Source: Candidatus Methylomirabilia bacterium (GTDB lineage: Bacteria; Methylomirabilota; Methylomirabilia; Rokubacteriales; CSP1-6). From it: a stretch of 60,224 nt of DNA. Positions 1 to 60,224 of the stretch are shown here, piece after piece. The position numbers and the translations under genes were made by a program. The number at the start of each line of letters is the position of its first letter. Position 1 is the stretch's first letter. The notes beneath the pieces were generated by a model. That model ran no database searches, was not told the origin of the DNA, and worked only from the letters and a program-made list of their open reading frames with translations. The DNA lies in NCBI GenBank assembly GCA_041493605.1, contig JBGPZD010000002.1, positions 1-60,224 on the forward strand, in the 5' to 3' direction.

Positions 1-1628
1 GGGTTGGGCCGGTCGAGCACCACGACCGGGATTCGCCGCCGCGCGCCCTCCTCGAGCACGTACACCAGAGTCGCCAGGTACGTGTAGTAACGGACGCCGA
101 CGTCCTGGATGTCGAAGACCAGCGTGTCGATACCCGCCAGCATCTCGGCCGACGGCCGCCGGTCGGCCCCGTAGAGACTCCACACGGGCAGCCCCGTGGC
201 GGCGTCTCGCCCATTGGGCACGCGCGCGTCGAGGTCACCGTCGAGACCGTGCTCAGGCGAGAACAGCGCCTTGAGCCGCATGCCGGGCGCCGCCGCCAGC
301 AGATCGATCCCGCGCCGGCCCTGAGCGTCCACTCCCGTCTGATTGGTGACGAGCCCGACCGTCCGCCCCGCGAGCAGGGAGAAATTCTCCGCCCTCAACC
401 GATCCAGCCCCGTGCGCGTGGGCCCCGGGCGGGCGGTCCCGCGATCGGCGGCGGGGGCGCCTACGTCACCGCTCAGCGCCGCAACGCGTGGCGCGAGCCC
501 GCCCGGAGCGAACCGCAGCCCGACCGCGGCGCTCACCCGCCGCCGCAGTTCGGCCACCGTGCCCTTGCCGTAGGGATGCACGCGGTTGGTCAGGATGATC
601 AGATAGCCGTGGCTGGCCGGGTCCATCCAGATCGCCGTGCCGGTGAAGCCCGTGTGGCCCACCGAGCCCATTGGAAAATACGAGCCCAGCGTGCGCGAGA
701 ATGGCGAAGCCATGTCCCAGCCGAGGCCGCGCGTGGTCTCACCGATCACCGCCGGGGTGAGCATGGCACGCACCGTGGCTTCCTTGAAATACCGGTGACC
801 CCCGAACGTTCCGCCGTTGAGCAGCATGCGGCAGAATCTCGCCAGGTCGTCGGCCGTGGAGAAGAGCCCCGCGTGGCCGGCCGCGCCGCCCAGCAGGCGG
901 GCGTTGGCGTCGTGGACGACGCCGCGCAGCGGCGGCCCGCCGTTGACGGTTTCGGTCGGCGCGATGCGCCGGCGCCAAGAGTCCGGGGGCCGGAAGGCGG
1001 TGTCGCGCATGCCGAGCGGAGCGTAGAAGCGGCGATGCGTGAAGCGGTCGAGCGGCTCGCCGCTCACCCGGCGCACCAGCTCGGCGAGCAGGATGAAGCC
1101 GGTGTCGCTGTAGAGGAAGGAGGCGCCCGGGGTCGCGGCCAGCCCCGCGCCGGCCAGCAACCGAGCCGCCTCGGGGAACCCGCGGACCATGGTCTCGCGG
1201 GCCGGAAGATCGGGCAGCCCCGCCGAGTGGGTGAGCACGCGCCGCGCCGTCACATCGGCCCAGGCGGGCCCGTCGAACTCCTTGAGGTAGCGGCCGAGCG
1301 GCGCGTCCAGGTCCACGCGCCCCTGCTCCCAGAGGGCCAGCACGGCGGGAGCGGTCGCGACGACCTTGGTGAGCGAGGCAACGTCGAAGATCGTGTCCGG
1401 AGTCATCGGCTCCATGGCCGGGACCAGCGCGCGCGCGCCCGTGGCCTTCCTGTAGAGCACGTGGTCGCGCTGGCCCACCAGGATGACCGCACCCGGGATC
1501 TCCCCCGCTCCGACGGCGTCCCGGGCCGCTTCGTCGAGCGCCGCCCAGGTCGGGGGCGGGCTCTGGCCGCGGGCGGGCGCCGACACGGCAAAGACCGCGA
1601 GGATCGCGAGGGCGACGAGCCGCCGCAT
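1..1628 (-). CDS. Secreted serine hydrolase (beta-lactamase/PBP fold) fused to a DUF1343/NamZ-like exo-MurNAc-ase domain; C-terminus truncated by the window edge
   Basis: Absent from the ORF track because it has no stop in the window. My minus-strand translation from ATG 1626-1628 gives MRRLVALAILAVFAVSAPARG (signal peptide), FDVASLTKVV (SxxK), YSDTG and GHTGFTGT boxes. It continues with TGLDRL..LVTNQTGVD..FSPEHG..LVFDIQDVGVRYYTYL..VVLDRPNP, typical of DUF1343. The frame stays open to position 1. Confidence 0.8.
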   Translation of the reverse strand, partial: MRRLVALAILAVFAVSAPARGQSPPPTWAALDEAARDAVGAGEIPGAVILVGQRDHVLYRKATGARALVPAMEPMTPDTIFDVASLTKVVATAPAVLALWEQGRVDLDAPLGRYLKEFDGPAWADVTARRVLTHSAGLPDLPARETMVRGFPEAARLLAGAGLAATPGASFLYSDTGFILLAELVRRVSGEPLDRFTHRRFYAPLGMRDTAFRPPDSWRRRIAPTETVNGGPPLRGVVHDANARLLGGAAGHAGLFSTADDLARFCRMLLNGGTFGGHRYFKEATVRAMLTPAVIGETTRGLGWDMASPFSRTLGSYFPMGSVGHTGFTGTAIWMDPASHGYLIILTNRVHPYGKGTVAELRRRVSAAVGLRFAPGGLAPRVAALSGDVGAPAADRGTARPGPTRTGLDRLRAENFSLLAGRTVGLVTNQTGVDAQGRRGIDLLAAAPGMRLKALFSPEHGLDGDLDARVPNGRDAATGLPVWSLYGADRRPSAEMLAGIDTLVFDIQDVGVRYYTYLATLVYVLEEGARRRIPVVVLDRPN

Positions 1629-1682
1629 GGCTCCATGATACCGGGCCCGCCGCGGCCGGCCCGAGAAAATCGTCGGCGGGCG

Positions 1683-1691
1683 TGCTACGAT
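1683..1691 (+). promoter_or_regulatory. Extended -10-like box TGcTACGAT, 9 nt upstream of ATG 1701
   Basis: Read directly from the sequence. No SD lies between the box and the ATG. The same GTGCTAC(G/A)AT string recurs at 56861-56870. Confidence 0.35.
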
Positions 1692-1700
1692 CCCACCGTC

Positions 1701-2603
1701 ATGCAGCGCGCGTTCGTCACGGGCGCCACCGGTTTCGTCGGCCGCAACCTCATCCGCGCCCTCGTCGCCAACGGCTTCCTCGTCCGCTGCCTCGTGCGAC
1801 CGGGCTCGGAGCGGGACCTCCAGGGCTTCGAATCCATCGACCGGGTGCCCGGCGACGTGCTCCAACCCGACGGCCTGGTGGCCAGCGTCGAGGGCTGCGC
1901 CGCCGTCATCCATCTGGTCGGCATCATCCGCGAGCGCCCGATGCGCGGTGTGACCTTCGAGCGGCTGCACACCCAGGCCACCGCCAATATGCTCGACGTG
2001 GCCCGGCGCGCTGGGGCGAAGCGCTTCCTACAGATGAGCGCGCTCGGCACGCGGCCCGGCGCGCGCTCGCGCTACCACGCGACCAAATGGCAGGCCGAGG
2101 AGGCCGTGCGCGCGAGCGGGCTGGACTGGACCATCTTCCGCCCGTCCATCATCTTCGGGCCGGGCGACGAATTCGTCTCGATGCTCGCGCGCATGATCGG
2201 CCGCCTGCCGGCCGTGCCCGTGCTGGGCGATGGACAGTACCGTCTCCAGCCCATCCCCGTGGCACAGGTGGCCGAGGGGTTCGCGCGGGCGCTGCGAAGC
2301 CCCGCCGGCGTCGGGCAGACCTACGAGGTCGGCGGACCCGCCGCGTACCGCTTCGTCGAGATTCTGGACGCGATCGGGGCCGCCGTCGGCCACCCGCACG
2401 TCCGCAAAGTCCACGTACCGCTGGGCTTGGTGAAGCTGATGACGCGGGCGCTCGGCTGGCTGCCGCTCTACCCCGTGAGCATGGATCAGATCCGCATGCT
2501 CGAAGAGGAGAGCGTAACCGACCCCAGCCGATTCTTTGCGGACTTCGGAATCACGCCCCAGCCCCTGGCCGAAGGGCTGCGGCGGATGTTCCCGGGCGCA
2601 TGA
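1701..2603 (+). CDS. NAD(P)-binding epimerase/dehydratase family protein (NDUFA9 / complex I 39 kDa-like)
   Basis: Last 300 aa of ORF 249..2603, from MQRAFVTGATGFVGRNL (Rossmann GxxGxxG), with YHATK (YxxxK). The upstream 484 codons are Arg/Gly/Ala-rich antisense of the hydrolase gene. Confidence 0.85.
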   Translation: MQRAFVTGATGFVGRNLIRALVANGFLVRCLVRPGSERDLQGFESIDRVPGDVLQPDGLVASVEGCAAVIHLVGIIRERPMRGVTFERLHTQATANMLDVARRAGAKRFLQMSALGTRPGARSRYHATKWQAEEAVRASGLDWTIFRPSIIFGPGDEFVSMLARMIGRLPAVPVLGDGQYRLQPIPVAQVAEGFARALRSPAGVGQTYEVGGPAAYRFVEILDAIGAAVGHPHVRKVHVPLGLVKLMTRALGWLPLYPVSMDQIRMLEEESVTDPSRFFADFGITPQPLAEGLRRMFPGA

Positions 2604-3067
2604 GCGCGGAGCCCCAGCTCGGCGCCTTCCGGCACCAGCACGACGACCCGCGCGGGCTCATCGAGCGCATCGAGGCCCAGCTCCGTGAGCGCATCGCGGA
2701 GGCGGTGGAGATGGCCGGGCTCAAGCTGATGGTCGACCTGCGGGAGCGTGCCGGCCGGCCCGCGCCCGAGACGACCAGCGAGGCGGACCGCCGGGAATTC
2801 CTCGACACCGCGGCGGCGCTGCTCCGCCATCTCCGCGATGCGTTCCATGCCGGGTTGCCGCCGGCAGAGCGCGCCGCGCTCGAAGCCGCCGAGGCAGCGG
2901 CCGCCGACCCGCAGGACCGCGTGCTCGCCGGCCAGGTCTTCCTCGCCCGCCAGCTGCCCGATTACTGGCAGCGCTTCGAGTCGTACCGCGCGGCCTATTT
3001 CGCGGCCCGCCTGAGCGCCCCGGCCCCGCGGGCCGGCTGGCTCCGGCGCCTTCTCGGCCGCCCCTAG
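2600..3067 (+). CDS. Hypothetical protein (155 aa, helical, Ala/Arg/Glu-rich)
   Basis: Tail of ORF 1682..3067 starting MSAEPQLGAF. Its ATG overlaps the upstream stop (ATGA at 2600-2603), suggesting translational coupling. No recognisable domain. Confidence 0.5.
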   Translation: MSAEPQLGAFRHQHDDPRGLIERIEAQLRERIAEAVEMAGLKLMVDLRERAGRPAPETTSEADRREFLDTAAALLRHLRDAFHAGLPPAERAALEAAEAAAADPQDRVLAGQVFLARQLPDYWQRFESYRAAYFAARLSAPAPRAGWLRRLLGRP

Positions 3068-3071
3068 CGCG

Positions 3072-3350
3072 CTAGGCCGCCCGGCGCTTCGGCTCGGGGG
3101 GGCCGTCCTTCTCCAGCTCGGCCACGGCCCAGAGATCCTCGCACTCCTCGAGGGCCTGCTCCCACTCGGCATAGCGCGCCAGGAGGACCGCGCGCAGCGC
3201 CGCCACGCGGGACTCGGACTGCTCGATGTGGGATCGCAGTTCGGGGTGATGGCTCGCCGTCGCGCCGACCGTGCCCGGAAGGGTCGCGGCGGCGATGCGG
3301 TCCACCAGTCGATTCAGCTCGTCCTCCAGCAAACGCTCCAGCCGGTTCAT
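3072..3350 (-). CDS. Hypothetical small coiled-coil protein (92 aa), divergent from chrB
   Basis: ORF 3072..3386, trimmed to MNRLERLLEDE at ATG 3348-3350. This start is preceded by AAGGAGG (minus strand, 3357-3363) with a 6-nt spacer. Confidence 0.55.
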   Translation of the reverse strand: MNRLERLLEDELNRLVDRIAAATLPGTVGATASHHPELRSHIEQSESRVAALRAVLLARYAEWEQALEECEDLWAVAELEKDGPPEPKRRAA

Positions 3351-3370
3351 GCGGCACCTCCTTGGGTCCT

Positions 3371-3404
3371 TATATACTAAACACATGAGGAGTTACCGAG
3401 TCAA
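3371..3404 (-). promoter_or_regulatory. Possible promoter for the divergent small gene 3072..3350
   Basis: Minus strand carries TTGACT (3399-3404) and a TAGTATATA block (3371-3379). Spacing is 17-19 nt depending on the hexamer chosen. The region is locally AT-rich. Confidence 0.3.
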
Positions 3405-3424
3405 GCCCGGCCGGCCCTTTGGCC

Positions 3425-3453
3425 TTGACACGGTGAAACAGTGGACGTATAGT
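3425..3453 (+). promoter_or_regulatory. Sigma-70-type promoter of chrB (TTGACA-17 nt-TATAGT), probably giving a leaderless mRNA
   Basis: TTGACA at 3425-3430, a 17-nt spacer, TATAGT at 3448-3453. The ATG at 3462 is only 8 nt downstream and has no SD. Confidence 0.6.
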
Positions 3454-3461
3454 CGCAACAC

Positions 3462-4388
3462 ATGTTACAGACCTGGCTGCTGCTGCTCCTGAGCCTGCCT
3501 CCCCGGCCTTCGAGCCTGCGCGTGCGCGCGTGGCGCCGACTGCGCGCCCTGGGCGCCGTGCCGCTCAGGAGCTCGGCGTATCTCCTGCCCCACTCGCCGG
3601 ACCGCTACGAGCAGTTCCAGTGGCTCGCCCAGGAGATCCAGAAGGACGGCGGCGAGGCGACCCTGCTCAAGGTGGACCGAATCGAGAACATGAAGCAGGC
3701 GGACGTGATCCGCCTCTTCCAGGACGCGCGCAACGCCGATTACGCCGCGCTGACCGAGCGCTACCGGCGGCTGCTCAAGGGACGCCGGCCTCGGCTCGCC
3801 GAGGAGTTGAGCCGGCTCGCTCGGGAGACCGACCGCCTGGCCGACATCGACTTCTTCGACGCGCCGGCCAAGCGCGACGTCCAGCGCGCTCGCGAGACCG
3901 TCGAGATGCGCACGGCGGCTCCGCGGGAGCGCCCGGGCCAGCGCCCGCCGCTCCTCGACCTGGGGGCGCTCAAGGGCCGGCGCTGGGCCACCCGCCCCCG
4001 CCCCCACGTGGACCGCATCGCCTCGGCGTGGCTCATCAAGCGCTTCATCGACGCCGGCGCCGAGTTCCTCTTCGCGCCGGCCGAGGACATCCCGGCCGCC
4101 GCTATCGCCTTCGACGTCGCCGGCGCCGAGTTCGGTCACCACGGAGAGGATTGCACCTTCGAGACCCTGCTGCGCCGGTCCGGGCTGCGCGACCGGAAGC
4201 TCTCGGCCATCGCCGAGATCGTCCACGAGGCCGACCTGCGCGACCAAAAGTACGCGCGCGACGAGGCGCGCGGACTCGACCTGGCGCTGCGCGGGCTGCT
4301 CAGCGCCATCAAGGATGACCATGAGGCGCTCGCCTACGGCATGACCCTGTTCGACGGACTGTACGCGACCATCGGAGAGAAGCCGTGA
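3462..4388 (+). CDS. chrB: Chromate resistance regulator-like protein ChrB (N- and C-terminal ChrB domains)
   Basis: 308 aa. N-terminus WLLLLLSLPPRPSSLRVRAWRRLRALGAV is ChrB_N-like. C-terminus WATRPRPHVDRIASAWLIKRFID..FGHHGEDCTFE is ChrB_C-like. The stop overlaps the chrA GTG start (GTGA at 4385-4388). Confidence 0.85.
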   Translation: MLQTWLLLLLSLPPRPSSLRVRAWRRLRALGAVPLRSSAYLLPHSPDRYEQFQWLAQEIQKDGGEATLLKVDRIENMKQADVIRLFQDARNADYAALTERYRRLLKGRRPRLAEELSRLARETDRLADIDFFDAPAKRDVQRARETVEMRTAAPRERPGQRPPLLDLGALKGRRWATRPRPHVDRIASAWLIKRFIDAGAEFLFAPAEDIPAAAIAFDVAGAEFGHHGEDCTFETLLRRSGLRDRKLSAIAEIVHEADLRDQKYARDEARGLDLALRGLLSAIKDDHEALAYGMTLFDGLYATIGEKP

Positions 4389-5548
4389 GCGCGGGCCGGA
4401 CCACGTGGGGGCTGGTGCGCTACTTCCTTTACCTCGGCAGCCTGGGCTTCGGCGGCCCGGCGGCGCTGCTCGGTGCCATGCAGCGCGATCTCGTGGAGCG
4501 CCGCGGCTGGTTCACCAAGGAGGAATACCTCAAGGGGCTCGCCCTCTCCCAGCTGGCGCCCGGCCCGCTGGCCGCCCAGCTCGCCATCTGTCTGGGCTAT
4601 GTCCATGGCCACGTGGCGGGAGCGACCCTGATCGGCCTCGCCTTCGTCCTGCCGTCATTCTTGATGACCGTGGCCCTCGGCGCCCTCTATGTGGCCTATG
4701 GCGGGCTCACCTGGATGCAGGCGGCCTTCTACGGCGTCGGCGCCGCGGTGATCGGCATCATCGTGCGCTCGGCCTGGAAGCTCATCCGGATGACGGTCGG
4801 CCAGGACCGGCTGCTCTGGACTGTGTCGGCCGTGATGGCCGTGGTCACCGCCTGGACCGAGTCCGAGATCGGCTCGCTCTTCATCCTGTGCGGGGTCTTC
4901 ACGCTGTTGCTCCAGGCGCCGCCGCGCCGGCTGCTCGGCTGGGCGGGCTCGAGAAAGAATCTGCTCGGCGCCGCGGTGCCCGCGGTCTGGATCACCGGGT
5001 TGGGCGCGCCCGCCACGCCGGCGCTGCTCGGCGAGATTCTCTGGTACTTCACCAAGGCCGGCGCCTTCGTCTTCGGCAGCGGGCTCGCGATCGTGCCGTT
5101 TCTCTACGGGGGCGTGGTCCAGGAGTATCACTGGCTCAACGACAAGCAGTTCGTCGACGCGGTGGCCGTGGCCATGCTGACGCCCGGCCCCGTGGTGATC
5201 ACCGTGGCGTTCATCGGCTACCTGGTGGCGGGCTTCGGCGGGGCCACCATGGCCGCCATCGGCGTTTTCCTGCCGGTCTACTTCTTCGTGGTCATTCCCT
5301 ACCCCTGGTTCGACCGGTTCAGCGAAAACCCACAGGTCAAGGCGTTCGTCAAGGGCGTGACCGCGGCAGCCGTCGGCGCCATCGCCGGCGCCTGCTTCGT
5401 CTTGGGGCGCCGCGCCGTGTTCGACGTGCCGACGGCGCTCATCGCCGCGGCCGCTCTGGGCCTCCTCTGGCGCTTCAAGGTGCCCGAGCCGATTCTCATC
5501 GCCGCAGCGGGCGCGGCGGGGCTGCTGATCTTTTGGTTGCGAGGTTGA
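4385..5548 (+). CDS. chrA: Chromate ion transporter (CHR family)
   Basis: 387 aa polytopic protein. LGSLGFGGPAALLGAMQRDLVERRGW in the first half and LTPGPVVITVAFIGY in the second half fit the two-repeat CHR architecture. Confidence 0.9.
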   Translation: MSAGRTTWGLVRYFLYLGSLGFGGPAALLGAMQRDLVERRGWFTKEEYLKGLALSQLAPGPLAAQLAICLGYVHGHVAGATLIGLAFVLPSFLMTVALGALYVAYGGLTWMQAAFYGVGAAVIGIIVRSAWKLIRMTVGQDRLLWTVSAVMAVVTAWTESEIGSLFILCGVFTLLLQAPPRRLLGWAGSRKNLLGAAVPAVWITGLGAPATPALLGEILWYFTKAGAFVFGSGLAIVPFLYGGVVQEYHWLNDKQFVDAVAVAMLTPGPVVITVAFIGYLVAGFGGATMAAIGVFLPVYFFVVIPYPWFDRFSENPQVKAFVKGVTAAAVGAIAGACFVLGRRAVFDVPTALIAAAALGLLWRFKVPEPILIAAAGAAGLLIFWLRG

Positions 5549-5550
5549 CC

Positions 5551-6138
5551 ATGCGCTGGCTGCTCGTGACTGGAGCGCTCGTCGCGGCCGTCGGAGTCGT
5601 GGCGGCCCAGACCGAGGGCGCCTGGCTCATGGGGGCCACGGGGCGCGGCACCGCTCGCTGGACCCAGGACGGCGCTGCGCTCGCCTACCGCGGCGGGGCG
5701 ACCTTCGGCTGGGCGGTACTCAAGGGCACGTCGATCCGCGACGGCTCGGTCGAGGTGCGCTTCAAGCCCATCGAGGGGCGCGAGGACCGCGCGGGCGGCG
5801 TGGTGTGGCGATGGCAGGACGCGAACAACTATTACGTCGCCCGGGCCAACGCCCTCGAGGATAACCTCGTCGCCTACAAGGTTGTCGCCGGCCGGCGCAC
5901 TGATCTGGCCCCGCTGAGCGCTCCGCGGGGGACCTACGGGATGAAGGTGCCCGTGGCGTCCGGGACCTGGCACACGCTGCGAGTGGATTTCTCCGGATCC
6001 GACTTTGCAATCACCTTCGACGGCCGCCGGCTCTTCGTCGTGCGCGACGACACCTTCGCCGCGGCGGGTGGGGTCGGCGTCTGGTCGAAGGCCGACAGCG
6101 TCACCGAATTCCAACGCTTCGAACACTCAGGGAGCTGA
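5551..6138 (+). CDS. Secreted protein with ConA-like/LamG (DUF1080-like) jelly-roll domain
   Basis: Tail of ORF 4405..6138 from MRWLLVTGALVAAVGVVAAQ (signal peptide). GGVVWRWQDANNYYVARA..GTWHTLRVDFSG..FDGRRLF..GGVGVWSK..EFQRFE matches the usual DUF1080/LamG pattern. Starts 2 nt after the chrA stop. Confidence 0.55.
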   Translation: MRWLLVTGALVAAVGVVAAQTEGAWLMGATGRGTARWTQDGAALAYRGGATFGWAVLKGTSIRDGSVEVRFKPIEGREDRAGGVVWRWQDANNYYVARANALEDNLVAYKVVAGRRTDLAPLSAPRGTYGMKVPVASGTWHTLRVDFSGSDFAITFDGRRLFVVRDDTFAAAGGVGVWSKADSVTEFQRFEHSGS

Positions 6139-6140
6139 GC

Positions 6141-6539
6141 ATGGAACGGACAATCCTGTTCGTCTGTCTGCACGGCGCGGCCAAGAGCGTGCTGGCCGCC
6201 GCCGACTTCCAGCGCCTCGCGGCCGAGCGCGGCCTCGCGGTCCGCGCCGCGTCCGCGGGCACGGAGCCGGACCCCGAGATCGCTCCCGCCGTCGTCCAGG
6301 CGCTGAACGCCGACGGCGTGAATCTTGGCGGCCAGAAACCACGCCAAGTGGCCCGCGAGGACGTGGCCGGCGCCTGGCGCGTCGTGGCGTTTGGCTGCGA
6401 TCTAAGCGGCGCCGCCGTCCCGGGCATCCCCGTCGAGCAGTGGAACGAGATCCCCGCGGTGAGCGACGGCCTGCCCGCCGCGCGAAAGGCGATCAGACAG
6501 CGCCTGGAGCGGCTGCTCGAGGAGGTGGCCACGCCATGA
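6141..6539 (+). CDS. Low-molecular-weight phosphatase / ArsC-like fold protein with atypical P-loop (CX5K)
   Basis: 132 aa. N-terminus ILFVCLHGAAKSVLAA aligns with the LMW-PTP/ArsC P-loop V-C-x-G-N-x-C-R-S, but has Lys where the catalytic Arg is expected. Starts 2 nt after the previous stop. Confidence 0.6.
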   Translation: MERTILFVCLHGAAKSVLAAADFQRLAAERGLAVRAASAGTEPDPEIAPAVVQALNADGVNLGGQKPRQVAREDVAGAWRVVAFGCDLSGAAVPGIPVEQWNEIPAVSDGLPAARKAIRQRLERLLEEVATP

Positions 6540-6970
6540 AGTGGGTGACCCGACGCAAGGCCCGCGTGGACCGCATCGCCTGCCCCTGGCTGATCCGGCG
6601 CTTCATCGATCCGGCGGCCGAGTTCCTCTTCGTCCCCGACAGCGAGGTGACGGAGACGGCGCGCCGCGAAGGCGCCGTCCCCTTCGACGTACCCGGCGCG
6701 GAGCTGGGGCATCACGGCGACCAGTGTTCCTTCGACGCCTTCCTCGACAAGTACAAGCTCGCCGACCCGGCGCTCACCGCGCTGGCCCGCATCGTGCGCG
6801 GGGCCGACACCGACGCGCGGGACATCGCCAAGGAGGCCTGGGGACTCTACGCCGTGGCCAGCGGCTTCCGCGAGATCAGCCGCGACGACCACGAGAACAT
6901 GGCGCGCCAGTTTCCGGTCTATGACGCGCTCTACGCCTACTGCCGCGCCGTGCGGGCCCATGGCGCGTAA
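6536..6970 (+). CDS. Stand-alone ChrB C-terminal domain protein (chromate resistance family)
   Basis: Tail of ORF 6005..6970 from MKWVTRRKARVDRIACPWLIRRFIDPAAEFLF..LGHHGDQCSFD. It is paralogous to the C-terminal half of ChrB (3462..4388). ATGA overlap with the upstream stop. Confidence 0.8.
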   Translation: MKWVTRRKARVDRIACPWLIRRFIDPAAEFLFVPDSEVTETARREGAVPFDVPGAELGHHGDQCSFDAFLDKYKLADPALTALARIVRGADTDARDIAKEAWGLYAVASGFREISRDDHENMARQFPVYDALYAYCRAVRAHGA

Positions 6971-8111
6971 CGGCCGCCTGGTCTTCGTCGCGAAGACCGC
7001 CCGGACCTTCTGCTACGGTTTTCTCGGCGTGCTGCTGCCCGTCTACCTCACGGAGCTCGGGCTCAGCGCGACGGAGCTTGGGATCGCGATAACCCTGACT
7101 CTCTTGGCCAGCGCGGCCATGACCTGGGCGGTCCGCCGGCCCGCGGAGCGCTGGGGCCCGCGCGCGGCGCTGCTGGCCCAGGCCGTGCTGATCCTGGCCT
7201 CGGCCATTCTCTTCCTCTCCACGCGCGAGCCCTGGCTGGTGGTGCTGGCGGCCATGCTCGGCAATCTGGCGGTGGGAACGGGCGAAACGGGACCCTTCCT
7301 CGCCCTCGAACAGGTGATCGTCACCCGCGCCGCGCCGCGCGCGGGGCTGACCCGCGTTCTGAGCCTCTACAACCTGGCCGGCTACGGCTCCTCGGCGATC
7401 GGCGCCGCGATGGTGGGGCGTGCGGGCGGCTCGCCGTCGATCCTCTTCGCCCTCTTCCTATTGAGTGGGCTGGTCCAGATGGCGGCCTACGCACTGATGC
7501 GCCCTGAGCCGCCGCCCACGCCAGCCACTCGCGCGAGCGCGGGCATGCCCTCCCGCCCGCTGATCCGCCGGCTGGCGGCGCTCTTCGCCCTTGATTCGCT
7601 GGCGGGCGGCTTCGTGCTCCAGAGCCTCATCGCCTACTGGTTCTACACGCGCTTCGGGATGGACCTTGAAACTCTCGGCTGGATCTTCTTCGGCGCCCAG
7701 ATCCTCTCCGGCCTCTCCTTCCTGCTGGCGGCGCGCGCAGCGCCGCGCCTGGGGCTGGTCAATACCATGGTCTTCTCGCACCTCATCTCCAATGTGCTTT
7801 TGATGGGCATGGCGCTGGCGCCGACGGCGGGGCTGGCCGTGGCCTGCCTGCTGGCCCGCCACCTGCTCTCCCAGATGGACGTGCCGACACGCCAATCCTT
7901 CCTCATGCTGGCCGTGGAGGACCACGAGCGCGAGAGCGCGGCGAGCCTGACCAATATGAGCCGCACGTTCGCCCAGTCCATGACGCCCGCCGTCACCGGC
8001 TGGATCATGCAGGGCGTGTCGCTGGCGGCGCCCTTTTATCTAGGCGGCGGGCTCAAGATCGTCTACGACCTGCTGCTCTACAGAACCATCCGCCACGTGC
8101 GGACCCGCTAG
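6960..8111 (+). CDS. MFS transporter
   Basis: ORF 6921..8111; the likely start MARNGRLVF is at 6960. About 12 hydrophobic segments and an MFS-like loop VRRPAERWGPR. Confidence 0.75.
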   Translation: MARNGRLVFVAKTARTFCYGFLGVLLPVYLTELGLSATELGIAITLTLLASAAMTWAVRRPAERWGPRAALLAQAVLILASAILFLSTREPWLVVLAAMLGNLAVGTGETGPFLALEQVIVTRAAPRAGLTRVLSLYNLAGYGSSAIGAAMVGRAGGSPSILFALFLLSGLVQMAAYALMRPEPPPTPATRASAGMPSRPLIRRLAALFALDSLAGGFVLQSLIAYWFYTRFGMDLETLGWIFFGAQILSGLSFLLAARAAPRLGLVNTMVFSHLISNVLLMGMALAPTAGLAVACLLARHLLSQMDVPTRQSFLMLAVEDHERESAASLTNMSRTFAQSMTPAVTGWIMQGVSLAAPFYLGGGLKIVYDLLLYRTIRHVRTR

Positions 8112-8117
8112 CGAGCC

Positions 8118-9110
8118 ATGGCGACCGGGACCCTGCTGCTCCAGCGCCGCGACGTGGCGGCCCTCCTGACGCTCGATGACTGCATCGCGGCCGTCGAGGC
8201 GGCGTTCCGCCTCCACGCCGAGGGCCGGTCGCTGCCGCCGGGCGTGCTGGGGGTTCGTGCGCGCGAGGGGGGCTTTCACATCAAGGCGGCCGGGCTCGAC
8301 CTGGGGCGGCCGTACTTCGCGGCCAAGGTCAACGCCAACTTCACCCGCAACCCCGAGCGCCATGGGCTGCCGGCCATCCAGGGCGTGGTCGCGCTCTTCG
8401 ACGCCGAGACGGGCTCTCCCCTCGCCCTGATGGACTCCATCGAGATCACCATCCTCCGCACCGGCGCGGCGACCGCGGTGGCTGCGAAATACCTCGCGGC
8501 GGCCGACGCCTCGATCGCCACCATCGTCGGCTGCGGCAACCAGGGACGCGTCCAGCTCCGCGCCGTGAGCCGGGTCCGTTCGTTACGACGGGCCTACGCG
8601 TTCGATGCCTCTCCCAGCCGGGCCGAGCAGTTCGCGGCTGATATGTCCGCCGAGCTGGCGATCGAGGTGACCGCGGTCCGCGACCTGTCCGAAGCCGTCC
8701 CGCGGAGCCAGATCTGCGTGACCTGTACGCCGGCGCGCCGCGCCTTCCTCGCGCCCGGGCACGTCGCGCCCGGCACCTTTGTTGCCGCCGTCGGCGCCGA
8801 CAATGAGGACAAGCAGGAGCTCGAGCCCGCCCTGTTCACGGGAAGCACCATCGTGGTGGACAGCCTCGAGCAGTGCGCGGCCATCGGCGATCTCCACCAC
8901 GCCCTGGAGGCGGGCGTCGTGACTCGCAACGATGTCCACGCCGAGTTGGGCGAAATCGTCGCCGGCCGCAAGCGCGGGCGCGCGTCGGCTGATGAGATCA
9001 CCATCTTCGACAGCTCGGGGACGGCGCTCCAGGACGTGGCCGCGGCCGCCGCGGTCTACGAGAAGGCCCTCGCTGCTGGCCGTGGCCTGCCCTTCAGCTT
9101 CGGAGAATGA
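8118..9110 (+). CDS. Ornithine cyclodeaminase / mu-crystallin family protein
   Basis: 330 aa. Contains LLTLDDCIAAVEAAF, GFHIKAAGL, IVGCGNQGRVQL (NAD Rossmann) and IFDSSGTALQDVA, the typical OCD/mu-crystallin pattern. Confidence 0.85.
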   Translation: MATGTLLLQRRDVAALLTLDDCIAAVEAAFRLHAEGRSLPPGVLGVRAREGGFHIKAAGLDLGRPYFAAKVNANFTRNPERHGLPAIQGVVALFDAETGSPLALMDSIEITILRTGAATAVAAKYLAAADASIATIVGCGNQGRVQLRAVSRVRSLRRAYAFDASPSRAEQFAADMSAELAIEVTAVRDLSEAVPRSQICVTCTPARRAFLAPGHVAPGTFVAAVGADNEDKQELEPALFTGSTIVVDSLEQCAAIGDLHHALEAGVVTRNDVHAELGEIVAGRKRGRASADEITIFDSSGTALQDVAAAAAVYEKALAAGRGLPFSFGE

Positions 9111-9119
9111 GTCGGAACG

Positions 9120-9896
9120 TTACCGCAGCACGCGCCGCATCCCCAGATCCACGAGGCGCGGCGCCACCACGCTGAGCGCGGCCAGGATTCGCGACGGCCA
9201 GTAGGGATAGACCTCGGGACGGGGGCGGCGCACGCATCCCATGATGGCCCGCGCCACGCGCTCGGCCGACTGCATGGGCCCGACCGGACGCCAGGGAACC
9301 TTCTGGGCCTCCGCCTTGTGGAATTCCGTATTCGTGCCGATCGGGTAGACCAGGCTCACCGCGATGCCCGTCCGCGCCAGCTCCACCCGAAGCGTCTCGC
9401 TGAGCCCGCCCAGGGCGAACTTGGTTGCGCTGTAGGCCGCGCGGTAGGGAACGCCCCGCCGCCCGACGATCGAAGAGATATTGATGATGTGACCGCGCCC
9501 CTGGCTGCGCATGAGGGGCAGCACCGCCTGAGTCGCCGTCACCACCGCGATGACATTGACCTCGAGGAGGGCGCGGAATTCGTCGGCCGTGGTCTGCTCG
9601 AAGGTGGCGGCCAGTCCGCGCCCCGCGTTGTTCACCAGGACGTCCACCCGTCCCCAGCGCCCGGCCACCTCGTCCACCATCCAGCGCACCGCCGTGGCGT
9701 CGGTCACGTCGAGCGCGTGGACCGAGACCTCGCCACCCCGCGAGCGGAGCTCGCCGGCCAGGCGATCGAGCCGGTCCTTGCGGCGCGCGCAGAGGGCGAC
9801 GCGCATCCCGGCCTGAGCCATCAGCCGCGCCGTCGCCTCTCCGATGCCGGACGAGGCGCCGGTGACGATAGCCACCCGACCGGTCAGGTCAGCCAC
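9120..9896 (-). CDS. Short-chain dehydrogenase/reductase (SDR)
   Basis: ORF 9120..10058 trimmed to GTG 9894-9896 (M-ADLTGRVAIVTGASSGIG). Contains TGxxxGIG, NNAG and YxxxK (YSATK). The start overlaps the upstream DCC gene stop by 8 nt. Confidence 0.85.
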   Translation of the reverse strand: MADLTGRVAIVTGASSGIGEATARLMAQAGMRVALCARRKDRLDRLAGELRSRGGEVSVHALDVTDATAVRWMVDEVAGRWGRVDVLVNNAGRGLAATFEQTTADEFRALLEVNVIAVVTATQAVLPLMRSQGRGHIINISSIVGRRGVPYRAAYSATKFALGGLSETLRVELARTGIAVSLVYPIGTNTEFHKAEAQKVPWRPVGPMQSAERVARAIMGCVRRPRPEVYPYWPSRILAALSVVAPRLVDLGMRRVLR

Positions 9897-10257
9897 GGCG
9901 GCGGCCCAGCATGCAGGAAATCTGGTAGCGGTGGCGGGCCACCCACGCGTACACACGCGGAGCGAGGAGCCCGACGCCCGGGATGGCGAAGAGAGCGGCC
10001 AGCCAGCGCCAGCCCCTGAGCCGGCGCAGGATCTCGGGGACGGCCGTGTCGCCCGCAAGCACCCGGCCGTCGGGCAGGACGAGCTGCATCGCCTCCATGC
10101 AGGCCCGCTCCTCCATCCACGGATAGCGGGCGCGCCGCTCGGCGGCCTGGCAGGGCAGAAACTCGAACTCGCCGCGCACCGCCCGCCGCGCGATCCAGGA
10201 CACCCCGCCCTGGCATAGGCCGCAGGCCCCGTCGTAGATGAGAACGGCCTGGCTCAT
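9889..10257 (-). CDS. Thiol-disulfide oxidoreductase DCC family (DUF393)
   Basis: 122 aa. N-terminal LIYDGACGLCQGGV is the DxxCxxC signature of the DCC family. Confidence 0.8.
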   Translation of the reverse strand: MSQAVLIYDGACGLCQGGVSWIARRAVRGEFEFLPCQAAERRARYPWMEERACMEAMQLVLPDGRVLAGDTAVPEILRRLRGWRWLAALFAIPGVGLLAPRVYAWVARHRYQISCMLGRRRG

Positions 10258-10280
10258 GTCGGAGCCCCCTCGCCCTCGCG

Positions 10281-10300
10281 CTCTCCTCGGTAGAGGAGAG
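10281..10300. repeat. REP-like GC-rich hairpin CTCTCCTC-GGTA-GAGGAGAG
   Basis: 8-bp stem with a 4-nt loop, in the 58-nt gap between the DCC gene start and the aminotransferase stop. Confidence 0.5.
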
Positions 10301-10315
10301 GGAATGGCCCTGGGG

Positions 10316-11671
10316 CTAAGCGCCGATGACGGCCTTGACGGCGTCCTGGGCGACCGAGACCAGGCGGTCCACTTGCTGCTCGCTGATCACCAGCGGCGGC
10401 GCGAAGAAGATGTGCTCGAGCCGGCCGCGCGTGATGACGCCGCGCTTGGTCATCTCCTGGAGCACGCGCGGGCCGATCTTCTTGTCCGCGGAGTATGCCT
10501 TCTTGCTGGCCTTGTCTTCCACCAGCTCGACGGCCGCCAGCAGGCCCTTGCCGGCGCGGATGTCGCCCACGTGCGGGTGGCCGTCGAAGGCGGCGTGGAG
10601 GTTGTCGTGCAGGCGCTTGCCCATGGCCGCGGCGCGCTCCCAGAGCCGCTCGCGCTCCATGATCTCGATGTTCTTGAGCCCGACGGCGCAGCAGGTGGGA
10701 TGGCCCGAGTAGGTGAAGGCGTGCATCCAGCGGTCCTCGGGCTTGACGCCGTCCATGGCCTCCTTGATGGCCTTGGAGACCATGATGCCTCCGAGCGGGA
10801 GATAGCCCGAGGACACGCCCTTGGCGAACGACAGGATATCGGGCTGGACCTTCCAGTGCTCGAGCGCGAACCACTTGCCCGTCCGGCAGAAGCCGGTGAT
10901 CACCTCGTCGGCGATGAAGAGCACGCTGTGCCGGTCGCAGACCTGGCGCACCAGCGGGAAGTAATCGTCCGTCGGATAGAGCACGCCGCCGCCGCCATGG
11001 ATGGGCTCGGCGATGAAGGCCGCCACCGTGTCGGGTCCCTCGCGCAGGATCGCTTCCTCGAGGAGGCGGGCCGCCGTCTGACCTGCCGTCTCCCCGGCCT
11101 TGGCGCCTTCCTGCCGGTACGGATAGCAGGTCGGGATGTGGATGAAGTTGGGCACCCGCGGCTCGAACATCTTCCAGTAGGGCGCCATACCGGTGGCGCT
11201 CATGGCCTGGAGCGTCACGCCGTGGTAGGCGAGGCTGCGGGCGATGATCTTGACCTTGTCCGGCTTGCCCTTGGCCTTCCAGTAGAAGCGCGCCGTCTTG
11301 AACGCCGACTCGTTGGACTCGGCGCCGCCCGAGGTGAAGAAGACGCCCTGCATGTTCGGATAGGCCAGGGTGATCAGCTTGGCCGCGAGCTGGATGGCCG
11401 GGACATTGGAAGAGCCCGAGTAGCCGGAGAAGTAGGCCAGTTCCTTCATCTGCGCGGCCGCGGCCTGGGCGAGCTCCTCGCGCCCGTGCCCCACGTTGAC
11501 GTTCCAGAGCCCCGACAGCCCGTCGATGTACTCGCGCCCCTGGATGTCGGTGACGGTGGCGCCGCGGCCGCGGACATAGATCAGGGGCTCGAGGTGGTCG
11601 CTCGGGTGGTGCAGCGGGTGGATGAGGTGCTCCTGGTCGTCCTTGATGAGCGCGGCGGGCTCGAGCGGCAT
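10316..11671 (-). CDS. Class-III (omega) aminotransferase, PLP-dependent
   Basis: ORF 10316..11722 trimmed to MPLEPAALIKDD at ATG 11669-11671, preceded by AGGAGG with a 6-nt spacer. Contains GLWNVNVGHG, FFTSGGAESNE and ADEVITGFCRTG. Confidence 0.9.
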   Translation of the reverse strand: MPLEPAALIKDDQEHLIHPLHHPSDHLEPLIYVRGRGATVTDIQGREYIDGLSGLWNVNVGHGREELAQAAAAQMKELAYFSGYSGSSNVPAIQLAAKLITLAYPNMQGVFFTSGGAESNESAFKTARFYWKAKGKPDKVKIIARSLAYHGVTLQAMSATGMAPYWKMFEPRVPNFIHIPTCYPYRQEGAKAGETAGQTAARLLEEAILREGPDTVAAFIAEPIHGGGGVLYPTDDYFPLVRQVCDRHSVLFIADEVITGFCRTGKWFALEHWKVQPDILSFAKGVSSGYLPLGGIMVSKAIKEAMDGVKPEDRWMHAFTYSGHPTCCAVGLKNIEIMERERLWERAAAMGKRLHDNLHAAFDGHPHVGDIRAGKGLLAAVELVEDKASKKAYSADKKIGPRVLQEMTKRGVITRGRLEHIFFAPPLVISEQQVDRLVSVAQDAVKAVIGA

Positions 11672-11681
11672 CAGTCGCCTC

Positions 11682-12077
11682 CTAGGCTCTGGGACTGCGG
11701 TGGATGGAGCGCGCGGGCGCATGGCCCCGGTAGTCGCCGCCCGGGATCGGGATCCCGCGGTCGAGAGGGCCCGTGTACCAGTAGATGAAGGCCGTCGCTG
11801 CGCGCGCCCCCGCGGTCCGGACGCTGACCTGCTCGCGATGATACTGAGGCCCCTCGGCCGAGTCCAGCGCTAACCAGAGCGAGGGATCGGTCACCCGGTA
11901 GACCTCACCGGCCACCCAGCCGTCGGCGTCGCGCACGGCGGCGGGATAGGAGCCGAGATCGAGCAGCCGGCCGGTCACCTGCCCTGCTCCGACGTATTCC
12001 GCGCGCCCCTCGAGAAGTCCATTGAGCGGGAAGCCGCTCATCAGGGTGCCGTACGCGAACAAGAGATCGGTGGCCAC
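11682..12077 (-). CDS. Gamma-glutamylcyclotransferase (AIG2/GGACT-like) family protein
   Basis: ORF 11682..12164 trimmed to GTG 12075-12077, 2 nt after the upstream stop. LLFAYGTLMSG is the family N-terminal motif. Confidence 0.7.
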   Translation of the reverse strand: MATDLLFAYGTLMSGFPLNGLLEGRAEYVGAGQVTGRLLDLGSYPAAVRDADGWVAGEVYRVTDPSLWLALDSAEGPQYHREQVSVRTAGARAATAFIYWYTGPLDRGIPIPGGDYRGHAPARSIHRSPRA

Positions 12078-12079
12078 CC

Positions 12080-12895
12080 TCAAGCCCCGACGGCCGGGTG
12101 GCCCTGCCGGATCAGCGCCAAGAACTCCCGGATGGCCTGGGCCCAGCGCGGACCGGCCACCCACTGGAAGTCGTTGTGGCCGGCGCCCGGAACCCAGAGC
12201 GCGCGCTTTGGCTCCCGCGCCGCGGCCAGGAGCCGCCGGCCGTGCCAGGCGGGCACGATGTCGTCGGCCAGCCCGTGCATCACCAGCACCGGGCAGCCCA
12301 CTCGGGCGATCTTGTCGATGTTGCGGAACGTGTCGAAGGGCAGGAGCGGCACGCGGGTCATCACCCTGAAGGCCGTCACGAACGCCGATTCGAGGATGAG
12401 GCCGGCGACGGGCTGCCGCGCCGCCAGGTCCACCGCCGGCCCGCTCCCGACGGAGCGGCCGTAAAGGATGATCCGCTGGGGCGGAAGCGAGAGGTCCCGC
12501 GTCAGGTAGCCGTAGGCCGCGTCGATGTCCTCGTAGGCGGCGCGCGCCGATGGGCGCCCCTCGCTCGTGCCGTAGCCGCGGTAGTCGTAGGCCAGCACGG
12601 CCAGGCCCAGCTCGCGCAGGGCCGGTAGGAGCGGGCGGATGACGCCCAGATCCTCCGCGTTGCCGTGGCCGTAGAGGATGGTGTAGTCGGCTTTGGGATT
12701 GGGCACGTAGAGGGCGGCGATCCGTTCGCCCCCCGCCGTCCGGAGCTTGATGATGCCGTCCGCGTCGGTGTACTGGGGGGGCGGGGGCAGGAACATCATC
12801 CGGTCGGAGAAGAGCCAGACCAGGAGCGCGACCGAGCCGTAGACGAAGACAAGCGAGAGCAGCAGGCGCGCGGCGGAGAGATCAGGGACCAGCAA
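12080..12895 (-). CDS. Alpha/beta hydrolase (ABHD/BEM46-like) with N-terminal membrane anchor
   Basis: 271 aa. Contains HGNAED, the nucleophile elbow GRSVG, and C-terminal GHND. Confidence 0.8.
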   Translation of the reverse strand: MLVPDLSAARLLLSLVFVYGSVALLVWLFSDRMMFLPPPPQYTDADGIIKLRTAGGERIAALYVPNPKADYTILYGHGNAEDLGVIRPLLPALRELGLAVLAYDYRGYGTSEGRPSARAAYEDIDAAYGYLTRDLSLPPQRIILYGRSVGSGPAVDLAARQPVAGLILESAFVTAFRVMTRVPLLPFDTFRNIDKIARVGCPVLVMHGLADDIVPAWHGRRLLAAAREPKRALWVPGAGHNDFQWVAGPRWAQAIREFLALIRQGHPAVGA

Positions 12896-12900
12896 GCGTC

Positions 12901-13572
12901 TCAGGGTGCTCCCTCAGGCCCGGCCGCCTTGCCGTCCACGGCCTGGAGCACGGCCGCCAGGAAATCCCGCTCGGGCACCGCGCCCTCGAAGCCGACCTTG
13001 TCGTTGATCACGATCTTCGGCACCGCCATCACCCGGTAGCGCTGGGCCAGCTCGGGGAACTCGGTGGCCTCGATGCACTCCGCCCGCACCCGTGGGGAGG
13101 CGATCGCCATGTGCTGCGCCAGGCGCACGGCCCGGGGGCAATGCGGTCAGGTGGGCGTCGTGAAGACCTTGATGGTGACGTCTTCGGTGAGCCCCTCGAG
13201 CGCGGTCCGCGTCTCGGCGCTCAAGGCGGGCTCGCCCGTCGAAGCGGTGACGATGGAGTCGATCAGGTTGGAGAACTCGTAGCCGGCCGGGACGCCGAGA
13301 AACCGGATGCCGTAGTCGCGCGCGCCCTCGACCACGACGACCGGCGCGGCATCCACGCCATAGGCGGCGGCCTGCTCCTTGTCGATGTGCGGGTTCAGCA
13401 CCGTCACCGAAAGCTTGTCAGACAGCGCCGCGACCTCCCGGATCAACGCCACGGCCTGGGTGTTGTGCTCGCCGCCCAGCTCCGACGCGAAGACCGTGAG
13501 CTTGACGGGCCCGCCCAGCTTTTCGAACTCCTTCTTCACCGCCGTCTCGTCCTGCGCCGTGAGAAATCCCAT
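12901..13572 (-). CDS. Protein disulfide oxidoreductase / glutaredoxin-like two-Trx-fold protein; candidate selenoprotein (Sec at TGA 13147-13149, motif UPHC)
   Basis: ORFs 13147..13815 (from MGFLTAQDE at 13570-13572) and 12901..13128 are in the same frame, separated only by one TGA. Readthrough gives 223 aa colinear with PDO-type proteins. The stop sits at KVFTTPT-[TGA]-PHCPRAVRLA, where the family has TPTCPYCP. The C-terminus EATEFPELAQRYRVMAVPKIVIN is typical. Confidence 0.75.
13106..13131 (-). other. Candidate SECIS-like hairpin downstream of UGA 13147-13149
   Basis: mRNA sense is GCC-GUGC-GC[CUGGC]GC-A-GCAC-AU-GGC: 9 bp in three segments with A and AU bulges. The apical loop contains GG and begins about 24 nt after the UGA. 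Weaker than the 19232-19260 hairpin. Confidence 0.35.
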
Positions 13573-13578
13573 AGCCAA

Positions 13579-13584
13579 AGTATA
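13579..13584 (-). promoter_or_regulatory. -10-like TATACT, 6 nt upstream of the PDO selenoprotein-candidate ATG (13572)
   Basis: Minus strand reads GGGTATACTTTGGCTATG. There is no SD. Confidence 0.35.
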
Positions 13585-13597
13585 CCCTGTGCCGCGC

Positions 13598-15247
13598 TCA
13601 CGTGCCCACCGGCGTCCCACGCACGATCTCGAGGGTTCGGCGGTAGCCGGAGGCATCGATGCGCGCGTCGATGAGCGAGGGGCCCGCGCCTGTCTGGGCC
13701 GCGATGAGCGCCGACTTGAAGCCGGCCTCGTCGGAGGCCGCGAAGGCTCGGAAGCCGAAGGCCCGGGCGAGGGCCGCGAGATCGGGCCCCTCATAGCGCA
13801 TCGAAGCGCCGGCATAGCCCTTTTGCGCCTGCTTGATCTCGATGAGCGACAGCGCCCCGTCGTCGAAGACCACGATTACGATCGGCAGCTTGAGCCGGGC
13901 CGCCGTCTCGAGCTCAGCCGCCACCATCATGAGCCCGCCGTCGCCCGTGAAGCAGACGACGCGGCGGTCCGGGTGGACGAGCTGGGCGGCGATCGCGGCC
14001 GGCAGGGCGAAGCCCATGGTGGCCAGGCCGTTGGAGATGAGGCATTCCCCCAACTCGACGGCGTGCCAATAGGCCGTGGCCGGGAACATGTGGGCGCCCG
14101 CGTCCACGGTGGCGATGGTGCCGGCCGGGGTGAACTCGCGGGTGAGCTGGACCACGCGGTGGGGCGCGAGCCCGGGCACGGCCACCTCGAGCGCGCCCAG
14201 CCGCTCACGCTTGAGCCGGTCGATCTCGGCGACATCCCAGTCGGCGCGTGCCTCCCCGCGCCCCAGCCGCGGGGCCAAGTCCTCGAGGATCATCGCCAGA
14301 TCGCCCACGACCTCGCAGGCGGGGGTGAAGTACCCGCCGCCGCCCGGCACCGTGAGACCCGGATCGCTCGACGCGCAGCGCGCGAGGTTGAGCACGGGCG
14401 CCGAGTACGGCCAGCGCCGCGGGATCAGCTCCACCGTGTCCAGGCCGAAGGCGATGATCAAGTCGGCCCGCCGCACGACGGGCTCCTCGAGCGCGCCGCC
14501 GGTGAAGACGCCCATCGCGAGCGGATGAGGATCCGGGATCGCGCCCTTGGCCTTGTACGTGGTCAGCAGCGGCGCCGGCAGCGCCTCGCAGAAGGCGCGC
14601 AGCCACTTGGAGTCGGCGGCCCGGCACTGGAGCCCGGCCACGACCAGGGGCCGGTGCGCCTTGCGGATCATCGCCGCGGCGCGCTCGATGCCCGCCGCGT
14701 CGGGTGCCGGCGCCGGAGCCGGCGTCGCGCCGGCCGCCGGCCGCGGAACCTCGCTCCCCGCCACGTCGGCCGGGAGGTCCAGATGCACTGGCCCGCGCGG
14801 CTCCTTGACCGCCAGCTGCACCGCACGGGCGATCCAGCGGCCGGCCGAATCGGCCGTGACGGCGAAGCTGCCCTTGACGAGGGGCCCCACGTGGGCCGCG
14901 TGGTCGAGCCGCTGGTGGGTCGTGAACTGGAGCGCCGCCTCGGGATGCCGGTCGCTGATGAAGATCATCGGCGCGCGGTCGAGGAGCGCGTGGGCCAGCC
15001 CCGTGGCGCTGGCCGTGACTCCGGGTCCCAGCGTCGAGAGCGCGGCGCCGGGGCGGTCCGTCAGCTCCCCGGTGACGGCCGCCATGATGCAGGCCGCCCA
15101 CTCCTGGTGGCAGAGGACGAAGGGCAGTCCCTGGGCCCGGGCGGCCTCGAGCAGCTCGAGATTGGAGCCGCCGCCGGGCACGCCGAACAACCGCGACACG
15201 CCGGCCCGACGCAGACCCTCGACGATCAGCTCGGCAACCGTGGGCAT
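13598..15247 (-). CDS. Thiamine-pyrophosphate-dependent enzyme (acetolactate synthase large-subunit-like)
   Basis: 549 aa. Contains LFGVPGGGSNLELLEA, GPGVTASATGLAHA and the TPP-binding motif GDGGLMM. Confidence 0.85.
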   Translation of the reverse strand: MPTVAELIVEGLRRAGVSRLFGVPGGGSNLELLEAARAQGLPFVLCHQEWAACIMAAVTGELTDRPGAALSTLGPGVTASATGLAHALLDRAPMIFISDRHPEAALQFTTHQRLDHAAHVGPLVKGSFAVTADSAGRWIARAVQLAVKEPRGPVHLDLPADVAGSEVPRPAAGATPAPAPAPDAAGIERAAAMIRKAHRPLVVAGLQCRAADSKWLRAFCEALPAPLLTTYKAKGAIPDPHPLAMGVFTGGALEEPVVRRADLIIAFGLDTVELIPRRWPYSAPVLNLARCASSDPGLTVPGGGGYFTPACEVVGDLAMILEDLAPRLGRGEARADWDVAEIDRLKRERLGALEVAVPGLAPHRVVQLTREFTPAGTIATVDAGAHMFPATAYWHAVELGECLISNGLATMGFALPAAIAAQLVHPDRRVVCFTGDGGLMMVAAELETAARLKLPIVIVVFDDGALSLIEIKQAQKGYAGASMRYEGPDLAALARAFGFRAFAASDEAGFKSALIAAQTGAGPSLIDARIDASGYRRTLEIVRGTPVGT

Positions 15248-15257
15248 CCGGGCGGGC

Positions 15258-15689
15258 TCAGGACCGCGTCGGCAGGACGACGCTCGCGCTGCCCGGCACG
15301 GTGACGGCGGCGTCCCGGCCGTTTTCGATCCACACGTCGAGGTCCACGCGGCCCTCCGGGTGCTTCGTCTTGACCCGGCCGAGGACGGCGATGGTCTCGC
15401 CGAGCAGGTTGGGCCGGCGCATCTGGAAGCCCAGCGACTTGAGGAAACCGTCGCGCCCCATCCAGTCGGTGAGCAGACGGCAGAGGCAGCCGCGGATGAA
15501 GCCCGTGTTGATGAAGATGTCCTCGTGGCCGGCCGTGCGCGCGAAGGCCTGGTCGTGGTGGATGGGGTAGAAGTCCTGGGTGCCCGAGACCTGGAGCACC
15601 ATGCGCGTCATGGTCAGCTCGAGCGAGAAGCCCTTGAGCTCCTCGCCCTCCTGGACGTCCTCCCAGCAGCGCTGCGCTGACGCGGTCAT
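15258..15689 (-). CDS. MaoC-like (R)-hydratase hot-dog subunit
   Basis: Tail of ORF 15258..16151 from MTASAQRCWEDV. DFYPIHHDQAFAR is the MaoC dehydratase motif. ATGA overlap with the upstream gene. Confidence 0.8.
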   Translation of the reverse strand: MTASAQRCWEDVQEGEELKGFSLELTMTRMVLQVSGTQDFYPIHHDQAFARTAGHEDIFINTGFIRGCLCRLLTDWMGRDGFLKSLGFQMRRPNLLGETIAVLGRVKTKHPEGRVDLDVWIENGRDAAVTVPGSASVVLPTRS

Positions 15690-16183
15690 GCCCGGCTCAC
15701 CCCGGTGGCGATCTCCTCGGGAGTGCGGTGGACCAGGATCTGGTTGGTGCGCACGGCGACCACGTCCTCGCGCTGGTTGACGATGGTGGTCTCGGTGCGG
15801 ATCCAGACCGAGAGCGGGTCGAGCTTGGTGCCGCGCTGGTGGATCGCGGCGACCTTGTGCCTGGCGCCCAGCCGGTCCCCGACGCTCACTGACTGGAACC
15901 ACTCGAATTCCTGGTTCAGGTTGATGAGGCGGTCGCCCGGCGTGGGGATGCGGCGGACGAGGCCCAGGATGTCGAAGTCGCCCGGCGGCCACGACCCCTG
16001 AGAAGCGAAGAAGTCCACCAGCACCGGCGGGCAGCGGCCTTCCTCGATGAAGAGCGGGTTGGCGTCGTCGAGCATGTGACAGTGCCGTCGGATCGGCTCG
16101 TGCTCGACCGGGTACCGTCCCCAGCGCAGGGGGGTCTCGTGACCTTCCCACTGCCGCTTCACCGCTTTGACGTCGTAGGGCAC
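15686..16183 (-). CDS. MaoC N-terminal-type (FAS1-like) hot-dog subunit
   Basis: 165 aa. Partner of 15258..15689 in a typical two-gene hot-dog hydratase arrangement. Confidence 0.7.
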   Translation of the reverse strand: MPYDVKAVKRQWEGHETPLRWGRYPVEHEPIRRHCHMLDDANPLFIEEGRCPPVLVDFFASQGSWPPGDFDILGLVRRIPTPGDRLINLNQEFEWFQSVSVGDRLGARHKVAAIHQRGTKLDPLSVWIRTETTIVNQREDVVAVRTNQILVHRTPEEIATGVSRA

Positions 16184-16187
16184 CCGC

Positions 16188-17360
16188 TCAGCCTTTGGCC
16201 AGCCGCGCGAGCACCGGGCGCATCCGGTCGAGCGCCTTGCGGATGTTCTCGGCCGAGTTGGCGTAGGAGAGGCGGAGATAGCCCTCCCCGTACTCGCCGA
16301 AGGCCTGCCCGCCGAGCACGGCCACGCCGGCCTCGGTCAGGATGGCCTCGGCCACCTCGGCCGAGGGCCGCTTGAGCGCCTTCACGTTGGGGAAGACGTA
16401 GAAGGCGCCCTTGGGCGAGCGGCAGGAGACGCCGGGCAGCGTGTTCAGCCCGTTCACGATGAGGTCGCGGCGGCGCTTGAACTCGGCGACCATGGCGGCC
16501 ACCGGCGTCTGGTCGCCCTGGAGCGCGGCGATGCCGGCGAGCTGGGTGAACGACGCCGTGCACGAGTTGGAGTTGACCATGAGCCGCGCCACGTGCTCGG
16601 CCAACGGGGCGGGCATGACGCCGTAGCCCAGCCGCCAGCCGGTCATCGCGTAGGCCTTGGAGAAGCCGTCCAGGATGATGACGAGGTCCCGCATCCCCGG
16701 GAAGCGCGTGATCGAGGCGAACTCGCCCTCGTAGAGGAAGGACTTGTAGATCTCGTCGGCCAGCACCGGGATCTGGTACTTCCGGGCAACCTCGGCGATG
16801 CGGCCGAGCTGGTCGGGCTCGAGCACCCCGCCCGTCGGGTTCTGGGGCGAGTTGATGACGATGAGCCGGGTCTTCTTCGAGGCCTTCTTCTCGAGCAGGT
16901 CCAGGTCGAAGCCGAAGCCGCTCTCCTCGCTCAGCGGAATGGGCACGCCGACGCCCCCGACGAAGTTGATCACCGATTCATAGATGGGGAAGCCCGGGTT
17001 CGGGTAGATGACCTCGTCGCCCGGGTTCACCAGCGCCGTGATCACGAAGTACATGATGGGCTTGGCACCCGGCGTGACCACGATTTCCTCGGGGGTCACC
17101 GGGATATTGCGCGTCGCCCCCACGTCCTTGGCGATGGCCTCGCGCAGCTCGGGCAGCCCGGCGGCGGGCCCGTAGTGGGTCGCCCCGGCGTCCAGCGCGC
17201 GCTTGGCGGCGTCCCGGATATGGGCCGGCGTGTCAAAGTCCGGCTCGCCGATCTCGAGGTGGATGATCTCCTTGCCCTGCCGCTCGAGGGCCTTGGCGCG
17301 CGCCAGCACCTCGAACGCCGATTCCGTCCCCAGCCGCGACATGCGCTCGGCGAAATTCAT
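16188..17360 (-). CDS. Class I/II PLP-dependent aminotransferase (aspartate aminotransferase-like)
   Basis: ORF 16188..17510 trimmed to MNFAERMSRLGTESAFEV (ATG 17358-17360). Contains LEIGEPDFDTP, SPQNPTG and SKAYAMTGWRLGY (PLP lysine). Confidence 0.9.
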   Translation of the reverse strand: MNFAERMSRLGTESAFEVLARAKALERQGKEIIHLEIGEPDFDTPAHIRDAAKRALDAGATHYGPAAGLPELREAIAKDVGATRNIPVTPEEIVVTPGAKPIMYFVITALVNPGDEVIYPNPGFPIYESVINFVGGVGVPIPLSEESGFGFDLDLLEKKASKKTRLIVINSPQNPTGGVLEPDQLGRIAEVARKYQIPVLADEIYKSFLYEGEFASITRFPGMRDLVIILDGFSKAYAMTGWRLGYGVMPAPLAEHVARLMVNSNSCTASFTQLAGIAALQGDQTPVAAMVAEFKRRRDLIVNGLNTLPGVSCRSPKGAFYVFPNVKALKRPSAEVAEAILTEAGVAVLGGQAFGEYGEGYLRLSYANSAENIRKALDRMRPVLARLAKG

Positions 17361-17370
17361 GGTGACGACG

Positions 17371-17378
17371 ATTATACT
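17371..17378. promoter_or_regulatory. Palindromic shared -10 region (ATTATACT / AGTATAAT) between divergent genes
   Basis: The intergenic region is only 25 bp. The plus strand has TATACT (17373-17378), 7 nt before ATG 17386. The minus strand has TATAAT (17371-17376), 10 nt before ATG 17360. Confidence 0.4.
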
Positions 17379-17385
17379 CGACGCC

Positions 17386-18051
17386 ATGGACCTGGTGGAG
17401 GTGCCCGCGGGCTGGTTCTGGATGGGATGGGACGGGGGCCATCCGGGTGAGCGGCCGCGGCACCGGGTCTGGCTTGATGCGTTCGCCATCGCCCGCGCGC
17501 CCGTCACCAACCGGCAGTACGCGGCCTTCCTCGAGGCGGCCGGCGCCCCTCCCCCGCCCTGGTGGAGCGACCCGCGCTTCAGCGACCCCGAGCAGCCCGT
17601 GGTCGGCGTGAACTGGTTCGAGGCTGGCGTGTTCTGCGACTGGCTGTCGACCGAGCGGGGTGGGCGCTACCAGCTGCCCACCGAGGCCGAGTGGGAGAAG
17701 GCGGCGCGCGGCGGGCTCGAGGACGCGCGGTATCCCTGGGGCGACGAGCGGCCGGCTGCGGCCGGCTTCGACCAGCCGCCCCGCGTCACGGACACGCCGG
17801 CGAACCCGCTGGGGCTCGTGGCGCTCTCAGGCGTCTGCCACGAGTGGTGCCTCGACTGGGAGGATGAAGGCTACTACGCGACGTCACCCGAGCGGAGTCC
17901 GCGGGGCCCGGCCCACGGCACGCGGCGCGTCTCCCGCGGCGGCGCCTGGCGGCACCAGGACCCGTGGAGCGCCGTAGCCCACCGGTCGTCCCTGCCGCCC
18001 GCCCTGCGCTACTCGGATTACGGCTTCAGGGTGGCGCGGGCGACGAGGTGA
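17386..18051 (+). CDS. Formylglycine-generating-enzyme (SUMF1/EgtB/PvdO) family domain protein
   Basis: Tail of ORF 17203..18051 from MDLVEVPAGWFWMG. Contains PVTNRQYAAFL, LPTEAEWEKAARGG, GVCHEWCLDW, RGGAW and GFRVAR. Confidence 0.85.
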   Translation: MDLVEVPAGWFWMGWDGGHPGERPRHRVWLDAFAIARAPVTNRQYAAFLEAAGAPPPPWWSDPRFSDPEQPVVGVNWFEAGVFCDWLSTERGGRYQLPTEAEWEKAARGGLEDARYPWGDERPAAAGFDQPPRVTDTPANPLGLVALSGVCHEWCLDWEDEGYYATSPERSPRGPAHGTRRVSRGGAWRHQDPWSAVAHRSSLPPALRYSDYGFRVARATR

Positions 18052-18447
18052 CTAGAGGCGGGCGCGCAGTTCGCCGATATCGCGCCGGACTTCGTTGAAC
18101 GCGACGCGGACGACCGCATGGGTGGCGGCGAAACGCTGGTCCATTTCGGAACGGAGGTCGCCACCCAGCCGATCCACACGCTCGGACGTGGCCGCCACGC
18201 CTTCCGCAATGGCACGGATGTCGTGCCGAAGATCCTCGGCGACCACGTCGAAATGGCGCCGGGTCTCGGCGGCGGTGGCGTGGATCTCCTGGCGTAGACC
18301 GCCCACTTCTTGGTGAACGCCGCCCACCTCTTGGCGAAGGCCGCCCACCTCTTGGCGAAGGCCGCCCACCTCCTGGCGGAGGCCCTCCATGTCCTGGCGG
18401 AAGCCGCCTAGGGCACGGTCGAGATATGCGCGGGTTTCGTCGTCCAC
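18052..18447 (-). CDS. Hypothetical coiled-coil protein with tandem heptad (21-nt) repeats
   Basis: 131 aa. The motif RQEVGGL and variants repeat 5-6 times. The stop directly abuts the stop of the convergent FGE gene. Confidence 0.6.
   Translation of the reverse strand: MDDETRAYLDRALGGFRQDMEGLRQEVGGLRQEVGGLRQEVGGVHQEVGGLRQEIHATAAETRRHFDVVAEDLRHDIRAIAEGVAATSERVDRLGGDLRSEMDQRFAATHAVVRVAFNEVRRDIGELRARL
18286..18411 (-). repeat. Six tandem 21-nt (heptad-encoding) repeats inside CDS 18052..18447
   Basis: The plus-strand units are CTCCTGGCGTAGACCGCCCAC, TTCTTGGTGAACGCCGCCCAC, CTCTTGGCGAAGGCCGCCCAC (twice, identical, 18328-18369), CTCCTGGCGGAGGCCCTCCAT and GTCCTGGCGGAAGCCGCCTAG. Confidence 0.85.
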
Positions 18448-18483
18448 GAGACCACTCTAACCGGCGGGCTGACGCAGTTTCAA

Positions 18484-18503
18484 GAGTGTCAAAAGAGACA
18501 CTC
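18484..18503 (-). terminator. Hairpin GAGTGTC-N6-GACACTC downstream of the Grx-DinB gene (possible terminator or operator)
   Basis: 7-bp stem with a 6-nt A/T-rich loop, in a locally AT-richer 109-nt gap. On the minus strand it is followed by TTGAAA. It also lies upstream of gene 18052..18447. Confidence 0.35.
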
Positions 18504-18556
18504 CCGAGGTCTCAGAGGTGGCCGACGGCCTCGATCTCGATCAGCACGCGCGACCC

Positions 18557-19312
18557 CTACCAGAGGCTCGCCGGCAGCGGCAGGCCCTCGAAGTCGGCGG
18601 TGGGCAAGGGCTCCCGCGGCGGGATGCCGAGGCCCTCGAGCAGGGCGTAGAGCTGGCGCAGGTGCTGGGCGGCGTGCCAGGTGGTGCGCTCGAGGAGCTC
18701 GTGGCCCGACTGGGGGCCGTAGTAGACGGCGATCGTCCGCGCGAACTCTGTCGGGGAGGCTCCCTCGAACCAGCCGCCGATCCGGCCGCGCACCAGGGCG
18801 CCGTATCGGGCGATGGCCGCGCCGTCGCGGAGATCCTTCGGCGCCGTCTCCTGGAGCCACGTCCCGGGCAGCGTCCCCATGTCCATACCGTCCACGAAAG
18901 CCAGGCTCAACCGGAAGAGATGATAGGTCAGGTCGCGGATGCTCCGGTCGCGCTGGGGCGGCTTGTGCTCGAGATGCGCCTCGGGCACCGCGGCAATCGC
19001 GCGCTCGGCCGAAGCCAGGACGCGGTCGAGCCGCGCCGCGAGCTCGGCGGGCGGCAGCTTGGCCGCGGGAGTGAAATCGACCCCGAGCAGCTCGGCGTAG
19101 GCCGGCGGGTTCCACCCGTGCACCGCGCGGGCGCCGACCGCAACGGCCGGCACCACTGCGACCCCCAGCCGTTTCAGCTCCTCGAGCGCGGCGGCGCTGC
19201 CCTCGACGTTCACGGGATCGAACTCGATCCCCCAAGACGACAAGAGCTCCTTCGTCTTGGCGCAAGAGGATCAGCCGGGCCGGTAGAAGAGGCGCGGGCG
19301 CGGCGCGGTCAT
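18557..19312 (-). CDS. Glutaredoxin-like domain fused to DinB-like domain; candidate selenoprotein (Sec at TGA 19271-19273, motif USSC)
   Basis: ORF 18557..19243 (TTG start in the track) extends in frame through a single TGA to ATG 19310-19312: MTAPRPRLFYRPG-[TGA]-SSCAKTKELLSSWGIEFDPVNV. This is a Grx beta1/CxxC/helix pattern with TGA at the first Cys. The ATG lies 1 nt after the upstream gene stop. The C-terminal part (DLTYHLFRL..TTWHAAQHLRQL) is DinB-like. Confidence 0.75.
19232..19260 (-). other. Candidate bacterial SECIS hairpin downstream of UGA 19271-19273
   Basis: mRNA sense is UGA-N10-CCAAGACGA AGG[AGCU]CUU(G) UCGUCUUGG. A perfect 9-bp lower stem starts 11 nt after the UGA. It is followed by a 3-bp upper stem with a bulged G and an AGCU tetraloop. 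It lies entirely inside coding sequence (AKTKELLSSWG). Confidence 0.6.
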
Positions 19313-19313
19313 T

Positions 19314-20660
19314 TCAACGGACGCTCAGGAACACGTTGAGGGCGCGGCGATCGGCGACGGCGAAGTCGAGCAGCCCGTCGCCGTCCAGATCGGTCACCAC
19401 GAAGTTCGACTGCACGGGGCTCTTGAGCTCGATCACCCATCGCTCGGCCCAGTGGTCGCCCTGGAGCTCGAGGCCGGCCACGGCGTCGCGGCTTTCGCGC
19501 GGCACGACCACCTCCGGCGCGCCGTTGCCGTCGAGATCGGCGATGAGCGCCTGCTCGAGGTTGCGCGAGCCGATGGCGTGGGAGGAATAGCCCGGCGCCC
19601 GCGCGACGCGGACGAGCGAGCCGCCGGCCCGGCGATAGGCCGTGAGCGCGCCGCCGATATGGGGAGTGGCCACGGCCACGATCTCGGGCTGGCCGCCGCC
19701 GGACAGATCCGCCGCGCCGATCACATGGCTCCAGCGATGGCTGTGACCCGAGCTGGGGCCCTCGGCGAGCAGGACCAGGCCCCCGTCGCGCCAGCCGAGA
19801 GCCACGGTGGACGTCCCCTGACCGTTGCCGCTCCGGGTGAGAATCACCGACGGCCGCGGGGTCCCTCCGATGAAAGCAAGGACCGGAACCAGGTCCTCGA
19901 AGACCGCGGGAGCGGGCAGCGCGTAACGGCCCTTCAGCTCCAGGCTGTGGCTGCCGACACCGATGACGCTGACGCTGCCCGCCTCCAGGCGGTCACCGAG
20001 TATGCCGTGGGCGTAGCGATCGGTCGGTCCGGTCAGCACCACGGCCTCGGGCACGCCGTCGCCGTCGAGATCGGCCAGCGTGATCCGCGCATCGGGCAGC
20101 GCCCGGATGTCGAGGCGCGAGATCACGCGGGGGCTGCCGGCCGACAGGCCGCCGATGAGCACCACCGCGCCGTCCTGGGCCACGGCGAGGAGATCGTGGG
20201 ACGCCTTGCCGACCTGGATCACCGGAATCGGAAACGTCAGGGGCGAGAGCGGGGCGCCCACGTCATAGCCGCGCAGGACGAGATCGTCCCAGACCAGCAG
20301 CCGGCCGTCGGGTGCCACCAGCGCCAGGCCCAGCCGCTCCGCGTCCAAGCGCACGACGACGGGCGGCCCGTCCGGGCTCCCGCTCTCGCCGTAGCGCGCG
20401 CCCACGCGAAGGCCCGACGGCGTCACGTCGAACAGCCAGAGCGTGCCGTCCCGATCGATCGCCGCGAGCCGCCGCGGGCCGAAGGCCACGACCCACTTGA
20501 GCGGCGCGTCCGTCACGAGGGACAGCGCTTGCCAGCGCGGGAAACTCCCCTTGCCCGCGGCCACGCGGTTGCCCGACGACTCGCCGAAGGGCAGCCCCCA
20601 GCCGAGCGCCTCGACGGCGGCGGCCAAGAGAAGCGTCGCGACGATGAAGGCCCGGATCAT
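19314..20660 (-). CDS. Secreted FG-GAP/VCBS repeat (beta-propeller) protein
   Basis: 448 aa. Signal peptide MIRAFIVATLLLAAAVEA. Repeated ADLDGDGVPEAVV / ADLDGNGAPEVVV / TDLDGDGLLDFAV Ca-binding FG-GAP motifs. Confidence 0.8.
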   Translation of the reverse strand: MIRAFIVATLLLAAAVEALGWGLPFGESSGNRVAAGKGSFPRWQALSLVTDAPLKWVVAFGPRRLAAIDRDGTLWLFDVTPSGLRVGARYGESGSPDGPPVVVRLDAERLGLALVAPDGRLLVWDDLVLRGYDVGAPLSPLTFPIPVIQVGKASHDLLAVAQDGAVVLIGGLSAGSPRVISRLDIRALPDARITLADLDGDGVPEAVVLTGPTDRYAHGILGDRLEAGSVSVIGVGSHSLELKGRYALPAPAVFEDLVPVLAFIGGTPRPSVILTRSGNGQGTSTVALGWRDGGLVLLAEGPSSGHSHRWSHVIGAADLSGGGQPEIVAVATPHIGGALTAYRRAGGSLVRVARAPGYSSHAIGSRNLEQALIADLDGNGAPEVVVPRESRDAVAGLELQGDHWAERWVIELKSPVQSNFVVTDLDGDGLLDFAVADRRALNVFLSVR

Positions 20661-21445
20661 CTGCCCTTGAAGGTCACCGGCTGCTTCTTGGCGAAGGCGA
20701 CGACGCCGTTGCGGAAGTCCTCCGTGTGGCCGCTGGCGGCGATGGCCTGGGCTTCCAGCTCCATCTGGGACTCGAGGCTCTCCTGGGTGGACTGGTGGAA
20801 GAGCAGCTTGGCCCGGCCGAAGGCCAGCGTCGGCCCCTGGGCCAGCTCGCGGGCGAGCGCGGCGACGGCGCCGGGGAACTCCGCGTCGGGGTGCACGCGG
20901 TTGACCAATCCCCAGTCCATGGCCTCCCGGGCCGAGAGCACGCGGTTGGTGTAGTGCAGCTCGAGCGCCCTCCGCAGGCCGATCATGCGCGGCAGGAAGT
21001 AGGACGACGACCCGTCGGGGGAGGCGGCCATCTTGGAATAGGCCATGGTGAACTTGGCCGACTCGGCCGCCACCACGAGGTCGCCCGAGAGGGCGAAGCT
21101 CAGGCCGCCGCCGGCGGCCACGCCGTTGACGGCCATGACCACGGGCTTTGGGGCGCGCGCCAGGCGCGAGACCGCGCCGTGGAGGTAGGTCGTCAGCTCC
21201 TTGATGACGATGCCGATGCGGTCGGGGTTGTCGGCGAAGTCCTTGACGTCGCCGCCCGCGCAGAACGCCTTCCCCGCCCCGGTGACGACGATGCAGCGCA
21301 CAGCGCGGTCCTCGTCGGCCTCGAGCGCGGCGTGAAACAGGTCCCGCCCGAGGGCCAGGTTGAGCGCGTTGTAGGCCTCCGGGCGGTTCAGGGTGATCGT
21401 CGCCACCGCGTCCTTCACGGCGTAGATGACGGTGTCGTAGGCCAT
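20657..21445 (-). CDS. Enoyl-CoA hydratase/isomerase (crotonase) family
   Basis: ORF 20657..21514 trimmed to MAYDTVIYAVKD (ATG 21443-21445, with AGGAGA upstream). Contains LNRPEAYNAL, FCAGGDVK and NGVAAGGG. Confidence 0.9.
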   Translation of the reverse strand: MAYDTVIYAVKDAVATITLNRPEAYNALNLALGRDLFHAALEADEDRAVRCIVVTGAGKAFCAGGDVKDFADNPDRIGIVIKELTTYLHGAVSRLARAPKPVVMAVNGVAAGGGLSFALSGDLVVAAESAKFTMAYSKMAASPDGSSSYFLPRMIGLRRALELHYTNRVLSAREAMDWGLVNRVHPDAEFPGAVAALARELAQGPTLAFGRAKLLFHQSTQESLESQMELEAQAIAASGHTEDFRNGVVAFAKKQPVTFKGR

Positions 21446-21456
21446 GGATCGATCTC

Positions 21457-22880
21457 CTATCGTCGGTCGCCGACTCGGTGGAACTTCAACAGATTCGTCG
21501 TCCCGGTCACCCACATGGGCGCGCCCGAGATGATGATGAGCACGTCGTTGTTGCGCACGGTGCCGTCGGCGAGGAGCGTGCTCTCGACCTCCTCGATCAT
21601 CTCGTCGGTGGTCTCGACCTTGTGGACGAGCCGCGAGGACACGCCCCAGAAGAGGCCCAGCCGTCGCTGCACCTCGGGAAACGGGGTGAGCGCCACGATG
21701 GGCACGTCCGGCCGGTCCTGGGAGATGAGCCGCGCCGTGAAGCCCGACTGGGTGAACGCGACGATGGCCTTGGCGTGCAGCAGCCGCGCGGCCTGGCAGG
21801 CCGCTTCGGCTACGGCCTCGGGAAAGCCGTAGGCCTCGGGGCGCTGCCGGGCGGCGCCGCTCGAGGGCATGGCGCGCTCCGCGCGCTCGGCGATGCGCGC
21901 CATGACCTCGACGGTCTCGACCGGGTGCTGCCCGGTGGCGGTCTCCGCCGAGAGCATGATCGCGTCGGCCCCATCAAAGATGGCGGTGGCGACGTCGCTC
22001 ACCTCCGCCCGGGTGGGCCGGGTATGGTTGACCATGGACTCCAGCATCTGGGTGGCCACGATGACCGGCACCTTGCCGAGCCGCGCCTGGCGGATCACGT
22101 CCTTCTGGATCACGGGAATCTCTTCGAGCGGCACCTCCACGCCCAGGTCCCCCCGCGCCACCATCACGGCGTCCACCAGCGTCAGGATGCTCGCCAGGTT
22201 GGCCACGACCTCGGCGCGCTCGAGCTTGGCCACGATCGGCAGGTTGGCGCCCTGCTCGTGGAGGAACTTGCGGACTTCCTGAATATCGGCGGCCGAGCGC
22301 ACGAAGGACACCGCGACATAGTCCACGGAGTGCTCGATCCCGAAGCGCAGATCGTCACGGTCTTTGGGCGTGAGGCAGGACACGGGCAGCGGCATCCGCG
22401 GCAGCGAGACGCCCTTGTGGTCGGCGACGGGCCCGCCCGAGGTGACGCGGAGGTGGGCCTCGCCATCCTCCACCTTCTCGACGGTGAGCTGGATCATGCC
22501 GTCGTCCATCCACACCTGGTCGCCCGGCTTGAGCTCGGCCAGGAACTCGGGATGGTTGATCGAGCTGCGGGAGGCCGTCCCCTTGACCGACTTGACCGTC
22601 AGCGTGAAGCGCTCGCCGGTCACGAGCGTCGCCTGGCCGCCCACGAAGGTGCCGAGCCGGACTTTGGGCCCCTGGAGATCCTGGAGGATGGTGATGGACC
22701 GGCCCCAGTCGGCTTCGCCCTCCCGGATCGCGCGGACCGCGTGGGCGTGCTCCGCGTGAGTGCCGTGGGAGAAGTTGAGCCGCGCCACGTCCATGCCGGC
22801 CGCGACCAGACGGTCGAGGACCTCGCGGCTGCTGCTGGCCGGGCCGATGGTGCAGACGATCTTGGTCCGGCGGGCCGAGA

Positions 22881-22884
<4 letters not shown>
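21457..22884 (-). CDS. pyk: Pyruvate kinase
   Basis: Tail of ORF 21457..23442 from [17 protein letters not shown]. Contains [18 protein letters not shown] and [12 protein letters not shown] overlap with the uvrA stop. Confidence 0.95.
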
Positions 22885-25676
<2,792 letters not shown>

Positions 25677-25683
25677 CGAAGCC

Positions 25684-27186
25684 CTATTCTACCGCCTTCG
25701 CGCGCCGCGCGCCGCGGCGGGCGACCCAGAGGACCGCGGCCCCGGCGGGCACCGAGACGGCGGCCGGATAGGCCAACAGGATCTCGCCCGACCCCGCGCG
25801 GAGCCCGGCCGCCACGGCCAGGGCAGCGAACACGGCGAGCCCCACGAGCCCGGCGACCGTGCCCGCCGCCGGGCGCTCGCTCGGCGGTGGCCACAGCACC
25901 GCCGGGCTCAACGCGGCGGCCGCCCCGCCAAGAGCCAGCACCGTCAGTCGCCAGGGATCCACGGGCCAGAGGCTCGCGGCGGCCACCACGCCGAAGACTC
26001 CCGCCCACAGTCCCAGGTCGTAGCCGATCTCCCCGCCTCCGGTGCGGTCGAGCGCGCCCAGGCGCTCGCGCAGCGCCACGCTCGAGGCGAGGTAGCCCGC
26101 AAGCCCGGCGCCGAGAAGCGCGGCCTGAAGCGGCCGACGCCATGGGCTGCCGGCAAAGGCCAAGCCCGGCAGCTCGACCAAGCGCTCCGGCGTGACGCCG
26201 CCCAGGAAGAGGTCGGGCGCGCCCAGCACCGAGTAGACAGCCCAGGCCTGCGCCAAGAGAAAGCCCACGACGAGCCCACCGCCGACGACCGCGGCGACGC
26301 CCCGCGAGATGGGCCCGGCCATACCCGAACGCAGCAGGGCCAGCGCCCCGGCCAGGATGGTGAAGAGCAATGCGGCACGGCGCGCCCAGTCCCCCGCCCG
26401 TCCCGCCGCCCACGCGATTCCGGTCTGCGGAGCGCCCGGCACCCGCTTGCCTGCCTCGAACCGGATGCGGAGCACCGACGTCCGCTCGACCTGGTCGCCG
26501 GGCCGCAGGGTCACCGATTGACCAGGCGTCAGCGCCCACTCGATGTCGGCGATCCGGTTTCCGTCCACGGTGCGCGCGCGTAGCGTGCCGCCCTTCGGCG
26601 CGGTGATGCGGTGCTCCTCGTCGAAGGTGATGGGCGTGCGCCCGCGCGCCATCCTGAGGTCGCGTCCGGCCGTCACCCAGCGGCTGGCGGCGGGGAAGCG
26701 GAATGCCGGCTCGCTTGCGACGCGCTCCCAGGCGCCCAGCGGGCCGGCGCCCACGGCGCGCGCGGCCTGGACCAGCGGCACGCTGACCCCGATGAGCGCG
26801 AGCAGAAGCAAGGGCGTGAGGATGCGCCGGCAGCCGCGCCAGGCCGTGAGCAGCCAGCCGGCGGCGGCCGTCAGGGCGATGCCCTGCCAGCGCGGCGCGC
26901 CGAGCCAGGCGGCCACATCACCCGCCAGGATGATATTGGCCCACAGCAGCACGCCCACCGTGACGAGCAGGATCACGACGTTGAAGAGCGGCTCGCGGTC
27001 GGGCCGGGCCGGCTCTGCCAGCGGCGCGGGCGGGCGTGATCCCATGCCGAGGGCGACGAGGGGCGCGCACACCAGCGCGAGACCCACCCAGAGGCCGTCG
27101 GGGCCGCCGTCGAGGATCAGGGCCGACATGCCGAGCCACACGGCCGGCGTGAGCCAGACCCCGAGGAGACCGACGGCCGAGGTCAT
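25684..27186 (-). CDS. Hypothetical polytopic membrane protein with central soluble domain (500 aa)
   Basis: C-terminal 500 aa of ORF 25684..28329 from [11 protein letters not shown] (ATG 27184-27186, ATGA overlap with the upstream small ORF). Many hydrophobic segments flank a roughly 110-aa polar segment. The N-terminal 381 aa of the track ORF is antisense to the PIG-L gene and is rejected. Confidence 0.6.
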
Positions 27187-27401
27187 TGCCTTCCCGGCCC
27201 CGATCCCGGGCCCGGGACCCAGATCACCGCCGTGAGCCAGGCCGCCACCGGGGCCGCCACACCGCCGTACCACCAGAGCAGCGAGAGCCCCGCAACCCGC
27301 ACGGCGGCCAGCTGATTGGGAAGAGCGCTGAGAAGGGGGAAGCCGGCGAGCAACAGGAGCAGCACGAGGACGCCCTTGGAGCGGTTCGTCACCATCTGCA
27401 T
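27183..27401 (-). CDS. Hypothetical small membrane protein (72 aa)
   Basis: MQMVTNRSKGVLVLLLLLAGFPLL.. has two hydrophobic helices. Its stop overlaps the start of 25684..27186. Confidence 0.5.
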   Translation of the reverse strand: MQMVTNRSKGVLVLLLLLAGFPLLSALPNQLAAVRVAGLSLLWWYGGVAAPVAAWLTAVIWVPGPGSGPGRQ

Positions 27402-27439
27402 TATAGCGAAACCGCGCGGGCACCTGCCGCGTCTTAAGG

Positions 27440-27445
27440 TAGAAT
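27440..27445 (+). promoter_or_regulatory. -10-like TAGAAT upstream of the PIG-L deacetylase gene (leadered; SD AAAGGAG at 27456-27462)
   Basis: Read directly from the sequence. Confidence 0.3.
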
Positions 27446-27471
27446 CTCAGAACCGAAAGGAGCACGCTGAC

Positions 27472-28173
27472 ATGGCCCAGAGGATCCAGCGCGTGACGGT
27501 CATCACCGCCCACCCCGACGACTCCGAGTTCGGCGCCGGCGGGACCGTCGCCAAGCTGGCGCGGGAAGGCATGACAGTCACCTACTGCATCGTGACCAGC
27601 GGCAACAAGGGCTCGGGCGACCGGACCATGACGCCCGAGCGCCTCGCGACGATCCGGCAGGAAGAGCAGCGCGCGGCCGCCCGCGTCCTCGGCGTCGAGA
27701 CCGTGGACTTCCTCGGTTTCCCTGACGGCGAGCTCGAGGACACGCGCGAGTCGCGCATGGCGGTGGCGGGAGCCATCCGGCGGCACAAGCCCGATCTCGT
27801 CATCTGCCAGAACCCCCAGCGCACGCGGAACCTCTTCGCCTCGCACCGCGACCACCGGGTGGCGGGCGGCATCACCCTCGACTGCGTCTATCCCCTGGCG
27901 CGCGACCACATGGCCTTCCCCGAACTGATCGCGCAGGGGCTCGAGCCGCACAAGGTCAAGGAGGTGCACATCATGGCCTGGGACAGCCCCGAGCTCGTGG
28001 TGGACATCTCCGCCACCATGGATCTCAAGCTCAAGGCGCTTGCCTGCCACGCGAGCCAGATCCAGGACATGGCCGCCGTGGAGGCGCGCGTGCGCGACCG
28101 CGCCGCCCAGTTCGGCAAGGCCAAGGGCTACGCGTACGCGGAAACCTTCGACCGCATCGTCATCGAGCGGTAG
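27472..28173 (+). CDS. PIG-L/LmbE family deacetylase
   Basis: Tail of ORF 27316..28173 from MAQRIQRVTVITAHPDDSEFGAGG (AHPDDxE motif). HRDH follows later. AAAGGAG lies 9 nt upstream. Confidence 0.9.
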   Translation: MAQRIQRVTVITAHPDDSEFGAGGTVAKLAREGMTVTYCIVTSGNKGSGDRTMTPERLATIRQEEQRAAARVLGVETVDFLGFPDGELEDTRESRMAVAGAIRRHKPDLVICQNPQRTRNLFASHRDHRVAGGITLDCVYPLARDHMAFPELIAQGLEPHKVKEVHIMAWDSPELVVDISATMDLKLKALACHASQIQDMAAVEARVRDRAAQFGKAKGYAYAETFDRIVIER

Positions 28174-28239
28174 TTCGAGCTGAGACGGGCCCTGGACGCC
28201 CACCTGCCCGAGGCCTTTCATTGGCTGGAGGCTCTGGGA

Positions 28240-28245
28240 TAGAAT
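28240..28245 (+). promoter_or_regulatory. -10-like TAGAAT, 7 nt upstream of GTG 28253 of the acyl-AMP ligase gene
   Basis: Read directly from the sequence. It overlaps the track's ATG 28244, which argues against that start. Confidence 0.35.
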
Positions 28246-29860
28246 GCCCGGCGTGACCACGTCAGCGCTGACGATGCCCGCCACGCTCAACGATCTCCTG
28301 GCGCGCCGGGTCGCCGAGGACCCCGACAAGCCCTACTTCCATCTCTACGACGAGACGGTCACCTACGGCCGCCTTTGGAAGGAGAGCGCCCGCTACGCGG
28401 CGGGGCTCAAGAAGTTCGGCGTCGGCCGGGGGGACAAGGTCTGTCTCATCTACCCGACGTGCGCCGAGTTCTTCTATACCTTCTTCGGCGCGCTCCGGCT
28501 GGGCGCCGTGCCGGTGCCGCTCTACCCGACGCTCGGCGTGGAGGCCACGGCCAACGTCTTCCGCGACTCCGAGGCCCGGGCCGTGGCGACCATCGGCTGG
28601 TTCCGCAAAGGCGTGGAAGAGTCCCAGTCCGCCGCCGCCAATATCCGCCACGTGCTGGAGCCCTCGGACCTCGAGGTGGACGACCGACCGCCCGCCTTCC
28701 CGACGGCCGCGCCCGAGGACCTGGCCTTCATCCAGTACACGTCGGGCAGCACGGGCCACCCGCGCGGCGTGGTCTTGAGCCACGCCAACGTCACGCGCAC
28801 CGTGGAGTTCATGGCCGAGGCGGCCCAGCTCACGCGGGAGGACATCGTCGTCTCCTGGCTGCCGCTCTACCACGACATGGGGCTGATCGGCTGCGCCTTC
28901 ACGCCACCTTGGAGCGGCACCCCGCTCTACCTGCTGCCGCCGGACCTCAAGTCCCCGCGCATCTGGCTCGAGCTGGTCACGCGCGTCCGGGCCACGTTCA
29001 CTGTGTCGCCCGACTTCGGGTACCGCAACTGCGTGCGGAACATCCACGACACGGCGGGGCTCGACCTCTCCTCGCTCAAACAGGCGCTCTCGGGGGCCGA
29101 GCCCATCCGGGCAAGCACCATCGAGGCCTTCGAGGCGAAGTTCGGGGTCCGCAACCTGATCACGCCGTGCTACGGGCTGGCCGAGGCGACCCTGGCCGTG
29201 GCCATCTGGCAGCGGAAGACTCCGCTGCGCTTCGAGAGCTCGGGGCGATTCCCGTCCGTCGGCCGTCCGTGCCGCGGCGTCGCGGTGCGCGTCATGGAGG
29301 GCGAGGCGGTGCTCAAGGCCGGAGTCGAAGGCGAGATCTGCGTCAACAGCCCCGGTGTCATGCAGGGCTATTACAACAACCCCGAGGCCACCCGGCGCGT
29401 GCTCTCCCCGGACGGCTGGCTGCGCACCGGGGATCAGGGCTTCCTGGACGCCGAGGGCTACCTCTTTATCACCGGACGGCTTAAGGATCTGATCATCCTC
29501 GGTGGCGAAAACGTCATTCCCGCCGACATCGAGGAGATCGTGGACCACGTTCCCGGCGTGCGTTATTCCGCCGCCGTCGGGATCGACAGCGAGCGCACCG
29601 GAAGCCAGCGGCTCTACGTGGTCGCCGAGGTGCGCGAGCAGGTCGCGGACGCCGCGGGCATGTCCCAGCTCGTCCGCGAGATCGTCCAGCGCGTGCACCA
29701 TGGGCGCGGCCACCGGCCGGCCAAGGTGCTGCTGGTCCAAGCCGGCACCATCCCCAAGACGTCGTCGGGCAAGATCCAGCGCTCCCGGCTCGGCCAGATG
29801 ATCGCACGCGACGAGATCGGCGAGCGCATCCTCTACGCCTCCGGCGCCCACCGCGACTAG
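28244..29860 (+). CDS. Fatty-acyl-AMP ligase / AMP-dependent synthetase family
   Basis: 538 aa. Contains YTSGSTGHPRGV, WLPLYHDMGL (FAAL-like), GWLRTGDQG and PKTSSGKIQR. The true start may be GTG 28253 or ATG 28274, because ATG 28244 overlaps a TAGAAT -10-like box. Confidence 0.85.
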   Translation: MPGVTTSALTMPATLNDLLARRVAEDPDKPYFHLYDETVTYGRLWKESARYAAGLKKFGVGRGDKVCLIYPTCAEFFYTFFGALRLGAVPVPLYPTLGVEATANVFRDSEARAVATIGWFRKGVEESQSAAANIRHVLEPSDLEVDDRPPAFPTAAPEDLAFIQYTSGSTGHPRGVVLSHANVTRTVEFMAEAAQLTREDIVVSWLPLYHDMGLIGCAFTPPWSGTPLYLLPPDLKSPRIWLELVTRVRATFTVSPDFGYRNCVRNIHDTAGLDLSSLKQALSGAEPIRASTIEAFEAKFGVRNLITPCYGLAEATLAVAIWQRKTPLRFESSGRFPSVGRPCRGVAVRVMEGEAVLKAGVEGEICVNSPGVMQGYYNNPEATRRVLSPDGWLRTGDQGFLDAEGYLFITGRLKDLIILGGENVIPADIEEIVDHVPGVRYSAAVGIDSERTGSQRLYVVAEVREQVADAAGMSQLVREIVQRVHHGRGHRPAKVLLVQAGTIPKTSSGKIQRSRLGQMIARDEIGERILYASGAHRD

Positions 29861-29882
29861 CCCCGCGGGAGCGCGCGCGGTC

Positions 29883-30800
29883 ATGATGTTCGGCTGCCAC
29901 CTTCCGATGTTCGGCCCCATCGCGACCCGCGAGAACGTGCTGGCGTTCGCTCGGCGCATGGAAGAGGTGGGCTACGAGTCGCTCTGGGCCAGTGACCACG
30001 TGGTGCTCCCCTATCGCATCGAGTCCCGCTATCCCTACAGCGACACCGGCGCGTTCCCGCTGCCGCCCGACACGAACTTCCTCGAACCGTTGACGACGCT
30101 GGCCCTCGTGGCCGCCGTCACCGAGCGCGTCGCCCTCGGGACCACCATCCTGGTGCTGCCGCACCGTCACCCGGTGCTGGCCGCGAAGATGCTGGCGACG
30201 CTCGACCATCTCTCGGACGGGCGGGTCATCCTGGGCGCCGGGGTCGGCTGGATGCGCGAGGAGATCGAGCTGCTGGGCGCCCCCTTCGACAAGCGCGGAG
30301 CCTGGTCGGACGAGGCCATCCGGATTATGCGCCGATGCTGGAGCGAGGGGCCCGCGCGGTACCAGGGGCAGTTCTTCTCCTTCGACGACATCGGCGTCTG
30401 CCCCAAGCCGCGCCGCGGGCAGATCCCGATCTGGATCGGCGGCCACACGCCCCGCGCGCTCCGGCGGGTCGCCGAGCTAGGGGACGGCTGGCACGCCGCC
30501 TACCCCTCGGTAGAGGCGCTCGAGCGCGGCATCGGCGAGCTGCGGAAAGAGTGCGCGCGCCGGCAGCGCCCCTTCGAGGAGCTGACGATTACGGTGAGAG
30601 CCGGTCTCTCCATCCGGAGCGCGCCCGTTGACGGCCCGCGCCGGCCGCTCATCGGCTCGCCCGAGCAGATCGGGGACGACCTGCGCCGCTACGCGGACCT
30701 CGGGGTGGACACCGTGCTGCTGGAGGCGCGTTACCGGGACCTGGACGACACGATCGGCATCTTCGAGGCTTTCGCGCGCGATATCCGCCCCAGGATGTAG
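29883..30800 (+). CDS. LLM-class (luciferase-like) F420-dependent oxidoreductase
   Basis: 305 aa. SLWASDHVV, LDHLSDGRVILGAGVGW and IPIWIGGHTPRALRRVAELGDGW are typical of the LLM F420 subfamily. Confidence 0.85.
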   Translation: MMFGCHLPMFGPIATRENVLAFARRMEEVGYESLWASDHVVLPYRIESRYPYSDTGAFPLPPDTNFLEPLTTLALVAAVTERVALGTTILVLPHRHPVLAAKMLATLDHLSDGRVILGAGVGWMREEIELLGAPFDKRGAWSDEAIRIMRRCWSEGPARYQGQFFSFDDIGVCPKPRRGQIPIWIGGHTPRALRRVAELGDGWHAAYPSVEALERGIGELRKECARRQRPFEELTITVRAGLSIRSAPVDGPRRPLIGSPEQIGDDLRRYADLGVDTVLLEARYRDLDDTIGIFEAFARDIRPRM

Positions 30801-30810
30801 GGCCGCCCGC

Positions 30811-31545
30811 TCACTCGGCGTTGTGGAAGATGACGCCCAAGCTGTAGCGCTGGCCGGCGACGATGCGACTGACCCCGTGGCGCATGGTGGCGCGGAAATA
30901 GCCCTTGGCGCCGCGGGCCGGCCGCTCCCGCGTCGCGAACATGACCGCCTCCCCCTGTTCGAGCAGCACGACCTCGGCGCGCGACTGGGCCCGCGGCCGC
31001 TGCTCGACCAGGAGAAATTCCCCGCCGGCGTAGTCCAACTCCCGTCGGCTGAGCGCGCAGGTGACCTGCAGCGGGAAGACGACCTCGCCGTAGAGGTCCT
31101 GGTGCAGGCAGTTGTAGCCTCCAGCCCCGTATTGGAGCATGAGCGGGGTGGGCTTGGTCTGGCCGCGCTCGGCGCACACGGCCAGCAGGCTGTCCAGATC
31201 GCCCGGGTGGCGCACCTGCCGGCCCAGGGCCCGCTCCCAGCTGTTGGCGATGACGGCGAGCGGCGGATAGGCGTGGCGGCGCAGGGCCTCGACCACGGGC
31301 GGCAGCGGCTCGGCGAAGTACTTGTACTCGCCGGCCCCGAAGCGGAAGCGCGCCATGTCGACGCGGCTGCGAAAGCGCCGGCTGTCCGGGTAGAGGCCGA
31401 CGAGCTCCGCGCACTCCTCGGGCGTGAGGATCGCCGGGGTCTTGGCCCAGCCCCAGTCCCAGAGCGAGCGCTCGATCGCCTCCCAATCGAGCCGGGCGAG
31501 CCGCTCGGTGACGGACAGGGGGCGGGTCAGGCTGCGGGCTTGCAT
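30811..31545 (-). CDS. 2OG-Fe(II) oxygenase family protein
   Basis: 244 aa. HxD in CLHQDLYGE, a distal His in RHGVSRI, and RYSLGVIFH (2OG-binding Arg). Confidence 0.75.
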   Translation of the reverse strand: MQARSLTRPLSVTERLARLDWEAIERSLWDWGWAKTPAILTPEECAELVGLYPDSRRFRSRVDMARFRFGAGEYKYFAEPLPPVVEALRRHAYPPLAVIANSWERALGRQVRHPGDLDSLLAVCAERGQTKPTPLMLQYGAGGYNCLHQDLYGEVVFPLQVTCALSRRELDYAGGEFLLVEQRPRAQSRAEVVLLEQGEAVMFATRERPARGAKGYFRATMRHGVSRIVAGQRYSLGVIFHNAE

Positions 31546-32249
31546 ACCTTGCAGGGACGGTACCCCACCGAGCGGGCGTCTTCAACCGAAGCGAATACGA
31601 CGCGGTTCTCCGACTTCATGTGGCGCCCGTGGATGCACCCCACCCGACAGACGATCCGGGTGCTGGTGCAGCCTTCGAGCACCGGCGTCGTCCGCTCGAG
31701 GGCCAGCAGCCGGCTCTTGACGCCCACGCCGAAGAGATAACCCCCCAGCCCGCCGTCGCTGCGCCACACGCGGTGACACGGCACGATGAGCGGGACGGGA
31801 TTGCGCCCCAGCGCCGTGCCGACCGCTCGAACGGCACGCGGGCTGCCGATCCGCTCGGCCACCCAGGCGTAGGGCCGGGCCTCGCCAAAGGGAATCCGGC
31901 GGGCCGTCTCCAGCACGCGCCGCTGGAAGTCGGGCACGCTCGAGAGGTCCACGGGCACCGAGAAGAAGGCGCGCTTGCCGCCCAGGTACTCCACCAGCTC
32001 TTCCCGCGCCCGGTCCGCCAGCCGGCGGGCCGCCGCGGTCGCCGGTCTTTCGACGCGCCCGGGACGGATGAGGCAGACGCCACGTGCCGTGGCCTGGATG
32101 CCGAGCCGCTTCTCGAGCTTCAACAGCTCGTCCTCGACCTCGTGCGCCCCGCGGGCGATGCGCCGGGCCAGGTCCGGTGGCGCCTCCGCCGGGCGGAAGT
32201 AGTCGGTGAGAAGGTTGTCCAGCCGGTCCTGCGTCTTGCCGTCAGTCAT
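31527..32249 (-). CDS. ogt: Methylated-DNA--protein-cysteine methyltransferase (Ogt) with C-terminal Ada-type Zn-binding domain
   Basis: 240 aa. The PCHRV active site occurs in LIVPCHRVWRSDGGLGGY. The C-terminal VCRVGC..NRVVFASVEDARSVGYRPCKVCKP matches the four-Cys Ada N-terminal domain pattern FCRPSC..N..F..A...GFRPCKRC.P. Confidence 0.85.
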   Translation of the reverse strand: MTDGKTQDRLDNLLTDYFRPAEAPPDLARRIARGAHEVEDELLKLEKRLGIQATARGVCLIRPGRVERPATAAARRLADRAREELVEYLGGKRAFFSVPVDLSSVPDFQRRVLETARRIPFGEARPYAWVAERIGSPRAVRAVGTALGRNPVPLIVPCHRVWRSDGGLGGYLFGVGVKSRLLALERTTPVLEGCTSTRIVCRVGCIHGRHMKSENRVVFASVEDARSVGYRPCKVCKPAA

Positions 32250-32784
32250 GATTGGCTCCCCGTCGGCCGAGCTCGGCCCGCAGCAGCGACTTGCCGCGCG
32301 CCAGCTGGCTCTTGACCGTGTTGATCGAGATACCGCGGATCTTCGCCAGTTCCCCGTAGGAAAGCCCGTTCACGTAGCGCAGGGCCAGCAGCACCCGCGC
32401 TTCCCGCGGCACGCGCTCGAGCGCCCGGTGGAGGTCCATGTAAGCGCCCGGCGGCCGGTGGTTGGCGGAGGCCTGCAGCAGGGCCACCGGGGCCGAGCGC
32501 TCCGCGTGGGCCGCCCGCGTCCCCCGCCGGCGCAGCTCGTCCACGCAGACATTGGTGAGGATGCGGTAGAGCCAGGTGGAGACGGCCCACTGCGGCCGAT
32601 AGCCAGGGGCGCCGGTATAGCACTGCAGCAGGGCGCGCTGGACGGCGTCCTCGGCGTCAGCGCGGGAGCCGAGCAGCCGCCCGGCCACCGCCATCAACCG
32701 GCCGCCGAAGTGCTGGGCCAGCTCGGCGAAGGCCGCCTGATCGCCCTTGGCCACCCGCTGCATCAGCCTCCGATCCGTCTTCAT
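32242..32784 (-). CDS. ECF-type RNA polymerase sigma-70 factor
   Basis: 180 aa. Sigma2 region (DAEDAVQRALLQ..WLYRILTNVCVDELRRR) and sigma4 HTH (LSYGELAKIRGISINTVKSQLARG). Confidence 0.9.
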   Translation of the reverse strand: MKTDRRLMQRVAKGDQAAFAELAQHFGGRLMAVAGRLLGSRADAEDAVQRALLQCYTGAPGYRPQWAVSTWLYRILTNVCVDELRRRGTRAAHAERSAPVALLQASANHRPPGAYMDLHRALERVPREARVLLALRYVNGLSYGELAKIRGISINTVKSQLARGKSLLRAELGRRGANHD

Positions 32785-33003
32785 GGCTCACCCAGTTATA
32801 CGGCCAGCGGGATGAAACGGGTGGAGCAGTGCGGGACGAGAGAAACAGGTCGGTGGGGCGGATGGGGCTTCGCGGGAGGCGCCGGCCAGGGCGGGCCGGC
32901 GAGCGGTGTGGGGCGTCGGGGCCGGGGATGCCCCCCGAGACCCCTTGCAGTCGTCGACGGTGGTCGAGTGGGGGCGCCCCGGCCCCGGTGCCCCAAGACG
33001 CCG

Positions 33004-33654
33004 CTAGATCTTCGCGCCGGACTTGTTCCAGTCGTCGAGGAACTTCTTCAGCCCGATGTCCGTCAGCGGATGCTTCATCAACATCTCCAGCACGTTGAAG
33101 GGCATGGTCGCCACGTGCGCGCCCGCCTTGGCCGCGTCCACCACATGCAGCGGGTTGCGGATCGAGGCCGCCAGCACCTGGGTCTTGAAGCCGTAGTTGC
33201 CGTAGATCTGGCAGATGTCGCGAATCAGGTCCATGCCGATGGCGCCGATGTCGTCGAGGCGCCCCAGGAAGGGGCTGATGTAGTAGGCCCCGGCCTTGGC
33301 CGAGAGCAGGGCCTGGGGGGCCGAGAAGCAGAGGGTCTGATTCACGCGGATCCCCTGCCCGCTCAGGTGCTTCACTGCCTTGAGCCCGTCCTTGGTGAGC
33401 GGGCACTTGACGACCACGTTCTTCGCCACCTGGGCCAGCTCCTTGCCCTCCTTGACCATGCCCTCGAAGTCCGTCGCCACGACCTCGAGGCTCACGTCGC
33501 CCGGGACGATGGAGCAGATCTCCTCCACCAGCGGCCGGAACGGCCGCTTCTCCTTGGCGATCAGGGACGGGTTGGTGGTGCAGCCGTCCACGAGTCCCAT
33601 GGCCACGCCCTCGCGCAGCTCGGTGACGCTGGCCGTATCGAGAAAGATCTTCAT
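33004..33654 (-). CDS. tal: Transaldolase type 3B / fructose-6-phosphate aldolase family
   Basis: 216 aa. Contains [30 protein letters not shown] (Schiff-base Lys) and [10 protein letters not shown]. Confidence 0.92.
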
Positions 33655-33715
33655 GGATGTCTCCTCATGCCCGCTCCGCCGTGAGCTTCGTCCCAGCCAT
33701 CAGGGTCAGTGTAGT

Positions 33716-33733
33716 CCCGGCCTCGCGGCCGGG
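33716..33733 (-). terminator. Hairpin CCCGGCC-TCGC-GGCCGGG, 15 nt downstream of the PfkB kinase stop
   Basis: 7-bp GC stem with a 4-nt loop and no U-tract. Function uncertain. Confidence 0.3.
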
Positions 33734-33748
33734 CAAGACGCCACGCGC

Positions 33749-34594
33749 TCAGCCGCCGCGGCGCCGGCGGTAGGCGGCCAGCCGCGCCTCACGCGCCCCG
33801 CGATCGGGGATCCCGGCGGCGCCTTTGGCCTCGACGGACGCCGCCGCGGCGCAGGCCGCCGCTTCCGCGGCCTCCCAGGGATTGCCCTCGCGGTGGTATT
33901 CGACCAGCAGCACGGCGGCGAACACGTCGCCGGCCCCGGTTGGGTCGACCTCGCGTGCCGGATCCGGCTCGACGTGGTAGCGCTCACCGTTGACGAAGAG
34001 GATCGCTCCCCGGCGGCCCTGGGTCACCGCGCCCACCGGGACGCGCTCGAACCAGTCGAACGCCGCCTTCTCGAACGGCTCGATGTCCTCGTCGCTCACG
34101 ACGACCACCTGGGCCTGGGGCAGCACCAGACCCGCGTCCTCCCAGGTCTGGGAGGTGATGGCGCCGGCCGGTCCCCGCCGGCGCATCCAGCCCTGGGGCA
34201 CCATCCCGACCGAGCCCTCGGGGAAGGCAGCCGCGATGGCCGGATCCACCTCACTGACGATCGGGCCGAGCAGGGCGAGCGGCGCCTGATGCCACTCGGC
34301 CGGCAGCCGGCCGGCCTCGAGATCGCTGGCGCGGGTATGAAGGATGAGCTGCCGGCCCTTGGGCGTCGCCTGGAGCTCGTAGATCGTCGTGCGGTCCGAG
34401 GGGATGTTGACGACCTCGATGCCAGCCGGCAGGGCGTCGGGCGGAAAGTCTGGGCCGAAGGAGGTCAACACGCCCACGCGAAGCCCCAGGCGGTGGGCCG
34501 TGACCGCGGCGTAATACGCGGAGCCTCCCGGCCGGACGCCCCCGGCCGTCCGGTCGAGCGTCACGTGACCGACGGCGACGAAGTCGGGGATCAC
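33749..34594 (-). CDS. PfkB-family carbohydrate kinase
   Basis: 281 aa. N-terminal VGHVTLD..GGSAYYAA and C-terminal DPTGAGDVFAA (PfkB signature 2). Confidence 0.8.
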   Translation of the reverse strand: MIPDFVAVGHVTLDRTAGGVRPGGSAYYAAVTAHRLGLRVGVLTSFGPDFPPDALPAGIEVVNIPSDRTTIYELQATPKGRQLILHTRASDLEAGRLPAEWHQAPLALLGPIVSEVDPAIAAAFPEGSVGMVPQGWMRRRGPAGAITSQTWEDAGLVLPQAQVVVVSDEDIEPFEKAAFDWFERVPVGAVTQGRRGAILFVNGERYHVEPDPAREVDPTGAGDVFAAVLLVEYHREGNPWEAAEAAACAAAASVEAKGAAGIPDRGAREARLAAYRRRRGG

Positions 34595-34601
34595 GTCAGA
34601 C

Positions 34602-35855
34602 CTAGAGATTCATCTGCTTGGCGATGATCTCCTTCATGATCTCGGAGGTGCCGCCGCCGATGGTCAGCAGGCGGATGTCACGGAAGAAGCGCTCGATGGG
34701 GTACTCGCGCATGTAGCCGTAGCCGCCGTGGAGCTGGACGCAATCGTAGGCGACCTTCTGAGCCATCTCCCCGGCGAAGAGCTTCACCATGGAGATCTCC
34801 TTGACCGCCTCCTCGCCAGCCTGGAATTTGAGGCAGGCGGCGTAGGTGAGCCAGCGGGTCGCCTCGATGAGGGTGGCCAGGTCGGCCAGCTTGTGACGCA
34901 CGACCTGCTTGTCCGACAGCGGCCCGTCGAAGGCGTGGCGCTGCTTCACGTAGGCGATGGTGTCCTCCAGCGCCCGCTCGCAGCCGGCCACCGCGTGGAG
35001 CCCGGCGACCAGCCGCTCTCGCTGGAACACGCGCATCACCTCGTAGAAGCCCACGCCCTCCCGCCCGAGCAGGTTCTCGGCCGGCACCCGCATGTCCTGG
35101 AAGGCCAGCTCGGCGGTGTCCGAGGCGCGGTTGCCCATCTTGTCGAGCTTGCGGCTCACGGTGAAGCCCGGCGTCTCCCGCTCGACCAGGAACATCGAGA
35201 TGCCCTTGTGGCGCTGGGCGCCGCGACCATCGGCTGGCTCAGTTATTGATCCGCTCACCTCGCCTCCGGCTGCGGCTCGCCCACTTACTGATCCGCTCAC
35301 CTCGCCTCCGGCTGCGGCTCGCCCTCCAATGCGCGCGGCCACGAAGAAGACGTCGGCCATGACGCCGTTGGTGATGAACATCTTGGAGCCGTTCAGCACG
35401 TAGTGGCCGCCGTCCCGGACGGCGCGGGTCCGGATGGCGGCCACGTCGGAGCCGCCGCCGGGCTCGGTGACCGCGATGGCGGTGAGCCGTTCGCCCTTGC
35501 AGATTCCCGGCAGGTACTTCTCCTTGAGCGCCTCGCTGCCCGTCCAGTAGAGGTGGGGCGAGGCCATGTCGGTGTGGACCCCGAGCGCCATGGCGAAGGC
35601 GGCGCAGCGGGAGCGCGCCGCCTCCTCGCAGAGCACGGCTGTGCTGAGGAAGTCCGCACCGGCACCGCCGTACTTTTCGTCGTATTCCACGCCCAGGAAG
35701 CCCAGCTCGCCCATGCGGGGCCAGATGGCCTTGGGGATCTGCCCCGCCTGCTCCCACTCCTCGATATGGGGCTCGACCTCCTTTTGGACGAAGCTCCGCA
35801 CCGCCTGCCGGAACATCTCGTGCTGCTCGTTGAAGATTTTCACTGCGCCCCTCAC
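34602..35855 (-). CDS. Acyl-CoA dehydrogenase carrying an in-frame duplicated 14-aa insertion
   Basis: 417 aa. Contains TEPGGGSD, FITNG, KGISMFLVE, QLHGGYGYMREYPIERFFRD and GGGTSEIM. An extra segment RAAAGGEVSGSVSG-RAAAGGEVSGSITE sits before the KGIS loop. Confidence 0.9.
   Translation of the reverse strand: MRGAVKIFNEQHEMFRQAVRSFVQKEVEPHIEEWEQAGQIPKAIWPRMGELGFLGVEYDEKYGGAGADFLSTAVLCEEAARSRCAAFAMALGVHTDMASPHLYWTGSEALKEKYLPGICKGERLTAIAVTEPGGGSDVAAIRTRAVRDGGHYVLNGSKMFITNGVMADVFFVAARIGGRAAAGGEVSGSVSGRAAAGGEVSGSITEPADGRGAQRHKGISMFLVERETPGFTVSRKLDKMGNRASDTAELAFQDMRVPAENLLGREGVGFYEVMRVFQRERLVAGLHAVAGCERALEDTIAYVKQRHAFDGPLSDKQVVRHKLADLATLIEATRWLTYAACLKFQAGEEAVKEISMVKLFAGEMAQKVAYDCVQLHGGYGYMREYPIERFFRDIRLLTIGGGTSEIMKEIIAKQMNL
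35247..35330 (-). repeat. Two tandem 42-nt units (first 36 nt identical) in frame within the acyl-CoA dehydrogenase gene
   Basis: TGATCCGCTCACCTCGCCTCCGGCTGCGGCTCGCCC occurs at 35247-35282 and again at 35289-35324. Confidence 0.9.
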
Positions 35856-35859
35856 CCTG

Positions 35860-35884
35860 CCCTCTCCCCCTGCGGGGGAGAGGG
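35860..35884. repeat. REP-like hairpin CCCTCTCCCCC-TGC-GGGGGAGAGGG
   Basis: Perfect 11-bp stem with a 3-nt loop, in the 37-nt gap between the PaaK-like stop and the ACAD start. Its CTCTCC/GGAGAG arms resemble those at 10281-10300. Confidence 0.6.
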
Positions 35885-35892
35885 AGCCTGTA

Positions 35893-37170
35893 CTAGTCCC
35901 ATTTCCGCTGGTCGTCGACCTTCTTGGCGTTCTCCGGAATCGTTCCCGCCGGCACGACCTCGACCTTGCCGCGCAGCTTCATCACCTCTCGGATGGCGCT
36001 GGTCAGGGCGGTGGCCGCCGCGGCGGGATCTTTCCCGGGGGCCAGCTCCACGCGCAGGGTCAGCACGTCGTCGTGCCCCTCGCGCGTCACGACGGCCTGG
36101 GCCCGCGTCGCGCCGCCGCCCTTGGCCGCGGTCTCGTCCACCTGGCGCGGGTGGATGAACATGCCGCGCACCTTGGTCACCTCGTCCACGCGGCCGCGCC
36201 AGCCGAGCATCCGGGGCGCCGTCCGGCCGCAGGGGCACGGCGCGTCCTCGACGACGGTGAGGTCGCCGGTGCCGAAGCGGATCATCGGGTAGCCCTCGTG
36301 GCGCACGGTGGCCACGATCTCACCCAGCTGGCCGTAGCCGAGCGGCGCGCCACTCTTCGGGTCGCAGACCTGCAGGATCGCGTCGTCGACCAGGTGCATG
36401 CCGCGGGCTTGCGAGCACTCATACGCGATCATCCCCAGGTCGGCCGTGCCGAAGCCCTGTCGCGCCATGATGCCGTGCTCCTCTTGGAAGGCGCGGCGCA
36501 TGGACTCGGGGAAGGGCTCGGCACCCACCTGGGCCACCTGGAAGGGCAGCCGCCCGGCGCCCATCTCCCCGGCGCGCTTGAGGATGGTCATGAGGAAGGA
36601 CGGTGTGCCCACGTAGCCCGTGGCGCCCACGGCCTTGGCGATCGCGACCTGGGTGTCCGTGTTCCCCACGCCCGTGGGTACCACAGCGCAGCCCAGCACC
36701 TCGAGGGCTTCATCCAGCATGTGAGCGGCCGGCGTCAGGTGGTACGAGAAGGTGTTGAGCACGATGTCGCCCCGGCGGAAGCCGCCGGCGTAGAGGCCGC
36801 CCTCGGCGTGCCAGCATGCGAGCTCCGGGCCGATGGGCTCCAAGATGGGGCCGGGAGAGACGAAGATCTGGCGCACCCGGCTCATCGGCACCGTGCAAAA
36901 GCCGCCGAACGGCGGATCGGCGCGCTGGAGATCGGGCATCTCCGCCTTCTTGATCACCGGCAGCCGGGCCAGGTCGTCGACGGTGCGGAGCGCCTTGGGC
37001 GCGAGCCCGGCCTTGTCCATCCGGCGGCGGACGCCCGGGGCCTTGGCCCAGGCGTGCTCAACCAGGGCCGCGATCCACGCGTCCTGGTAGCGCCGGCGCG
37101 CCGGCGCCGGCATCGTCTCCTTCGCCTTGTCATAGAAGCCGGTAAGGCGCTTCGGGCTCACGACAGCCAC
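35893..37170 (-). CDS. Phenylacetate--CoA ligase family protein (PaaK / F390-synthetase-like)
   Basis: 425 aa, GTG start. Overall PaaK-like layout (LPVIKKAEM.., GTPSFLMTILK, RFGTGDL, C-terminal KVEVV). The start overlaps the livF-like stop by 13 nt. Confidence 0.75.
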   Translation of the reverse strand: MAVVSPKRLTGFYDKAKETMPAPARRRYQDAWIAALVEHAWAKAPGVRRRMDKAGLAPKALRTVDDLARLPVIKKAEMPDLQRADPPFGGFCTVPMSRVRQIFVSPGPILEPIGPELACWHAEGGLYAGGFRRGDIVLNTFSYHLTPAAHMLDEALEVLGCAVVPTGVGNTDTQVAIAKAVGATGYVGTPSFLMTILKRAGEMGAGRLPFQVAQVGAEPFPESMRRAFQEEHGIMARQGFGTADLGMIAYECSQARGMHLVDDAILQVCDPKSGAPLGYGQLGEIVATVRHEGYPMIRFGTGDLTVVEDAPCPCGRTAPRMLGWRGRVDEVTKVRGMFIHPRQVDETAAKGGGATRAQAVVTREGHDDVLTLRVELAPGKDPAAAATALTSAIREVMKLRGKVEVVPAGTIPENAKKVDDQRKWD

Positions 37171-37952
37171 CGCTTCCTCCGCTTGTAGTGCTTGACGGCC
37201 CGGTAGGACTTGCGCGCGCCGACCTCGGTCAGCCCCAGGTAGAACTCCTTGATGTCGGCGTTCTCCCTGAGCGCCTCCGCGGAGCCCTCCAGCACGATGC
37301 GTCCGTTTTCCATCACGTAGCCGTGCTCCGCGATGGCCAGCGCTAGGGCCGCGTTCTGCTCGACCAACAGCACCGTGAGCTTCTGCTCCCGGTTCAGGCG
37401 CTGGACGATCTCGAAGATTTCCTCGACGAGCATGGGCGCCAGCCCGAGCGAGGGCTCGTCGAGCAGCATCACCCGCGGGTCGGACATGAGCGCCCGCCCG
37501 ATGGCCAGCATCTGCTGCTCGCCGCCAGACAGATATCCCGCCTGGACCGCCCGGCGCTCCTTGAGGTGGGAAAAGTACTCGTACACGCGCTCGATGCCTT
37601 GGGTCACCCGGCGCCGGTCACCCTGGATGTGGGCGCCCGCGACCAGGTTCTCTTCCGTGGTCAGGTGTTCGAACACACGCCGGCCTTCGAAGACCTGGAC
37701 GACGCCGCGCTTGACGATTTCGTACGCCTGCAGGTGGTCGATGCGCTCGCCGCCGAGCTCGACCGAGCCCTTGGTCACCGCGCCCCGCTCGGTGCGCAAC
37801 AGACCGGAGATGGCCTTGAGCGTGGTGGTCTTCCCCGCCCCGTTGGCCCCGAGGAGAGTCGTGATGCCGGCTTCGCGGACGGTGAGCGACACGCCCTTGA
37901 GGACGAGAATCACGCCCTCGTAAATGACCTCGATGTTGTTGAGCGCGAGCAT
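37158..37952 (-). CDS. Branched-chain/HAAT-family ABC transporter ATP-binding protein (LivF-like) with basic C-terminal tail
   Basis: 264 aa. Walker A GANGAGKTT, signature LSGGEQQML, Walker B LLDEPS. Extra tail KSYRAVKHYKRRKRWLS. Confidence 0.9.
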   Translation of the reverse strand: MLALNNIEVIYEGVILVLKGVSLTVREAGITTLLGANGAGKTTTLKAISGLLRTERGAVTKGSVELGGERIDHLQAYEIVKRGVVQVFEGRRVFEHLTTEENLVAGAHIQGDRRRVTQGIERVYEYFSHLKERRAVQAGYLSGGEQQMLAIGRALMSDPRVMLLDEPSLGLAPMLVEEIFEIVQRLNREQKLTVLLVEQNAALALAIAEHGYVMENGRIVLEGSAEALRENADIKEFYLGLTEVGARKSYRAVKHYKRRKRWLS

Positions 37953-37968
37953 GGCCAGACGGCCGAGC

Positions 37969-37997
37969 GGCCCGGGAGCCGGATGGGCCCCCGGGCC
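37969..37997 (-). other. Intercistronic GC hairpin 15 nt downstream of the substrate-binding-protein gene
   Basis: GGCCCGGG..CCCGGGCC forms an 8-bp stem, with an inner 3 bp (GCC/GGC) around a 5-nt loop. Confidence 0.4.
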
Positions 37998-38011
37998 GCG
38001 GCGGTCGCTCC

Positions 38012-39250
38012 TTACTTCGCCGCCTTGATGTGCTTGGCCAGCACGTCGGGATACGACCTGTACCAGTCGGTCGCCTTGACGAACTTGCCGCCCTTCACCG
38101 TATAAACCTGCACCCAGCCGCCACCCTCGTGGTCGGTCGCCGTGATCTCGAGAGGCGGGACCAGGCCACCGAGCGTGAAGCCCTTGATCTTCTCGAAGCC
38201 GGCCTTCACGTCGGCGCCCGTGATGGTGCCGCCGGGCTTGGCCTTGAGCGCGTTGCGGATCGCCTCGACGTGGACGGCGGCGATAAGGACGCCGCGGTTG
38301 TAGAACACCGTCGACGCCATCTCCTTGGGCGGCTCCTTGCCCTCTTTCTTGTACATGTCCCGAATCTCGTTGAGCACCGGGAAGTCCGGCCCGACGCCCG
38401 CGAACTGAATCGCGTTGTAGCCCTCGGCCACCGAGAAGCCACCGGCGGCCTCGATGTCGGCCTCGGAGGCGCCCCAGACGAAGGACACGACCTTGCGCAG
38501 CGGATAGCCGATGCGCTTGAGCTCCTTGATGGACACCGACGGCGACCGCCCGAACAGATGGGCGATCACGAAGTCGGCCCGATAGCGCTGGGCGATGTCG
38601 AGCACCTGGGCGCCCATCTCGATGCCCGGAGGCGGTACCGCGAAGGTCTTGAGCTCGAAGCCCTCCTTGGCCGCCAGGTCCTCCAGAATCGGCAGGGGCT
38701 CGCGCCCGGCGGGGTTGTCATAGAAGAGGTAGGCGATCTTCTTGCCCTTGAGCCCGCCCATCTGCTTGCCGGCGAACTCCACGGCCGCCGTGCCCTGAGA
38801 CCAGTAGGTGGCCGCGATGGGGAAGATGTAGGGGTACTTCGTGCCGTCGGTCGCCGCCGCGGTGCCGAAGCCGGGTGAGGTGCCGGGGATGCGGTCCTCG
38901 GTGAGCTTGGCGGTCAGGGCCTGGGTGTGCGGGGTGCCGTAGAGGCTGATCAACACGGCGCCCTCCTTCTTGTGGCGCTCGTAGGCCTCCATGCCCTGCG
39001 GCACCTTGTACTCGTGATCGATCTCGATGGCCTTGATCTTGTAGCCCTCCACCCCGCCCTTGAAGTTCACGAGCTTGATGTAGTCGTGGTAGCCCGGGCA
39101 GAGATAGACGCCGACCGTCTGCGTCGCCCCGGTCCGGTCGCACTGCAGCCCGATCACGACCTCCTTTTGCGCTGCCGCCGGGCTCGGGTTACCGAACGTC
39201 GCTCCGGCTGCTAATAGCAGTCCGATCACAATCGCGAGGAATCGCCTCAT
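38012..39250 (-). CDS. ABC transporter substrate-binding protein (LivK/type-I PBP family)
   Basis: 412 aa. Signal peptide MRRFLAIVIGLLLAAGATFG. Paralogous to 44895..46214, sharing the C-terminal DHEGGG motif. Confidence 0.85.
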   Translation of the reverse strand: MRRFLAIVIGLLLAAGATFGNPSPAAAQKEVVIGLQCDRTGATQTVGVYLCPGYHDYIKLVNFKGGVEGYKIKAIEIDHEYKVPQGMEAYERHKKEGAVLISLYGTPHTQALTAKLTEDRIPGTSPGFGTAAATDGTKYPYIFPIAATYWSQGTAAVEFAGKQMGGLKGKKIAYLFYDNPAGREPLPILEDLAAKEGFELKTFAVPPPGIEMGAQVLDIAQRYRADFVIAHLFGRSPSVSIKELKRIGYPLRKVVSFVWGASEADIEAAGGFSVAEGYNAIQFAGVGPDFPVLNEIRDMYKKEGKEPPKEMASTVFYNRGVLIAAVHVEAIRNALKAKPGGTITGADVKAGFEKIKGFTLGGLVPPLEITATDHEGGGWVQVYTVKGGKFVKATDWYRSYPDVLAKHIKAAK

Positions 39251-39274
39251 GGGTGCTCTCCTTTCTCGCGCACG

Positions 39275-40342
39275 TCAGTACGCGAATGGCCAGACGCGGA
39301 AGTAGCTCCGGATGTTGCGCCACAGCCGGCTGAGCCCCTCGGGCTCAACGACCAGGAAAAAGATGATCAGGACGCCGAACAGGATCAGCCGCAGGTTCGG
39401 GATGATGTTGTGCACGGCGCCGGACGAGAACAGGAGCCCGCCGAAGGACTCCATCGTGAGCCGGATCACGATCGGAAGCAGGGTGACGAAAATGGCGCCG
39501 AAGATGGACCCCAGCACGGACCCCAGCCCGCCGATGATGATCATGGCCAGGTAGTCGATGGACACCGTGATCTGGAATTGCTCGTAGTTGGCGATGCCGA
39601 GGTAGTAGGTATACAGCACCCCGGTCACCCCCGCGTAGAAGGAGGAGATCGCGAAGGCCAACAGCTTGTAGCGGAAGATGTCGATGCCGATGATCTCGGC
39701 GGCGATGTCGTGGTCGCGGATCGCGATGAAAGCCCGGCCGATCCGGCTCCGCATGAGATTCAGGGTGCCAACGATGGCGAGCACGACGAAGACCAGGAGG
39801 AAGAAGTACATCTGGCGTTGGGTCGCGATCGGGTAGCCGAACAGCCGCGGCCGGGGCACCTGGATGGACGCCTGGACGCCGCCGCTGATCCAGGTGACGT
39901 GGTTGATCGTCCATTCGATGATGAGCTGGCCCGCCAAGGTCGCGATGGCGAGGTAGAGCCCCTTGATCCGGAGCGAGGGAATCCCGACGACGGCGCCGAC
40001 CAGCGCCGCCATGAGCCCGCCGGCCGGCAGCGCCACCCAGAACGGGAGGCCCAGCCGGACGACCAGATTGGCGGCGGTGTAGGCGCCCACCGACATGAAG
40101 GCGCCATGGCCGATGGAGATCTGGCCCGTGTAGCCGACCAGAATATTGAGGCCGAGGGCGCCGACCACCGCGATGGACACGAGGTTGACGATGGAGAGGT
40201 AGTAGTCGTCCACGCTGAGCGGCAGGACCAGGAACATCAGCACGGCGATGACCGCCACCGTCCACCGCGCGATCGGCAGCGGGTAGAGGGCCATGTCGGC
40301 CTCGTAGGTCGTCTTCAGAACGCCGCACTCGCGGTGGATCAT
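39275..40342 (-). CDS. HAAT-family ABC permease (LivM-like)
   Basis: 355 aa. Contains LNILVGYTGQISIGHGAFMSVGAY and SLRIKGLYLAIATL. Confidence 0.9.
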   Translation of the reverse strand: MIHRECGVLKTTYEADMALYPLPIARWTVAVIAVLMFLVLPLSVDDYYLSIVNLVSIAVVGALGLNILVGYTGQISIGHGAFMSVGAYTAANLVVRLGLPFWVALPAGGLMAALVGAVVGIPSLRIKGLYLAIATLAGQLIIEWTINHVTWISGGVQASIQVPRPRLFGYPIATQRQMYFFLLVFVVLAIVGTLNLMRSRIGRAFIAIRDHDIAAEIIGIDIFRYKLLAFAISSFYAGVTGVLYTYYLGIANYEQFQITVSIDYLAMIIIGGLGSVLGSIFGAIFVTLLPIVIRLTMESFGGLLFSSGAVHNIIPNLRLILFGVLIIFFLVVEPEGLSRLWRNIRSYFRVWPFAY

Positions 40343-40479
40343 GCTCGCTCCGCTCGCATCCCTCGAACCATTTCACCGCTCACTTCGTCACGCTCCTGGC
40401 CCGCGGAACTGTTCCAGCCCTCGCCTCGTGGCTGCGCCCCTCGGCTCGAACCGCGGACCGTGCCTCGTCTCGCACTGCG
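40343..40479 (-). repeat. Conserved livH-livM intergenic element, copy A (137 nt, with nested inverted-repeat insertion)
   Basis: Shares with copy B the blocks GCTCGCTCCGCTCGC, CCATTTCACCGCTCAC(T/C)TCGTCACGCTCCT, CGCCT(C)GTGGCT and GTGCCTCG(T/G)CTCGCA. It also carries extra sequence bounded by GGCCCGCGG (40398-40406) and CCGCGGACC (40451-40459). Confidence 0.7.
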
Positions 40480-41373
40480 CTAGACCCGCTCGATGATCGC
40501 TTTGCCGAAGATGCCGTACGGCCGGACCATCAGCGCGATGATCATCAGGACGTAGGGCACGAAGTCCTTGGTGCCTCCACCGACGTAGGGGTCGATGTAG
40601 CCGGCCGCGACGTTCTCCACGATGCCGATGATGAGCCCGCCCAGGATGGCGCCGGGCACCGAGTCCAGCCCGCCGAGGATCACCACCGGGAAGACCTTGA
40701 AGCCGACGAGAGCCAGGTGCACGTCCACCCCCAGCAGGTTGCCCCAGATGATCCCGCCCAGCGCCGACACCACGCCCGCCATGGCCCACGCCAGAGCGAA
40801 GTAGCGCTCCACGTTGATGCCCATCGCCATAGCGACCTGCTGATTGTCCGCGACTGCGCGCATGGCGATGCCCTTGCGGCTCTTGAGGAAAAACCACCCG
40901 AAGGCGCCCAGGAAGCCCAGGCTGACAAGGGCGCCGAGCAGCTGGATGGGTGGGATGAACAAGGGGCCCCACACGATCGGCTCGTCGGGAATCGGCAGCA
41001 CCAGCGGCCGGGTTTCGGCGCCAAATGTGAGCGGGCCCACCCCGCGGAGGACGGCCGCCAGTCCGATGGTGGCCATGATCACCGCGACAATCGGACGGCC
41101 GATGAGCCGGCGCAGCACCACCCGCTCGAGCCCGAAGCCGAACCCGATCATCCCGGCCAGGCCCACGATGATCGCGAGCCAGATCGGCGCGCCGTAGACC
41201 CCGAGGGCGACGGCCACCACGAAGCCCGCGATCATCACGAACTCGCCCTGGGCGAAGTTGATGGCGTCGGTGGACTTGTAGACCAGGACGAAGCCCAGCG
41301 CGATGAGCGAGTACATCAGGCCGAGCAGGATGCCGTTGGACATCAGGAGGAGAAAGAACTGCCAGTCAAACAT
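40480..41373 (-). CDS. HAAT-family ABC permease (LivH-like)
   Basis: ORF 40480..41442 trimmed to MFDWQFFLLLMSNGILLGLMYSLIALGFVLVY (ATG 41371-41373, overlapping the acyl-CoA synthetase stop by 8 nt). Contains INFAQGEF. Confidence 0.9.
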   Translation of the reverse strand: MFDWQFFLLLMSNGILLGLMYSLIALGFVLVYKSTDAINFAQGEFVMIAGFVVAVALGVYGAPIWLAIIVGLAGMIGFGFGLERVVLRRLIGRPIVAVIMATIGLAAVLRGVGPLTFGAETRPLVLPIPDEPIVWGPLFIPPIQLLGALVSLGFLGAFGWFFLKSRKGIAMRAVADNQQVAMAMGINVERYFALAWAMAGVVSALGGIIWGNLLGVDVHLALVGFKVFPVVILGGLDSVPGAILGGLIIGIVENVAAGYIDPYVGGGTKDFVPYVLMIIALMVRPYGIFGKAIIERV

Positions 41374-43274
41374 GCACGGCCGCCCCCTCGACGTCCTCGA
41401 TGCGCACCCGCGACTGGATGCTGGCCTGCCGGCCGTCCTCATAGGTGATGGACGTCGCCAGCTCGATCTCGTCCCCGCCCGAGTAGAACGCGTCGATCAC
41501 GGCGGCGTACTTTTCGGTGATGAACCGCCGCCTCACCTTCCGGGTCCGGGTCATCTCGGCGTCGTCCGCCTCCAGATCCTTGGTGAGCAGCAGGAACCGC
41601 CGGATCTTCGTCGTGTCGGGCAGCGTGGCGTTGCACTTCTGGACCTCTTCTCGAATCAGCTCCCGCACCTCTCCCTTCTGGGAGAGGTCCATATAGCTCG
41701 TGTACGGGATCCCGCGCCGCTCAGCCCAGTTGCCGACCGTGCTCAGGTCGATCGCGATCATCGCCGCGATGAACGGCCGCTCGTTCCCGAACGCGACCGC
41801 CTCGCGGATGCAGGGGCTGAACTTGAGCTTGTTCTCGATGAACTGGGGCGCGAACGGCGTGCCGTCGCTGAGCGCCCCCACGTCCTTGGCGCGGTCGATG
41901 ATGACGAGGTGTCCGCGCGGGTCGATGAACCCGGCGTCGCCCGTGTGGAACCAGCCCTCCGGGTCGATCACCTCCCGCGTCGCTTCGGGATTCTTCAGGT
42001 AGCCCTTGAAGATCACCGCGCCCCTGACGAGTACCTCGCCGCGCTCGGCGATCTTGACATCGACGCCCGGGCACGGGCGCCCCGCCGTCGTGGGGTTGGC
42101 CTCGGCGCTCGGCTGGAGCGAGACCAGACCCGTCGTTTCGGTGGAGCCGTACACCTGCTTGAGGTTGACGCCGATGGAGCGGAAGAACCGGAACGTATCC
42201 GGGCCGAGCGGAGCGCCGCCCGTCAGTGCCCACCGCACCCGCCGCAGGCCAAGCTGGTCGCGCACCGGGCCATACACGAGGAATTCGCCGATTGCGCATT
42301 GGGCGCGCAGCCACAGGGGAATGGCCTTGCCGTCGGACCGGAGGATCTCCGCCCGCTCAGCCGCCCGGCGACAGCGCTCGAACACCCGGCGCTTGAGCGG
42401 CGTGGCGTCGGCGGCGCGGACCTGAACCGACGTCAGCATGTTCTCCCAGATGCGGGGCGGCGCGAGCACCAAGGTCGGGCCGAGCTCGCGCAGATCGCGC
42501 TGGACGGTCTCGGGGCTCTCGGGGCAGTTGCAGGCGAAGCCGACGTAGAGGCTCATGATGAGCGTGTAGAACGCGTCGCCCACCCACGCCATCGGCAGGT
42601 ACGCCAGGTAATCGTCGTCAATACGGAAGTCCTCGGCGTTGGCGGCGATCTGGGCCGTCACGACGGCGTTTTCGTGGGTGAGCATCGCGCCCTTCGGGTT
42701 CCCGGTGGTCCCCGAGGTATAACAGATGAACGCCAGATCGTCCGCGGCGCCCTTCTCCACCTGGGTCTCGAAATAGCCGGGATGCTCGGCGCCGAACTTC
42801 CGGCCCAGCTCCTCGACGTCTTCGAACGAGCGCAGCCAGTCGTACCGGTAGTGGCTCATGCCGCGCGGGTCGTCGTAGATCACGTAGCGCAGGGCGGGCA
42901 GCTGGTCCCGGAGGGAAAGGACCTTGTCCACCTGCTCCTGGTCCTCGGCGACGATGACCGACACCTCGGCGTGGCTCCAGACGTACTGGAGCTCCTTGGC
43001 GATGGAGTCCTGGTAGACCGGGACCGAGACCCCGCCCAGGCACTGCGCGGCCAGCTGGGCCCAGTAGAGCCGCGGCCGGTTGTCGCCGATCACGGAAAGC
43101 TTCTCCCCGCGCGCCAGCCCCAGCGCCGCCAGCCCGAGGGTGAAGTCGCGCACGTGATTGTGGTACTGCGCCCAGGTGAAGGTCTGCCAGATCCCGCGGT
43201 CCTTCTCGCGGATGGCCGGCCGGTCGCCCAGTTCGTCGGCGTTGCGCCTCAGCAACCTGGGGAGCGTCGTCAAC

Positions 43275-43294
<20 letters not shown>
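41366..43294 (-). CDS. Long-chain acyl-CoA synthetase (AMP-forming) embedded in an ABC operon
   Basis: 642 aa. Contains YTSGTTGNPKGAM, YGSTETTG, WFHTGDAG and a C-terminal extension of about 100 aa typical of the ABC-linked ACSL group. Confidence 0.88.
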
Positions 43295-44065
<771 letters not shown>

Positions 44066-44078
<13 letters not shown>

Positions 44079-44881
44079 CGCTTCCGGCGCTTGTAATGCT
44101 TCACGTCGCGGTAGCTCTTGCGCTGCCCCACGCCGCTGAGCCCCAGGTAGAACTCCTTGATGTCCTCGTTCTCGCTGATCGTCGTGCGGTCTCCGTCCAG
44201 CACGATCCGGCCGGTCTCCATGACGTACGCGTACTGGGCCGCGCGGAGCGCCATGACGGCGTTCTGCTCGGCGAGCAGCACTGAGACCTTCTCCTCGCGA
44301 TTCAGCCGCTCGACGATCTCATAGATCTCCGCCACCAGCATCGGCGCCAGCCCCATAGAGGGCTCGTCCAGCAGCATGAGCTTGGGGCGGGCCATGAGGG
44401 CGCGCCCGATCGCGACCATCTGCTGCTCGCCGCCCGAGATATAGCCGGCCTGGCTGCCCCGCCGATCCGCGAGCCGCGGGAAATAGCCGTACACCAGATC
44501 CAGGTCCCGCTTGAGCGACCGACCGTTGCGCTGCGTGTAGGCGCCCGTGAGGAGGTTCTCCTCGACCGTGAGGTGCTCGAAGACGCGGCGCCCCTCCATC
44601 ACCTGCACGATGCCCCGCCGGACCACCTCGGCCGGGTCGCTCCGGTGGATGGGCTCGCCCAGCAGCTCGATCGAGCCCTTGGTCACGTCGCCACGCTCGG
44701 TCCGGAGCAGGCCCGAGATGGCCTTGAGCGTCGTGCTCTTGCCCGCGCCGTTGGCCCCGAGGAGGGCGACAATACCCCCCTCGGGGACGTGGAGCGACAC
44801 GCCCTTCAACACGAGGATCACGTGGTCGTAGATCACCTCGATGTTGTTGACCGAGAGCAGCGGCCGGGCGTCGTCACTCAC
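44066..44881 (-). CDS. HAAT-family ABC ATP-binding protein (LivF-like) with basic C-terminal tail
   Basis: 271 aa. Contains GANGAGKST, ISGGEQQMV and LLDEPS. The tail KSYRDVKHYKRRKRWLS is nearly identical to that of 37158..37952. Confidence 0.9.
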
Positions 44882-44894
44882 GGCACGTGACTCC

Positions 44895-46214
44895 CTACTT
44901 CTCCTTGGAGCAGTCGCGCATCGTGTAGCCGAGCTTCTTGGCCTCCTCGACGGCGGCCAACTCGAGCTTCGGGCGGACGACGTCGCGCATCGTCGGGATC
45001 CAGTCCGAGATGATCGTCCACTTCTTGCCGTCCCACTGCTCGAACATCACGGGGCCGCCGCCCTCGTGATCCTCGCAGCTGACTTTGATGGGATGCATGA
45101 AGCCCTTCATCCCGAGCTGGTCGAGGCGCTGTTCGGTGAGGTTGAGGTTCTCGAACCCCCAGCGCGCCTGCTCGCCGGTGAGCGGCTTATTGCCGTACTT
45201 GCCCATGGCCGTGCGGACGGCCTCGGCGCTGAGCATCGCGTTGACCACGCCTCGGTTGTACAGCACCTCGCCGATGCGCCCCTTCTCGCCGGCGCCCTTG
45301 CCCTTGTCGTAGACGAACTTGAGAATGTCCGCGTGGACCTTGTAGTTGCTGCCCGGCGCATGGAAGGTCGCGCCGATGTAGCCCTTGGCGCCGTCGCCGG
45401 CCGGCACCACGTCGGCGTCGCTGGCCGACCACCAGTTGCCGATGAAGTGATCCATCGGGTAGCCGATCGCCGCCGCCTCCTTGATGGCGACCTGGTTCAT
45501 CACGCCCCAACCGGACATGAAGATCCAGGCCGGGTTGATCCGGCGGACCTGGAGCCACGTGGCCTTCTGCTCCTGCCCGGGATGGTCCACCGCCAGAAGG
45601 GTCAGCTCGAAGCCGAGCCGGCGGGACAGCTCCTCGAGGGTCGGGTTCGCTTCCCTGCCATACGCACTGTTATGGTAGACGTGGACGATCTTCTTGCCCT
45701 TGAGCTTTTCTGGTCCCCCTTCTTTCTGGCCGATGTAGCGGATGACAGCGGACGCCTGGCTCCAGTAGGTCGTGGGGAAGCTGAACACCCACGGGAACCA
45801 GCGGCCGTCGGCGGCGGCGGTCATGCCGTAGCCCATGGAGAACACCGGGATCTTGTCCACCGGCGCCTTCGGAATGAGCGCATAGGTGATGGCCGTGGCG
45901 TATGGATTGGTGACGACGGCGCCCTTGCCCTTGAGCCGCTCGTAGCACTCGACGCCCTTGTCCGTCGCGTACTGTGTCTCGCACTCTTCCCACGCGACCT
46001 TCACCCCGTTGATGCCGCCGTCCCGCTCGTTGAGCAGGGCGAAGTAGTCCACGAACCCGTTGGCGATGGGCACGCCGCTGGGCGCATACGGCCCCGTGCG
46101 GTAGACCAGCAGCGGGAAGAACACCTCCTTGGCCTGCGCGAATGCGACCCCCGCCAACGGCCCGACGGCGAGCGCCGCGACCAGCAGCGTGATCAACCAG
46201 GTTCTTGCTCTCAT
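44895..46214 (-). CDS. ABC transporter substrate-binding protein (LivK/type-I PBP family)
   Basis: ORF 44895..46385 trimmed to MRARTWLITLLVAALAVGPLAGVAFA (signal peptide; ATG 46212-46214, with GGAGGAG upstream). Confidence 0.85.
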   Translation of the reverse strand: MRARTWLITLLVAALAVGPLAGVAFAQAKEVFFPLLVYRTGPYAPSGVPIANGFVDYFALLNERDGGINGVKVAWEECETQYATDKGVECYERLKGKGAVVTNPYATAITYALIPKAPVDKIPVFSMGYGMTAAADGRWFPWVFSFPTTYWSQASAVIRYIGQKEGGPEKLKGKKIVHVYHNSAYGREANPTLEELSRRLGFELTLLAVDHPGQEQKATWLQVRRINPAWIFMSGWGVMNQVAIKEAAAIGYPMDHFIGNWWSASDADVVPAGDGAKGYIGATFHAPGSNYKVHADILKFVYDKGKGAGEKGRIGEVLYNRGVVNAMLSAEAVRTAMGKYGNKPLTGEQARWGFENLNLTEQRLDQLGMKGFMHPIKVSCEDHEGGGPVMFEQWDGKKWTIISDWIPTMRDVVRPKLELAAVEEAKKLGYTMRDCSKEK

Positions 46215-46336
46215 GCTCTCCTCCAGTATGGTTAGTGGTGACTCTTCCCGGCCCCAATGCGCGGGAGGCCCGACTCGACCCGGTACTTCGACTTCGCGAT
46301 AACCACCTCCTCGCCGCGATCCTCCGGGCCGCCCCC

Positions 46337-47413
46337 TCAGTGGGGAAACGGCCACAGGCGCAGCTTCTCCTTGGTGATCTGCCACAGCCGAGCGAGCCCG
46401 TGCGGCTCGACGATCAGGAAGAACAGGATGAGCCCGCCGAAGACCATGAGCTCGATCTGCTTCTGCAGCGCCACGGGGAGCCCCAGCCCGATCTTCTCCG
46501 GCGCGTTCGTCAGGAAGATCGGCACCAGGACGATGAACCCCGCCCCGAGGAAGGAGCCGAGGATGCTGCCGAGGCCTCCGATGATGACCATGAACAGGAC
46601 GAGGAACGAGAGGTTGATGTCGAAGGCCAGCGTCTCGACGCTTCCGAGGTAGAGAAAGACGATCTCGGCGCCGGCAACCCCGCAGTAGAACGAGCTGATC
46701 GCGAAGGCCAGGAGCTTGGTCCGGAGCGGCCGGATCCCGATGATCTCGGCCGCGATGTCTCGGTCACGGATGGCCATCCAGGACCGGCCGACCCGTCCCC
46801 GGACCAGGTTCTTGGCGATCGCAGCGAAGAGGACCACCAGGGCGAGCGCGGTCAGATATCGCGCGGTCGCCGTCGCCGCGGGACCCGTCACCATGAGTCC
46901 CAGCACGGTACGCGGCGGAGCCGTGATGGTGCCCGAGGAGGCGTAGTTGGTGAACCACGCCACCTTGTTGAAGAGCCAGAGGAGGAAGAACTGCGCCGCC
47001 AGCGTCGCCACCGCCAGGTAGAAGCCCTTGATCCGAAGACTCGGGACACCGAACACGACGCCGACGAGCGCGGCGATCACGCCCGAGAGCACGAAGACGA
47101 GCAGGATATTGAGCCCGGGGAAGGCGGTGCTGATCTTGAACGCGCTGTAGGCGCCGGCGGCCATGAACCCCCCGGTGCCGAGCGAGAGCTGCCCCGCGTA
47201 GCCCGTGAGGAGATTGAGCCCGATCGCGGCCAGCGCGTAGATCAGGAACGGGATCAGGACGGCCTGGAGCCAGTACTCGTTGGCCACCAGTGGCGGGACC
47301 ACGAAGGCCGCCAGCAGGAGCACGAGCACCACCCACCGGTCCTGGGCGATGGGGAAGACCGCCTGGTCGCTGGCGTACGTCGTCTTGAACTGGCCGGCCT
47401 CGCGATAGATCAC
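46337..47413 (-). CDS. HAAT-family ABC permease (LivM-like)
   Basis: 358 aa, GTG start. Contains LNLLTGYAGQLSLGTGGFMAAGAY and SLRIKGFYLAVATL. Confidence 0.9.
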   Translation of the reverse strand: MIYREAGQFKTTYASDQAVFPIAQDRWVVLVLLLAAFVVPPLVANEYWLQAVLIPFLIYALAAIGLNLLTGYAGQLSLGTGGFMAAGAYSAFKISTAFPGLNILLVFVLSGVIAALVGVVFGVPSLRIKGFYLAVATLAAQFFLLWLFNKVAWFTNYASSGTITAPPRTVLGLMVTGPAATATARYLTALALVVLFAAIAKNLVRGRVGRSWMAIRDRDIAAEIIGIRPLRTKLLAFAISSFYCGVAGAEIVFLYLGSVETLAFDINLSFLVLFMVIIGGLGSILGSFLGAGFIVLVPIFLTNAPEKIGLGLPVALQKQIELMVFGGLILFFLIVEPHGLARLWQITKEKLRLWPFPH

Positions 47414-47507
47414 GCTCGCTCCGCTCGCGTTCCTAGGGCCATTTCACCGCTCACCTCGTCACGCTCCTCGCCTGTGGCTCGTCGGCCGTGCCTCGGCTCG
47501 CACAACG
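47414..47507 (-). repeat. Conserved livH-livM intergenic element, copy B (94 nt)
   Basis: See copy A. The flanking permease genes are only about 40% identical at the protein level, whereas the core blocks are nearly identical. Confidence 0.7.
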
Positions 47508-48443
47508 CTAGACTCTCTCAATGACCCGTTCCCCGAAAAGACCCTGGGGGCGGAACAGCAGGAAGGCGAGCGCCAGCATGTAGGCGAACCAATTCTCGAT
47601 GGCGCCGCCGACCAGCGGGCCCCAGTAGACCTCGGCCAGCTTTTCCCCCACCCCGATGATGAGCCCGCCCACGATGGCGCCCGGCACCGAGGTGAAGCCG
47701 CCGAGAATCAGGACGGGCAGCGCCTTGAACGCGATGAGGGAGAGGCTGAACTGCACCCCGCTCTTGGCGCCCCACATGATGCCGGCGACGATGGCGACGA
47801 TGCCGGCCACCGACCAGACGACGACCCAGATGGTCTTGAGCGGGATGCCGATAGAGAGCGCCGCCTCGTGGTCGTCGGCCACCGCCCGGAGCGCCCGGCC
47901 CATGCGCGTCTTCTGGAAAAACACCGCCAGGATCGCCACCAGGATGCCCGCGGTGATGGCGGCCGTCATCTCCAGCTTGTTGACCTGCACCCCGGCCACA
48001 AGGAAGGACGTATCGGGAATCCCCACGTCCAGCTTCTTGACATTGCTCCCCCACAGCATCTCGCCGAAACCCTCGAGGAAGAAGTTCAATCCGATGGTAG
48101 CCATGAACAGGATGATTTGCTCCTGGTTCACGAGCGGTCGCAGCACGATGCGCTCGATGGCGAAGGCCAGCGCCACCATCACGAGCATGGTCAGGACGAG
48201 GGCGACGGGAATCGGGACGCCCCGCTCCATCAGCCCGACCAGGGTCAGCGCGGCGAACAGCACCATGACGCCCTGGGCGAAGTTGAAGACACCCGAGGCC
48301 TTGAAGATGAGCACGAAGCCCAGCGCCACCAGCGAGTACATGAGCCCCGCCGCGATGCCGCCGATCAGCACCTCGGCCAGGAAGCCGGGAGCCGTGAGCA
48401 TGTCCCGGAAGGGGCCGACGAAGACGCCGTAGAGCAGCTCCAT
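47508..48443 (-). CDS. HAAT-family ABC permease (LivH-like)
   Basis: 311 aa. Contains MYSLVALGFVLIFKASGVFNFAQG. C-terminus GERVIERV. Confidence 0.9.
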   Translation of the reverse strand: MELLYGVFVGPFRDMLTAPGFLAEVLIGGIAAGLMYSLVALGFVLIFKASGVFNFAQGVMVLFAALTLVGLMERGVPIPVALVLTMLVMVALAFAIERIVLRPLVNQEQIILFMATIGLNFFLEGFGEMLWGSNVKKLDVGIPDTSFLVAGVQVNKLEMTAAITAGILVAILAVFFQKTRMGRALRAVADDHEAALSIGIPLKTIWVVVWSVAGIVAIVAGIMWGAKSGVQFSLSLIAFKALPVLILGGFTSVPGAIVGGLIIGVGEKLAEVYWGPLVGGAIENWFAYMLALAFLLFRPQGLFGERVIERV

Positions 48444-48452
48444 GGCGTGTCC

Positions 48453-49640
48453 CTACTGCGGCTCCCCGAGATAGGCCCGGATCACCGCCGGGTCGGCGCG
48501 CACCTCGGTGGGGCTGCCCTCGGCGATCTTCGCGCCGTAGTCCAGCACCATCACCTGGCTCGAGATGTCCATCACCACGCCCATGTCGTGCTCGATAAGG
48601 ACGATCGTGGTGCCCCACTCGTCGTTGATGTCCAGGATGAAGCGGGCGATGTCCTCCTTCTCTTCCACGTTCATCCCCGCCATCGGCTCGTCCAGCAGGA
48701 GCAGCGTGGGCTCGGCGGCGAGCGCTCGGGCCAGCTCGACCCGCTTCTGCAGGCCGTAGGGCAGGCGCGCCGCCGGCATCTTCCGGATCCCCTCGATCTC
48801 CAGGAAGTCGATGATCCGCTCGACGAACGCCCGGTGGGCCATTTCCTGCTTCATCGACGGCCCCACGTAGAGCGCGTCGAGCAGAAAGCTTCCCTTCATC
48901 TTCAGCAGCCGTCCCGTCATGATGTTGTCGAGCACGCTCATGCCCTTGAACAGGGCCACGTTCTGGAAGGTCCGCGCGATGCCCAGCTCGGCGACCTCGT
49001 ACGCCTTCAGATCGGTCCGGTCCTTCCCCTGGAACAGGATTCGCCCCGCGTCGGGGCGGTAGAACCCGCTGATCACGTTCAACATGGAGGTCTTCCCGGC
49101 GCCGTTGGGACCGATGATCGAGAAGATCTCACCGGTCTCCACGTCGAAGCTGACCCCGCGGAGCGCCTTGATCCCGCCGAAGCTCACCGACACGTCCTCC
49201 ACGCGGAGGAGCGCCTCCGACGTCGACGCGCCCGTGACTTCGCGCCGCCTTCGCAGCTCGCCCAGGGCGACCAGGGCTTCCTCGCGGGTCTCGAACACGT
49301 TGGCCCGGAACTGCGCCAGCATGGCCCGCTCGCGGATCGTCTGGCGGTTCGCCGCCGACACGCCAAAGCGCACCGTGCCCAGGCCGTAGGTCACGTTCGC
49401 GTGCTTGCCGCGCGCGCCGAAGTGATCCCAGACGTCGTCGGCGATCGTGCAGTCCGTATAGTTCACGAGGAAGTACCAGCGCCGCTTCTTCGCCTCGAGC
49501 AGGCGGTCCACCTCGTCGTAGAAGGCGTCGATCTCCTCCTTGGAGCTGAATTTCATATTGGAGAAATCGACGTCGAGCACTTCGAGGGCCTCGATGATCT
49601 TGATCCTGTCCGCGAACCTGCCCTCGGCGGTCAGGGTCAT
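48453..49640 (-). CDS. HAAT-family ABC ATP-binding protein (LivG-like) with about 135-aa N-terminal domain of unknown function
   Basis: 395 aa. The ABC core runs from LLRVEDVSVSFGG..GPNGAGKTSMLN..LPYGLQKRVELARAL..LLDEPMAG. It is preceded by MTLTAEGRFADRIKIIEALEV..RWYFLVNYTDC..LGTVRFG, which has no counterpart in 43275..44078. Confidence 0.85.
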   Translation of the reverse strand: MTLTAEGRFADRIKIIEALEVLDVDFSNMKFSSKEEIDAFYDEVDRLLEAKKRRWYFLVNYTDCTIADDVWDHFGARGKHANVTYGLGTVRFGVSAANRQTIRERAMLAQFRANVFETREEALVALGELRRRREVTGASTSEALLRVEDVSVSFGGIKALRGVSFDVETGEIFSIIGPNGAGKTSMLNVISGFYRPDAGRILFQGKDRTDLKAYEVAELGIARTFQNVALFKGMSVLDNIMTGRLLKMKGSFLLDALYVGPSMKQEMAHRAFVERIIDFLEIEGIRKMPAARLPYGLQKRVELARALAAEPTLLLLDEPMAGMNVEEKEDIARFILDINDEWGTTIVLIEHDMGVVMDISSQVMVLDYGAKIAEGSPTEVRADPAVIRAYLGEPQ

Positions 49641-51631
49641 CGCCGGGCTCCCGCCGCTTCGGCCGGTTCCACGTCCCGGATCCTGACGTCGGCACGGACC
49701 GTCCCGGTCCGCCCGTCCTCGTAGGTGACCTTGGCCTCGACCTTTATGTGGTCGGCGTCCGAGTAGAGCGCGTCGATGAGGGGTTTGTACTTCTCCGCGA
49801 TGAACCCTCTTCGCAGCTTGCGGGTCCGGGTCATCTCCTGATCGTCCGCGTCGAGCTCTTTGTGCAGGATGAGGTACTTGCGGATCTGCGCTCCCCGCAG
49901 GAGCTCGTCCTCACCGAGGCTCTTGTTGACCCGGACAATCTCCGGATAGATCAGCTCGTAGACCTCCGGCATCTGGGCGAGGTCGGCGTAGCTCGTATAA
50001 GGAATGTTCCGCCGCTCCGCCCAGCTGCCGACGGCCGCCAGGTCGATGTTGATCAGGGCGCTCACGTAGGTGCTCCCCTGGCCGACACACATGGCTTCCT
50101 TGATGAACGGCGAGAACTTGAGCTTGTTCTCGATGAATTTCGGCGGGAACAGCGTGCCGTCCGCGAGCCGGGAGACATCCTTCGCGCGATCGATGATCTT
50201 GAGGTGCCCGTCGTGGTCGATGAACCCCGCGTCTCCGGTGTGGACCCAGCCGTCCTCCATCATCTCCCGGGTCGCGTCGGGGTTCTTGTAGTATCCCTGG
50301 AACGTCCCCGGGCTGCGGAAGAGCACCTCCCCCTCCCCGGAAATCCGGATCTCCACCCCGGGGATCGGCGTCCCCACCGTGTCGAGCCGCGCGTCGCCGT
50401 CCTTCTGGATGGCGACGAAGACGCTCGACTCCGTCATGCCGTAGAGCTGCTTGACGTTGATCCCGAGCGCGCGGAAGAAGAGGAAGATCTCGGGGCCGAT
50501 GGCCTCGCCGGCCGTGTAGGCGAGGCGAATGCGCCGCATGCCCAGGTTGTCCTTCAGCGGCTCGTACACAAGGGGATGCCCCAACGCGTACAGCAGGCGC
50601 AGCCGCATCGGCACCGGGCGGCCGGTGAGCCGCCGTCGCTCGATCGCCTGGGCCACGTCCAGGAAAAAGTGGAAGAGCCTGCGTTTGATCCAGGAGGCGT
50701 CCTCGATGCGGATCATCACGCTGGTCAGGACGTTCTCCCAGATGCGCGGCGGGGCGAAGAAGTACGTGGGCCCGATCTCCTTCAGGTCGTGGAGCACGGT
50801 GGCCGCGCTCTCGGGGCAGTTCACCGCGAAACCCGTCAGGATGCACTGCGCGTAGGAGAAGATGTGGTCCCCCACCCAGGCCATGGGCAGGTAGGCGAGC
50901 ACCTCGTCGTCACGGCGCAAGCCTTCCTGGGACGCCGCGGTCCGTCCGGTCACGATGAGGTTTCGGTGTGAGAGCATGACGCCCTTCGGGGTGCCGGTGG
51001 TTCCCGACGTGTAGCAGATGACCGCCATATCGTCGGCCCGGCCCTTGGAGATCTGGTCCTCGAAATACGTCGGGTTCTCGGCGGCAAACTTCCTGCCGAG
51101 CTCGTGCAACCGCTCGAAGCTCACGAGGAAAGGCTGGGTGTAGTGGCGCAATCCGCGAGGATCGTCGTAGATGATCCACTCCAGGCGGGGGCACTGGTCC
51201 TTGAGGTGCAGCAGCTTGTCCACCTGCTCCTGGTCCTCGACGACGGCGAAGCGCGCCTCGGCGTGGTCGACGATGAACTGCATCTCCTTCTCGATCGAGT
51301 CCTGGTAGAGCGGCACCGGCACCCCGCCCAGGGCCTGGGTCCCCAGCATGGCCCAGTAGAGCTGGGGGCGATTGTCGCCGACCACCGCCGTCTTGTCCCC
51401 GCGCGCGAACCCGAGGGCGGCCAGCCCGAGGGCAATGAGCCGGGCCTGCTCGAGATAGTCCTTCCACGTGTAGGACAGCCAGATCCCAAGATCCTTCTCG
51501 CGGATCGCGACCTTCCGCGGCCAGTCCCGCGCGTTCCGCGCGACCAGCTTGGGGAAGGTGTCGAGAGCGGGGTCGAGCGCCACGGTTTGCGGGGCTGCCG
51601 GGCTAACGGTGGGCACGATCGCGGCGGCCAT
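49637..51631 (-). CDS. Long-chain acyl-CoA synthetase (AMP-forming) embedded in an ABC operon
   Basis: 664 aa. Paralog of 41366..43294, with YTSGTTGTPKGVM, YGMTESS and WVHTGDAG. Confidence 0.88.
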   Translation of the reverse strand: MAAAIVPTVSPAAPQTVALDPALDTFPKLVARNARDWPRKVAIREKDLGIWLSYTWKDYLEQARLIALGLAALGFARGDKTAVVGDNRPQLYWAMLGTQALGGVPVPLYQDSIEKEMQFIVDHAEARFAVVEDQEQVDKLLHLKDQCPRLEWIIYDDPRGLRHYTQPFLVSFERLHELGRKFAAENPTYFEDQISKGRADDMAVICYTSGTTGTPKGVMLSHRNLIVTGRTAASQEGLRRDDEVLAYLPMAWVGDHIFSYAQCILTGFAVNCPESAATVLHDLKEIGPTYFFAPPRIWENVLTSVMIRIEDASWIKRRLFHFFLDVAQAIERRRLTGRPVPMRLRLLYALGHPLVYEPLKDNLGMRRIRLAYTAGEAIGPEIFLFFRALGINVKQLYGMTESSVFVAIQKDGDARLDTVGTPIPGVEIRISGEGEVLFRSPGTFQGYYKNPDATREMMEDGWVHTGDAGFIDHDGHLKIIDRAKDVSRLADGTLFPPKFIENKLKFSPFIKEAMCVGQGSTYVSALINIDLAAVGSWAERRNIPYTSYADLAQMPEVYELIYPEIVRVNKSLGEDELLRGAQIRKYLILHKELDADDQEMTRTRKLRRGFIAEKYKPLIDALYSDADHIKVEAKVTYEDGRTGTVRADVRIRDVEPAEAAGARR

Positions 51632-52425
51632 CAGGCTTTCGCGGTCCTGCCGATGATGGTCTTGGCCGGGTCGATCTGCTCGCGCAGGATGCTCAGCTCC
51701 TTGGCGCTCGGGGGCGCCAGCTGCTCGACCGTCGTGGCCACCAGCGGCTTGAAGTCCATCTCGGCGAGGACGTCCTCGGCCTTGAGGCCTTCAAGCACTC
51801 CCAGCAAAGTCATCTTGTGAGTGTCCTCGTCGAAGCCGAACAGGGCCTTGGACGTGACGACGCGCCAGGGCCCCGTATCGGCCGGCAGTCCCGCCCGCTC
51901 GCGGGCCTCCGGGGTGCCGTCGAGATAGCCCGGCGAGGTCACAAAGTCCACCCGCGGCACGAAGCGCCGCTTCTCGTGCATCATGATCACGATGGTCTTC
52001 CAGCAGAACGACGCGACCTCGTTGGCGCCGCCGGAGCCCGGGAAGCGCTTCTTGGGCTTGCGGTAATCGCTCCCCAGCATGGTCGAGTTGATATTGCCGT
52101 AGAGGTCGATCTGGGTGGCGCCGAGGACTCCGTAGTCGATGAGCCCCAGCTGGGCCTGGGCGAAGATCTGGTTCATGGTGGTGAAGGCCAGGGACCGGTA
52201 GCAGTTCGACGGGCCGCCCATGGTATTGCGCACGAAGGGCGTGAGCGGCTCCGACCCGATGGCGCCGAATTCAAAGACCTGCACCAGCTGGGGCGCCTGC
52301 AGGCGCTGGGCGAGGATGGCGGCCACCTGGGGCAGGCCGAAGCCGATGAAGGCGGTCTTCTGGTCCTCGAGCAGGCGCGCGCAGAGCGCGATCAGGAACT
52401 CGGCTTCCGTGAAGTCGGCGCTCAC
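51631..52425 (-). CDS. CoA-transferase subunit B (glutaconate CoA-transferase GctB-like)
   Basis: Tail of ORF 51631..53016 from GTG 52423-52425 (M-SADFTEAEFLI). GTGA overlap with subunit A. GSGGANEV motif. Confidence 0.8.
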   Translation of the reverse strand: MSADFTEAEFLIALCARLLEDQKTAFIGFGLPQVAAILAQRLQAPQLVQVFEFGAIGSEPLTPFVRNTMGGPSNCYRSLAFTTMNQIFAQAQLGLIDYGVLGATQIDLYGNINSTMLGSDYRKPKKRFPGSGGANEVASFCWKTIVIMMHEKRRFVPRVDFVTSPGYLDGTPEARERAGLPADTGPWRVVTSKALFGFDEDTHKMTLLGVLEGLKAEDVLAEMDFKPLVATTVEQLAPPSAKELSILREQIDPAKTIIGRTAKA

Positions 52426-53390
52426 CGGTACCCCTCGCGGATCGTCGCGCGGCGGCGCAGGCCGTTGAGCCGCTCGAGCCCCACCCGCTTCTCCAGCATC
52501 TCGGTGTTGGAGCCCACCGAGTAGACGTACTTGTCCAGGTACTCCTTCAGCCGTCCCTGGCGCTCGAGCGTCGTGTATTCGCCGAAGTGCTCGAAGTCCA
52601 TCTCGTAGAGGCCCTGCACCCCGCCCGGGTAGGCGCCGAAGGGGGCGAAGACCACGGCGTCCACCATGTAGTACGGGATCGTGGTCTTGGCCGGATCCCT
52701 TCGGATGTCGTCGTGGTCGACGATCTCGTCGGCGCTGATGATCACCCGGCGCGAGGCCATGGCCGTCTCGAGCGGCGAGACGCCCGGGCCGAAGCAGCGG
52801 GCATTGCCGTAGATGTCGGCCTGGTGGACGTGGACGAGCCCGACCTCCGGATTCAAGGCGGGCACCAGGGCCAGGGGCTTGCCGCCGAACGGATCCGTGA
52901 CCACCTTGGCCCCGGAGTACGTCAGGGTGTCCGAGCCCAGCAGGGCGCGCGTCGGCAGGAAGGGAACGCCCATGGCGCCCGCCTGGTGGCGGAGGGTCAG
53001 GGTGCCGTTGGTCCACTCGCTCACCTGGATCTGGCCCGCCTCCACCGCCCGGTTGAGCGTCTCCCCCAACCCCATGAAGCCCACGTCGATCTTCGACAGG
53101 GCCCCCGCCGCGGCCAGCAGGGTGGACTCCATCAAGGTAAACTTCGCGCAGTACCAGAGGTTCCGCCGCCCCTGGCGGATGATCTCGCGGATGAGGCAGA
53201 GCGGGCCCCGGGTGAACGACGAGAAATCGAAGGACACGTAGTCGCCGTCCTTGACGAACCGGGAGACGGCCTCAGCCTCGGTGACCGTCTTGTCGACAAA
53301 GTCGCGGCGCTTGTGATCGCGCATCCAGGCGCGGATCACATCGGGATCCGTGAAGCGAAATTCGCCTACGCCGTTGGAGAGAATCTCCAC
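52422..53390 (-). CDS. CoA-transferase subunit A (glutaconate CoA-transferase GctA-like)
   Basis: 322 aa. The layout is typical of the family I CoA-transferase alpha subunit (GDYVSFDFSSF.., VHVHQADIYGN). Confidence 0.8.
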   Translation of the reverse strand: MEILSNGVGEFRFTDPDVIRAWMRDHKRRDFVDKTVTEAEAVSRFVKDGDYVSFDFSSFTRGPLCLIREIIRQGRRNLWYCAKFTLMESTLLAAAGALSKIDVGFMGLGETLNRAVEAGQIQVSEWTNGTLTLRHQAGAMGVPFLPTRALLGSDTLTYSGAKVVTDPFGGKPLALVPALNPEVGLVHVHQADIYGNARCFGPGVSPLETAMASRRVIISADEIVDHDDIRRDPAKTTIPYYMVDAVVFAPFGAYPGGVQGLYEMDFEHFGEYTTLERQGRLKEYLDKYVYSVGSNTEMLEKRVGLERLNGLRRRATIREGYR

Positions 53391-53533
53391 ACTCGTCCAG
53401 GCCCTGTCCCGATCGTTGGGGGAACCACCGTGCCGGAGCGGTGAAGTGGCGAGAGTCTAGCCGAGCCGCCGGAGGGTGTCAAGCACTTCGCTCAGGAAGA
53501 CAAGGGTTTACGGCTCATCGGCGACCAGCGGAG

Positions 53534-53539
53534 TAGAAT
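53534..53539 (+). promoter_or_regulatory. -10-like TAGAAT, 9 nt upstream of ATG 53549
   Basis: Read directly from the sequence. There is no SD. Confidence 0.35.
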
Positions 53540-53548
53540 GGCTGCCGG

Positions 53549-53872
53549 ATGAACGGCTGGGTCCTTTCGGTAGCGCTGGCGGGGCTCTCGATGATGGCCC
53601 AAGGGGACCTGGATTGCGCCCGGCCGGCCCAGTCTCGGACCTATATCGCCAAGCTCAGGCTGGCCGAGTTCGAGTGGGCCGAGGACGTCCACCGGGAGGC
53701 GATGTGGCAGGCCTTTGGGCGCTGCCCGTCGGGCCCCAGGCAGGCTGCCTGCCGCGCCGAACAGCAGAAGCGCTTTGACGCGGAGTGGCAAACAACCAAG
53801 GCCGGCATCGAGGCCAAGTACAAGAAGATGGAGGAGGACTTCGAGGTCCGCTGCCGGGCCTCCGTCACCTAG
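53549..53872 (+). CDS. Hypothetical small secreted Cys-containing protein (107 aa)
   Basis: Signal-like N-terminus MNGWVLSVALAGLSMMAQG. Four Cys. TAGAAT lies 9 nt upstream of the ATG. Confidence 0.5.
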   Translation: MNGWVLSVALAGLSMMAQGDLDCARPAQSRTYIAKLRLAEFEWAEDVHREAMWQAFGRCPSGPRQAACRAEQQKRFDAEWQTTKAGIEAKYKKMEEDFEVRCRASVT

Positions 53873-53892
53873 CCTCGGCCCGTCTCCACCCC

Positions 53893-55077
53893 TTAGATGA
53901 TGCCTCGCTCCTTGAGCGCCCGCTGCTCGGCTTCGGTGTAGCCCAGCTCCGTCAGGATCTCGGCCGTGTGCTGGCCGAGGAGCGGCGCCGGCCGGTCCAC
54001 GGCCCCCGGCGTGTCGGAGAGCTTCACCGGCACGCCCAGCGCCTTGATGGGGCCGGCGCCCGGATGCACGAGATCCACGACCATCCGGCGGGACAGAGTG
54101 TGGGGGTCCGACAGCGCCTCGGGATAGGTATTGATCGGACCGGCGGGCACGCCCTCCGCGTCCAGCCGCTCGAGCCAGTGGGCCCGCGTCTCCCCCACCG
54201 TGGTCTTCTCGATCTCGGGGATGAGCGCGGCGCGGTTCTCCAGCCGCGCCGCCGCGCGCGCAAAGCGTGGATCGTCGAGCAAGTCCGGGCGCGTGATGGC
54301 GCGGCAGAAACCTTCGAACAATTTGTCGTTGTTGGCGCCAACGGTGAAATAGCCGTCGCCGGCTCTCAACGCTTGATAGGGCGCCGACAGCCGGTGAGCC
54401 GATCCCAGCGGCTTGGGAGGCACGCCCGTCACCCAGTACTCGCTCGACTCCCACACGGTGAGCGCCATGGCCGCTTCGAGGAGCGAGGTGTCCACGAACT
54501 GCCCTGCTCCCGTGCGCTCGCGGTACTCGAGCGCGCAGAGGATCCCGTAGGCGCCGAAGAGGCCGGCCGCCAAGTCGCTGATCGGCACGCCGGCCTTGGC
54601 GGGCGGGCCGTCCTCGTCGCCGGTCACGCTGATGATGCCGCTCATGCCCTGGGCGATCAGATCGTAGCCGCCGCGCGAGGCATAGGGCCCGGTGGCGCCG
54701 AAACCGCTGATGGCGCAGTAGACGAGCCGCGGGTTCACGGCCCTCAGCGCCTCGTAGCCCAAGCCGAGGCGGGCAACCACGCCGGGCCGGTAGTTCTGGA
54801 CGAAGACGTCGGCGGTCTTGGCCAGCCGCTTGACGATCTCGACGCCTTCTGACTGCTTGAGGTCGGCCGTGAGGCCGCGCTTGTTGCGATTGATCGTCAT
54901 GAAGGAAGCGCTGTGGCCGTTTTTCTGCGCGTGCCCCAGCCGGCGCGTGGGCTCCCCCTCCCCCGGCGGCTCCACCTTGATCACGTCGGCGCCCATGTCG
55001 GCCAGGTTGAGCGTGCAGAAGGGCGCGGCCATGGCCTGGGTCAGATCGATGATGCGGATGCCTTCCAGCGGCTTCAC
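53893..55077 (-). CDS. Family III CoA-transferase (CaiB/BaiF)
   Basis: Tail of ORF 53893..55686 from GTG 55075-55077 (M-KPLEGIRIIDLTQAMAAPFC). Contains ADVIKVEPP, YCAISGFG and GYDLIAQGMSG. GTGA overlap with the upstream gene. Confidence 0.9.
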   Translation of the reverse strand: MKPLEGIRIIDLTQAMAAPFCTLNLADMGADVIKVEPPGEGEPTRRLGHAQKNGHSASFMTINRNKRGLTADLKQSEGVEIVKRLAKTADVFVQNYRPGVVARLGLGYEALRAVNPRLVYCAISGFGATGPYASRGGYDLIAQGMSGIISVTGDEDGPPAKAGVPISDLAAGLFGAYGILCALEYRERTGAGQFVDTSLLEAAMALTVWESSEYWVTGVPPKPLGSAHRLSAPYQALRAGDGYFTVGANNDKLFEGFCRAITRPDLLDDPRFARAAARLENRAALIPEIEKTTVGETRAHWLERLDAEGVPAGPINTYPEALSDPHTLSRRMVVDLVHPGAGPIKALGVPVKLSDTPGAVDRPAPLLGQHTAEILTELGYTEAEQRALKERGII

Positions 55078-55607
55078 GGCCCGATCACCCGCGGCTGGGG
55101 CGGCTGATAGTCGCGCTGCCAGAGCGCCAGGTACTCGCGGGCGTTGCGCCGGACGTCCTCGATCTCTTCGTCGCTCATCTTCCGCACAGGCTTGGCCGGC
55201 ACGCCCATGACGAGCCACCCCGCCGGCACGACCTTGCCGGGCGGGACCAGGGCGCCGGCCCCGACCTGAGCGCCCTCCTCGACCACCGCGCCCGTCAGCA
55301 CCACGGCGCCGATGCCGATGCGGACATTGTCCATGATGGTGCAGGCGTGGACGACGCACCCGTGACCGATGGTCACGCCGGCGCCCACGATGCACGGAAA
55401 CTCGGGCGTGACGTGGAGGACCGAGTTGTCCTGGACATTGGAGTTGCGGCCGAGCCGCACGTAATTGTCCTGGTCCCCCCGCAGCACGGTGAAGGGCCAG
55501 ACGCTGGCGCCTTCTTCGATGATGACGTCGCCGATCACTTGGGCGGCGGGATCCACGAAGGCGCCCGGATGGATGCGCGGCTTGCGCCCCGGGACCTCGC
55601 GGATCAT
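55074..55607 (-). CDS. Gamma-carbonic-anhydrase-like / hexapeptide-repeat (LbH) protein
   Basis: 177 aa. Contains IHPGAFVDPAAQVIGDVII, LRGD and repeated hexapeptide turns. PaaY/YrdA-like. Confidence 0.85.
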   Translation of the reverse strand: MIREVPGRKPRIHPGAFVDPAAQVIGDVIIEEGASVWPFTVLRGDQDNYVRLGRNSNVQDNSVLHVTPEFPCIVGAGVTIGHGCVVHACTIMDNVRIGIGAVVLTGAVVEEGAQVGAGALVPPGKVVPAGWLVMGVPAKPVRKMSDEEIEDVRRNAREYLALWQRDYQPPQPRVIGP

Positions 55608-56785
55608 ATGACCGCCTTCTTCCTGAGGCGCGCGAGGTCGGCCGGGCCGTAGCCCAGCTCGCCCAGGAGCGTCTCGTTGTCCTCACCGAGCAGCGGCGAG
55701 CCCTTCCTCAGGCGCGCCGGCGATCGCGAGAGCTTGACGGGATTGCCCAGGGCCCGCGTCCGGCCCGCCTGCGGGTGCTCGTATTCCTGCACCATGCCCC
55801 GGGCGCGGGCGTGCGGATCGGCCAGCGCCTCGGCGACGTCGTAGATGGGGCCGGCGGGGATGCCCTCGGCCTCGCACTTGGCGAGCCAGTGGGCACGCGT
55901 CTCGCGTCCCGTGACCTCCTCGACCAGCCGCTCGAGCTCGGCGCGGTGCTTGACGCGGCCCGCGAGCGTATTGAAGCGCGGGTCGCGGGTCAGCGCCTCG
56001 AGCCCCAGCAGCCCGGCAAAGCGGGGCCAGAGCTTTTCGTTGGCGGCGCCCACGGTGAAGAAGCCGTCGCGGGCCCTGAAGGCCTGATAGGGCGCGTTGA
56101 GCCGGTGCGCCGTCCCCAGCCTCCGCGGCACCTCGCCGGTGTACCAGTACTCGGTGGCCTCCCAGTGCGAGAGGCCGAGCCCGGCCTCGAAGAGCGAGGT
56201 GTCGACGAACTGGCCGCGGCCCGTGACCCGCCGCGCGCGCACGGCGCACAAGATCCCGACCACGGCGAAGAGCCCGGCGCCGAGATCGGTGACGGGCACG
56301 CCCACCTTGACCGGCGGGCCGCCCTCGTTGCCCGTGGCGCTCATGATGCCGCTCATGCCCTGGGTGATCAGGTCGTAGCCGCCGCGGCTCGCATAGGGGC
56401 CGGTCTGGCCGAAGCCGGAGATGGAGCAGTAGATGAGGCGAGGGTTGACGGCCCGGAGCGTCTCGTAGCCCACCCCGAGCCGCGTGGCGACGCCCGGGCG
56501 ATAGTTCTCGACGAGCACGTCGGCCGTCGCCACGAGCTTCTTGAGGATTTCGACGCCTTCTGGTTGCTTGAGGTCGAGGGTGATGCCGCGCTTGTTGCGG
56601 TTCACGGCCAGGAACGCGGCCGAGATCCCCGGCTTGACGTCGAGCCCCGTGCGCCGCGTGTGCTCGCCGCCCGGCGGCTCCACCTTGATCACGTCGGCGC
56701 CCATGTCGGCCAGCAGCATGCTGCAGAACGGGCCGGCCATCACCTGGGTCTGGTCGATCACACGGAGTCCGTCGAGGGCCATCAT
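55604..56785 (-). CDS. Family III CoA-transferase (CaiB/BaiF)
   Basis: 393 aa. Contains LDGLRVIDQTQVMAGPFC, ADVIKVEPP, YCSISGFG and GYDLITQGMSG. Paralog of 53893..55077. Confidence 0.9.
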   Translation of the reverse strand: MMALDGLRVIDQTQVMAGPFCSMLLADMGADVIKVEPPGGEHTRRTGLDVKPGISAAFLAVNRNKRGITLDLKQPEGVEILKKLVATADVLVENYRPGVATRLGVGYETLRAVNPRLIYCSISGFGQTGPYASRGGYDLITQGMSGIMSATGNEGGPPVKVGVPVTDLGAGLFAVVGILCAVRARRVTGRGQFVDTSLFEAGLGLSHWEATEYWYTGEVPRRLGTAHRLNAPYQAFRARDGFFTVGAANEKLWPRFAGLLGLEALTRDPRFNTLAGRVKHRAELERLVEEVTGRETRAHWLAKCEAEGIPAGPIYDVAEALADPHARARGMVQEYEHPQAGRTRALGNPVKLSRSPARLRKGSPLLGEDNETLLGELGYGPADLARLRKKAVI

Positions 56786-56861
56786 GGGGCGCGCGCTCTC
56801 CTGTTCGTGAAGCTCGCCGTCACCGGCAGCGGCGGTAGGCTAACACGGATTCTCGGCCGGG

Positions 56862-56870
56862 TGCTACAAT
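56862..56870 (+). promoter_or_regulatory. Extended -10 TGcTACAAT upstream of the enoyl-CoA hydratase gene (31-nt leader with AAGGAGG)
   Basis: Read directly from the sequence. Confidence 0.4.
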
Positions 56871-56901
56871 CGCGCCACCAGCGCCCAAGGAGGCGTCTTC
56901 C

Positions 56902-57681
56902 GTGGATACCAGCGAAGTCCTCGTCAGCCGCGACGGCCCCATCGTTACGCTGACCTTCAACCGCCCCGAGGCTCGCAATGCGCTGACTTGGGCCATGTAC
57001 GAGCGGCTCTTCGAGACCTGCGAGGAGGTGGACGCCGACGACTCGGTCCGCGTGCTCGTGCTGCGAGGCGCCGGCGGCAAGGCGTTCGTCGCGGGGACCG
57101 ACATCAGCCAGTTCAAGGCCTTCCAGACGGCGGAGGACGGCATCCAGTACGAGAAGGACGGCGAGCGCCGCATCGGGCGGCTCGAGCGCGTGCGCAAGCC
57201 CGTGATCGCCCAGATCGAGGGCTACGCGGTGGGCGGCGGCTTCGGCATCGCCGCCGCCGCCGACCTGCGCATCGCGACGCCCGACGCCAAGTTCGGCGCG
57301 CCCATCGCGCGCACGCTGGGCAACTGCCTCTCGATGGAAGCCTACTCGCGCTTCCTCGACCTGCTGGGCCCGTCGCGCCTCAAGGAGCTGATCTTCACGG
57401 CGCGGCTGCTCTCGGCCGAGGAGGCGCACGCCGCGGGCTTCGTCCATGAGATCGTGCCCGTCGACCAGATCGGCGCCCGCGTCGGGGCCCTGGCCGAGCA
57501 GATCGCCTCCCACGCGCCGATCACGCTCTGGGTGACCAAGGAGGCCGTGCGCCGCATCCAGGAGCAGCGCCGCGCGCGCGGCGGCGAGGATCTCATCGCC
57601 GCGACCTACGCCAGCGCCGACTTCCGCGAAGGGGTGCGCGCCTTCCTCGAGAAGCGCAAGCCCAACTGGACCGGCAAGTGA
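56902..57681 (+). CDS. Enoyl-CoA hydratase/isomerase (crotonase) family
   Basis: 259 aa. GTG start with AAGGAGG 8 nt upstream. Contains FNRPEARNAL, FVAGTDI and EGYAVGGG. Confidence 0.88.
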   Translation: MDTSEVLVSRDGPIVTLTFNRPEARNALTWAMYERLFETCEEVDADDSVRVLVLRGAGGKAFVAGTDISQFKAFQTAEDGIQYEKDGERRIGRLERVRKPVIAQIEGYAVGGGFGIAAAADLRIATPDAKFGAPIARTLGNCLSMEAYSRFLDLLGPSRLKELIFTARLLSAEEAHAAGFVHEIVPVDQIGARVGALAEQIASHAPITLWVTKEAVRRIQEQRRARGGEDLIAATYASADFREGVRAFLEKRKPNWTGK

Positions 57682-57704
57682 CTCGGCCTCTGCCCGCGTG
57701 CGCG

Positions 57705-58688
57705 ATGGAGCGACGAGCCTTCGTCCTGACAGTCGGGATAGGCGTGTTGGTGGCTCCGCTCAGCTTGGCAGCGCAGCAGCCGCAGAAGGTTCCGCGCGTC
57801 GGCTATCTCTTCTCCTTCACGCCGGCAGAAGGCCGCCACCTCTGGGAGGCCTGCCGGCTAGGTCTCCGCGAGCTGGGCTATGTGGAGGGGCAGAACATTG
57901 TGCTCGAACCGCGATGGGCAGACGGGCGTCATGAACGCCTTCCAGAGCTCGCGGCAGATTTGGTGCGGCTCAAGGTGGACGTCCTTGTTTCGGCAGCCAC
58001 CCCCGCAAGCCGCGCGGCCAAGGCCGCGACCAGCTCGATCCCGATCGTCATCGTCGCCGTGGGCGAGCCCGTGAAGATGGGGCTGGTCGCGAGTCTCGCC
58101 CGGCCTGGGGGGAATGTGACGGGCCTCAGCCTGCTCACAACGGAGCTGAGTGGCAAACGCCTGGAGCTGCTCGCGGATATCGTGCGCAATATTCACCGGG
58201 TGGCTGCCCTGATGAATCCCGACAATCCTGTTACTGCCGTGTTTCTTGCGGAGACACGAGACGCCGCCCGAAGATTGGGAGTCCAGCTTCAGCCGTTGCA
58301 GGCACGAAATTCGGGAGAGATAGAGCAGGCGTTTAACACCGCCACTATGGAACGGGCCGCCGCGCTGATCGTTTTCGACGATCCCGTGATCTGGAGCTAC
58401 CGGGCACAGATTGTCGCGCACGCGGCGAAGCGACGCCTCCCCGTGATGTACGGGTTCCGCGACTTCGTAGACGAGGGAGGGCTGATGTCCTACGGGCCCG
58501 ACAGAGTTAACCACTATCGGCGCACCGCAATCTACGTGGACAAGATTCTCAGGGGCGCGAGGCCGGCCGATCTGCCCGTCGAGCAGCCAACCAAGTTCGA
58601 GCTCATCGTCAACGTGACGACCGCGAAGGCCCTCGGCCTGACCATCCCACCGTCCCTTTTGCTACGAGTGGATCAGGTGATCGAGTGA
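57705..58688 (+). CDS. Orphan ABC-transporter substrate-binding protein (ABC_sub_bind / PF04392-like)
   Basis: ORF 57678..58688; the likely start is MERRAFVLTVGIGVLVAPLSLAAQ (signal peptide). Contains VGYLF, GYVEGQNI, VDVLVS, IPIVI, ARPGGNVTG, KRLELL, YVDKILRGA.PADLPVEQPTKFELVIN and AKALGLTIP. Confidence 0.85.
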   Translation: MERRAFVLTVGIGVLVAPLSLAAQQPQKVPRVGYLFSFTPAEGRHLWEACRLGLRELGYVEGQNIVLEPRWADGRHERLPELAADLVRLKVDVLVSAATPASRAAKAATSSIPIVIVAVGEPVKMGLVASLARPGGNVTGLSLLTTELSGKRLELLADIVRNIHRVAALMNPDNPVTAVFLAETRDAARRLGVQLQPLQARNSGEIEQAFNTATMERAAALIVFDDPVIWSYRAQIVAHAAKRRLPVMYGFRDFVDEGGLMSYGPDRVNHYRRTAIYVDKILRGARPADLPVEQPTKFELIVNVTTAKALGLTIPPSLLLRVDQVIE

Positions 58689-58801
58689 GGAGCCTCACCG
58701 CCAACGCCCTGGCTGCCTCCACACCGCTGCCCGTGAGCGCGGCTCAGGTCCGATAAACGCCTTGAAGTCAACCGCGCGCCAATTAGTGAGTCCCTTCTAG
58801 G

Positions 58802-59779
58802 CTAAAGCGGCTTCTTCAGCAGCCGGGCCAGCTCACCCACCACGCCCCGGCGGAAGGTCAGCACGCAGACGACGAAGATCGCGCCCTGGATGATGGTCAC
58901 CCAGGAGCCCAGCTGGGCCAGGTAGTGCTCGAGGGTGACCATGATCAGCGCGCCTACGACGGGGCCGAACACCGTCCCCATGCCGCCCAGGAGGGTCATC
59001 AGCACCACCTCGCCGGACATGGTCCAGTGCACATCGGTGAGCGAGGCCAGCTGGAACACCAGGGACTTGGTGCCCCCGGCGAGTCCCGCCAGCGTGGCCG
59101 AGATCACGAAGGCGATGAGCTTGTAGTGGTCGGCGGTATAGCCCAGCGAGACGGCCCGCGGCTCGTTCTCCCGGATGGCTTTCAGTACCTGTCCGAATGG
59201 CGAGTGGATGGCGCGGTAGACCAGCAGGAAGCCCACGAGGAACACCGCGAGCACGACGTAGTAGATCGTGAGCGTGCCGCGCAGGTCCAGCAGCCCGAAC
59301 ATCATCCCCCGCGGCACGGCCTGAATGCCGTCTTCGCCGTGGGTGAAAGGCGTCTGCACGCAGAAGAAGTAAATCATCTGCGCGAAGGCCAGGGTGATGT
59401 TGGCGAAGTAGATGCCTTTGCTGCGGATGGAGAGGTACCCGACCACGGCGCCCAGGCCGGCCGCCGCGGCGGTGCCGACCAGGATGGCCGCCTCGGGCGG
59501 CGCGCCCCAGACCTTGGCGGCGTGGGCCGAGACGTAGCCCGCCGAGCCGAGGAAGGCGGCATGGCCGAAGGACAGCAGGCCCACGTAGCCCAGCAGCAGG
59601 TTGAAGGCGCAGGCGAACAGCGCGAAGCAGAGCGCCTTCATCATAAACAGCGGGTAGACGAAGAACGGCGCGGCGGCGAAGAACGCGATCATGACCGCGA
59701 ACGCCATCACCTGGTGCCGCGGGATGGCCGGCACGGCGGCTGCCGGCGGGGCGGCGGCGTATTCCTTGGTCGCGGCCAT
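58802..59779 (-). CDS. HAAT-family ABC permease (LivM-like)
   Basis: 325 aa. Contains NLLLGYVGLLSFGHAAFLGSAGY and SIRSKGIYFANITL. Confidence 0.88.
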   Translation of the reverse strand: MAATKEYAAAPPAAAVPAIPRHQVMAFAVMIAFFAAAPFFVYPLFMMKALCFALFACAFNLLLGYVGLLSFGHAAFLGSAGYVSAHAAKVWGAPPEAAILVGTAAAAGLGAVVGYLSIRSKGIYFANITLAFAQMIYFFCVQTPFTHGEDGIQAVPRGMMFGLLDLRGTLTIYYVVLAVFLVGFLLVYRAIHSPFGQVLKAIRENEPRAVSLGYTADHYKLIAFVISATLAGLAGGTKSLVFQLASLTDVHWTMSGEVVLMTLLGGMGTVFGPVVGALIMVTLEHYLAQLGSWVTIIQGAIFVVCVLTFRRGVVGELARLLKKPL

Positions 59780-59780
59780 G

Positions 59781-60224
59781 CTACTTCTCGCGGCCGAACA
59801 GGCCGGTCGGCTTGACCAGCAGCACGATGGCCATGATGACGAAGATCACCGTGTTGGAGGCCTCCGGGTAGAAGACCTTGGTCAGCCCCTCGACCACGCC
59901 CAGGGTGAAGCCCGTGACGATGGAGCCCATGATGGAGCCCATCCCCCCGATGACCACCACCGCGAACACCACGATGATGAGGTCGGCGCCCATCAGCGGG
60001 TTGACCTGGTAGATGGGCGCCGCCAGCACCCCGGCCAGCGCGGCCAGGCCCACGCCGAAGCCGTAGGTCAGCGTGATCATCCGCGGCACGTTGATGCCGA
60101 AGGCCTGCACCAGCGCCGGGTTCTCGGTGGCGGCGCGGAGGTAGGAGCCGAGCTTGGTCCGCTCGATCACGTACCACGTGACGAGACACGTGCCGAGGGA
60201 GAAGACCACCACCCACGCGCGGTA
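59781..60224 (-). CDS. HAAT-family ABC permease (LivH-like), N-terminus truncated by the window edge
   Basis: ORF 59781..60212 stays open in the same frame to the window end. C-terminus VKPTGLFGREK. The stop lies 1 nt before the next gene's ATG. Confidence 0.85.
   Translation of the reverse strand, partial: YRAWVVVFSLGTCLVTWYVIERTKLGSYLRAATENPALVQAFGINVPRMITLTYGFGVGLAALAGVLAAPIYQVNPLMGADLIIVVFAVVVIGGMGSIMGSIVTGFTLGVVEGLTKVFYPEASNTVIFVIMAIVLLVKPTGLFGREK

Follow-up and report, generated by a model that had tools for sequence, protein, structure and literature searches.

On the minus strand of the DNA analysed here (the window, a stretch of 60,224 nucleotides from a Candidatus Methylomirabilia bacterium), two open reading frames, 13147..13815 and 12901..13128, lie in one frame and are separated only by the TGA at 13149..13147. 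The question raised by this locus is whether the TGA ends one protein, with a second beginning after it, or is read as an amino acid within a single product. We conclude that the internal 'stop' almost certainly codes for selenocysteine (Sec), so that the locus is a single genuine gene, belonging to a selenoprotein family already known, which public annotation has wrongly divided. An earlier note on this DNA had described two frames in register with a single TGA between them, and had placed the true start at the MGFLTAQ of position 13572. The ORF list and the translation agree with the first point, and the ATG at 13572 matches the start of more than 100 orthologous protein clusters, which share an initial M[AG]FL and a length of exactly 141 aa. 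Read from there, the complete selenoprotein coding sequence occupies 12901..13572 on the minus strand, with 223 codons (141, Sec and a further 81) plus a terminal TGA at 12903..12901. The translation of 13572..12901 begins MGFLTAQ, reads KVFTTPT-TGA-PHCPRAVRLAQHM across the internal stop and continues through EATEFPELAQRYRVMAVPKIVINDKVGFEGAVPE. Conservation of the TGA and alignment with Cys lead us to read the in-frame UGA (13147..13149, minus strand) as a probable Sec at residue 142. Translation and alignments place it at the head of a U-P-H-C redox motif (13138..13149, minus strand) in the C-terminal thioredoxin fold.

The joined 223-aa protein was scored with Cys put at the position of the stop. 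With TIGR02187, the NCBIfam equivalog for 'PDO_seleno_TRX, protein disulfide oxidoreductase', it reaches 256.1 bits (curated cutoff 185); the match runs from residue 7 to residue 211 and takes in positions 3-209 of the 209 in the profile. The best match among solved structures is the protein disulfide oxidoreductase (PDO) of P. furiosus (PfPDO, 1A8L; E=3.3e-45), whose residues 1-225 align with residues 1-212 of the window protein; the solved PDOs 1A8L, 1J08, 2AYT/2YWM and 2HLS all match full-length, with E=3e-45 to 2e-24. Weaker matches over ∼200 residues are found with the N-terminal domains of AhpF (1HYU, 1ZYN and 4O5Q; E=5e-13 to 5e-12). Pfam recognizes DUF7088 in residues 16-83 (6.2e-10), corresponding to an N-terminal thioredoxin-like unit at 13324..13527 on the minus strand, and Thioredoxin_3 in residues 133-209 (3.9e-23), corresponding to the C-terminal thioredoxin-fold unit at 12946..13176 on the same strand, which carries the UxxC. 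The product is predicted, from these similarities, to be a PDO/AhpF-N-terminal-like thiol-disulfide oxidoreductase of two tandem thioredoxin-like units.

In the alignments the internal TGA falls on a Cys, the first one in the TPTCPYCP of 1A8L and in the TPTCPHCP of a Cys homolog (P0001), which reads TPTCPHCPRAVRLAQHM here. Two further homologs (P0051 and P0056) likewise have Cys in the Sec column. The N-terminal unit, in contrast to the CQYC of PfPDO and the CEYC of P0051 and P0056, reads GGEHNT at the aligned position and so lacks a CxxC, which leaves U-P-H-C as the sole redox centre of the protein. Most of this had been anticipated in the earlier note, which claimed that the joined product is colinear end to end with the Pyrococcus-type PDO, that the stop falls at the catalytic Cys of TPT-[C]-PxC, that the PDO motifs run on past it, and that the N-terminal CxxC has been lost so that the U site is the only redox centre. 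The matches to TIGR02187 and 1A8L, the alignment to 1A8L and P0001, the motifs EA.E.PE, VMAVPKIVI and FEGA.PE held in common with 1A8L, and the GGEHNT sequence bear these claims out in turn. The alignment with PDO homologs that it had proposed as a check likewise confirms the Cys/Sec column.

The likeness to PfPDO is therefore one of full-length colinearity, of two thioredoxin-like units and of C-terminal motifs (TPTCPYCP and the three just named). PfPDO, however, has two CxxC centres, CQYC and CPYC, with Cys and not Sec, whereas the window protein has none in unit 1 and U-P-H-C in unit 2. Lacking the N-terminal CxxC, it is not a two-centre Pyrococcus-type PDO; the alignment of GGEHNT with CQYC/CEYC marks it as a variant with one centre, a feature of the AhpF N-terminal domain too. 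The homology with that domain extends over ∼200 residues (TIGR03140, E 3.7e-22), and in the AhpF structure only the second thioredoxin fold carries a redox centre, like the window protein. Unlike AhpF, the window protein is free-standing, at 223 aa, with no fused flavoprotein reductase module. We rejected its identification as AhpF, given that it has no FAD/NADH thioredoxin-reductase-like module and scores 78.6 bits with TIGR03140 against a cutoff of 502.9. The JGI label 'AhpF' found on fragments of the gene is a domain-level transfer.

Conservation of the TGA was examined in one genome per GTDB species. This gave 80 loci with tblastn matches across the stop (residues 1 to about 214), all from Rokubacteria/Methylomirabilota and encoding proteins with 62-86% identity to the query. 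Of these species-level genomes, 79 have TGA in the Sec column and the remaining one (L033) has AGA; TAA, TAG, TGC and TGT were found in none of the 80. A protein search gave a matching picture: more than 100 of the clusters it returned, at 79-96% identity, have a length of exactly 141 aa and a C-terminal TPT, and those named by their source are labelled as Methylomirabilota or Rokuibacteriota MAGs. Full-length homologs were few in the same search (216-232 aa, 56-65% identity). The 'Leu' of one apparently full-length protein, P0002 (L083), proves to be a TTA codon, differing from TGA by a single base and very seldom used at such a GC content. Together with the AGA of L033, it indicates that errors or variants do occur at the Sec codon.

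Just past the UGA lies a candidate bSECIS hairpin (13119..13135, minus strand), which we propose on the basis of its fold, synonymous-site constraint and published criteria. It reads CCGGGC-CGUGC-GCCUGG, with a 6-bp stem including one G-U pair and a 5-nt loop, and starts 11 nt past the UGA, giving a UGA-to-loop spacing of 17 nt. The pairs, numbered in nucleotides after the U of UGA, are C15-G31, C16-G30, G17-U29, G18-C28, G19-C27 and C20-G26. The folding energy of -9.6 kcal/mol is unexceptional in this GC-rich context (z = -0.71 against shuffled sequence). As in the E. coli fdhF-type SECIS and the bSECISearch consensus, the hairpin sits inside the coding sequence. The minimal SECIS of E. coli has an 11-nt spacer before a minimal 17-nt hairpin, the same arrangement as in the candidate here, although the candidate has no sequence similarity to the E. 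coli element and no bulged U is evident. The published bSECIS model (Zhang & Gladyshev 2005, with criteria as quoted in the Fig. 2 legend of PMC13188914) sets four criteria: a stem of 4-16 bp closed by a loop of 3-9 nt, a G at loop position 1 or 2, a UGA-to-loop distance of 16-37 nt and MFE <= -7.5 kcal/mol. The candidate agrees with all four, given the dimensions and energy stated above and a loop with G then U at positions 2-3.

The constraint on this element was assessed in 57 distinct sequences from 81 genomes. The stretch from +13 to +32 after the U of UGA (CCCCGGGCCGUGCGCCUGGC) is almost invariant, while flanking synonymous sites vary freely. Codons 146-151 (CCC CGG GCC GUG CGC CUG), which the hairpin overlaps, are the six most codon-invariant of the 65 columns in which the amino acid is conserved and its codon is 4- or 6-fold degenerate; each is 96-100% one codon, against 50-80% in a typical column. 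The hairpin is paired in 99.1% of cells and its five inner pairs are invariant in all 57 sequences, the few natural changes falling in the loop (L032 and L060) or in the terminal pair (3 sequences). Since the hairpin does not vary there is no covariation, and the candidate is supported by synonymous constraint and model fit without compensatory changes. In a Cys-type homolog (P0056, L087), a single sequence, only three of the six pairs can form in the same register.

Other folds were considered. The earlier note had also drawn a hairpin here, at 13106-13131. A fold can indeed be drawn at about 13128..13111, overlapping the element above, but it is not the conserved one, and we rejected it as being in the wrong register: its closing pair fails to form in 22 of the 57 distinct sequences, and further pairs are lost in individual ones. 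Long-range folds of the 45-76 nt after the UGA were likewise discarded, as their energies (z = +0.4 to +0.8) do not improve on those of shuffled sequence. A scan of the window at Rfam gathering thresholds gave no family matching the hairpin and no match at all.

The TIGR02187/UxxC family is already listed as a predicted selenoprotein family (PMC13188914, PMC9312934, PMC1794560). According to PMC13188914 and PMC9312934 it has been predicted since Kryukov & Gladyshev 2004, with ABB15282.1 of Carboxydothermus hydrogenoformans as prototype, and a Sec-type member is also listed for Symbiobacterium thermophilum (PMC1794560). The window gene resembles this prototype family in scoring above the TIGR02187 cutoff, in having UxxC, with one Sec in place of the leading Cys of the C-terminal CxxC, and in the bacterial arrangement of an in-frame UGA with a hairpin downstream. 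It differs in its host, which belongs to the Rokubacteria/Methylomirabilota of soil and groundwater as against anaerobic thermophilic Firmicutes or Symbiobacterium, and in that the Sec form is fixed across the clade (79/80 species) with an invariant 17-nt hairpin. It passes the family HMM and shares both the motif and the kind of recoding signal; we therefore take it to be an addition, from a different phylum, to this selenoprotein family. Both the selenoprotein family and the mechanism are already known, and no new question is opened by them. Our literature search on Rokubacteria and selenium found nothing specific to this protein.

A second gene with an in-frame TGA lies 6 kb away on the same strand (19312..18557) and encodes a glutaredoxin-DinB_2 fusion with the sequence FYRPG-TGA-SSCAKTKELL. 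The TGA is kept in all 21 of the orthologs recovered by a motif search within the same loci, and a hairpin of 8-12 bp (-17 kcal/mol, z = -2.95, loop AGCU) follows 10 nt past it. The earlier note had named this gene as another Sec-type candidate, and it does carry the same signature. Two unrelated thiol-oxidoreductase genes, each with a UxxC-type in-frame TGA and a hairpin, argue that the lineage decodes Sec. The genes for the machinery were sought in DNA surrounding the PDO gene: selA, selB, selD and tRNA-Sec are absent from the 60-kb window and from ∼1.2 Mb of the 80 orthologous loci. Searches of this same DNA by tblastn with E. coli SelA, SelB and SelD gave no matches, and neither the window nor any of the 80 loci yielded a tRNA, tmRNA or tRNA-Sec with ARAGORN. 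As all of this DNA lies around one and the same gene, the result carries no information on the remainder of the genome. Indirect support comes from the phylum more widely, which is reported to be rich in selenoproteins: PMC13188914, citing Deng et al. 2026, mentions a Methylomirabilota MAG predicted to have up to 63 selenoprotein genes, and Sec-type group 4 hydrogenases occur in Methylomirabilota (PMC13582414).

A rival reading is that the UGA is read through without Sec, either by a near-cognate or suppressor tRNA inserting Trp, Cys, Gly or Arg, or by reassignment of UGA throughout the genome. In its favour we counted that the searches of these loci brought no Sec machinery genes to light, and that UGA followed by C is a leaky termination context in E. 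coli. Reassignment, however, is excluded by the use of TGA as a terminal stop in 22 of the 37 confident window genes and in 51 of the 71 orthologs of the PDO gene; UGA is in fact the commonest ordinary stop in the window. Insertion of Trp, Gly or Arg at residue 142 would destroy the redox centre. A UGA placed exactly at the catalytic Cys and followed by a constrained bSECIS-type hairpin is, in contrast, the standard signature of Sec, and the family is one already predicted to be a UxxC selenoprotein family (PMC13188914). We consider read-through without Sec distinctly unlikely.

Whether the sequence after the TGA is translated as part of the same protein can be judged from its pattern of variation in the 71 genomes where the gene could be reconstructed. 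In all 71 the frame is open over the 73 aligned codons after the TGA, with no extra stop or frameshift. Downstream of the TGA, median amino-acid identity to the window protein in these reconstructed orthologs is 75%, as against 65% upstream, and the corresponding median pN/pS values are 0.39 and 0.49. The frame after the TGA is under protein-level purifying selection. The codons immediately following are informative, since the second start chosen by annotators is a GTG lying downstream of codons 143 and 145. Across the 71 orthologs both codons show synonymous changes only: P143 is CCG in 37, CCC in 28, CCT in five and CCA in one, and C145 is TGC in 44 and TGT in 27. Codons 143-145, between the TGA and the GTG restart, are thus under protein-level constraint, although the split-gene model leaves them untranslated.

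These data bear directly on the possibility that the TGA is a true stop, so that the locus yields a truncated 141-aa protein and a separately initiated 75-aa thioredoxin-like fragment, or is a pseudogene. Every public record seen does present the gene as 141 aa plus 75 aa, and the genome does use UGA as an ordinary stop. Neither a pseudogene nor a split gene would, however, hold on to exactly TGA in 79 of 80 species, to the exclusion of TAA and TAG, or keep the frame open and under the selection just described for 73 further codons. The conservation as protein of the P-H/Y-C-P-R-A stretch between the TGA and the GTG speaks against it too, as does the fact that neither piece has a complete redox motif, the 141-aa product ending before it and the 75-aa product starting after it. 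Homologs that are genuinely separate or truncated proteins, a case the earlier note had raised against its own proposal, are not what the conserved TGA and open frame reveal, and we regard a true stop as highly improbable. The chance that the TGA is a sequencing or assembly error for a real TGC or TGT is negligible: single-base neighbours of TGA do appear in two relatives (the AGA and TTA described above), but TGA stands in 79 independent assemblies, TGC and TGT are unseen in the clade, and the window's exact 141-aa product, followed by TGA and with the same split, recurs on four contigs of independent origin (JGI and NCBI assemblies), which excludes the wrong base call at 13147-13149 that had also been considered.

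The selenoprotein reading put forward in the earlier note is therefore supported by the near-universal retention of TGA, purifying selection downstream of it, the Cys column, the hairpin, the use of UGA as a normal stop elsewhere and the similar neighbouring gene, and we consider it very likely that the UGA at 13149..13147 encodes Sec. By analogy with the E. coli system, this UGA would be decoded co-translationally, the mRNA hairpin at 13135..13119, which has the loop CGUGC and starts 11 nt downstream of the codon, recruiting SelB with Sec-tRNA(Sec) to the ribosome. As the family suggests, Sec142 would then attack a substrate disulfide or an oxidised partner, forming a selenenylsulfide with C145, which would probably be re-reduced by a flavoprotein of the thioredoxin-reductase type encoded elsewhere. 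Gene anatomy, family, UGA conservation, downstream translation and the constraint on the hairpin were observed here; unlike these, we infer Sec as the inserted residue, SelB as the ligand of the hairpin, and the identity of the redox partners.

The main practical value of the result lies in correcting a systematic mis-annotation. In the public records examined, the gene is reduced to a 141-aa 'hypothetical protein' or 'AhpF' and a 75-aa thioredoxin fragment, with more than 100 protein clusters affected. Because the records truncate the gene in this way, the sole redox-active site is invisible in databases. The gene also adds a clade-wide, well-supported example of Sec use in Rokubacteria/Methylomirabilota, and its compact candidate SECIS, of 17 nt with an 11-nt spacer, is a possible test case for SelB-SECIS recognition in the phylum.

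The surroundings of the gene are also conserved. In most loci the order on one strand is a ThDP enzyme, the PDO, in some loci an alpha/beta hydrolase, a GGACT-like protein (that is, a gamma-glutamylcyclotransferase-like protein) and a class-III aminotransferase. The three main neighbours are conserved in 65, 72 and 69 of the 80 loci. Scanned with Pfam, the window shows nothing beyond ordinary chromosomal genes, with no ahpC, peroxiredoxin, thioredoxin reductase or sel genes, and as there is neither a thioredoxin reductase nor a peroxiredoxin among them, no redox partner can be proposed from context. It is conceivable, though we think it unlikely, that the Sec-PDO serves as a dedicated Se-dependent redox partner of the clustered pathway and not as a general disulfide reductase, or else that the frozen hairpin has a second role beyond binding SelB, such as Se-responsive control of the downstream genes. 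The suggestion is based on the fixation of the Sec-PDO in essentially all Rokubacteriales, which are largely soil-dwelling, on the nucleotide-invariant minimal SECIS and on the conserved cluster.

The codon immediately 5′ of the predicted selenocysteine UGA in the PDO-type gene (hereafter Sec-PDO) is itself largely uniform. This codon (codon 141, Thr; window 13150..13152, minus strand) is ACC in 65 of the 71 genomes in which Sec-PDO was reconstructed. Of the 65 comparable columns, only those of the six codons in the downstream hairpin vary less in codon choice, which puts codon 141 in seventh place. A possible reason is that the context of selenocysteine decoding is constrained.

Two relatives carry a sense codon at the selenocysteine position: AGA (Arg) at L033:571 and TTA (Leu) at L083:606-608, the latter within protein P0002. 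Each is a single-base neighbour of TGA, both are rare codons at this GC content, and the hairpin 3′ of the position is unbroken in both loci. Errors in sequencing, or variants that inactivated the gene recently, are probable here, rather than replacements by cysteine.

Sec-PDO lies in a one-strand cluster (10316..15247, minus strand) that matches parts of most of the relatives' loci. The order conserved in most of them is ThDP-dependent enzyme, Sec-PDO, GGACT-like gamma-glutamylcyclotransferase and class-III aminotransferase, with an alpha/beta hydrolase following Sec-PDO in eight loci only. Orthologs of the Rokubacteria type, with 64–85% identity to the query, were also found in 11 loci (L004, L008, L010, L013, L016, L017, L019, L029, L031, L032 and L048) from MAGs whose record titles read Nitrosotalea, Nitrosocosmicus, Verrucomicrobiia, Deferrimicrobiaceae, Dormiibacterota, Acidoferrum, Limnocylindria, Elusimicrobia, Binatia or Actinomycetota. 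It is likely that these labels stem from mis-binned contigs or wrong taxonomic assignment.

The mis-annotation of Sec-PDO in public records is systematic. All annotation pipelines seen (public records L084-L086, clusters P0003-P0120) split it into a 141-aa protein, named ‘alkyl hydroperoxide reductase subunit AhpF’ by JGI and ‘hypothetical protein’ by NCBI, and a 75-aa Thioredoxin_3 protein annotated from the GTG at 13128.

A second gene in the window with an in-frame TGA encodes a fusion of glutaredoxin and DinB_2 (18557..19312, minus strand), reading FYRPG-U-SSCAKTKELL. Its TGA (19273..19271, minus strand) is conserved in all 21 orthologs found in the retrieved loci, and is followed, beginning 10 nt 3′, by a strong hairpin (about 19260..19232, minus strand; −17 kcal/mol, z = −2.95). 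Because the term ‘DinB’ is absent from the whole text of a 2026 review (PMC13188914), the fusion may be a selenoprotein form less familiar than PDO.

Elsewhere in the window, the region of 33749..34609 and 34602..35978 (both minus strand) gave a PfkB-kinase match limited to positions 208-296 of the 302-position Pfam profile, its C-terminal third, and an acyl-CoA dehydrogenase middle domain matched as two stretches; these matches may mean that reading frames or ORF boundaries are wrong in the crude gene calls. A chrB-chrA chromate-resistance pair occupies 3453..5548 (plus strand), with a chromate transporter after the N- and C-terminal domains of ChrB.

Follow-up and report, generated by a model that had tools for sequence, protein, structure and literature searches.

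We propose that the minus-strand gene at positions 18557..19312 of the window (by which we mean the whole stretch of 60,224 nucleotides that was analysed) is a bacterial selenoprotein gene, in which the UGA at 19271-19273 is read as selenocysteine (Sec) and the product joins a glutaredoxin (Grx) to a DinB domain. We give this explanation a probability of about 0.9. The mechanism of recoding is a standard one; what is missing from the lists that can be searched is the Sec-containing Grx-DinB architecture. The gene belongs to a Grx-DinB family that is widespread and mis-annotated in the Rokubacteria of the soil.

The open reading frame caller starts this gene at TTG 19243 and predicts a protein of 228 aa (18557..19243, minus strand). 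The first-pass annotation of this DNA, made from the sequence alone, had pointed out that such a start removes strand beta1 and the active site of the glutaredoxin, and that reading upstream in the same frame crosses only one stop, TGA 19271-19273, before reaching the ATG at 19310-19312. Translation bears out both statements. The read-through coding sequence, which we derived from translation, Pfam and tblastn, encodes 251 aa followed by a TAG stop at 18557-18559; its ATG lies 13 codons 5' of the proposed Sec codon, and the open frame extends no further than 17 codons 5' of this TGA. The restored N-terminus reads MTAPRPRLFYRPG-U-SSC-AKTKELLSSWGIEFDPVNVEG, with the proposed Sec as residue 14, in the first position of the redox motif U-S-S-C. 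The resolving cysteine of this UxxC motif, Cys17, is encoded by the TGC at 19262..19264 (minus strand), and the codon is TGC or TGT in 75/75 Sec-form sequences.

As had also been noted, the FG-GAP gene upstream ends with a TGA (19314-19316) 1 nt before the start codon, which makes translational coupling of the two genes likely; we could not see a clear Shine-Dalgarno sequence for the ATG at 19310-19312. Since TGA is the ordinary stop of many Pfam-verified genes within the window, UGA is not reassigned genome-wide.

The analysis of the protein domains confirmed the glutaredoxin pattern with U in place of the first Cys of the CxxC motif, and the DinB-like domain that had been suspected behind it. 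Pfam assigns aa 8-62 (19127..19291, minus strand) to the glutaredoxin family PF00462 (E 4.3e-10, 40.1 bits against a cutoff of 22.9) and aa 95-221 (18650..19030, minus strand) to the four-helix-bundle family DinB_2, PF12867 (31.4 bits against a cutoff of 24.8). The Grx-fold domain is of the NrdH/YruB-like type and carries a cis-Pro loop, V-P55-A, and a G-W-N-P motif. Within the alignments A1 and A3, the DinB domain has an invariant His131 (18920-18922, minus strand) and, on its last helix, an invariant H213-x3-H217 pair (18674-18676 and 18662-18664, minus strand). His204 and Glu208 are invariant in these alignments as well; no Cys of this domain is conserved.

For the structure, we used an AF2 model of a natural Cys form of the protein (P0009) rather than of the window protein itself (pLDDT 89.2, pTM 0.83). 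In this model, the Grx part folds as beta1-alpha1-beta2-alpha2-beta3-beta4-alpha3 with the CxxC at the N-terminus of alpha1, and the DinB part consists of helices 95-114, 132-152, 171-191 and 210-234 (P0009 numbering). Foldseek matches the Grx part to 7c10, 3zit and 1h75, with NrdH and cGrx1 among the matches. For the DinB part it returns, with a probability of 1.00, YfiT (1rxq), DR0053 (6iz2), YjoA (3dka), MDMPI (2nsf) and a mycothiol S-transferase (8f5v), as well as 2p1a, 3gor and 2f22. The product thus has the folds of a Grx and of a DinB protein. His131, His213 and His217 sit on helices of the modelled bundle, and from what is known of the DinB family we consider His131 and His213-x3-His217 a putative metal-binding triad.

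Next, we asked which codon stands in the place of the TGA in related genomes. With tblastn, 80 genome loci gave matches to query residues 1-251 or 5-251 that continue through the TGA. Of the 77 complete related loci, 76 have a TGA in the Sec column and one (L042) has a TGC. The loci of the TGA form, whose proteins are 53-84% identical to the window protein, come mostly from Rokubacteria/Methylomirabilota, and some are labelled Binatia, Acidobacteria, SAR324 or Thermodesulfobacteriota. The TGA form is present, for example, on the Binatia chromosome OZ246887.1 and on a Rokubacteria contig of 1 Mb, CAVYTA010000005.1. It had been suggested earlier that the proposal would fall if all homologues started downstream of the motif; instead, different phyla share the amino-acid sequence of the strand 5' of the TGA, [FY]-[YH]-R-P-G, and an in-frame start is found 8-21 codons upstream of the TGA, mostly 10-13, in 77/77 loci. 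The Cys homologues P0009, P0018 and P0027 read YRPG-C-SSC at this column, and PG-C-[ST]SC is found in 35 distant full-length members among the best 150 family representatives. Furthermore, a reference single-domain Sec-Grx (33% identity, E 4e-11) has its Sec in the same column. The in-frame TGA is therefore conserved, and Sec and Cys are paired at this position.

The UGA is followed by a stem-loop that we consider the candidate bacterial SECIS element (bSECIS). This helix 1 (19232..19260, minus strand) has 12 pairs, of which the nine of the lower stem, CCAAGACGA/UCGUCUUGG, are perfect; then follow a bulged G and three more pairs. Exactly 10 nt separate the UGA from the stem and 22 nt separate it from the apical loop (AGCU, 19245-19248); the minimum free energy (MFE) is -17.1 kcal/mol. 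The position and shape of the hairpin are as originally described, and the view that its geometry fits a bacterial SECIS can be upheld as well. The published model (PMC13188914, Fig. 2) has an apical loop of 3-9 nt, an upper stem of 4-16 bp, a G within the first two loop positions, a distance from UGA to loop of 16-37 nt and an MFE of at most -7.5 kcal/mol. Of the 61 distinct sequences, 58 satisfy all four published constraints. On the other hand, we could not support the argument that a perfect 9-bp stem is unlikely to be accidental. In this sequence of 69% G+C, 12/200 shuffles fold as well as the window hairpin (z = -1.61), and for its 71-nt context we obtain z = -0.64. Rfam did not give a SECIS match, neither in the gathering scan of the whole window nor in a permissive scan of 19150-19330. 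Since the fold of the single sequence is unremarkable against shuffles in such a G+C-rich context, the case leans on the comparative evidence.

This evidence comes from 65 distinct sequences in which helix 1 is conserved. We find compensatory pairs, for example A-U in 47 and C-G in 9 sequences at columns 22-34, or A-U in 18 and G-C in 17 at columns 23-33; columns 22 and 34 are coupled with a Fisher p of 1e-7, not corrected for phylogeny. Paired cells amount to 86.5%, compared with 39-53% when the partners are slid by 1-3 columns, and 47 cells have changes on both sides compared with about 19 in shuffles, none of 500 of which reaches 47 (again uncorrected for phylogeny). In the loop, A26 is invariant and G27 is present in at least 90% of the sequences. 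Most Rokubacteria have the loop A-G-C-U and thus depart from the commonest pattern, G-[G/U]. The codons show the same constraint: the relative codon entropy is 0.37 within the hairpins and 0.60 elsewhere (p = 0.003), synonymous sites in helix 1 are frozen (Thr ACG in 75/75, Ser TCG in 56/56), and the rare TCT codon is used there at 58% against a background of 4%. In four Cys forms, which are close relatives, 9-11 of the 12 pairs of helix 1 are retained and the folding energies range from -9 to -20 kcal/mol, compared with a mean of -17.3 kcal/mol in the Sec forms; part of the pairing potential therefore comes from the conserved peptide or from recent ancestry, which keeps the contrast between Sec and Cys forms from being decisive. 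Judging by covariation and codon usage, the RNA structure itself is nevertheless under selection.

Directly 3' of helix 1 we found a second hairpin, which was absent from the earlier account. Helix 2 (19214..19231, minus strand) is a 7-bp hairpin, GGGAUCG-AGUU-CGAUCCC, that covers the codons G-I-E-F-D-P. In five of its seven pairs, both sides have changed. For example, a Val GUC goes with an Asp GAC in 34 sequences and an Ile AUC goes with the rare Asp GAU in 11, no A-C mismatches occur, and columns 46 and 57 give a Fisher p of 4e-9 without correction for phylogeny. The hairpin is not conserved in the distant members of the family (L052-L080). In the Rokubacteria lineage, helix 2 probably contributes to recoding as an accessory element of the signal.

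We then looked for signs that the source genome decodes Sec. Neither tRNA-Sec nor selA, selB or selD was found within the 60-kb window or the related loci examined. With ARAGORN we found no tRNA in the window and a single tRNA-Arg in 53 related loci, and a Pfam survey of 30 window ORFs gave no SelA, SelB or SelD. The window does contain a second TGA-interrupted gene (12901-13572, TGA 13147-13149), which belongs to the family TIGR02187, PDO_seleno_TRX (256 bits against a cutoff of 185), and the match to TIGR02187.2 spans its TGA. Single-sequence folding of this gene did not give a clear canonical bSECIS. Since this second gene belongs to a curated selenoprotein family, the source genome very probably decodes Sec. 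Methylomirabilota have been described as a selenoprotein-rich phylum (PMC13188914, PMC13582414): 63 selenoprotein genes were predicted for one metagenome-assembled genome (PMC13188914), and hydrogenases of the Sec type have been reported (PMC13582414).

We considered three other explanations for the TGA. The UGA could be recoded to Cys or another standard amino acid, either by a SelB-dependent tRNA of the selC*/tRNA-ReC type or by near-cognate read-through, which would give an ordinary CxxC Grx-DinB protein. The conserved TGA, the SECIS-like hairpin and the Cys homologues would fit a SECIS-dependent insertion of Cys equally well, and Cys tRNAs that decode UGA have been mentioned for some Sec-encoding bacteria (PMC13582414). 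On the other hand, known Sec-Grx proteins have their Sec at this very column of the alignment, a curated selenoprotein family is represented elsewhere in the window, and a costly recoding signal has been maintained in 76 lineages even though the change from TGA to TGC is possible, as L042 illustrates. Such a long upkeep in spite of an easy change argues that the inserted residue is functionally unlike Cys. Besides, a UGA with a bSECIS normally specifies Sec, and we consider the insertion of another amino acid very unlikely.

Slightly more improbable still is that the TGA is a real stop. The gene would then start at TTG 19243 or later and encode a DinB protein with a non-redox remnant of Grx; the 13 codons would be a leader or non-coding, and the hairpin would serve mRNA stability or coupling. 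This is the model of the gene caller in the window and also in the public databases, where the homologues are mostly 216-229 aa long and labelled 'DinB family' or hypothetical. However, a start inside the Grx fold loses beta1 and the active site while the remaining fold is conserved, and the called starts are inconsistent between homologues (aa 24, 25, 35 and others). The approximately 13 codons before the TGA are conserved across phyla and in frame with the downstream gene, and the Cys-form homologues are continuous through the point of the TGA. Finally, the TGA could be an error of assembly or sequencing, or a recent mutation that has turned the gene of the window genome into a pseudogene. 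One window by itself cannot discount this. Since 76 genomes, assembled independently in many studies and sampled from many habitats, have the same TGA at 53-84% protein identity, an error of assembly or sequencing is excluded; the remaining reading frame is intact, and this explanation as a whole is the least credible of the three. The decoding of the UGA as Sec is the reading that we prefer.

The closest known proteins are the single-domain Sec-glutaredoxins (PF00462, UxxC), of which Grx1 from Clostridium sp. OhILAs / C. oremlandii has been verified (Kim et al. 2011, listed in PMC9312934, PMC13188914). The window protein shares with them the fold, the Sec that opens the UxxC motif where alpha1 begins, and the SECIS within the coding sequence just 3' of the UGA; the top PDB match of its Grx domain by sequence is the C. 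oremlandii cGrx1 (7c10/7c12, E 1.2e-7). In contrast, the known members consist of one domain (about 80-120 aa) and have the motif UPWC or UPYC (the reference members have 81 and 122 aa), while the window protein has 251 aa, USSC and an additional DinB_2 domain, and so lacks the stand-alone architecture of a small redoxin. It also differs from them in being NrdH/YruB-like (G-W-N-P) without the classical GSH-binding motifs, and in the taxa in which its family occurs, that is Rokubacteria and other soil or groundwater lineages.

The DinB part resembles the metal-dependent thiol S-transferases of the DinB/YfiT type, such as B. subtilis YfiT/BstA (1rxq), the mycothiol S-transferase of M. tuberculosis (8f5v), or the mycothiol-dependent maleylpyruvate isomerase (2nsf). 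It has their four-helix bundle (Foldseek target TM-score 0.66-0.83), and in the window protein the first helix carries an invariant His and the last helix an HxxxH pair. However, the identity is only 14-20%, and the solved relatives have neither a fused redoxin nor selenocysteine.

The TIGR02187 family (AhpF N-terminal domain homologue / protein disulfide oxidoreductase) is similar in that it consists of UxxC selenoproteins of the thioredoxin fold, with a member in this very window; it differs in having two thioredoxin-like halves, U-PHC and no DinB domain, and the Grx-DinB protein does not match its model. A Grx fold that is covalently joined to a catalytic partner is also found in the hybrid Prx5-Grx of Haemophilus influenzae (1nm3), a weak Foldseek match, and glutathione S-transferases are alike by architecture only, combining a thioredoxin-like with a helical domain (weak Foldseek matches, rmsd 11-16 A). 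These two are analogies and not cases of whole-protein homology. In the window protein, the Grx is joined to a DinB domain and has Sec as its redox residue. By this analogy, the covalent fusion of Grx and DinB suggests an intramolecular transfer of electrons or thiols.

Other families were tried and rejected. The protein does not belong to the Uxx-star/HUGP-GUXX-star group, since it scores 27.4, 22.1, 21.2 and 16.1 bits with NF041212, NF045501, NF047338 and NF041211, whose cutoffs are 66, 325, 97 and 100 bits, and since the Sec of the Uxx-star type lies 3 residues from the C-terminus and here is residue 14 of 251. No model of NCBIfam release 20 matches the protein above its cutoff, the top matches being TIGR02196 and TIGR02194, both below theirs. 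A split sulfoxide synthase of the EgtB/OvoA type (DinB_2 plus FGE-sulfatase) was rejected because the FGE-sulfatase gene lies on the opposite strand. In Rokubacteria this gene is found 0.7-3.4 kb from the Grx-DinB gene with variable insertions, and in Binatia, Acidobacteria, SAR324 and other loci it is not a neighbour. As no neighbour is conserved across phyla at the Grx-DinB loci compared, the gene context does not give a functional clue.

For the insertion of selenium, the binding of a metal, the substrate and the reductant, we infer the following scheme. The UGA at 19271-19273 would be decoded as selenocysteine, with helix 1, whose A-G-Y-U loop is 22 nt away from the UGA, recruiting SelB and the Sec-tRNA(Sec) to the ribosome; the lineage-specific second hairpin at 19214-19231 would probably assist. 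The product is predicted to be a cytoplasmic two-domain enzyme of 251 aa, in which the N-terminal NrdH/YruB-like Grx fold would hold the redox centre Sec14-Ser-Ser-Cys17 at the start of helix alpha1, and the C-terminal four-helix bundle of the DinB/YfiT type keeps the invariant His131 and His213-x3-His217. The selenolate may then attack a disulfide, a mixed disulfide or an electrophile bound at the DinB site (metal or low-molecular-weight thiol). This attack would yield a Sec14-Cys17 selenenylsulfide, which thioredoxin reductase or a low-molecular-weight thiol could reduce again. One may go further and speculate that the Sec-Grx delivers its selenolate into the metal site of the DinB His triad, beyond mere thiol recycling. 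The protein would then be a seleno-metalloenzyme of a kind new to the DinB/YfiT superfamily, such as a selenium-assisted thiol/electrophile transferase or reductase specific to soil Rokubacteria, with a bipartite SECIS of two hairpins unlike the single-hairpin bacterial model. We regard this extension as unlikely.

As for novelty, the first-pass annotation knew of no described family in which a Sec-Grx is fused to DinB. This holds for the Sec fusion, which is in neither the family lists that we searched nor NCBIfam, and it does not hold for the fusion as such, as the Cys form is a large sequenced family for which JGI uses the label glutaredoxin/DinB. Neither the 2022 review nor the 2026 review uses the term 'DinB' in its text, and it is equally absent from the text and some of the supplements of the deep-Sep paper and from the text of the BSepDB paper; members of the family may be entered elsewhere as 'Glutaredoxin'. 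Within the literature searched, this would be the first selenoprotein tied to the DinB/YfiT thiol-transferase superfamily, and Grx-DinB_2 would add a family or an architecture to the bacterial selenoproteome.

Hundreds of database entries of the Grx-DinB family ('DinB family' or 'hypothetical') lack the N-terminus and the active site. Once the Sec codon is recognised, the annotation can be set right for a gene that nearly all Rokubacteria, a phylum abundant in soil, possess. The DinB enzymes of uncultured soil bacteria, of which little is understood, thereby gain a redox partner that can be tested. Furthermore, the covariation set, with its 65 distinct sequences and two helices, is useful for improving the models of bacterial SECIS elements.

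The ORF list has a 228-aa ORF on the minus strand, from TTG 19243 to TAG 18557. Upstream of this start the frame is interrupted by a single stop, TGA 19271-19273, and continues to ATG 19310-19312, 1 nt past the TGA stop (19314-19316) that ends the FG-GAP gene upstream. Reading through the TGA yields a product of 251 aa with the N-terminus MTAPRPRLFYRPG-U-SSC-AKTKELLSSWG. When we scanned this product with U entered as C, Pfam Glutaredoxin was found at aa 8-62 (E 4.3e-10, 40.1 bits, cutoff 22.9) and DinB_2 at aa 95-221 (31.4 bits, cutoff 24.8). The called start TTG 19243 therefore lies inside the glutaredoxin (Grx) domain, and the claim of the first-pass annotation that the caller truncates this domain holds. 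A recheck of the window sequence also confirmed all of its coordinates for the gene and the hairpin, including the lone in-frame TGA followed by an ATG next to the FG-GAP stop.

A search of 5.8 billion proteins returned 1322 matches to the Grx-DinB protein. The close ones are nearly all annotated at 216-229 aa, with differing and arbitrary starts, and are called 'DinB family protein' or 'hypothetical protein'; where a source is named, it is Rokubacteria, Methylomirabilota or NC10. A few homologues are full length (248-258 aa), and in these YRPG-C-SSC takes the exact place of the window's YRPG-TGA-SSC. When genomic DNA was scanned, with each GTDB species represented by a single genome, 80 loci came up (protein identity 53-84%), which tblastn aligned through the N-terminus. 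Most are from Rokubacteria/Methylomirabilota, and some are labelled Binatia, Acidobacteria, Terriglobia, SAR324 or Thermodesulfobacteriota. The comparison of Cys and TGA at the active-site column, which the first-pass annotation had proposed, gave TGA in 76 of the 77 loci that are complete there and TGC in one (L042), next to the Cys of the full-length proteins. The beta1 strand and [FY]-[YH]-R-P-G ahead of the TGA are conserved across the loci. The objection that all homologues might start downstream of the motif fails, as an in-frame start is present 8-21 codons upstream of the TGA in 77/77 loci; in many of them a stop closes the frame just ahead of it.

In an exhaustive profile search, 1.84 billion cluster representatives yielded 919 relatives. 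Of the best 150, 35 are full-length Cys forms with PG-C-[ST]-S-C; another 58 are called with a truncated N-terminus but keep the DinB end intact, and are candidates for the Sec form; the remainder are fragments or unclassified. From the TGA loci and the Cys-form relatives, we conclude that the window gene falls in the Sec branch of a broad Grx-DinB family in which the other members carry Cys. TGA and Cys at one column across the family are the classical signature of a Sec/Cys pair.

Some members of the family deserve a separate mention. In P0022, a close full-length homologue (251 aa, ENA metagenome), YRPG-S-SS-S replaces U/C-SS-C, and Ser stands at one further position where Cys-form relatives carry Cys; this may be a redox-dead variant that occurs naturally, or else an artefact. 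The family representative P0246 (721 aa) carries a Cys-form Grx-DinB module at its C-terminus (residues ~493-715), after an N-terminal region of ~480 residues. Three contigs (L020, L029 and L065) with Rokubacteria- or Binatia-type sequence are filed as Candidatus Nitrosocosmicus (an archaeon), Verrucomicrobiia and Enterobacteriaceae; Rokubacteria synteny is common to the first two, and the implausible labels probably stem from mis-binning in the source MAGs.

The putative SECIS element (helix 1, 19232-19260, minus strand) begins 10 nt past the UGA with a 9-bp stem, CCAAGACGA/UCGUCUUGG, above which there are 3 more pairs, a bulged G and an AGCU loop (MFE -17.1 kcal/mol). The first-pass annotation had called such a stem unlikely to be accidental. 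This argument is weak: in a sequence of 69% G+C, 12 of 200 dinucleotide shuffles fold equally well (z = -1.6), and for the 71-nt context z is only -0.64. We then counted pairs for two in-register helices in 65 distinct 63-nt segments, each aligned from the TGA onward (alignment A2). Without phylogenetic correction, 86.5% of the cells over both helices are paired, compared with 39-53% after a shift of the 3' partners by 1-3 columns, and 47 cells are changed on both sides, compared with 19.1 ± 3.0 after column shuffling (none of 500 shuffles attains 47).

The substitutions can be followed at single pairs, numbered by alignment column from the TGA. At pair 22-34 of helix 1, 47 sequences have A-U and 9 have C-G; the change of Lys-AAG to Arg-CGR is accompanied by that of the partner Ser-UCG to Ala-GCG in 9/9 cases, and where Arg is written as AGR, Ser-UCG is mostly retained (Fisher p = 1e-7, without phylogenetic correction). 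At pair 23-33, 18 sequences have A-U and 17 have G-C. Synonymous sites in the hairpins are frozen or use rare codons: Thr20 is ACG in 75/75 (background in the same genes 50%), Ser25 is TCG in 56/56 (40%), Ala18 is GCC in 62/64 (44%) and Ser26 is the rare TCT in 58% (4%). The relative codon entropy is 0.37 in the hairpins and 0.60 elsewhere (Mann-Whitney p = 0.003). In the loop, A26 is invariant and G27 occurs in at least 90% of the sequences. Published bSECIS constraints are a loop of 3-9 nt with a G within its first two positions, a stem of 4-16 bp, a spacing of 16-37 nt and an MFE <= -7.5 kcal/mol (PMC13188914). Of 61 distinct Sec-form sequences, 58 fall within all four, with a spacing of 22 nt in 47, and the proposed fit of the hairpin to a bacterial SECIS is borne out. 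The four Cys forms, which are close relatives, still retain 9-11 of the 12 helix-1 pairs, and the contrast between Sec and Cys hairpins is therefore uninformative.

Directly 3' of helix 1 we found a 7-bp hairpin (helix 2, 19214-19231, minus strand) over the codons G-V/I-E-F-D-P, which had gone unnoticed in the first reading. Its covariation is very clean and strictly couples the first codon position of Val/Ile with the synonymous third position of the Asp codon: Val-GUC occurs with Asp-GAC in 34 sequences and Ile-AUC with the rare Asp-GAU in 11, with no A-C mismatch at this pair (p = 4e-9, without phylogenetic correction). Helix 2 is present in the Rokubacteria lineage and missing in the most distant members, and thus appears to be a lineage-specific accessory with a putative role in recoding. 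The two-helix structure of the proposed recoding signal is well supported.

Does the source genome decode Sec? No tRNA genes were found in the 60-kb window, no sel genes by a Pfam survey of 30 window ORFs, and neither tRNA-Sec nor sel genes in the related loci. A scan of the window for TGA codons flanked on both sides by coding-type GC3 revealed exactly one further case, on the minus strand (ATG 13572, TGA 13147-13149, stop 12901), a 223-aa protein disulfide oxidoreductase with FTTPT-U-PHC-P. Its read-through product matches TIGR02187.2 PDO_seleno_TRX with 256 bits (cutoff 185) over residues 7-211, across the TGA, and the gene therefore belongs to a known selenoprotein family, listed as UxxC (PMC9312934, PMC13188914). 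Single-sequence folding gave no clean canonical bSECIS downstream of this TGA. As TGA is the ordinary stop of many Pfam-verified window genes, it is not reassigned genome-wide. In the phylum, 63 selenoprotein genes were predicted in one Methylomirabilota MAG (PMC13188914) and Sec-type group 4 hydrogenases have been reported (PMC13582414). These indirect lines support Sec decoding in the source genome.

The Sec/Cys column and the conserved RNA element thus support the proposal of a candidate selenoprotein, and we put the probability that the Grx-DinB gene is a genuine Sec-encoding gene at about 0.9. The residual doubt is shared among recoding of UGA to Cys, the annotators' truncated model, which the public records of Sec forms follow as truncated DinB or hypothetical proteins, and error.

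As a selenoprotein, Grx-DinB would combine textbook elements, namely UGA recoding by an in-frame bSECIS and thioredoxin-fold UxxC chemistry, and its mechanism holds no surprise for a specialist. Among the selenoprotein families verified by experiment is 'Glutaredoxin (Grx), PF00462, UxxC' (PMC9312934, PMC13188914); the window protein differs from the known Sec-Grx, which are small and single-domain, in architecture and lineage. 'DinB' is absent from the text of the 2022 and 2026 reviews and from the accessible parts of the deep-Sep paper (text and supplements) and the BSepDB main text, and a full-text search for 'selenoprotein' with 'DinB' gave incidental papers only. In NCBIfam release 20 no model scores above cutoff; the nearest selenoprotein models, the Uxx-star families, fall below it and have Sec at the C-terminus. 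Members may already be listed under 'Glutaredoxin' in Haft & Tolstoy 2025, the BSepDB supplements or Deng et al. 2026. We regard Grx-DinB as a solid, widespread and mis-annotated selenoprotein family.

For the fold, we ran AlphaFold2 with a 44-sequence alignment on P0009, a natural Cys form that shares 70% identity with the window protein (pLDDT 89.2, pTM 0.83). The model begins with a canonical glutaredoxin fold (beta1-alpha1-beta2-alpha2-beta3-beta4-alpha3), in which C/U-x-x-C sits at the start of alpha1; then come a linker and a four-helix bundle. In Foldseek against the PDB, the N-terminal domain matches C. oremlandii cGrx1 (7c10), also the top PDB match by sequence (E 1.2e-7), BC3987 (3zit) and NrdH (1h75); the bundle matches YfiT (1rxq), DR0053 (6iz2), YjoA (3dka), mycothiol-dependent maleylpyruvate isomerase (2nsf) and M. 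tuberculosis mycothiol S-transferase (8f5v). A reference Sec-Grx from the deep-Sep supplement aligns at 33% identity, with Sec on Sec. Invariant residues include cis-Pro55, G66-W67-x-P69 (NrdH-like), His131, His204, Glu208 and His213-x3-His217; no conserved Cys was found in the DinB half among the aligned homologues. His131, His213 and His217 presumably form a metal site, as in the DinB/YfiT family. Sec14/Cys17 would cycle between selenolate and selenenylsulfide and might act on a substrate or a low-molecular-weight-thiol adduct held by the DinB domain. We would tentatively see the protein as a thiol/disulfide or thiol-transfer enzyme that depends on Sec and uses the DinB metal site.

The gene context does not help with the function. 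Rokubacteria share the gene order ECH - (FG-GAP) - Grx-DinB - FGE-sulfatase (opposite strand) - aminotransferase. The FGE-sulfatase-domain gene (17203-18051, plus strand) is convergent with Grx-DinB and, together with the aminotransferase gene (16188-17510, minus strand), follows it throughout Rokubacteria with variable insertions between. A split EgtB-like DinB/FGE-sulfatase pair was considered and rejected, because the neighbours in other phyla are unrelated and the linkage vanishes outside the phylum. The ORF just downstream of Grx-DinB (18052-18447, minus strand, 131 aa) has five tandem copies of the heptad (E/Q)EVGGLR and a sigma-70-like promoter match nearby (18483-18454); among the related loci, its homologues occur only in the two closest. 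About 8 kb from Grx-DinB, at 27316-28173 (plus strand), there is a gene for a PIG-L family deacetylase. In two Acidobacteria-type loci, an ORF that is LmbE/PIG-L-like by sequence motif (L070 813-1586, L073 672-1445) lies ~1.4-1.5 kb upstream of Grx-DinB, past a putative glycosyltransferase ORF. The PIG-L family takes in the mycothiol and bacillithiol deacetylases MshB and BshB, and these neighbours may hint at the low-molecular-weight thiol used, although the family is broad.

Follow-up and report, generated by a model that had tools for sequence, protein, structure and literature searches.

A conserved ECF sigma–alkyltransferase operon of Rokubacteria as a candidate autoregulated switch for alkylation stress

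In the window analyzed here (the whole stretch of DNA, 60,224 nt), an ECF sigma factor gene is followed by genes for an Ogt–Ada-zinc fusion protein and a 2OG-Fe(II) oxygenase (Table 1). The locus is real and conserved, and represents a variant of a catalogued, unexplained pairing. We hold it somewhat likelier than an even call that the unit is an autoregulated ECF switch for alkylation stress, in which the repair protein doubles as an anti-sigma factor. A broader and more tentative reading, to which we give slightly less than even credence, is that anti-sigma domains have been fused to suicide alkyltransferases, that such fusions partner three or more ECF lineages whose promoters differ from one lineage to the next, that these pairs provide an Ada-independent, alkylation-counting response through stoichiometric consumption of the inhibitor, and that in Rokubacteria a dedicated efflux regulon is coupled to it.

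The ORF listing places the three minus-strand genes where the sequence-only reading of this DNA had put them, with overlaps of 8 nt (sigma/fusion) and 19 nt (fusion/oxygenase). Such overlaps suggest translational coupling, and therefore that the sigma factor and its partner are made together. Among relatives, 56 of 74 loci show a 4-nt overlap between fusion start and sigma stop, and an oxygenase ATG placed 19 nt within ogt is listed for 11 relatives (own locus included), others having a −4 start. In RNA runs at most 0.13 of words were present, as contigs of relatives, which has no bearing on transcription. A uvrA-like gene (label read from sequence; window 22881–25676) lies ~5 kb downstream of the operon on the same strand.

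Table 1. Genes, protein segments and predicted promoter elements of the operon (window coordinates).
Feature	Position	Strand	Basis
ECF sigma factor, 180 aa, without fused extension	32242..32784	-	Pfam Sigma70_r2 + Sigma70_r4_2; TIGR02937 above cut-off
240-aa partner: putative anti-sigma remnant + Ogt + short Ada zinc module	31527..32249	-	Pfam, model (pLDDT 93), Foldseek
Oxygenase-NA (PF09859) 2OG-Fe(II) oxygenase, 244 aa	30811..31545	-	Pfam
Residues 4–35 of fusion, helix-Pro-helix, read as helices 3–4 of ZAS-type class I anti-sigma domain (zinc-binding half absent)	32145..32240	-	Alignment to HxxxCxxC relatives, profile test, relatives' profile vs RsiW
Ogt/AGT core, residues 48–187, active-site PCHR (C158)	31689..32108	-	Pfam, NCBIfam, Foldseek
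Short Ada-type Cys4 zinc module, residues 191–238 (C201 = Ada C38)	31536..31679	-	Pfam, alignment, Foldseek
Predicted -35 element TCCACCC of operon promoter	32819..32825	-	Motif upstream of 43/49 lineage sigmas
Predicted -10 element CGTATA; 16-nt spacer; 12 nt before sigma ATG	32797..32802	-	

The fusion had been described as an Ogt core (PCHRV) with a C-terminal four-Cys domain of the Ada type, and this description holds, with the qualification that the zinc domain is shortened. Specifically, DNA_binding_1 matches residues 107–186 (Pfam, E 7e-29), TIGR00589 scores 94.6 bits against a cut-off of 46.4 with the PCHR active site of Ogt/AGT proteins present, and Ada_Zn_binding (PF02805) matches residues 193–238 (E 1.3e-9; 38.3 bits against a cut-off of 23). 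Because the last match spans only profile positions 20–64 of 65, the first third of the Ada zinc domain is missing. The zinc cysteines C201, C205, C233 and C236 align with E. coli Ada C38, C42, C69 and C72, and the module as a whole aligns to Ada 32–74 and superposes on 1u8b (Foldseek; rmsd 1.2 over 50 columns). Equivalents of Ada T34, R45 and R67, which we take to contact the DNA backbone, are conserved; the equivalent of R71, which presumably reads the Ada box, is V235. Pfam finds no HTH_AraC in the fusion, and the Ada regulator model NF011964 reaches 109.8 bits, under its cut-off of 345, the fusion departing from its N-Ada-before-C-Ada order; both the missing AraC-type HTH and the reversed domain order were thus correctly called. 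A fifth cysteine, C194 (window 31668–31670), precedes the zinc module in at least 90% of 40 lineage members, and the same position is S, D or another residue in many distant relatives.

Many of the genomes that hold the fusion also hold full-length Ada zinc domains, so the unit is no simple substitute for Ada and can run beside it. Searches of its own genome (79% complete) turned up neither an AlkB nor another Ada zinc domain nor an MFS gene of the main family, which does not imply their absence.

The fusion occupies the anti-sigma position (+1 of the ECF gene), as had been noted, and profile and alignment tests indicate that its N-terminal extension is itself anti-sigma-derived. This extension had been put at about 50 residues; it exists, but in the structure model its length is nearer 35–47 residues, with helices at 4–17 and 27–47 joined by a proline-rich linker. 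Our best reading from sequence comparison is that it corresponds to the second half (helices 3–4) of a class I zinc-type anti-sigma domain, and four lines of evidence lead to it. Residues 4–35 align with the segment that follows HxxxCxxC in long relatives. Against a profile of this segment, 73 of 91 short N-termini score above the 95th percentile of shuffles, and our own protein reaches 4.9 bits where the best of 20 shuffles reaches 0.8. A profile of 15 long forms matches RsiW residues 1–73 (E 1.6e-6) and, weakly, 3hug_B and DdvA. Finally, two HxxxCxxC-bearing proteins fall inside the fusion's own sub-lineage (quick tree, support 93). Among 150 representatives from a profile search, 15 start with HxxxCxxC, every one of them also ending in a zinc module, and of 27 long relatives scanned, seven reach the zf-HC2 cut-off and two more match weakly.

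Direct searches were negative. The 48-position N-terminal profile retrieved no anti-sigma from the PDB (best E 0.41), one ZAS-bearing N-terminus used as a lone query against the PDB retrieved nothing, Foldseek with the fusion model gave no anti-sigma match for the extension, and Pfam found no zf-HC2 in our own fusion, which is short of a complete four-helix HxxxCxxC domain. Helix 4, the sigma-2-binding element, is accordingly recognized only through homology to the relatives. According to PMC7406223, helix 4 of class I anti-sigmas binds sigma-2, is loosely linked to helices 1–3, and accounts for 12 of the 14 top-ranked predicted contacts. Since our protein has neither helices 1–2 nor the zinc site, the sigma-4 contact would be missing.

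The closest named relatives are Rokubacteria/Methylomirabilota, and the suggested linkage of Ogt–AdaZn fusions to ECF sigmas is upheld by a survey of gene neighborhoods. At E 1e-30, 107 of the 201 phylum genomes sampled contain the fusion (86 of 125 in its own family), and the sigma gene lies directly upstream in 30/30 loci when the best 30 of these 107 matches, own locus included, are considered. From 529 loci in the genome collection, spread over several phyla, 80 were retained, and 77 of these have an ECF gene ahead of the fusion; the set partly repeats the phylum genomes and adds records titled Acidobacteria, Binatia, Actinomycetota, Chloroflexota and Entotheonella. As kin are not independent, all of these locus counts are descriptions rather than statistical tests. 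The active-site and zinc-binding residues are similarly constant, with PCHR conserved in 90 of 91 distinct relatives and the four zinc cysteines in 91/91.

One of the three sigma-less loci among the 80 sits at a contig end. The other two (L060, L064) have upstream DNA but no sigma gene, and in these the fusion match begins only at residue 45 or 68; the N-terminal extension thus seems to accompany the sigma factor, though two cases prove little. In L060 (2700–3612, a Rokubacteria record), a transaldolase gene is immediately followed by an ogt fusion without promoter, sigma or N-terminal extension, an arrangement that is either a natural deletion or an assembly artefact. Elsewhere (P0176), a Sigma70_r2 piece is fused to Ogt plus zinc module, as a true fusion or through a frameshift artefact.

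The earlier reading had suggested a search for an ECF-type promoter upstream of the sigma gene and of the oxygenase. The former is found, as a bipartite motif TCC[AG]CCC-N16/17-CGTA[TC]A at 32825–32797, and no sigma-70 consensus promoter occurs within 30600–33200. In the form TCC[AG]C[CT]C-N16/17-[CG]GTA[TC][AG], the motif lies upstream of 43 of 49 distinct lineage sigmas, 8–19 nt before the start codon in 42 of the 43. Upstream of 34 of 41 distant sigmas the motif is instead [GC]CAAC-N16/19-GTT, and no cross-matches to that of the lineage occur. Because the lineage motif came from these same sequences, the independent test is a genome scan, in which the strict form gave 154 sites in 201 phylum genomes vs. 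21 for a reversed control, with sites in 92 of 125 genomes of the own family. For the oxygenase the outcome is mixed: a strict site stands upstream of five detached Oxygenase-NA genes (G055 and G132, read; G068, G102 and G110, from coordinates), but of 20 other detached copies three have a near match and 17 none. Genome-wide scans with the actinobacterial motifs stayed at control level and were of no use for regulons.

What else lies behind the promoter was read from 60 fetched regions containing 62 sites away from known ogt loci, with ~17 further listed and 4 unlisted sites left out. Transporters predominate (37 of 62; 22 MFS and 15 DMT/EamA), and the remainder includes three sigma genes on split contigs, two LLM oxidoreductases, a small unknown protein in two copies, one alkB (NF011930 above cut-off) and 17 others or unassigned; a DinB-like protein is also found behind the promoter. 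In four of four plasmid records read, genes of the main MFS family do not adjoin alkylation genes. Our own genome holds one strong promoter copy only. A match at C142:7818 was rejected as a second copy, with a matrix score of 19.8 vs. 28.1 and a position ~170 nt before an unrelated small ORF; a 72-aa ORF and a gene for a GntR-like regulator (label read from sequence) follow this weak promoter-like stretch (G000:C142:7402–7818).

The third gene had been proposed as an AlkB-like effector, an assignment that did not survive. It encodes Oxygenase-NA (PF09859; Pfam, E 2e-76), the AlkB models PF13532 and NF011930 do not match it, and no NCBIfam model matches it at all. The accompanying remark that it shows no obvious AlkB motif set was right insofar as it is not AlkB, but an HxD...H...R 2OG-Fe(II) set is present (H148, D150, H223, R233). 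The gene lies downstream of ogt in 28 of 30 loci (best 30 of the 107 phylum matches, own included), in 27 of the 80 cross-phylum loci and in 0/43 of the most distant. In 3/3 other records read, Oxygenase-NA accompanies ada, ogt or alkB; among these records, the same effector genes follow a canonical ada in Pseudosulfitobacter and, in Tsukamurella, an ECF–ogt pair within an ogt-sigma-ogt unit. A single-sequence fold of the oxygenase (pLDDT 39) was too low for use, and no PDB relative was found.

We hypothesize that these elements form a switch as follows. The sigma factor itself probably reads the operon promoter, as motif conservation suggests, and the partner would keep it inactive via the anti-sigma remnant, with helix 4 on sigma region 2. 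Suicide alkyl transfer to C158 would then alter or destroy the partner and free the sigma factor, which would drive its own operon, oxygenase included, and so close a positive loop. In relatives its targets would extend to MFS/DMT transporters and, in occasional cases, alkB. Transfer of a phosphotriester methyl onto C201 may be a second trigger, through which the zinc module would widen the response to another kind of lesion. Complex prediction lends weak support to binding: the sigma–fusion complex scored 0.57, vs. 0.35 for the best of three controls. The mark that it passed is also attained by 116 of 157 solved and 2 of 215 mismatched pairs; 18 of these solved pairs and both mismatched ones attain it with scores no higher than 0.60. 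The runs share at least 49% of contacts, with partner pLDDT at least 79, and no interface was obtained. Resemblance to ECF/anti-sigma complexes already solved may account for this pass.

The first proposal, that the partner might be an alkylation-responsive (anti-)sigma factor, draws partial support from the conserved pair, the promoter, the anti-sigma-derived extension and, weakly, the complex score, but the zinc module is unlikely to be its essential switch. Methylation of Cys38 is what switches Ada in E. coli (PMC10814553), and one might accordingly place the switch of an anti-sigma partner at phosphotriester methylation of C201, or regard the methylated module as a promoter co-activator. 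The invariant zinc cysteines and the conserved backbone-contacting equivalents are in keeping with this. We nonetheless consider it quite unlikely, given that ECF–Ogt pairs without the module (L236, L249 and ECF122-like loci) occur in two other sigma lineages and retain a similar helix-Pro-helix N-terminus, that the Ada R71 equivalent is V235 and that the bases flanking the −35 element vary among lineage promoters. As such pairs do without the module, we place the trigger with greater probability at the Ogt cysteine.

A separate question is whether the partner regulates at all. It could be a constitutive buffer or effector only, with a vestigial remnant and the sigma factor controlled by another regulator, by proteolysis or by a trans-encoded anti-sigma. 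Half of the anti-sigma domain is indeed gone, our own genome encodes five zf-HC2 proteins (two behind other ECF genes), and a TetR has been proposed as regulator of ECF203 (PMC7826278). Set against these are the conservation of remnant and gene overlap across phyla and, with weak support, the complex score, and we judge this reading unlikely. The transporter-rich regulon raises a different doubt: its commonest extra-operon targets are not repair genes, which weighs against an alkylation-stress switch, and the signal may be a broader electrophile one. In its full form this would make the partner an anti-sigma that senses thiol-reactive electrophiles or oxidants via its cysteines, with mainly efflux and detoxification as output, consistent with the transporters, LLM oxidoreductases and DinB-like protein behind the promoter and with the extra C194. 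The Ogt active site is, however, intact in nearly all relatives, and Oxygenase-NA and alkB are among the targets, which makes such a sensor very unlikely in our view.

The pairing of an ECF with Ogt is not new, being catalogued as ECF122 and ECF203. The supplement to Casas-Pastor et al. (2021; PMC7826278) describes both groups as actinobacterial, with a methyltransferase at +1 but lacking an anti-sigma, a statement that counts against our reading. For ECF203 the context includes Ada_Zn_binding (1.22 per ECF) and an MFS protein, the promoter being reported as not conserved; ECF122 is listed as uncharacterized in PMC8999054. Our locus resembles ECF122 in the O6-methylguanine methyltransferase at +1, and the promoter predicted for that group (CTCAC/CGTCTAC) resembles, but is not identical to, TCCAC/CGTATA; it differs in that ECF122 is presented as exclusively actinobacterial and without an anti-sigma, its description mentioning no Ada-zinc module. 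It resembles ECF203 in the methyltransferase at +1 and in a context with Ada_Zn_binding and MFS, and differs from it in phylum, in the proposed TetR and in its conserved promoter. Actinobacterial and Chloroflexota Ogt–AdaZn loci with the [GC]CAAC-N16/19-GTT motif may be ECF203.

Membership of our sigma in ECF122 is not borne out by a quick tree of 33 sigmas. In this tree, our lineage (8 rows, support 98) is separate from the seven ECF122-like sequences (support 100), which were assigned by context and promoter rather than by the published HMM, and 13 distant partners of Ogt or Ogt–AdaZn proteins form a third group (support 31). The ECF122-like sigmas score 25–45 bits against the own-lineage profile, below the genome's five unrelated ECFs (68–109 bits). 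A sister relationship of our lineage to the ECF122-like group is not rejected (p-AU 0.40, two long-branch paralogues dropped); a grouping with actinobacterial Ogt–AdaZn sigmas was not found and is likewise not rejected (p-AU 0.43), no named ECF203 member being in the comparison. Our unit would work like the ECF122/ECF203 arrangement, and we place it in neither.

With E. coli Ada the fusion shares the same two suicide methyl-acceptor domains, and the system shares ogt, Oxygenase-NA and alkB as outputs and, as predicted here, positive autoregulation. On the contrary, the domain order is reversed, the zinc domain truncated and the AraC HTH absent; the ECF sigma would recognize DNA, and control would be by release, not activation. 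Like the class I zinc-binding anti-sigmas RsiW and RslA, the fusion is encoded at +1 of an ECF gene and has relatives with the full domain, but only helices 3–4 appear to be left, and the fused sensor is a cytoplasmic alkyltransferase. In a literature search with subscription journals largely outside its reach, we found no account of an alkyltransferase acting as an anti-sigma, nor a test of such a mechanism. A review (PMC7617703) puts the conservation of E. coli-type Ada at an estimated ~17% of genomes only, and poses the adaptive response of the others as a question; if our reading is true, a repair enzyme serving as anti-sigma would resolve both this and the puzzle of ECF122 and ECF203 without a known regulator.

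Some further arrangements were seen around the promoter. At L140:147–1620 (G206) the promoter is separated from the sigma–ogt pair by a CBS-domain gene, and in two genomes of one genus a 124–130 aa protein without Pfam match follows the promoter (L154:148–519, L161:1111–1500). In L176 and L179, MFS and EamA genes stand in tandem, with a promoter copy ahead of each.
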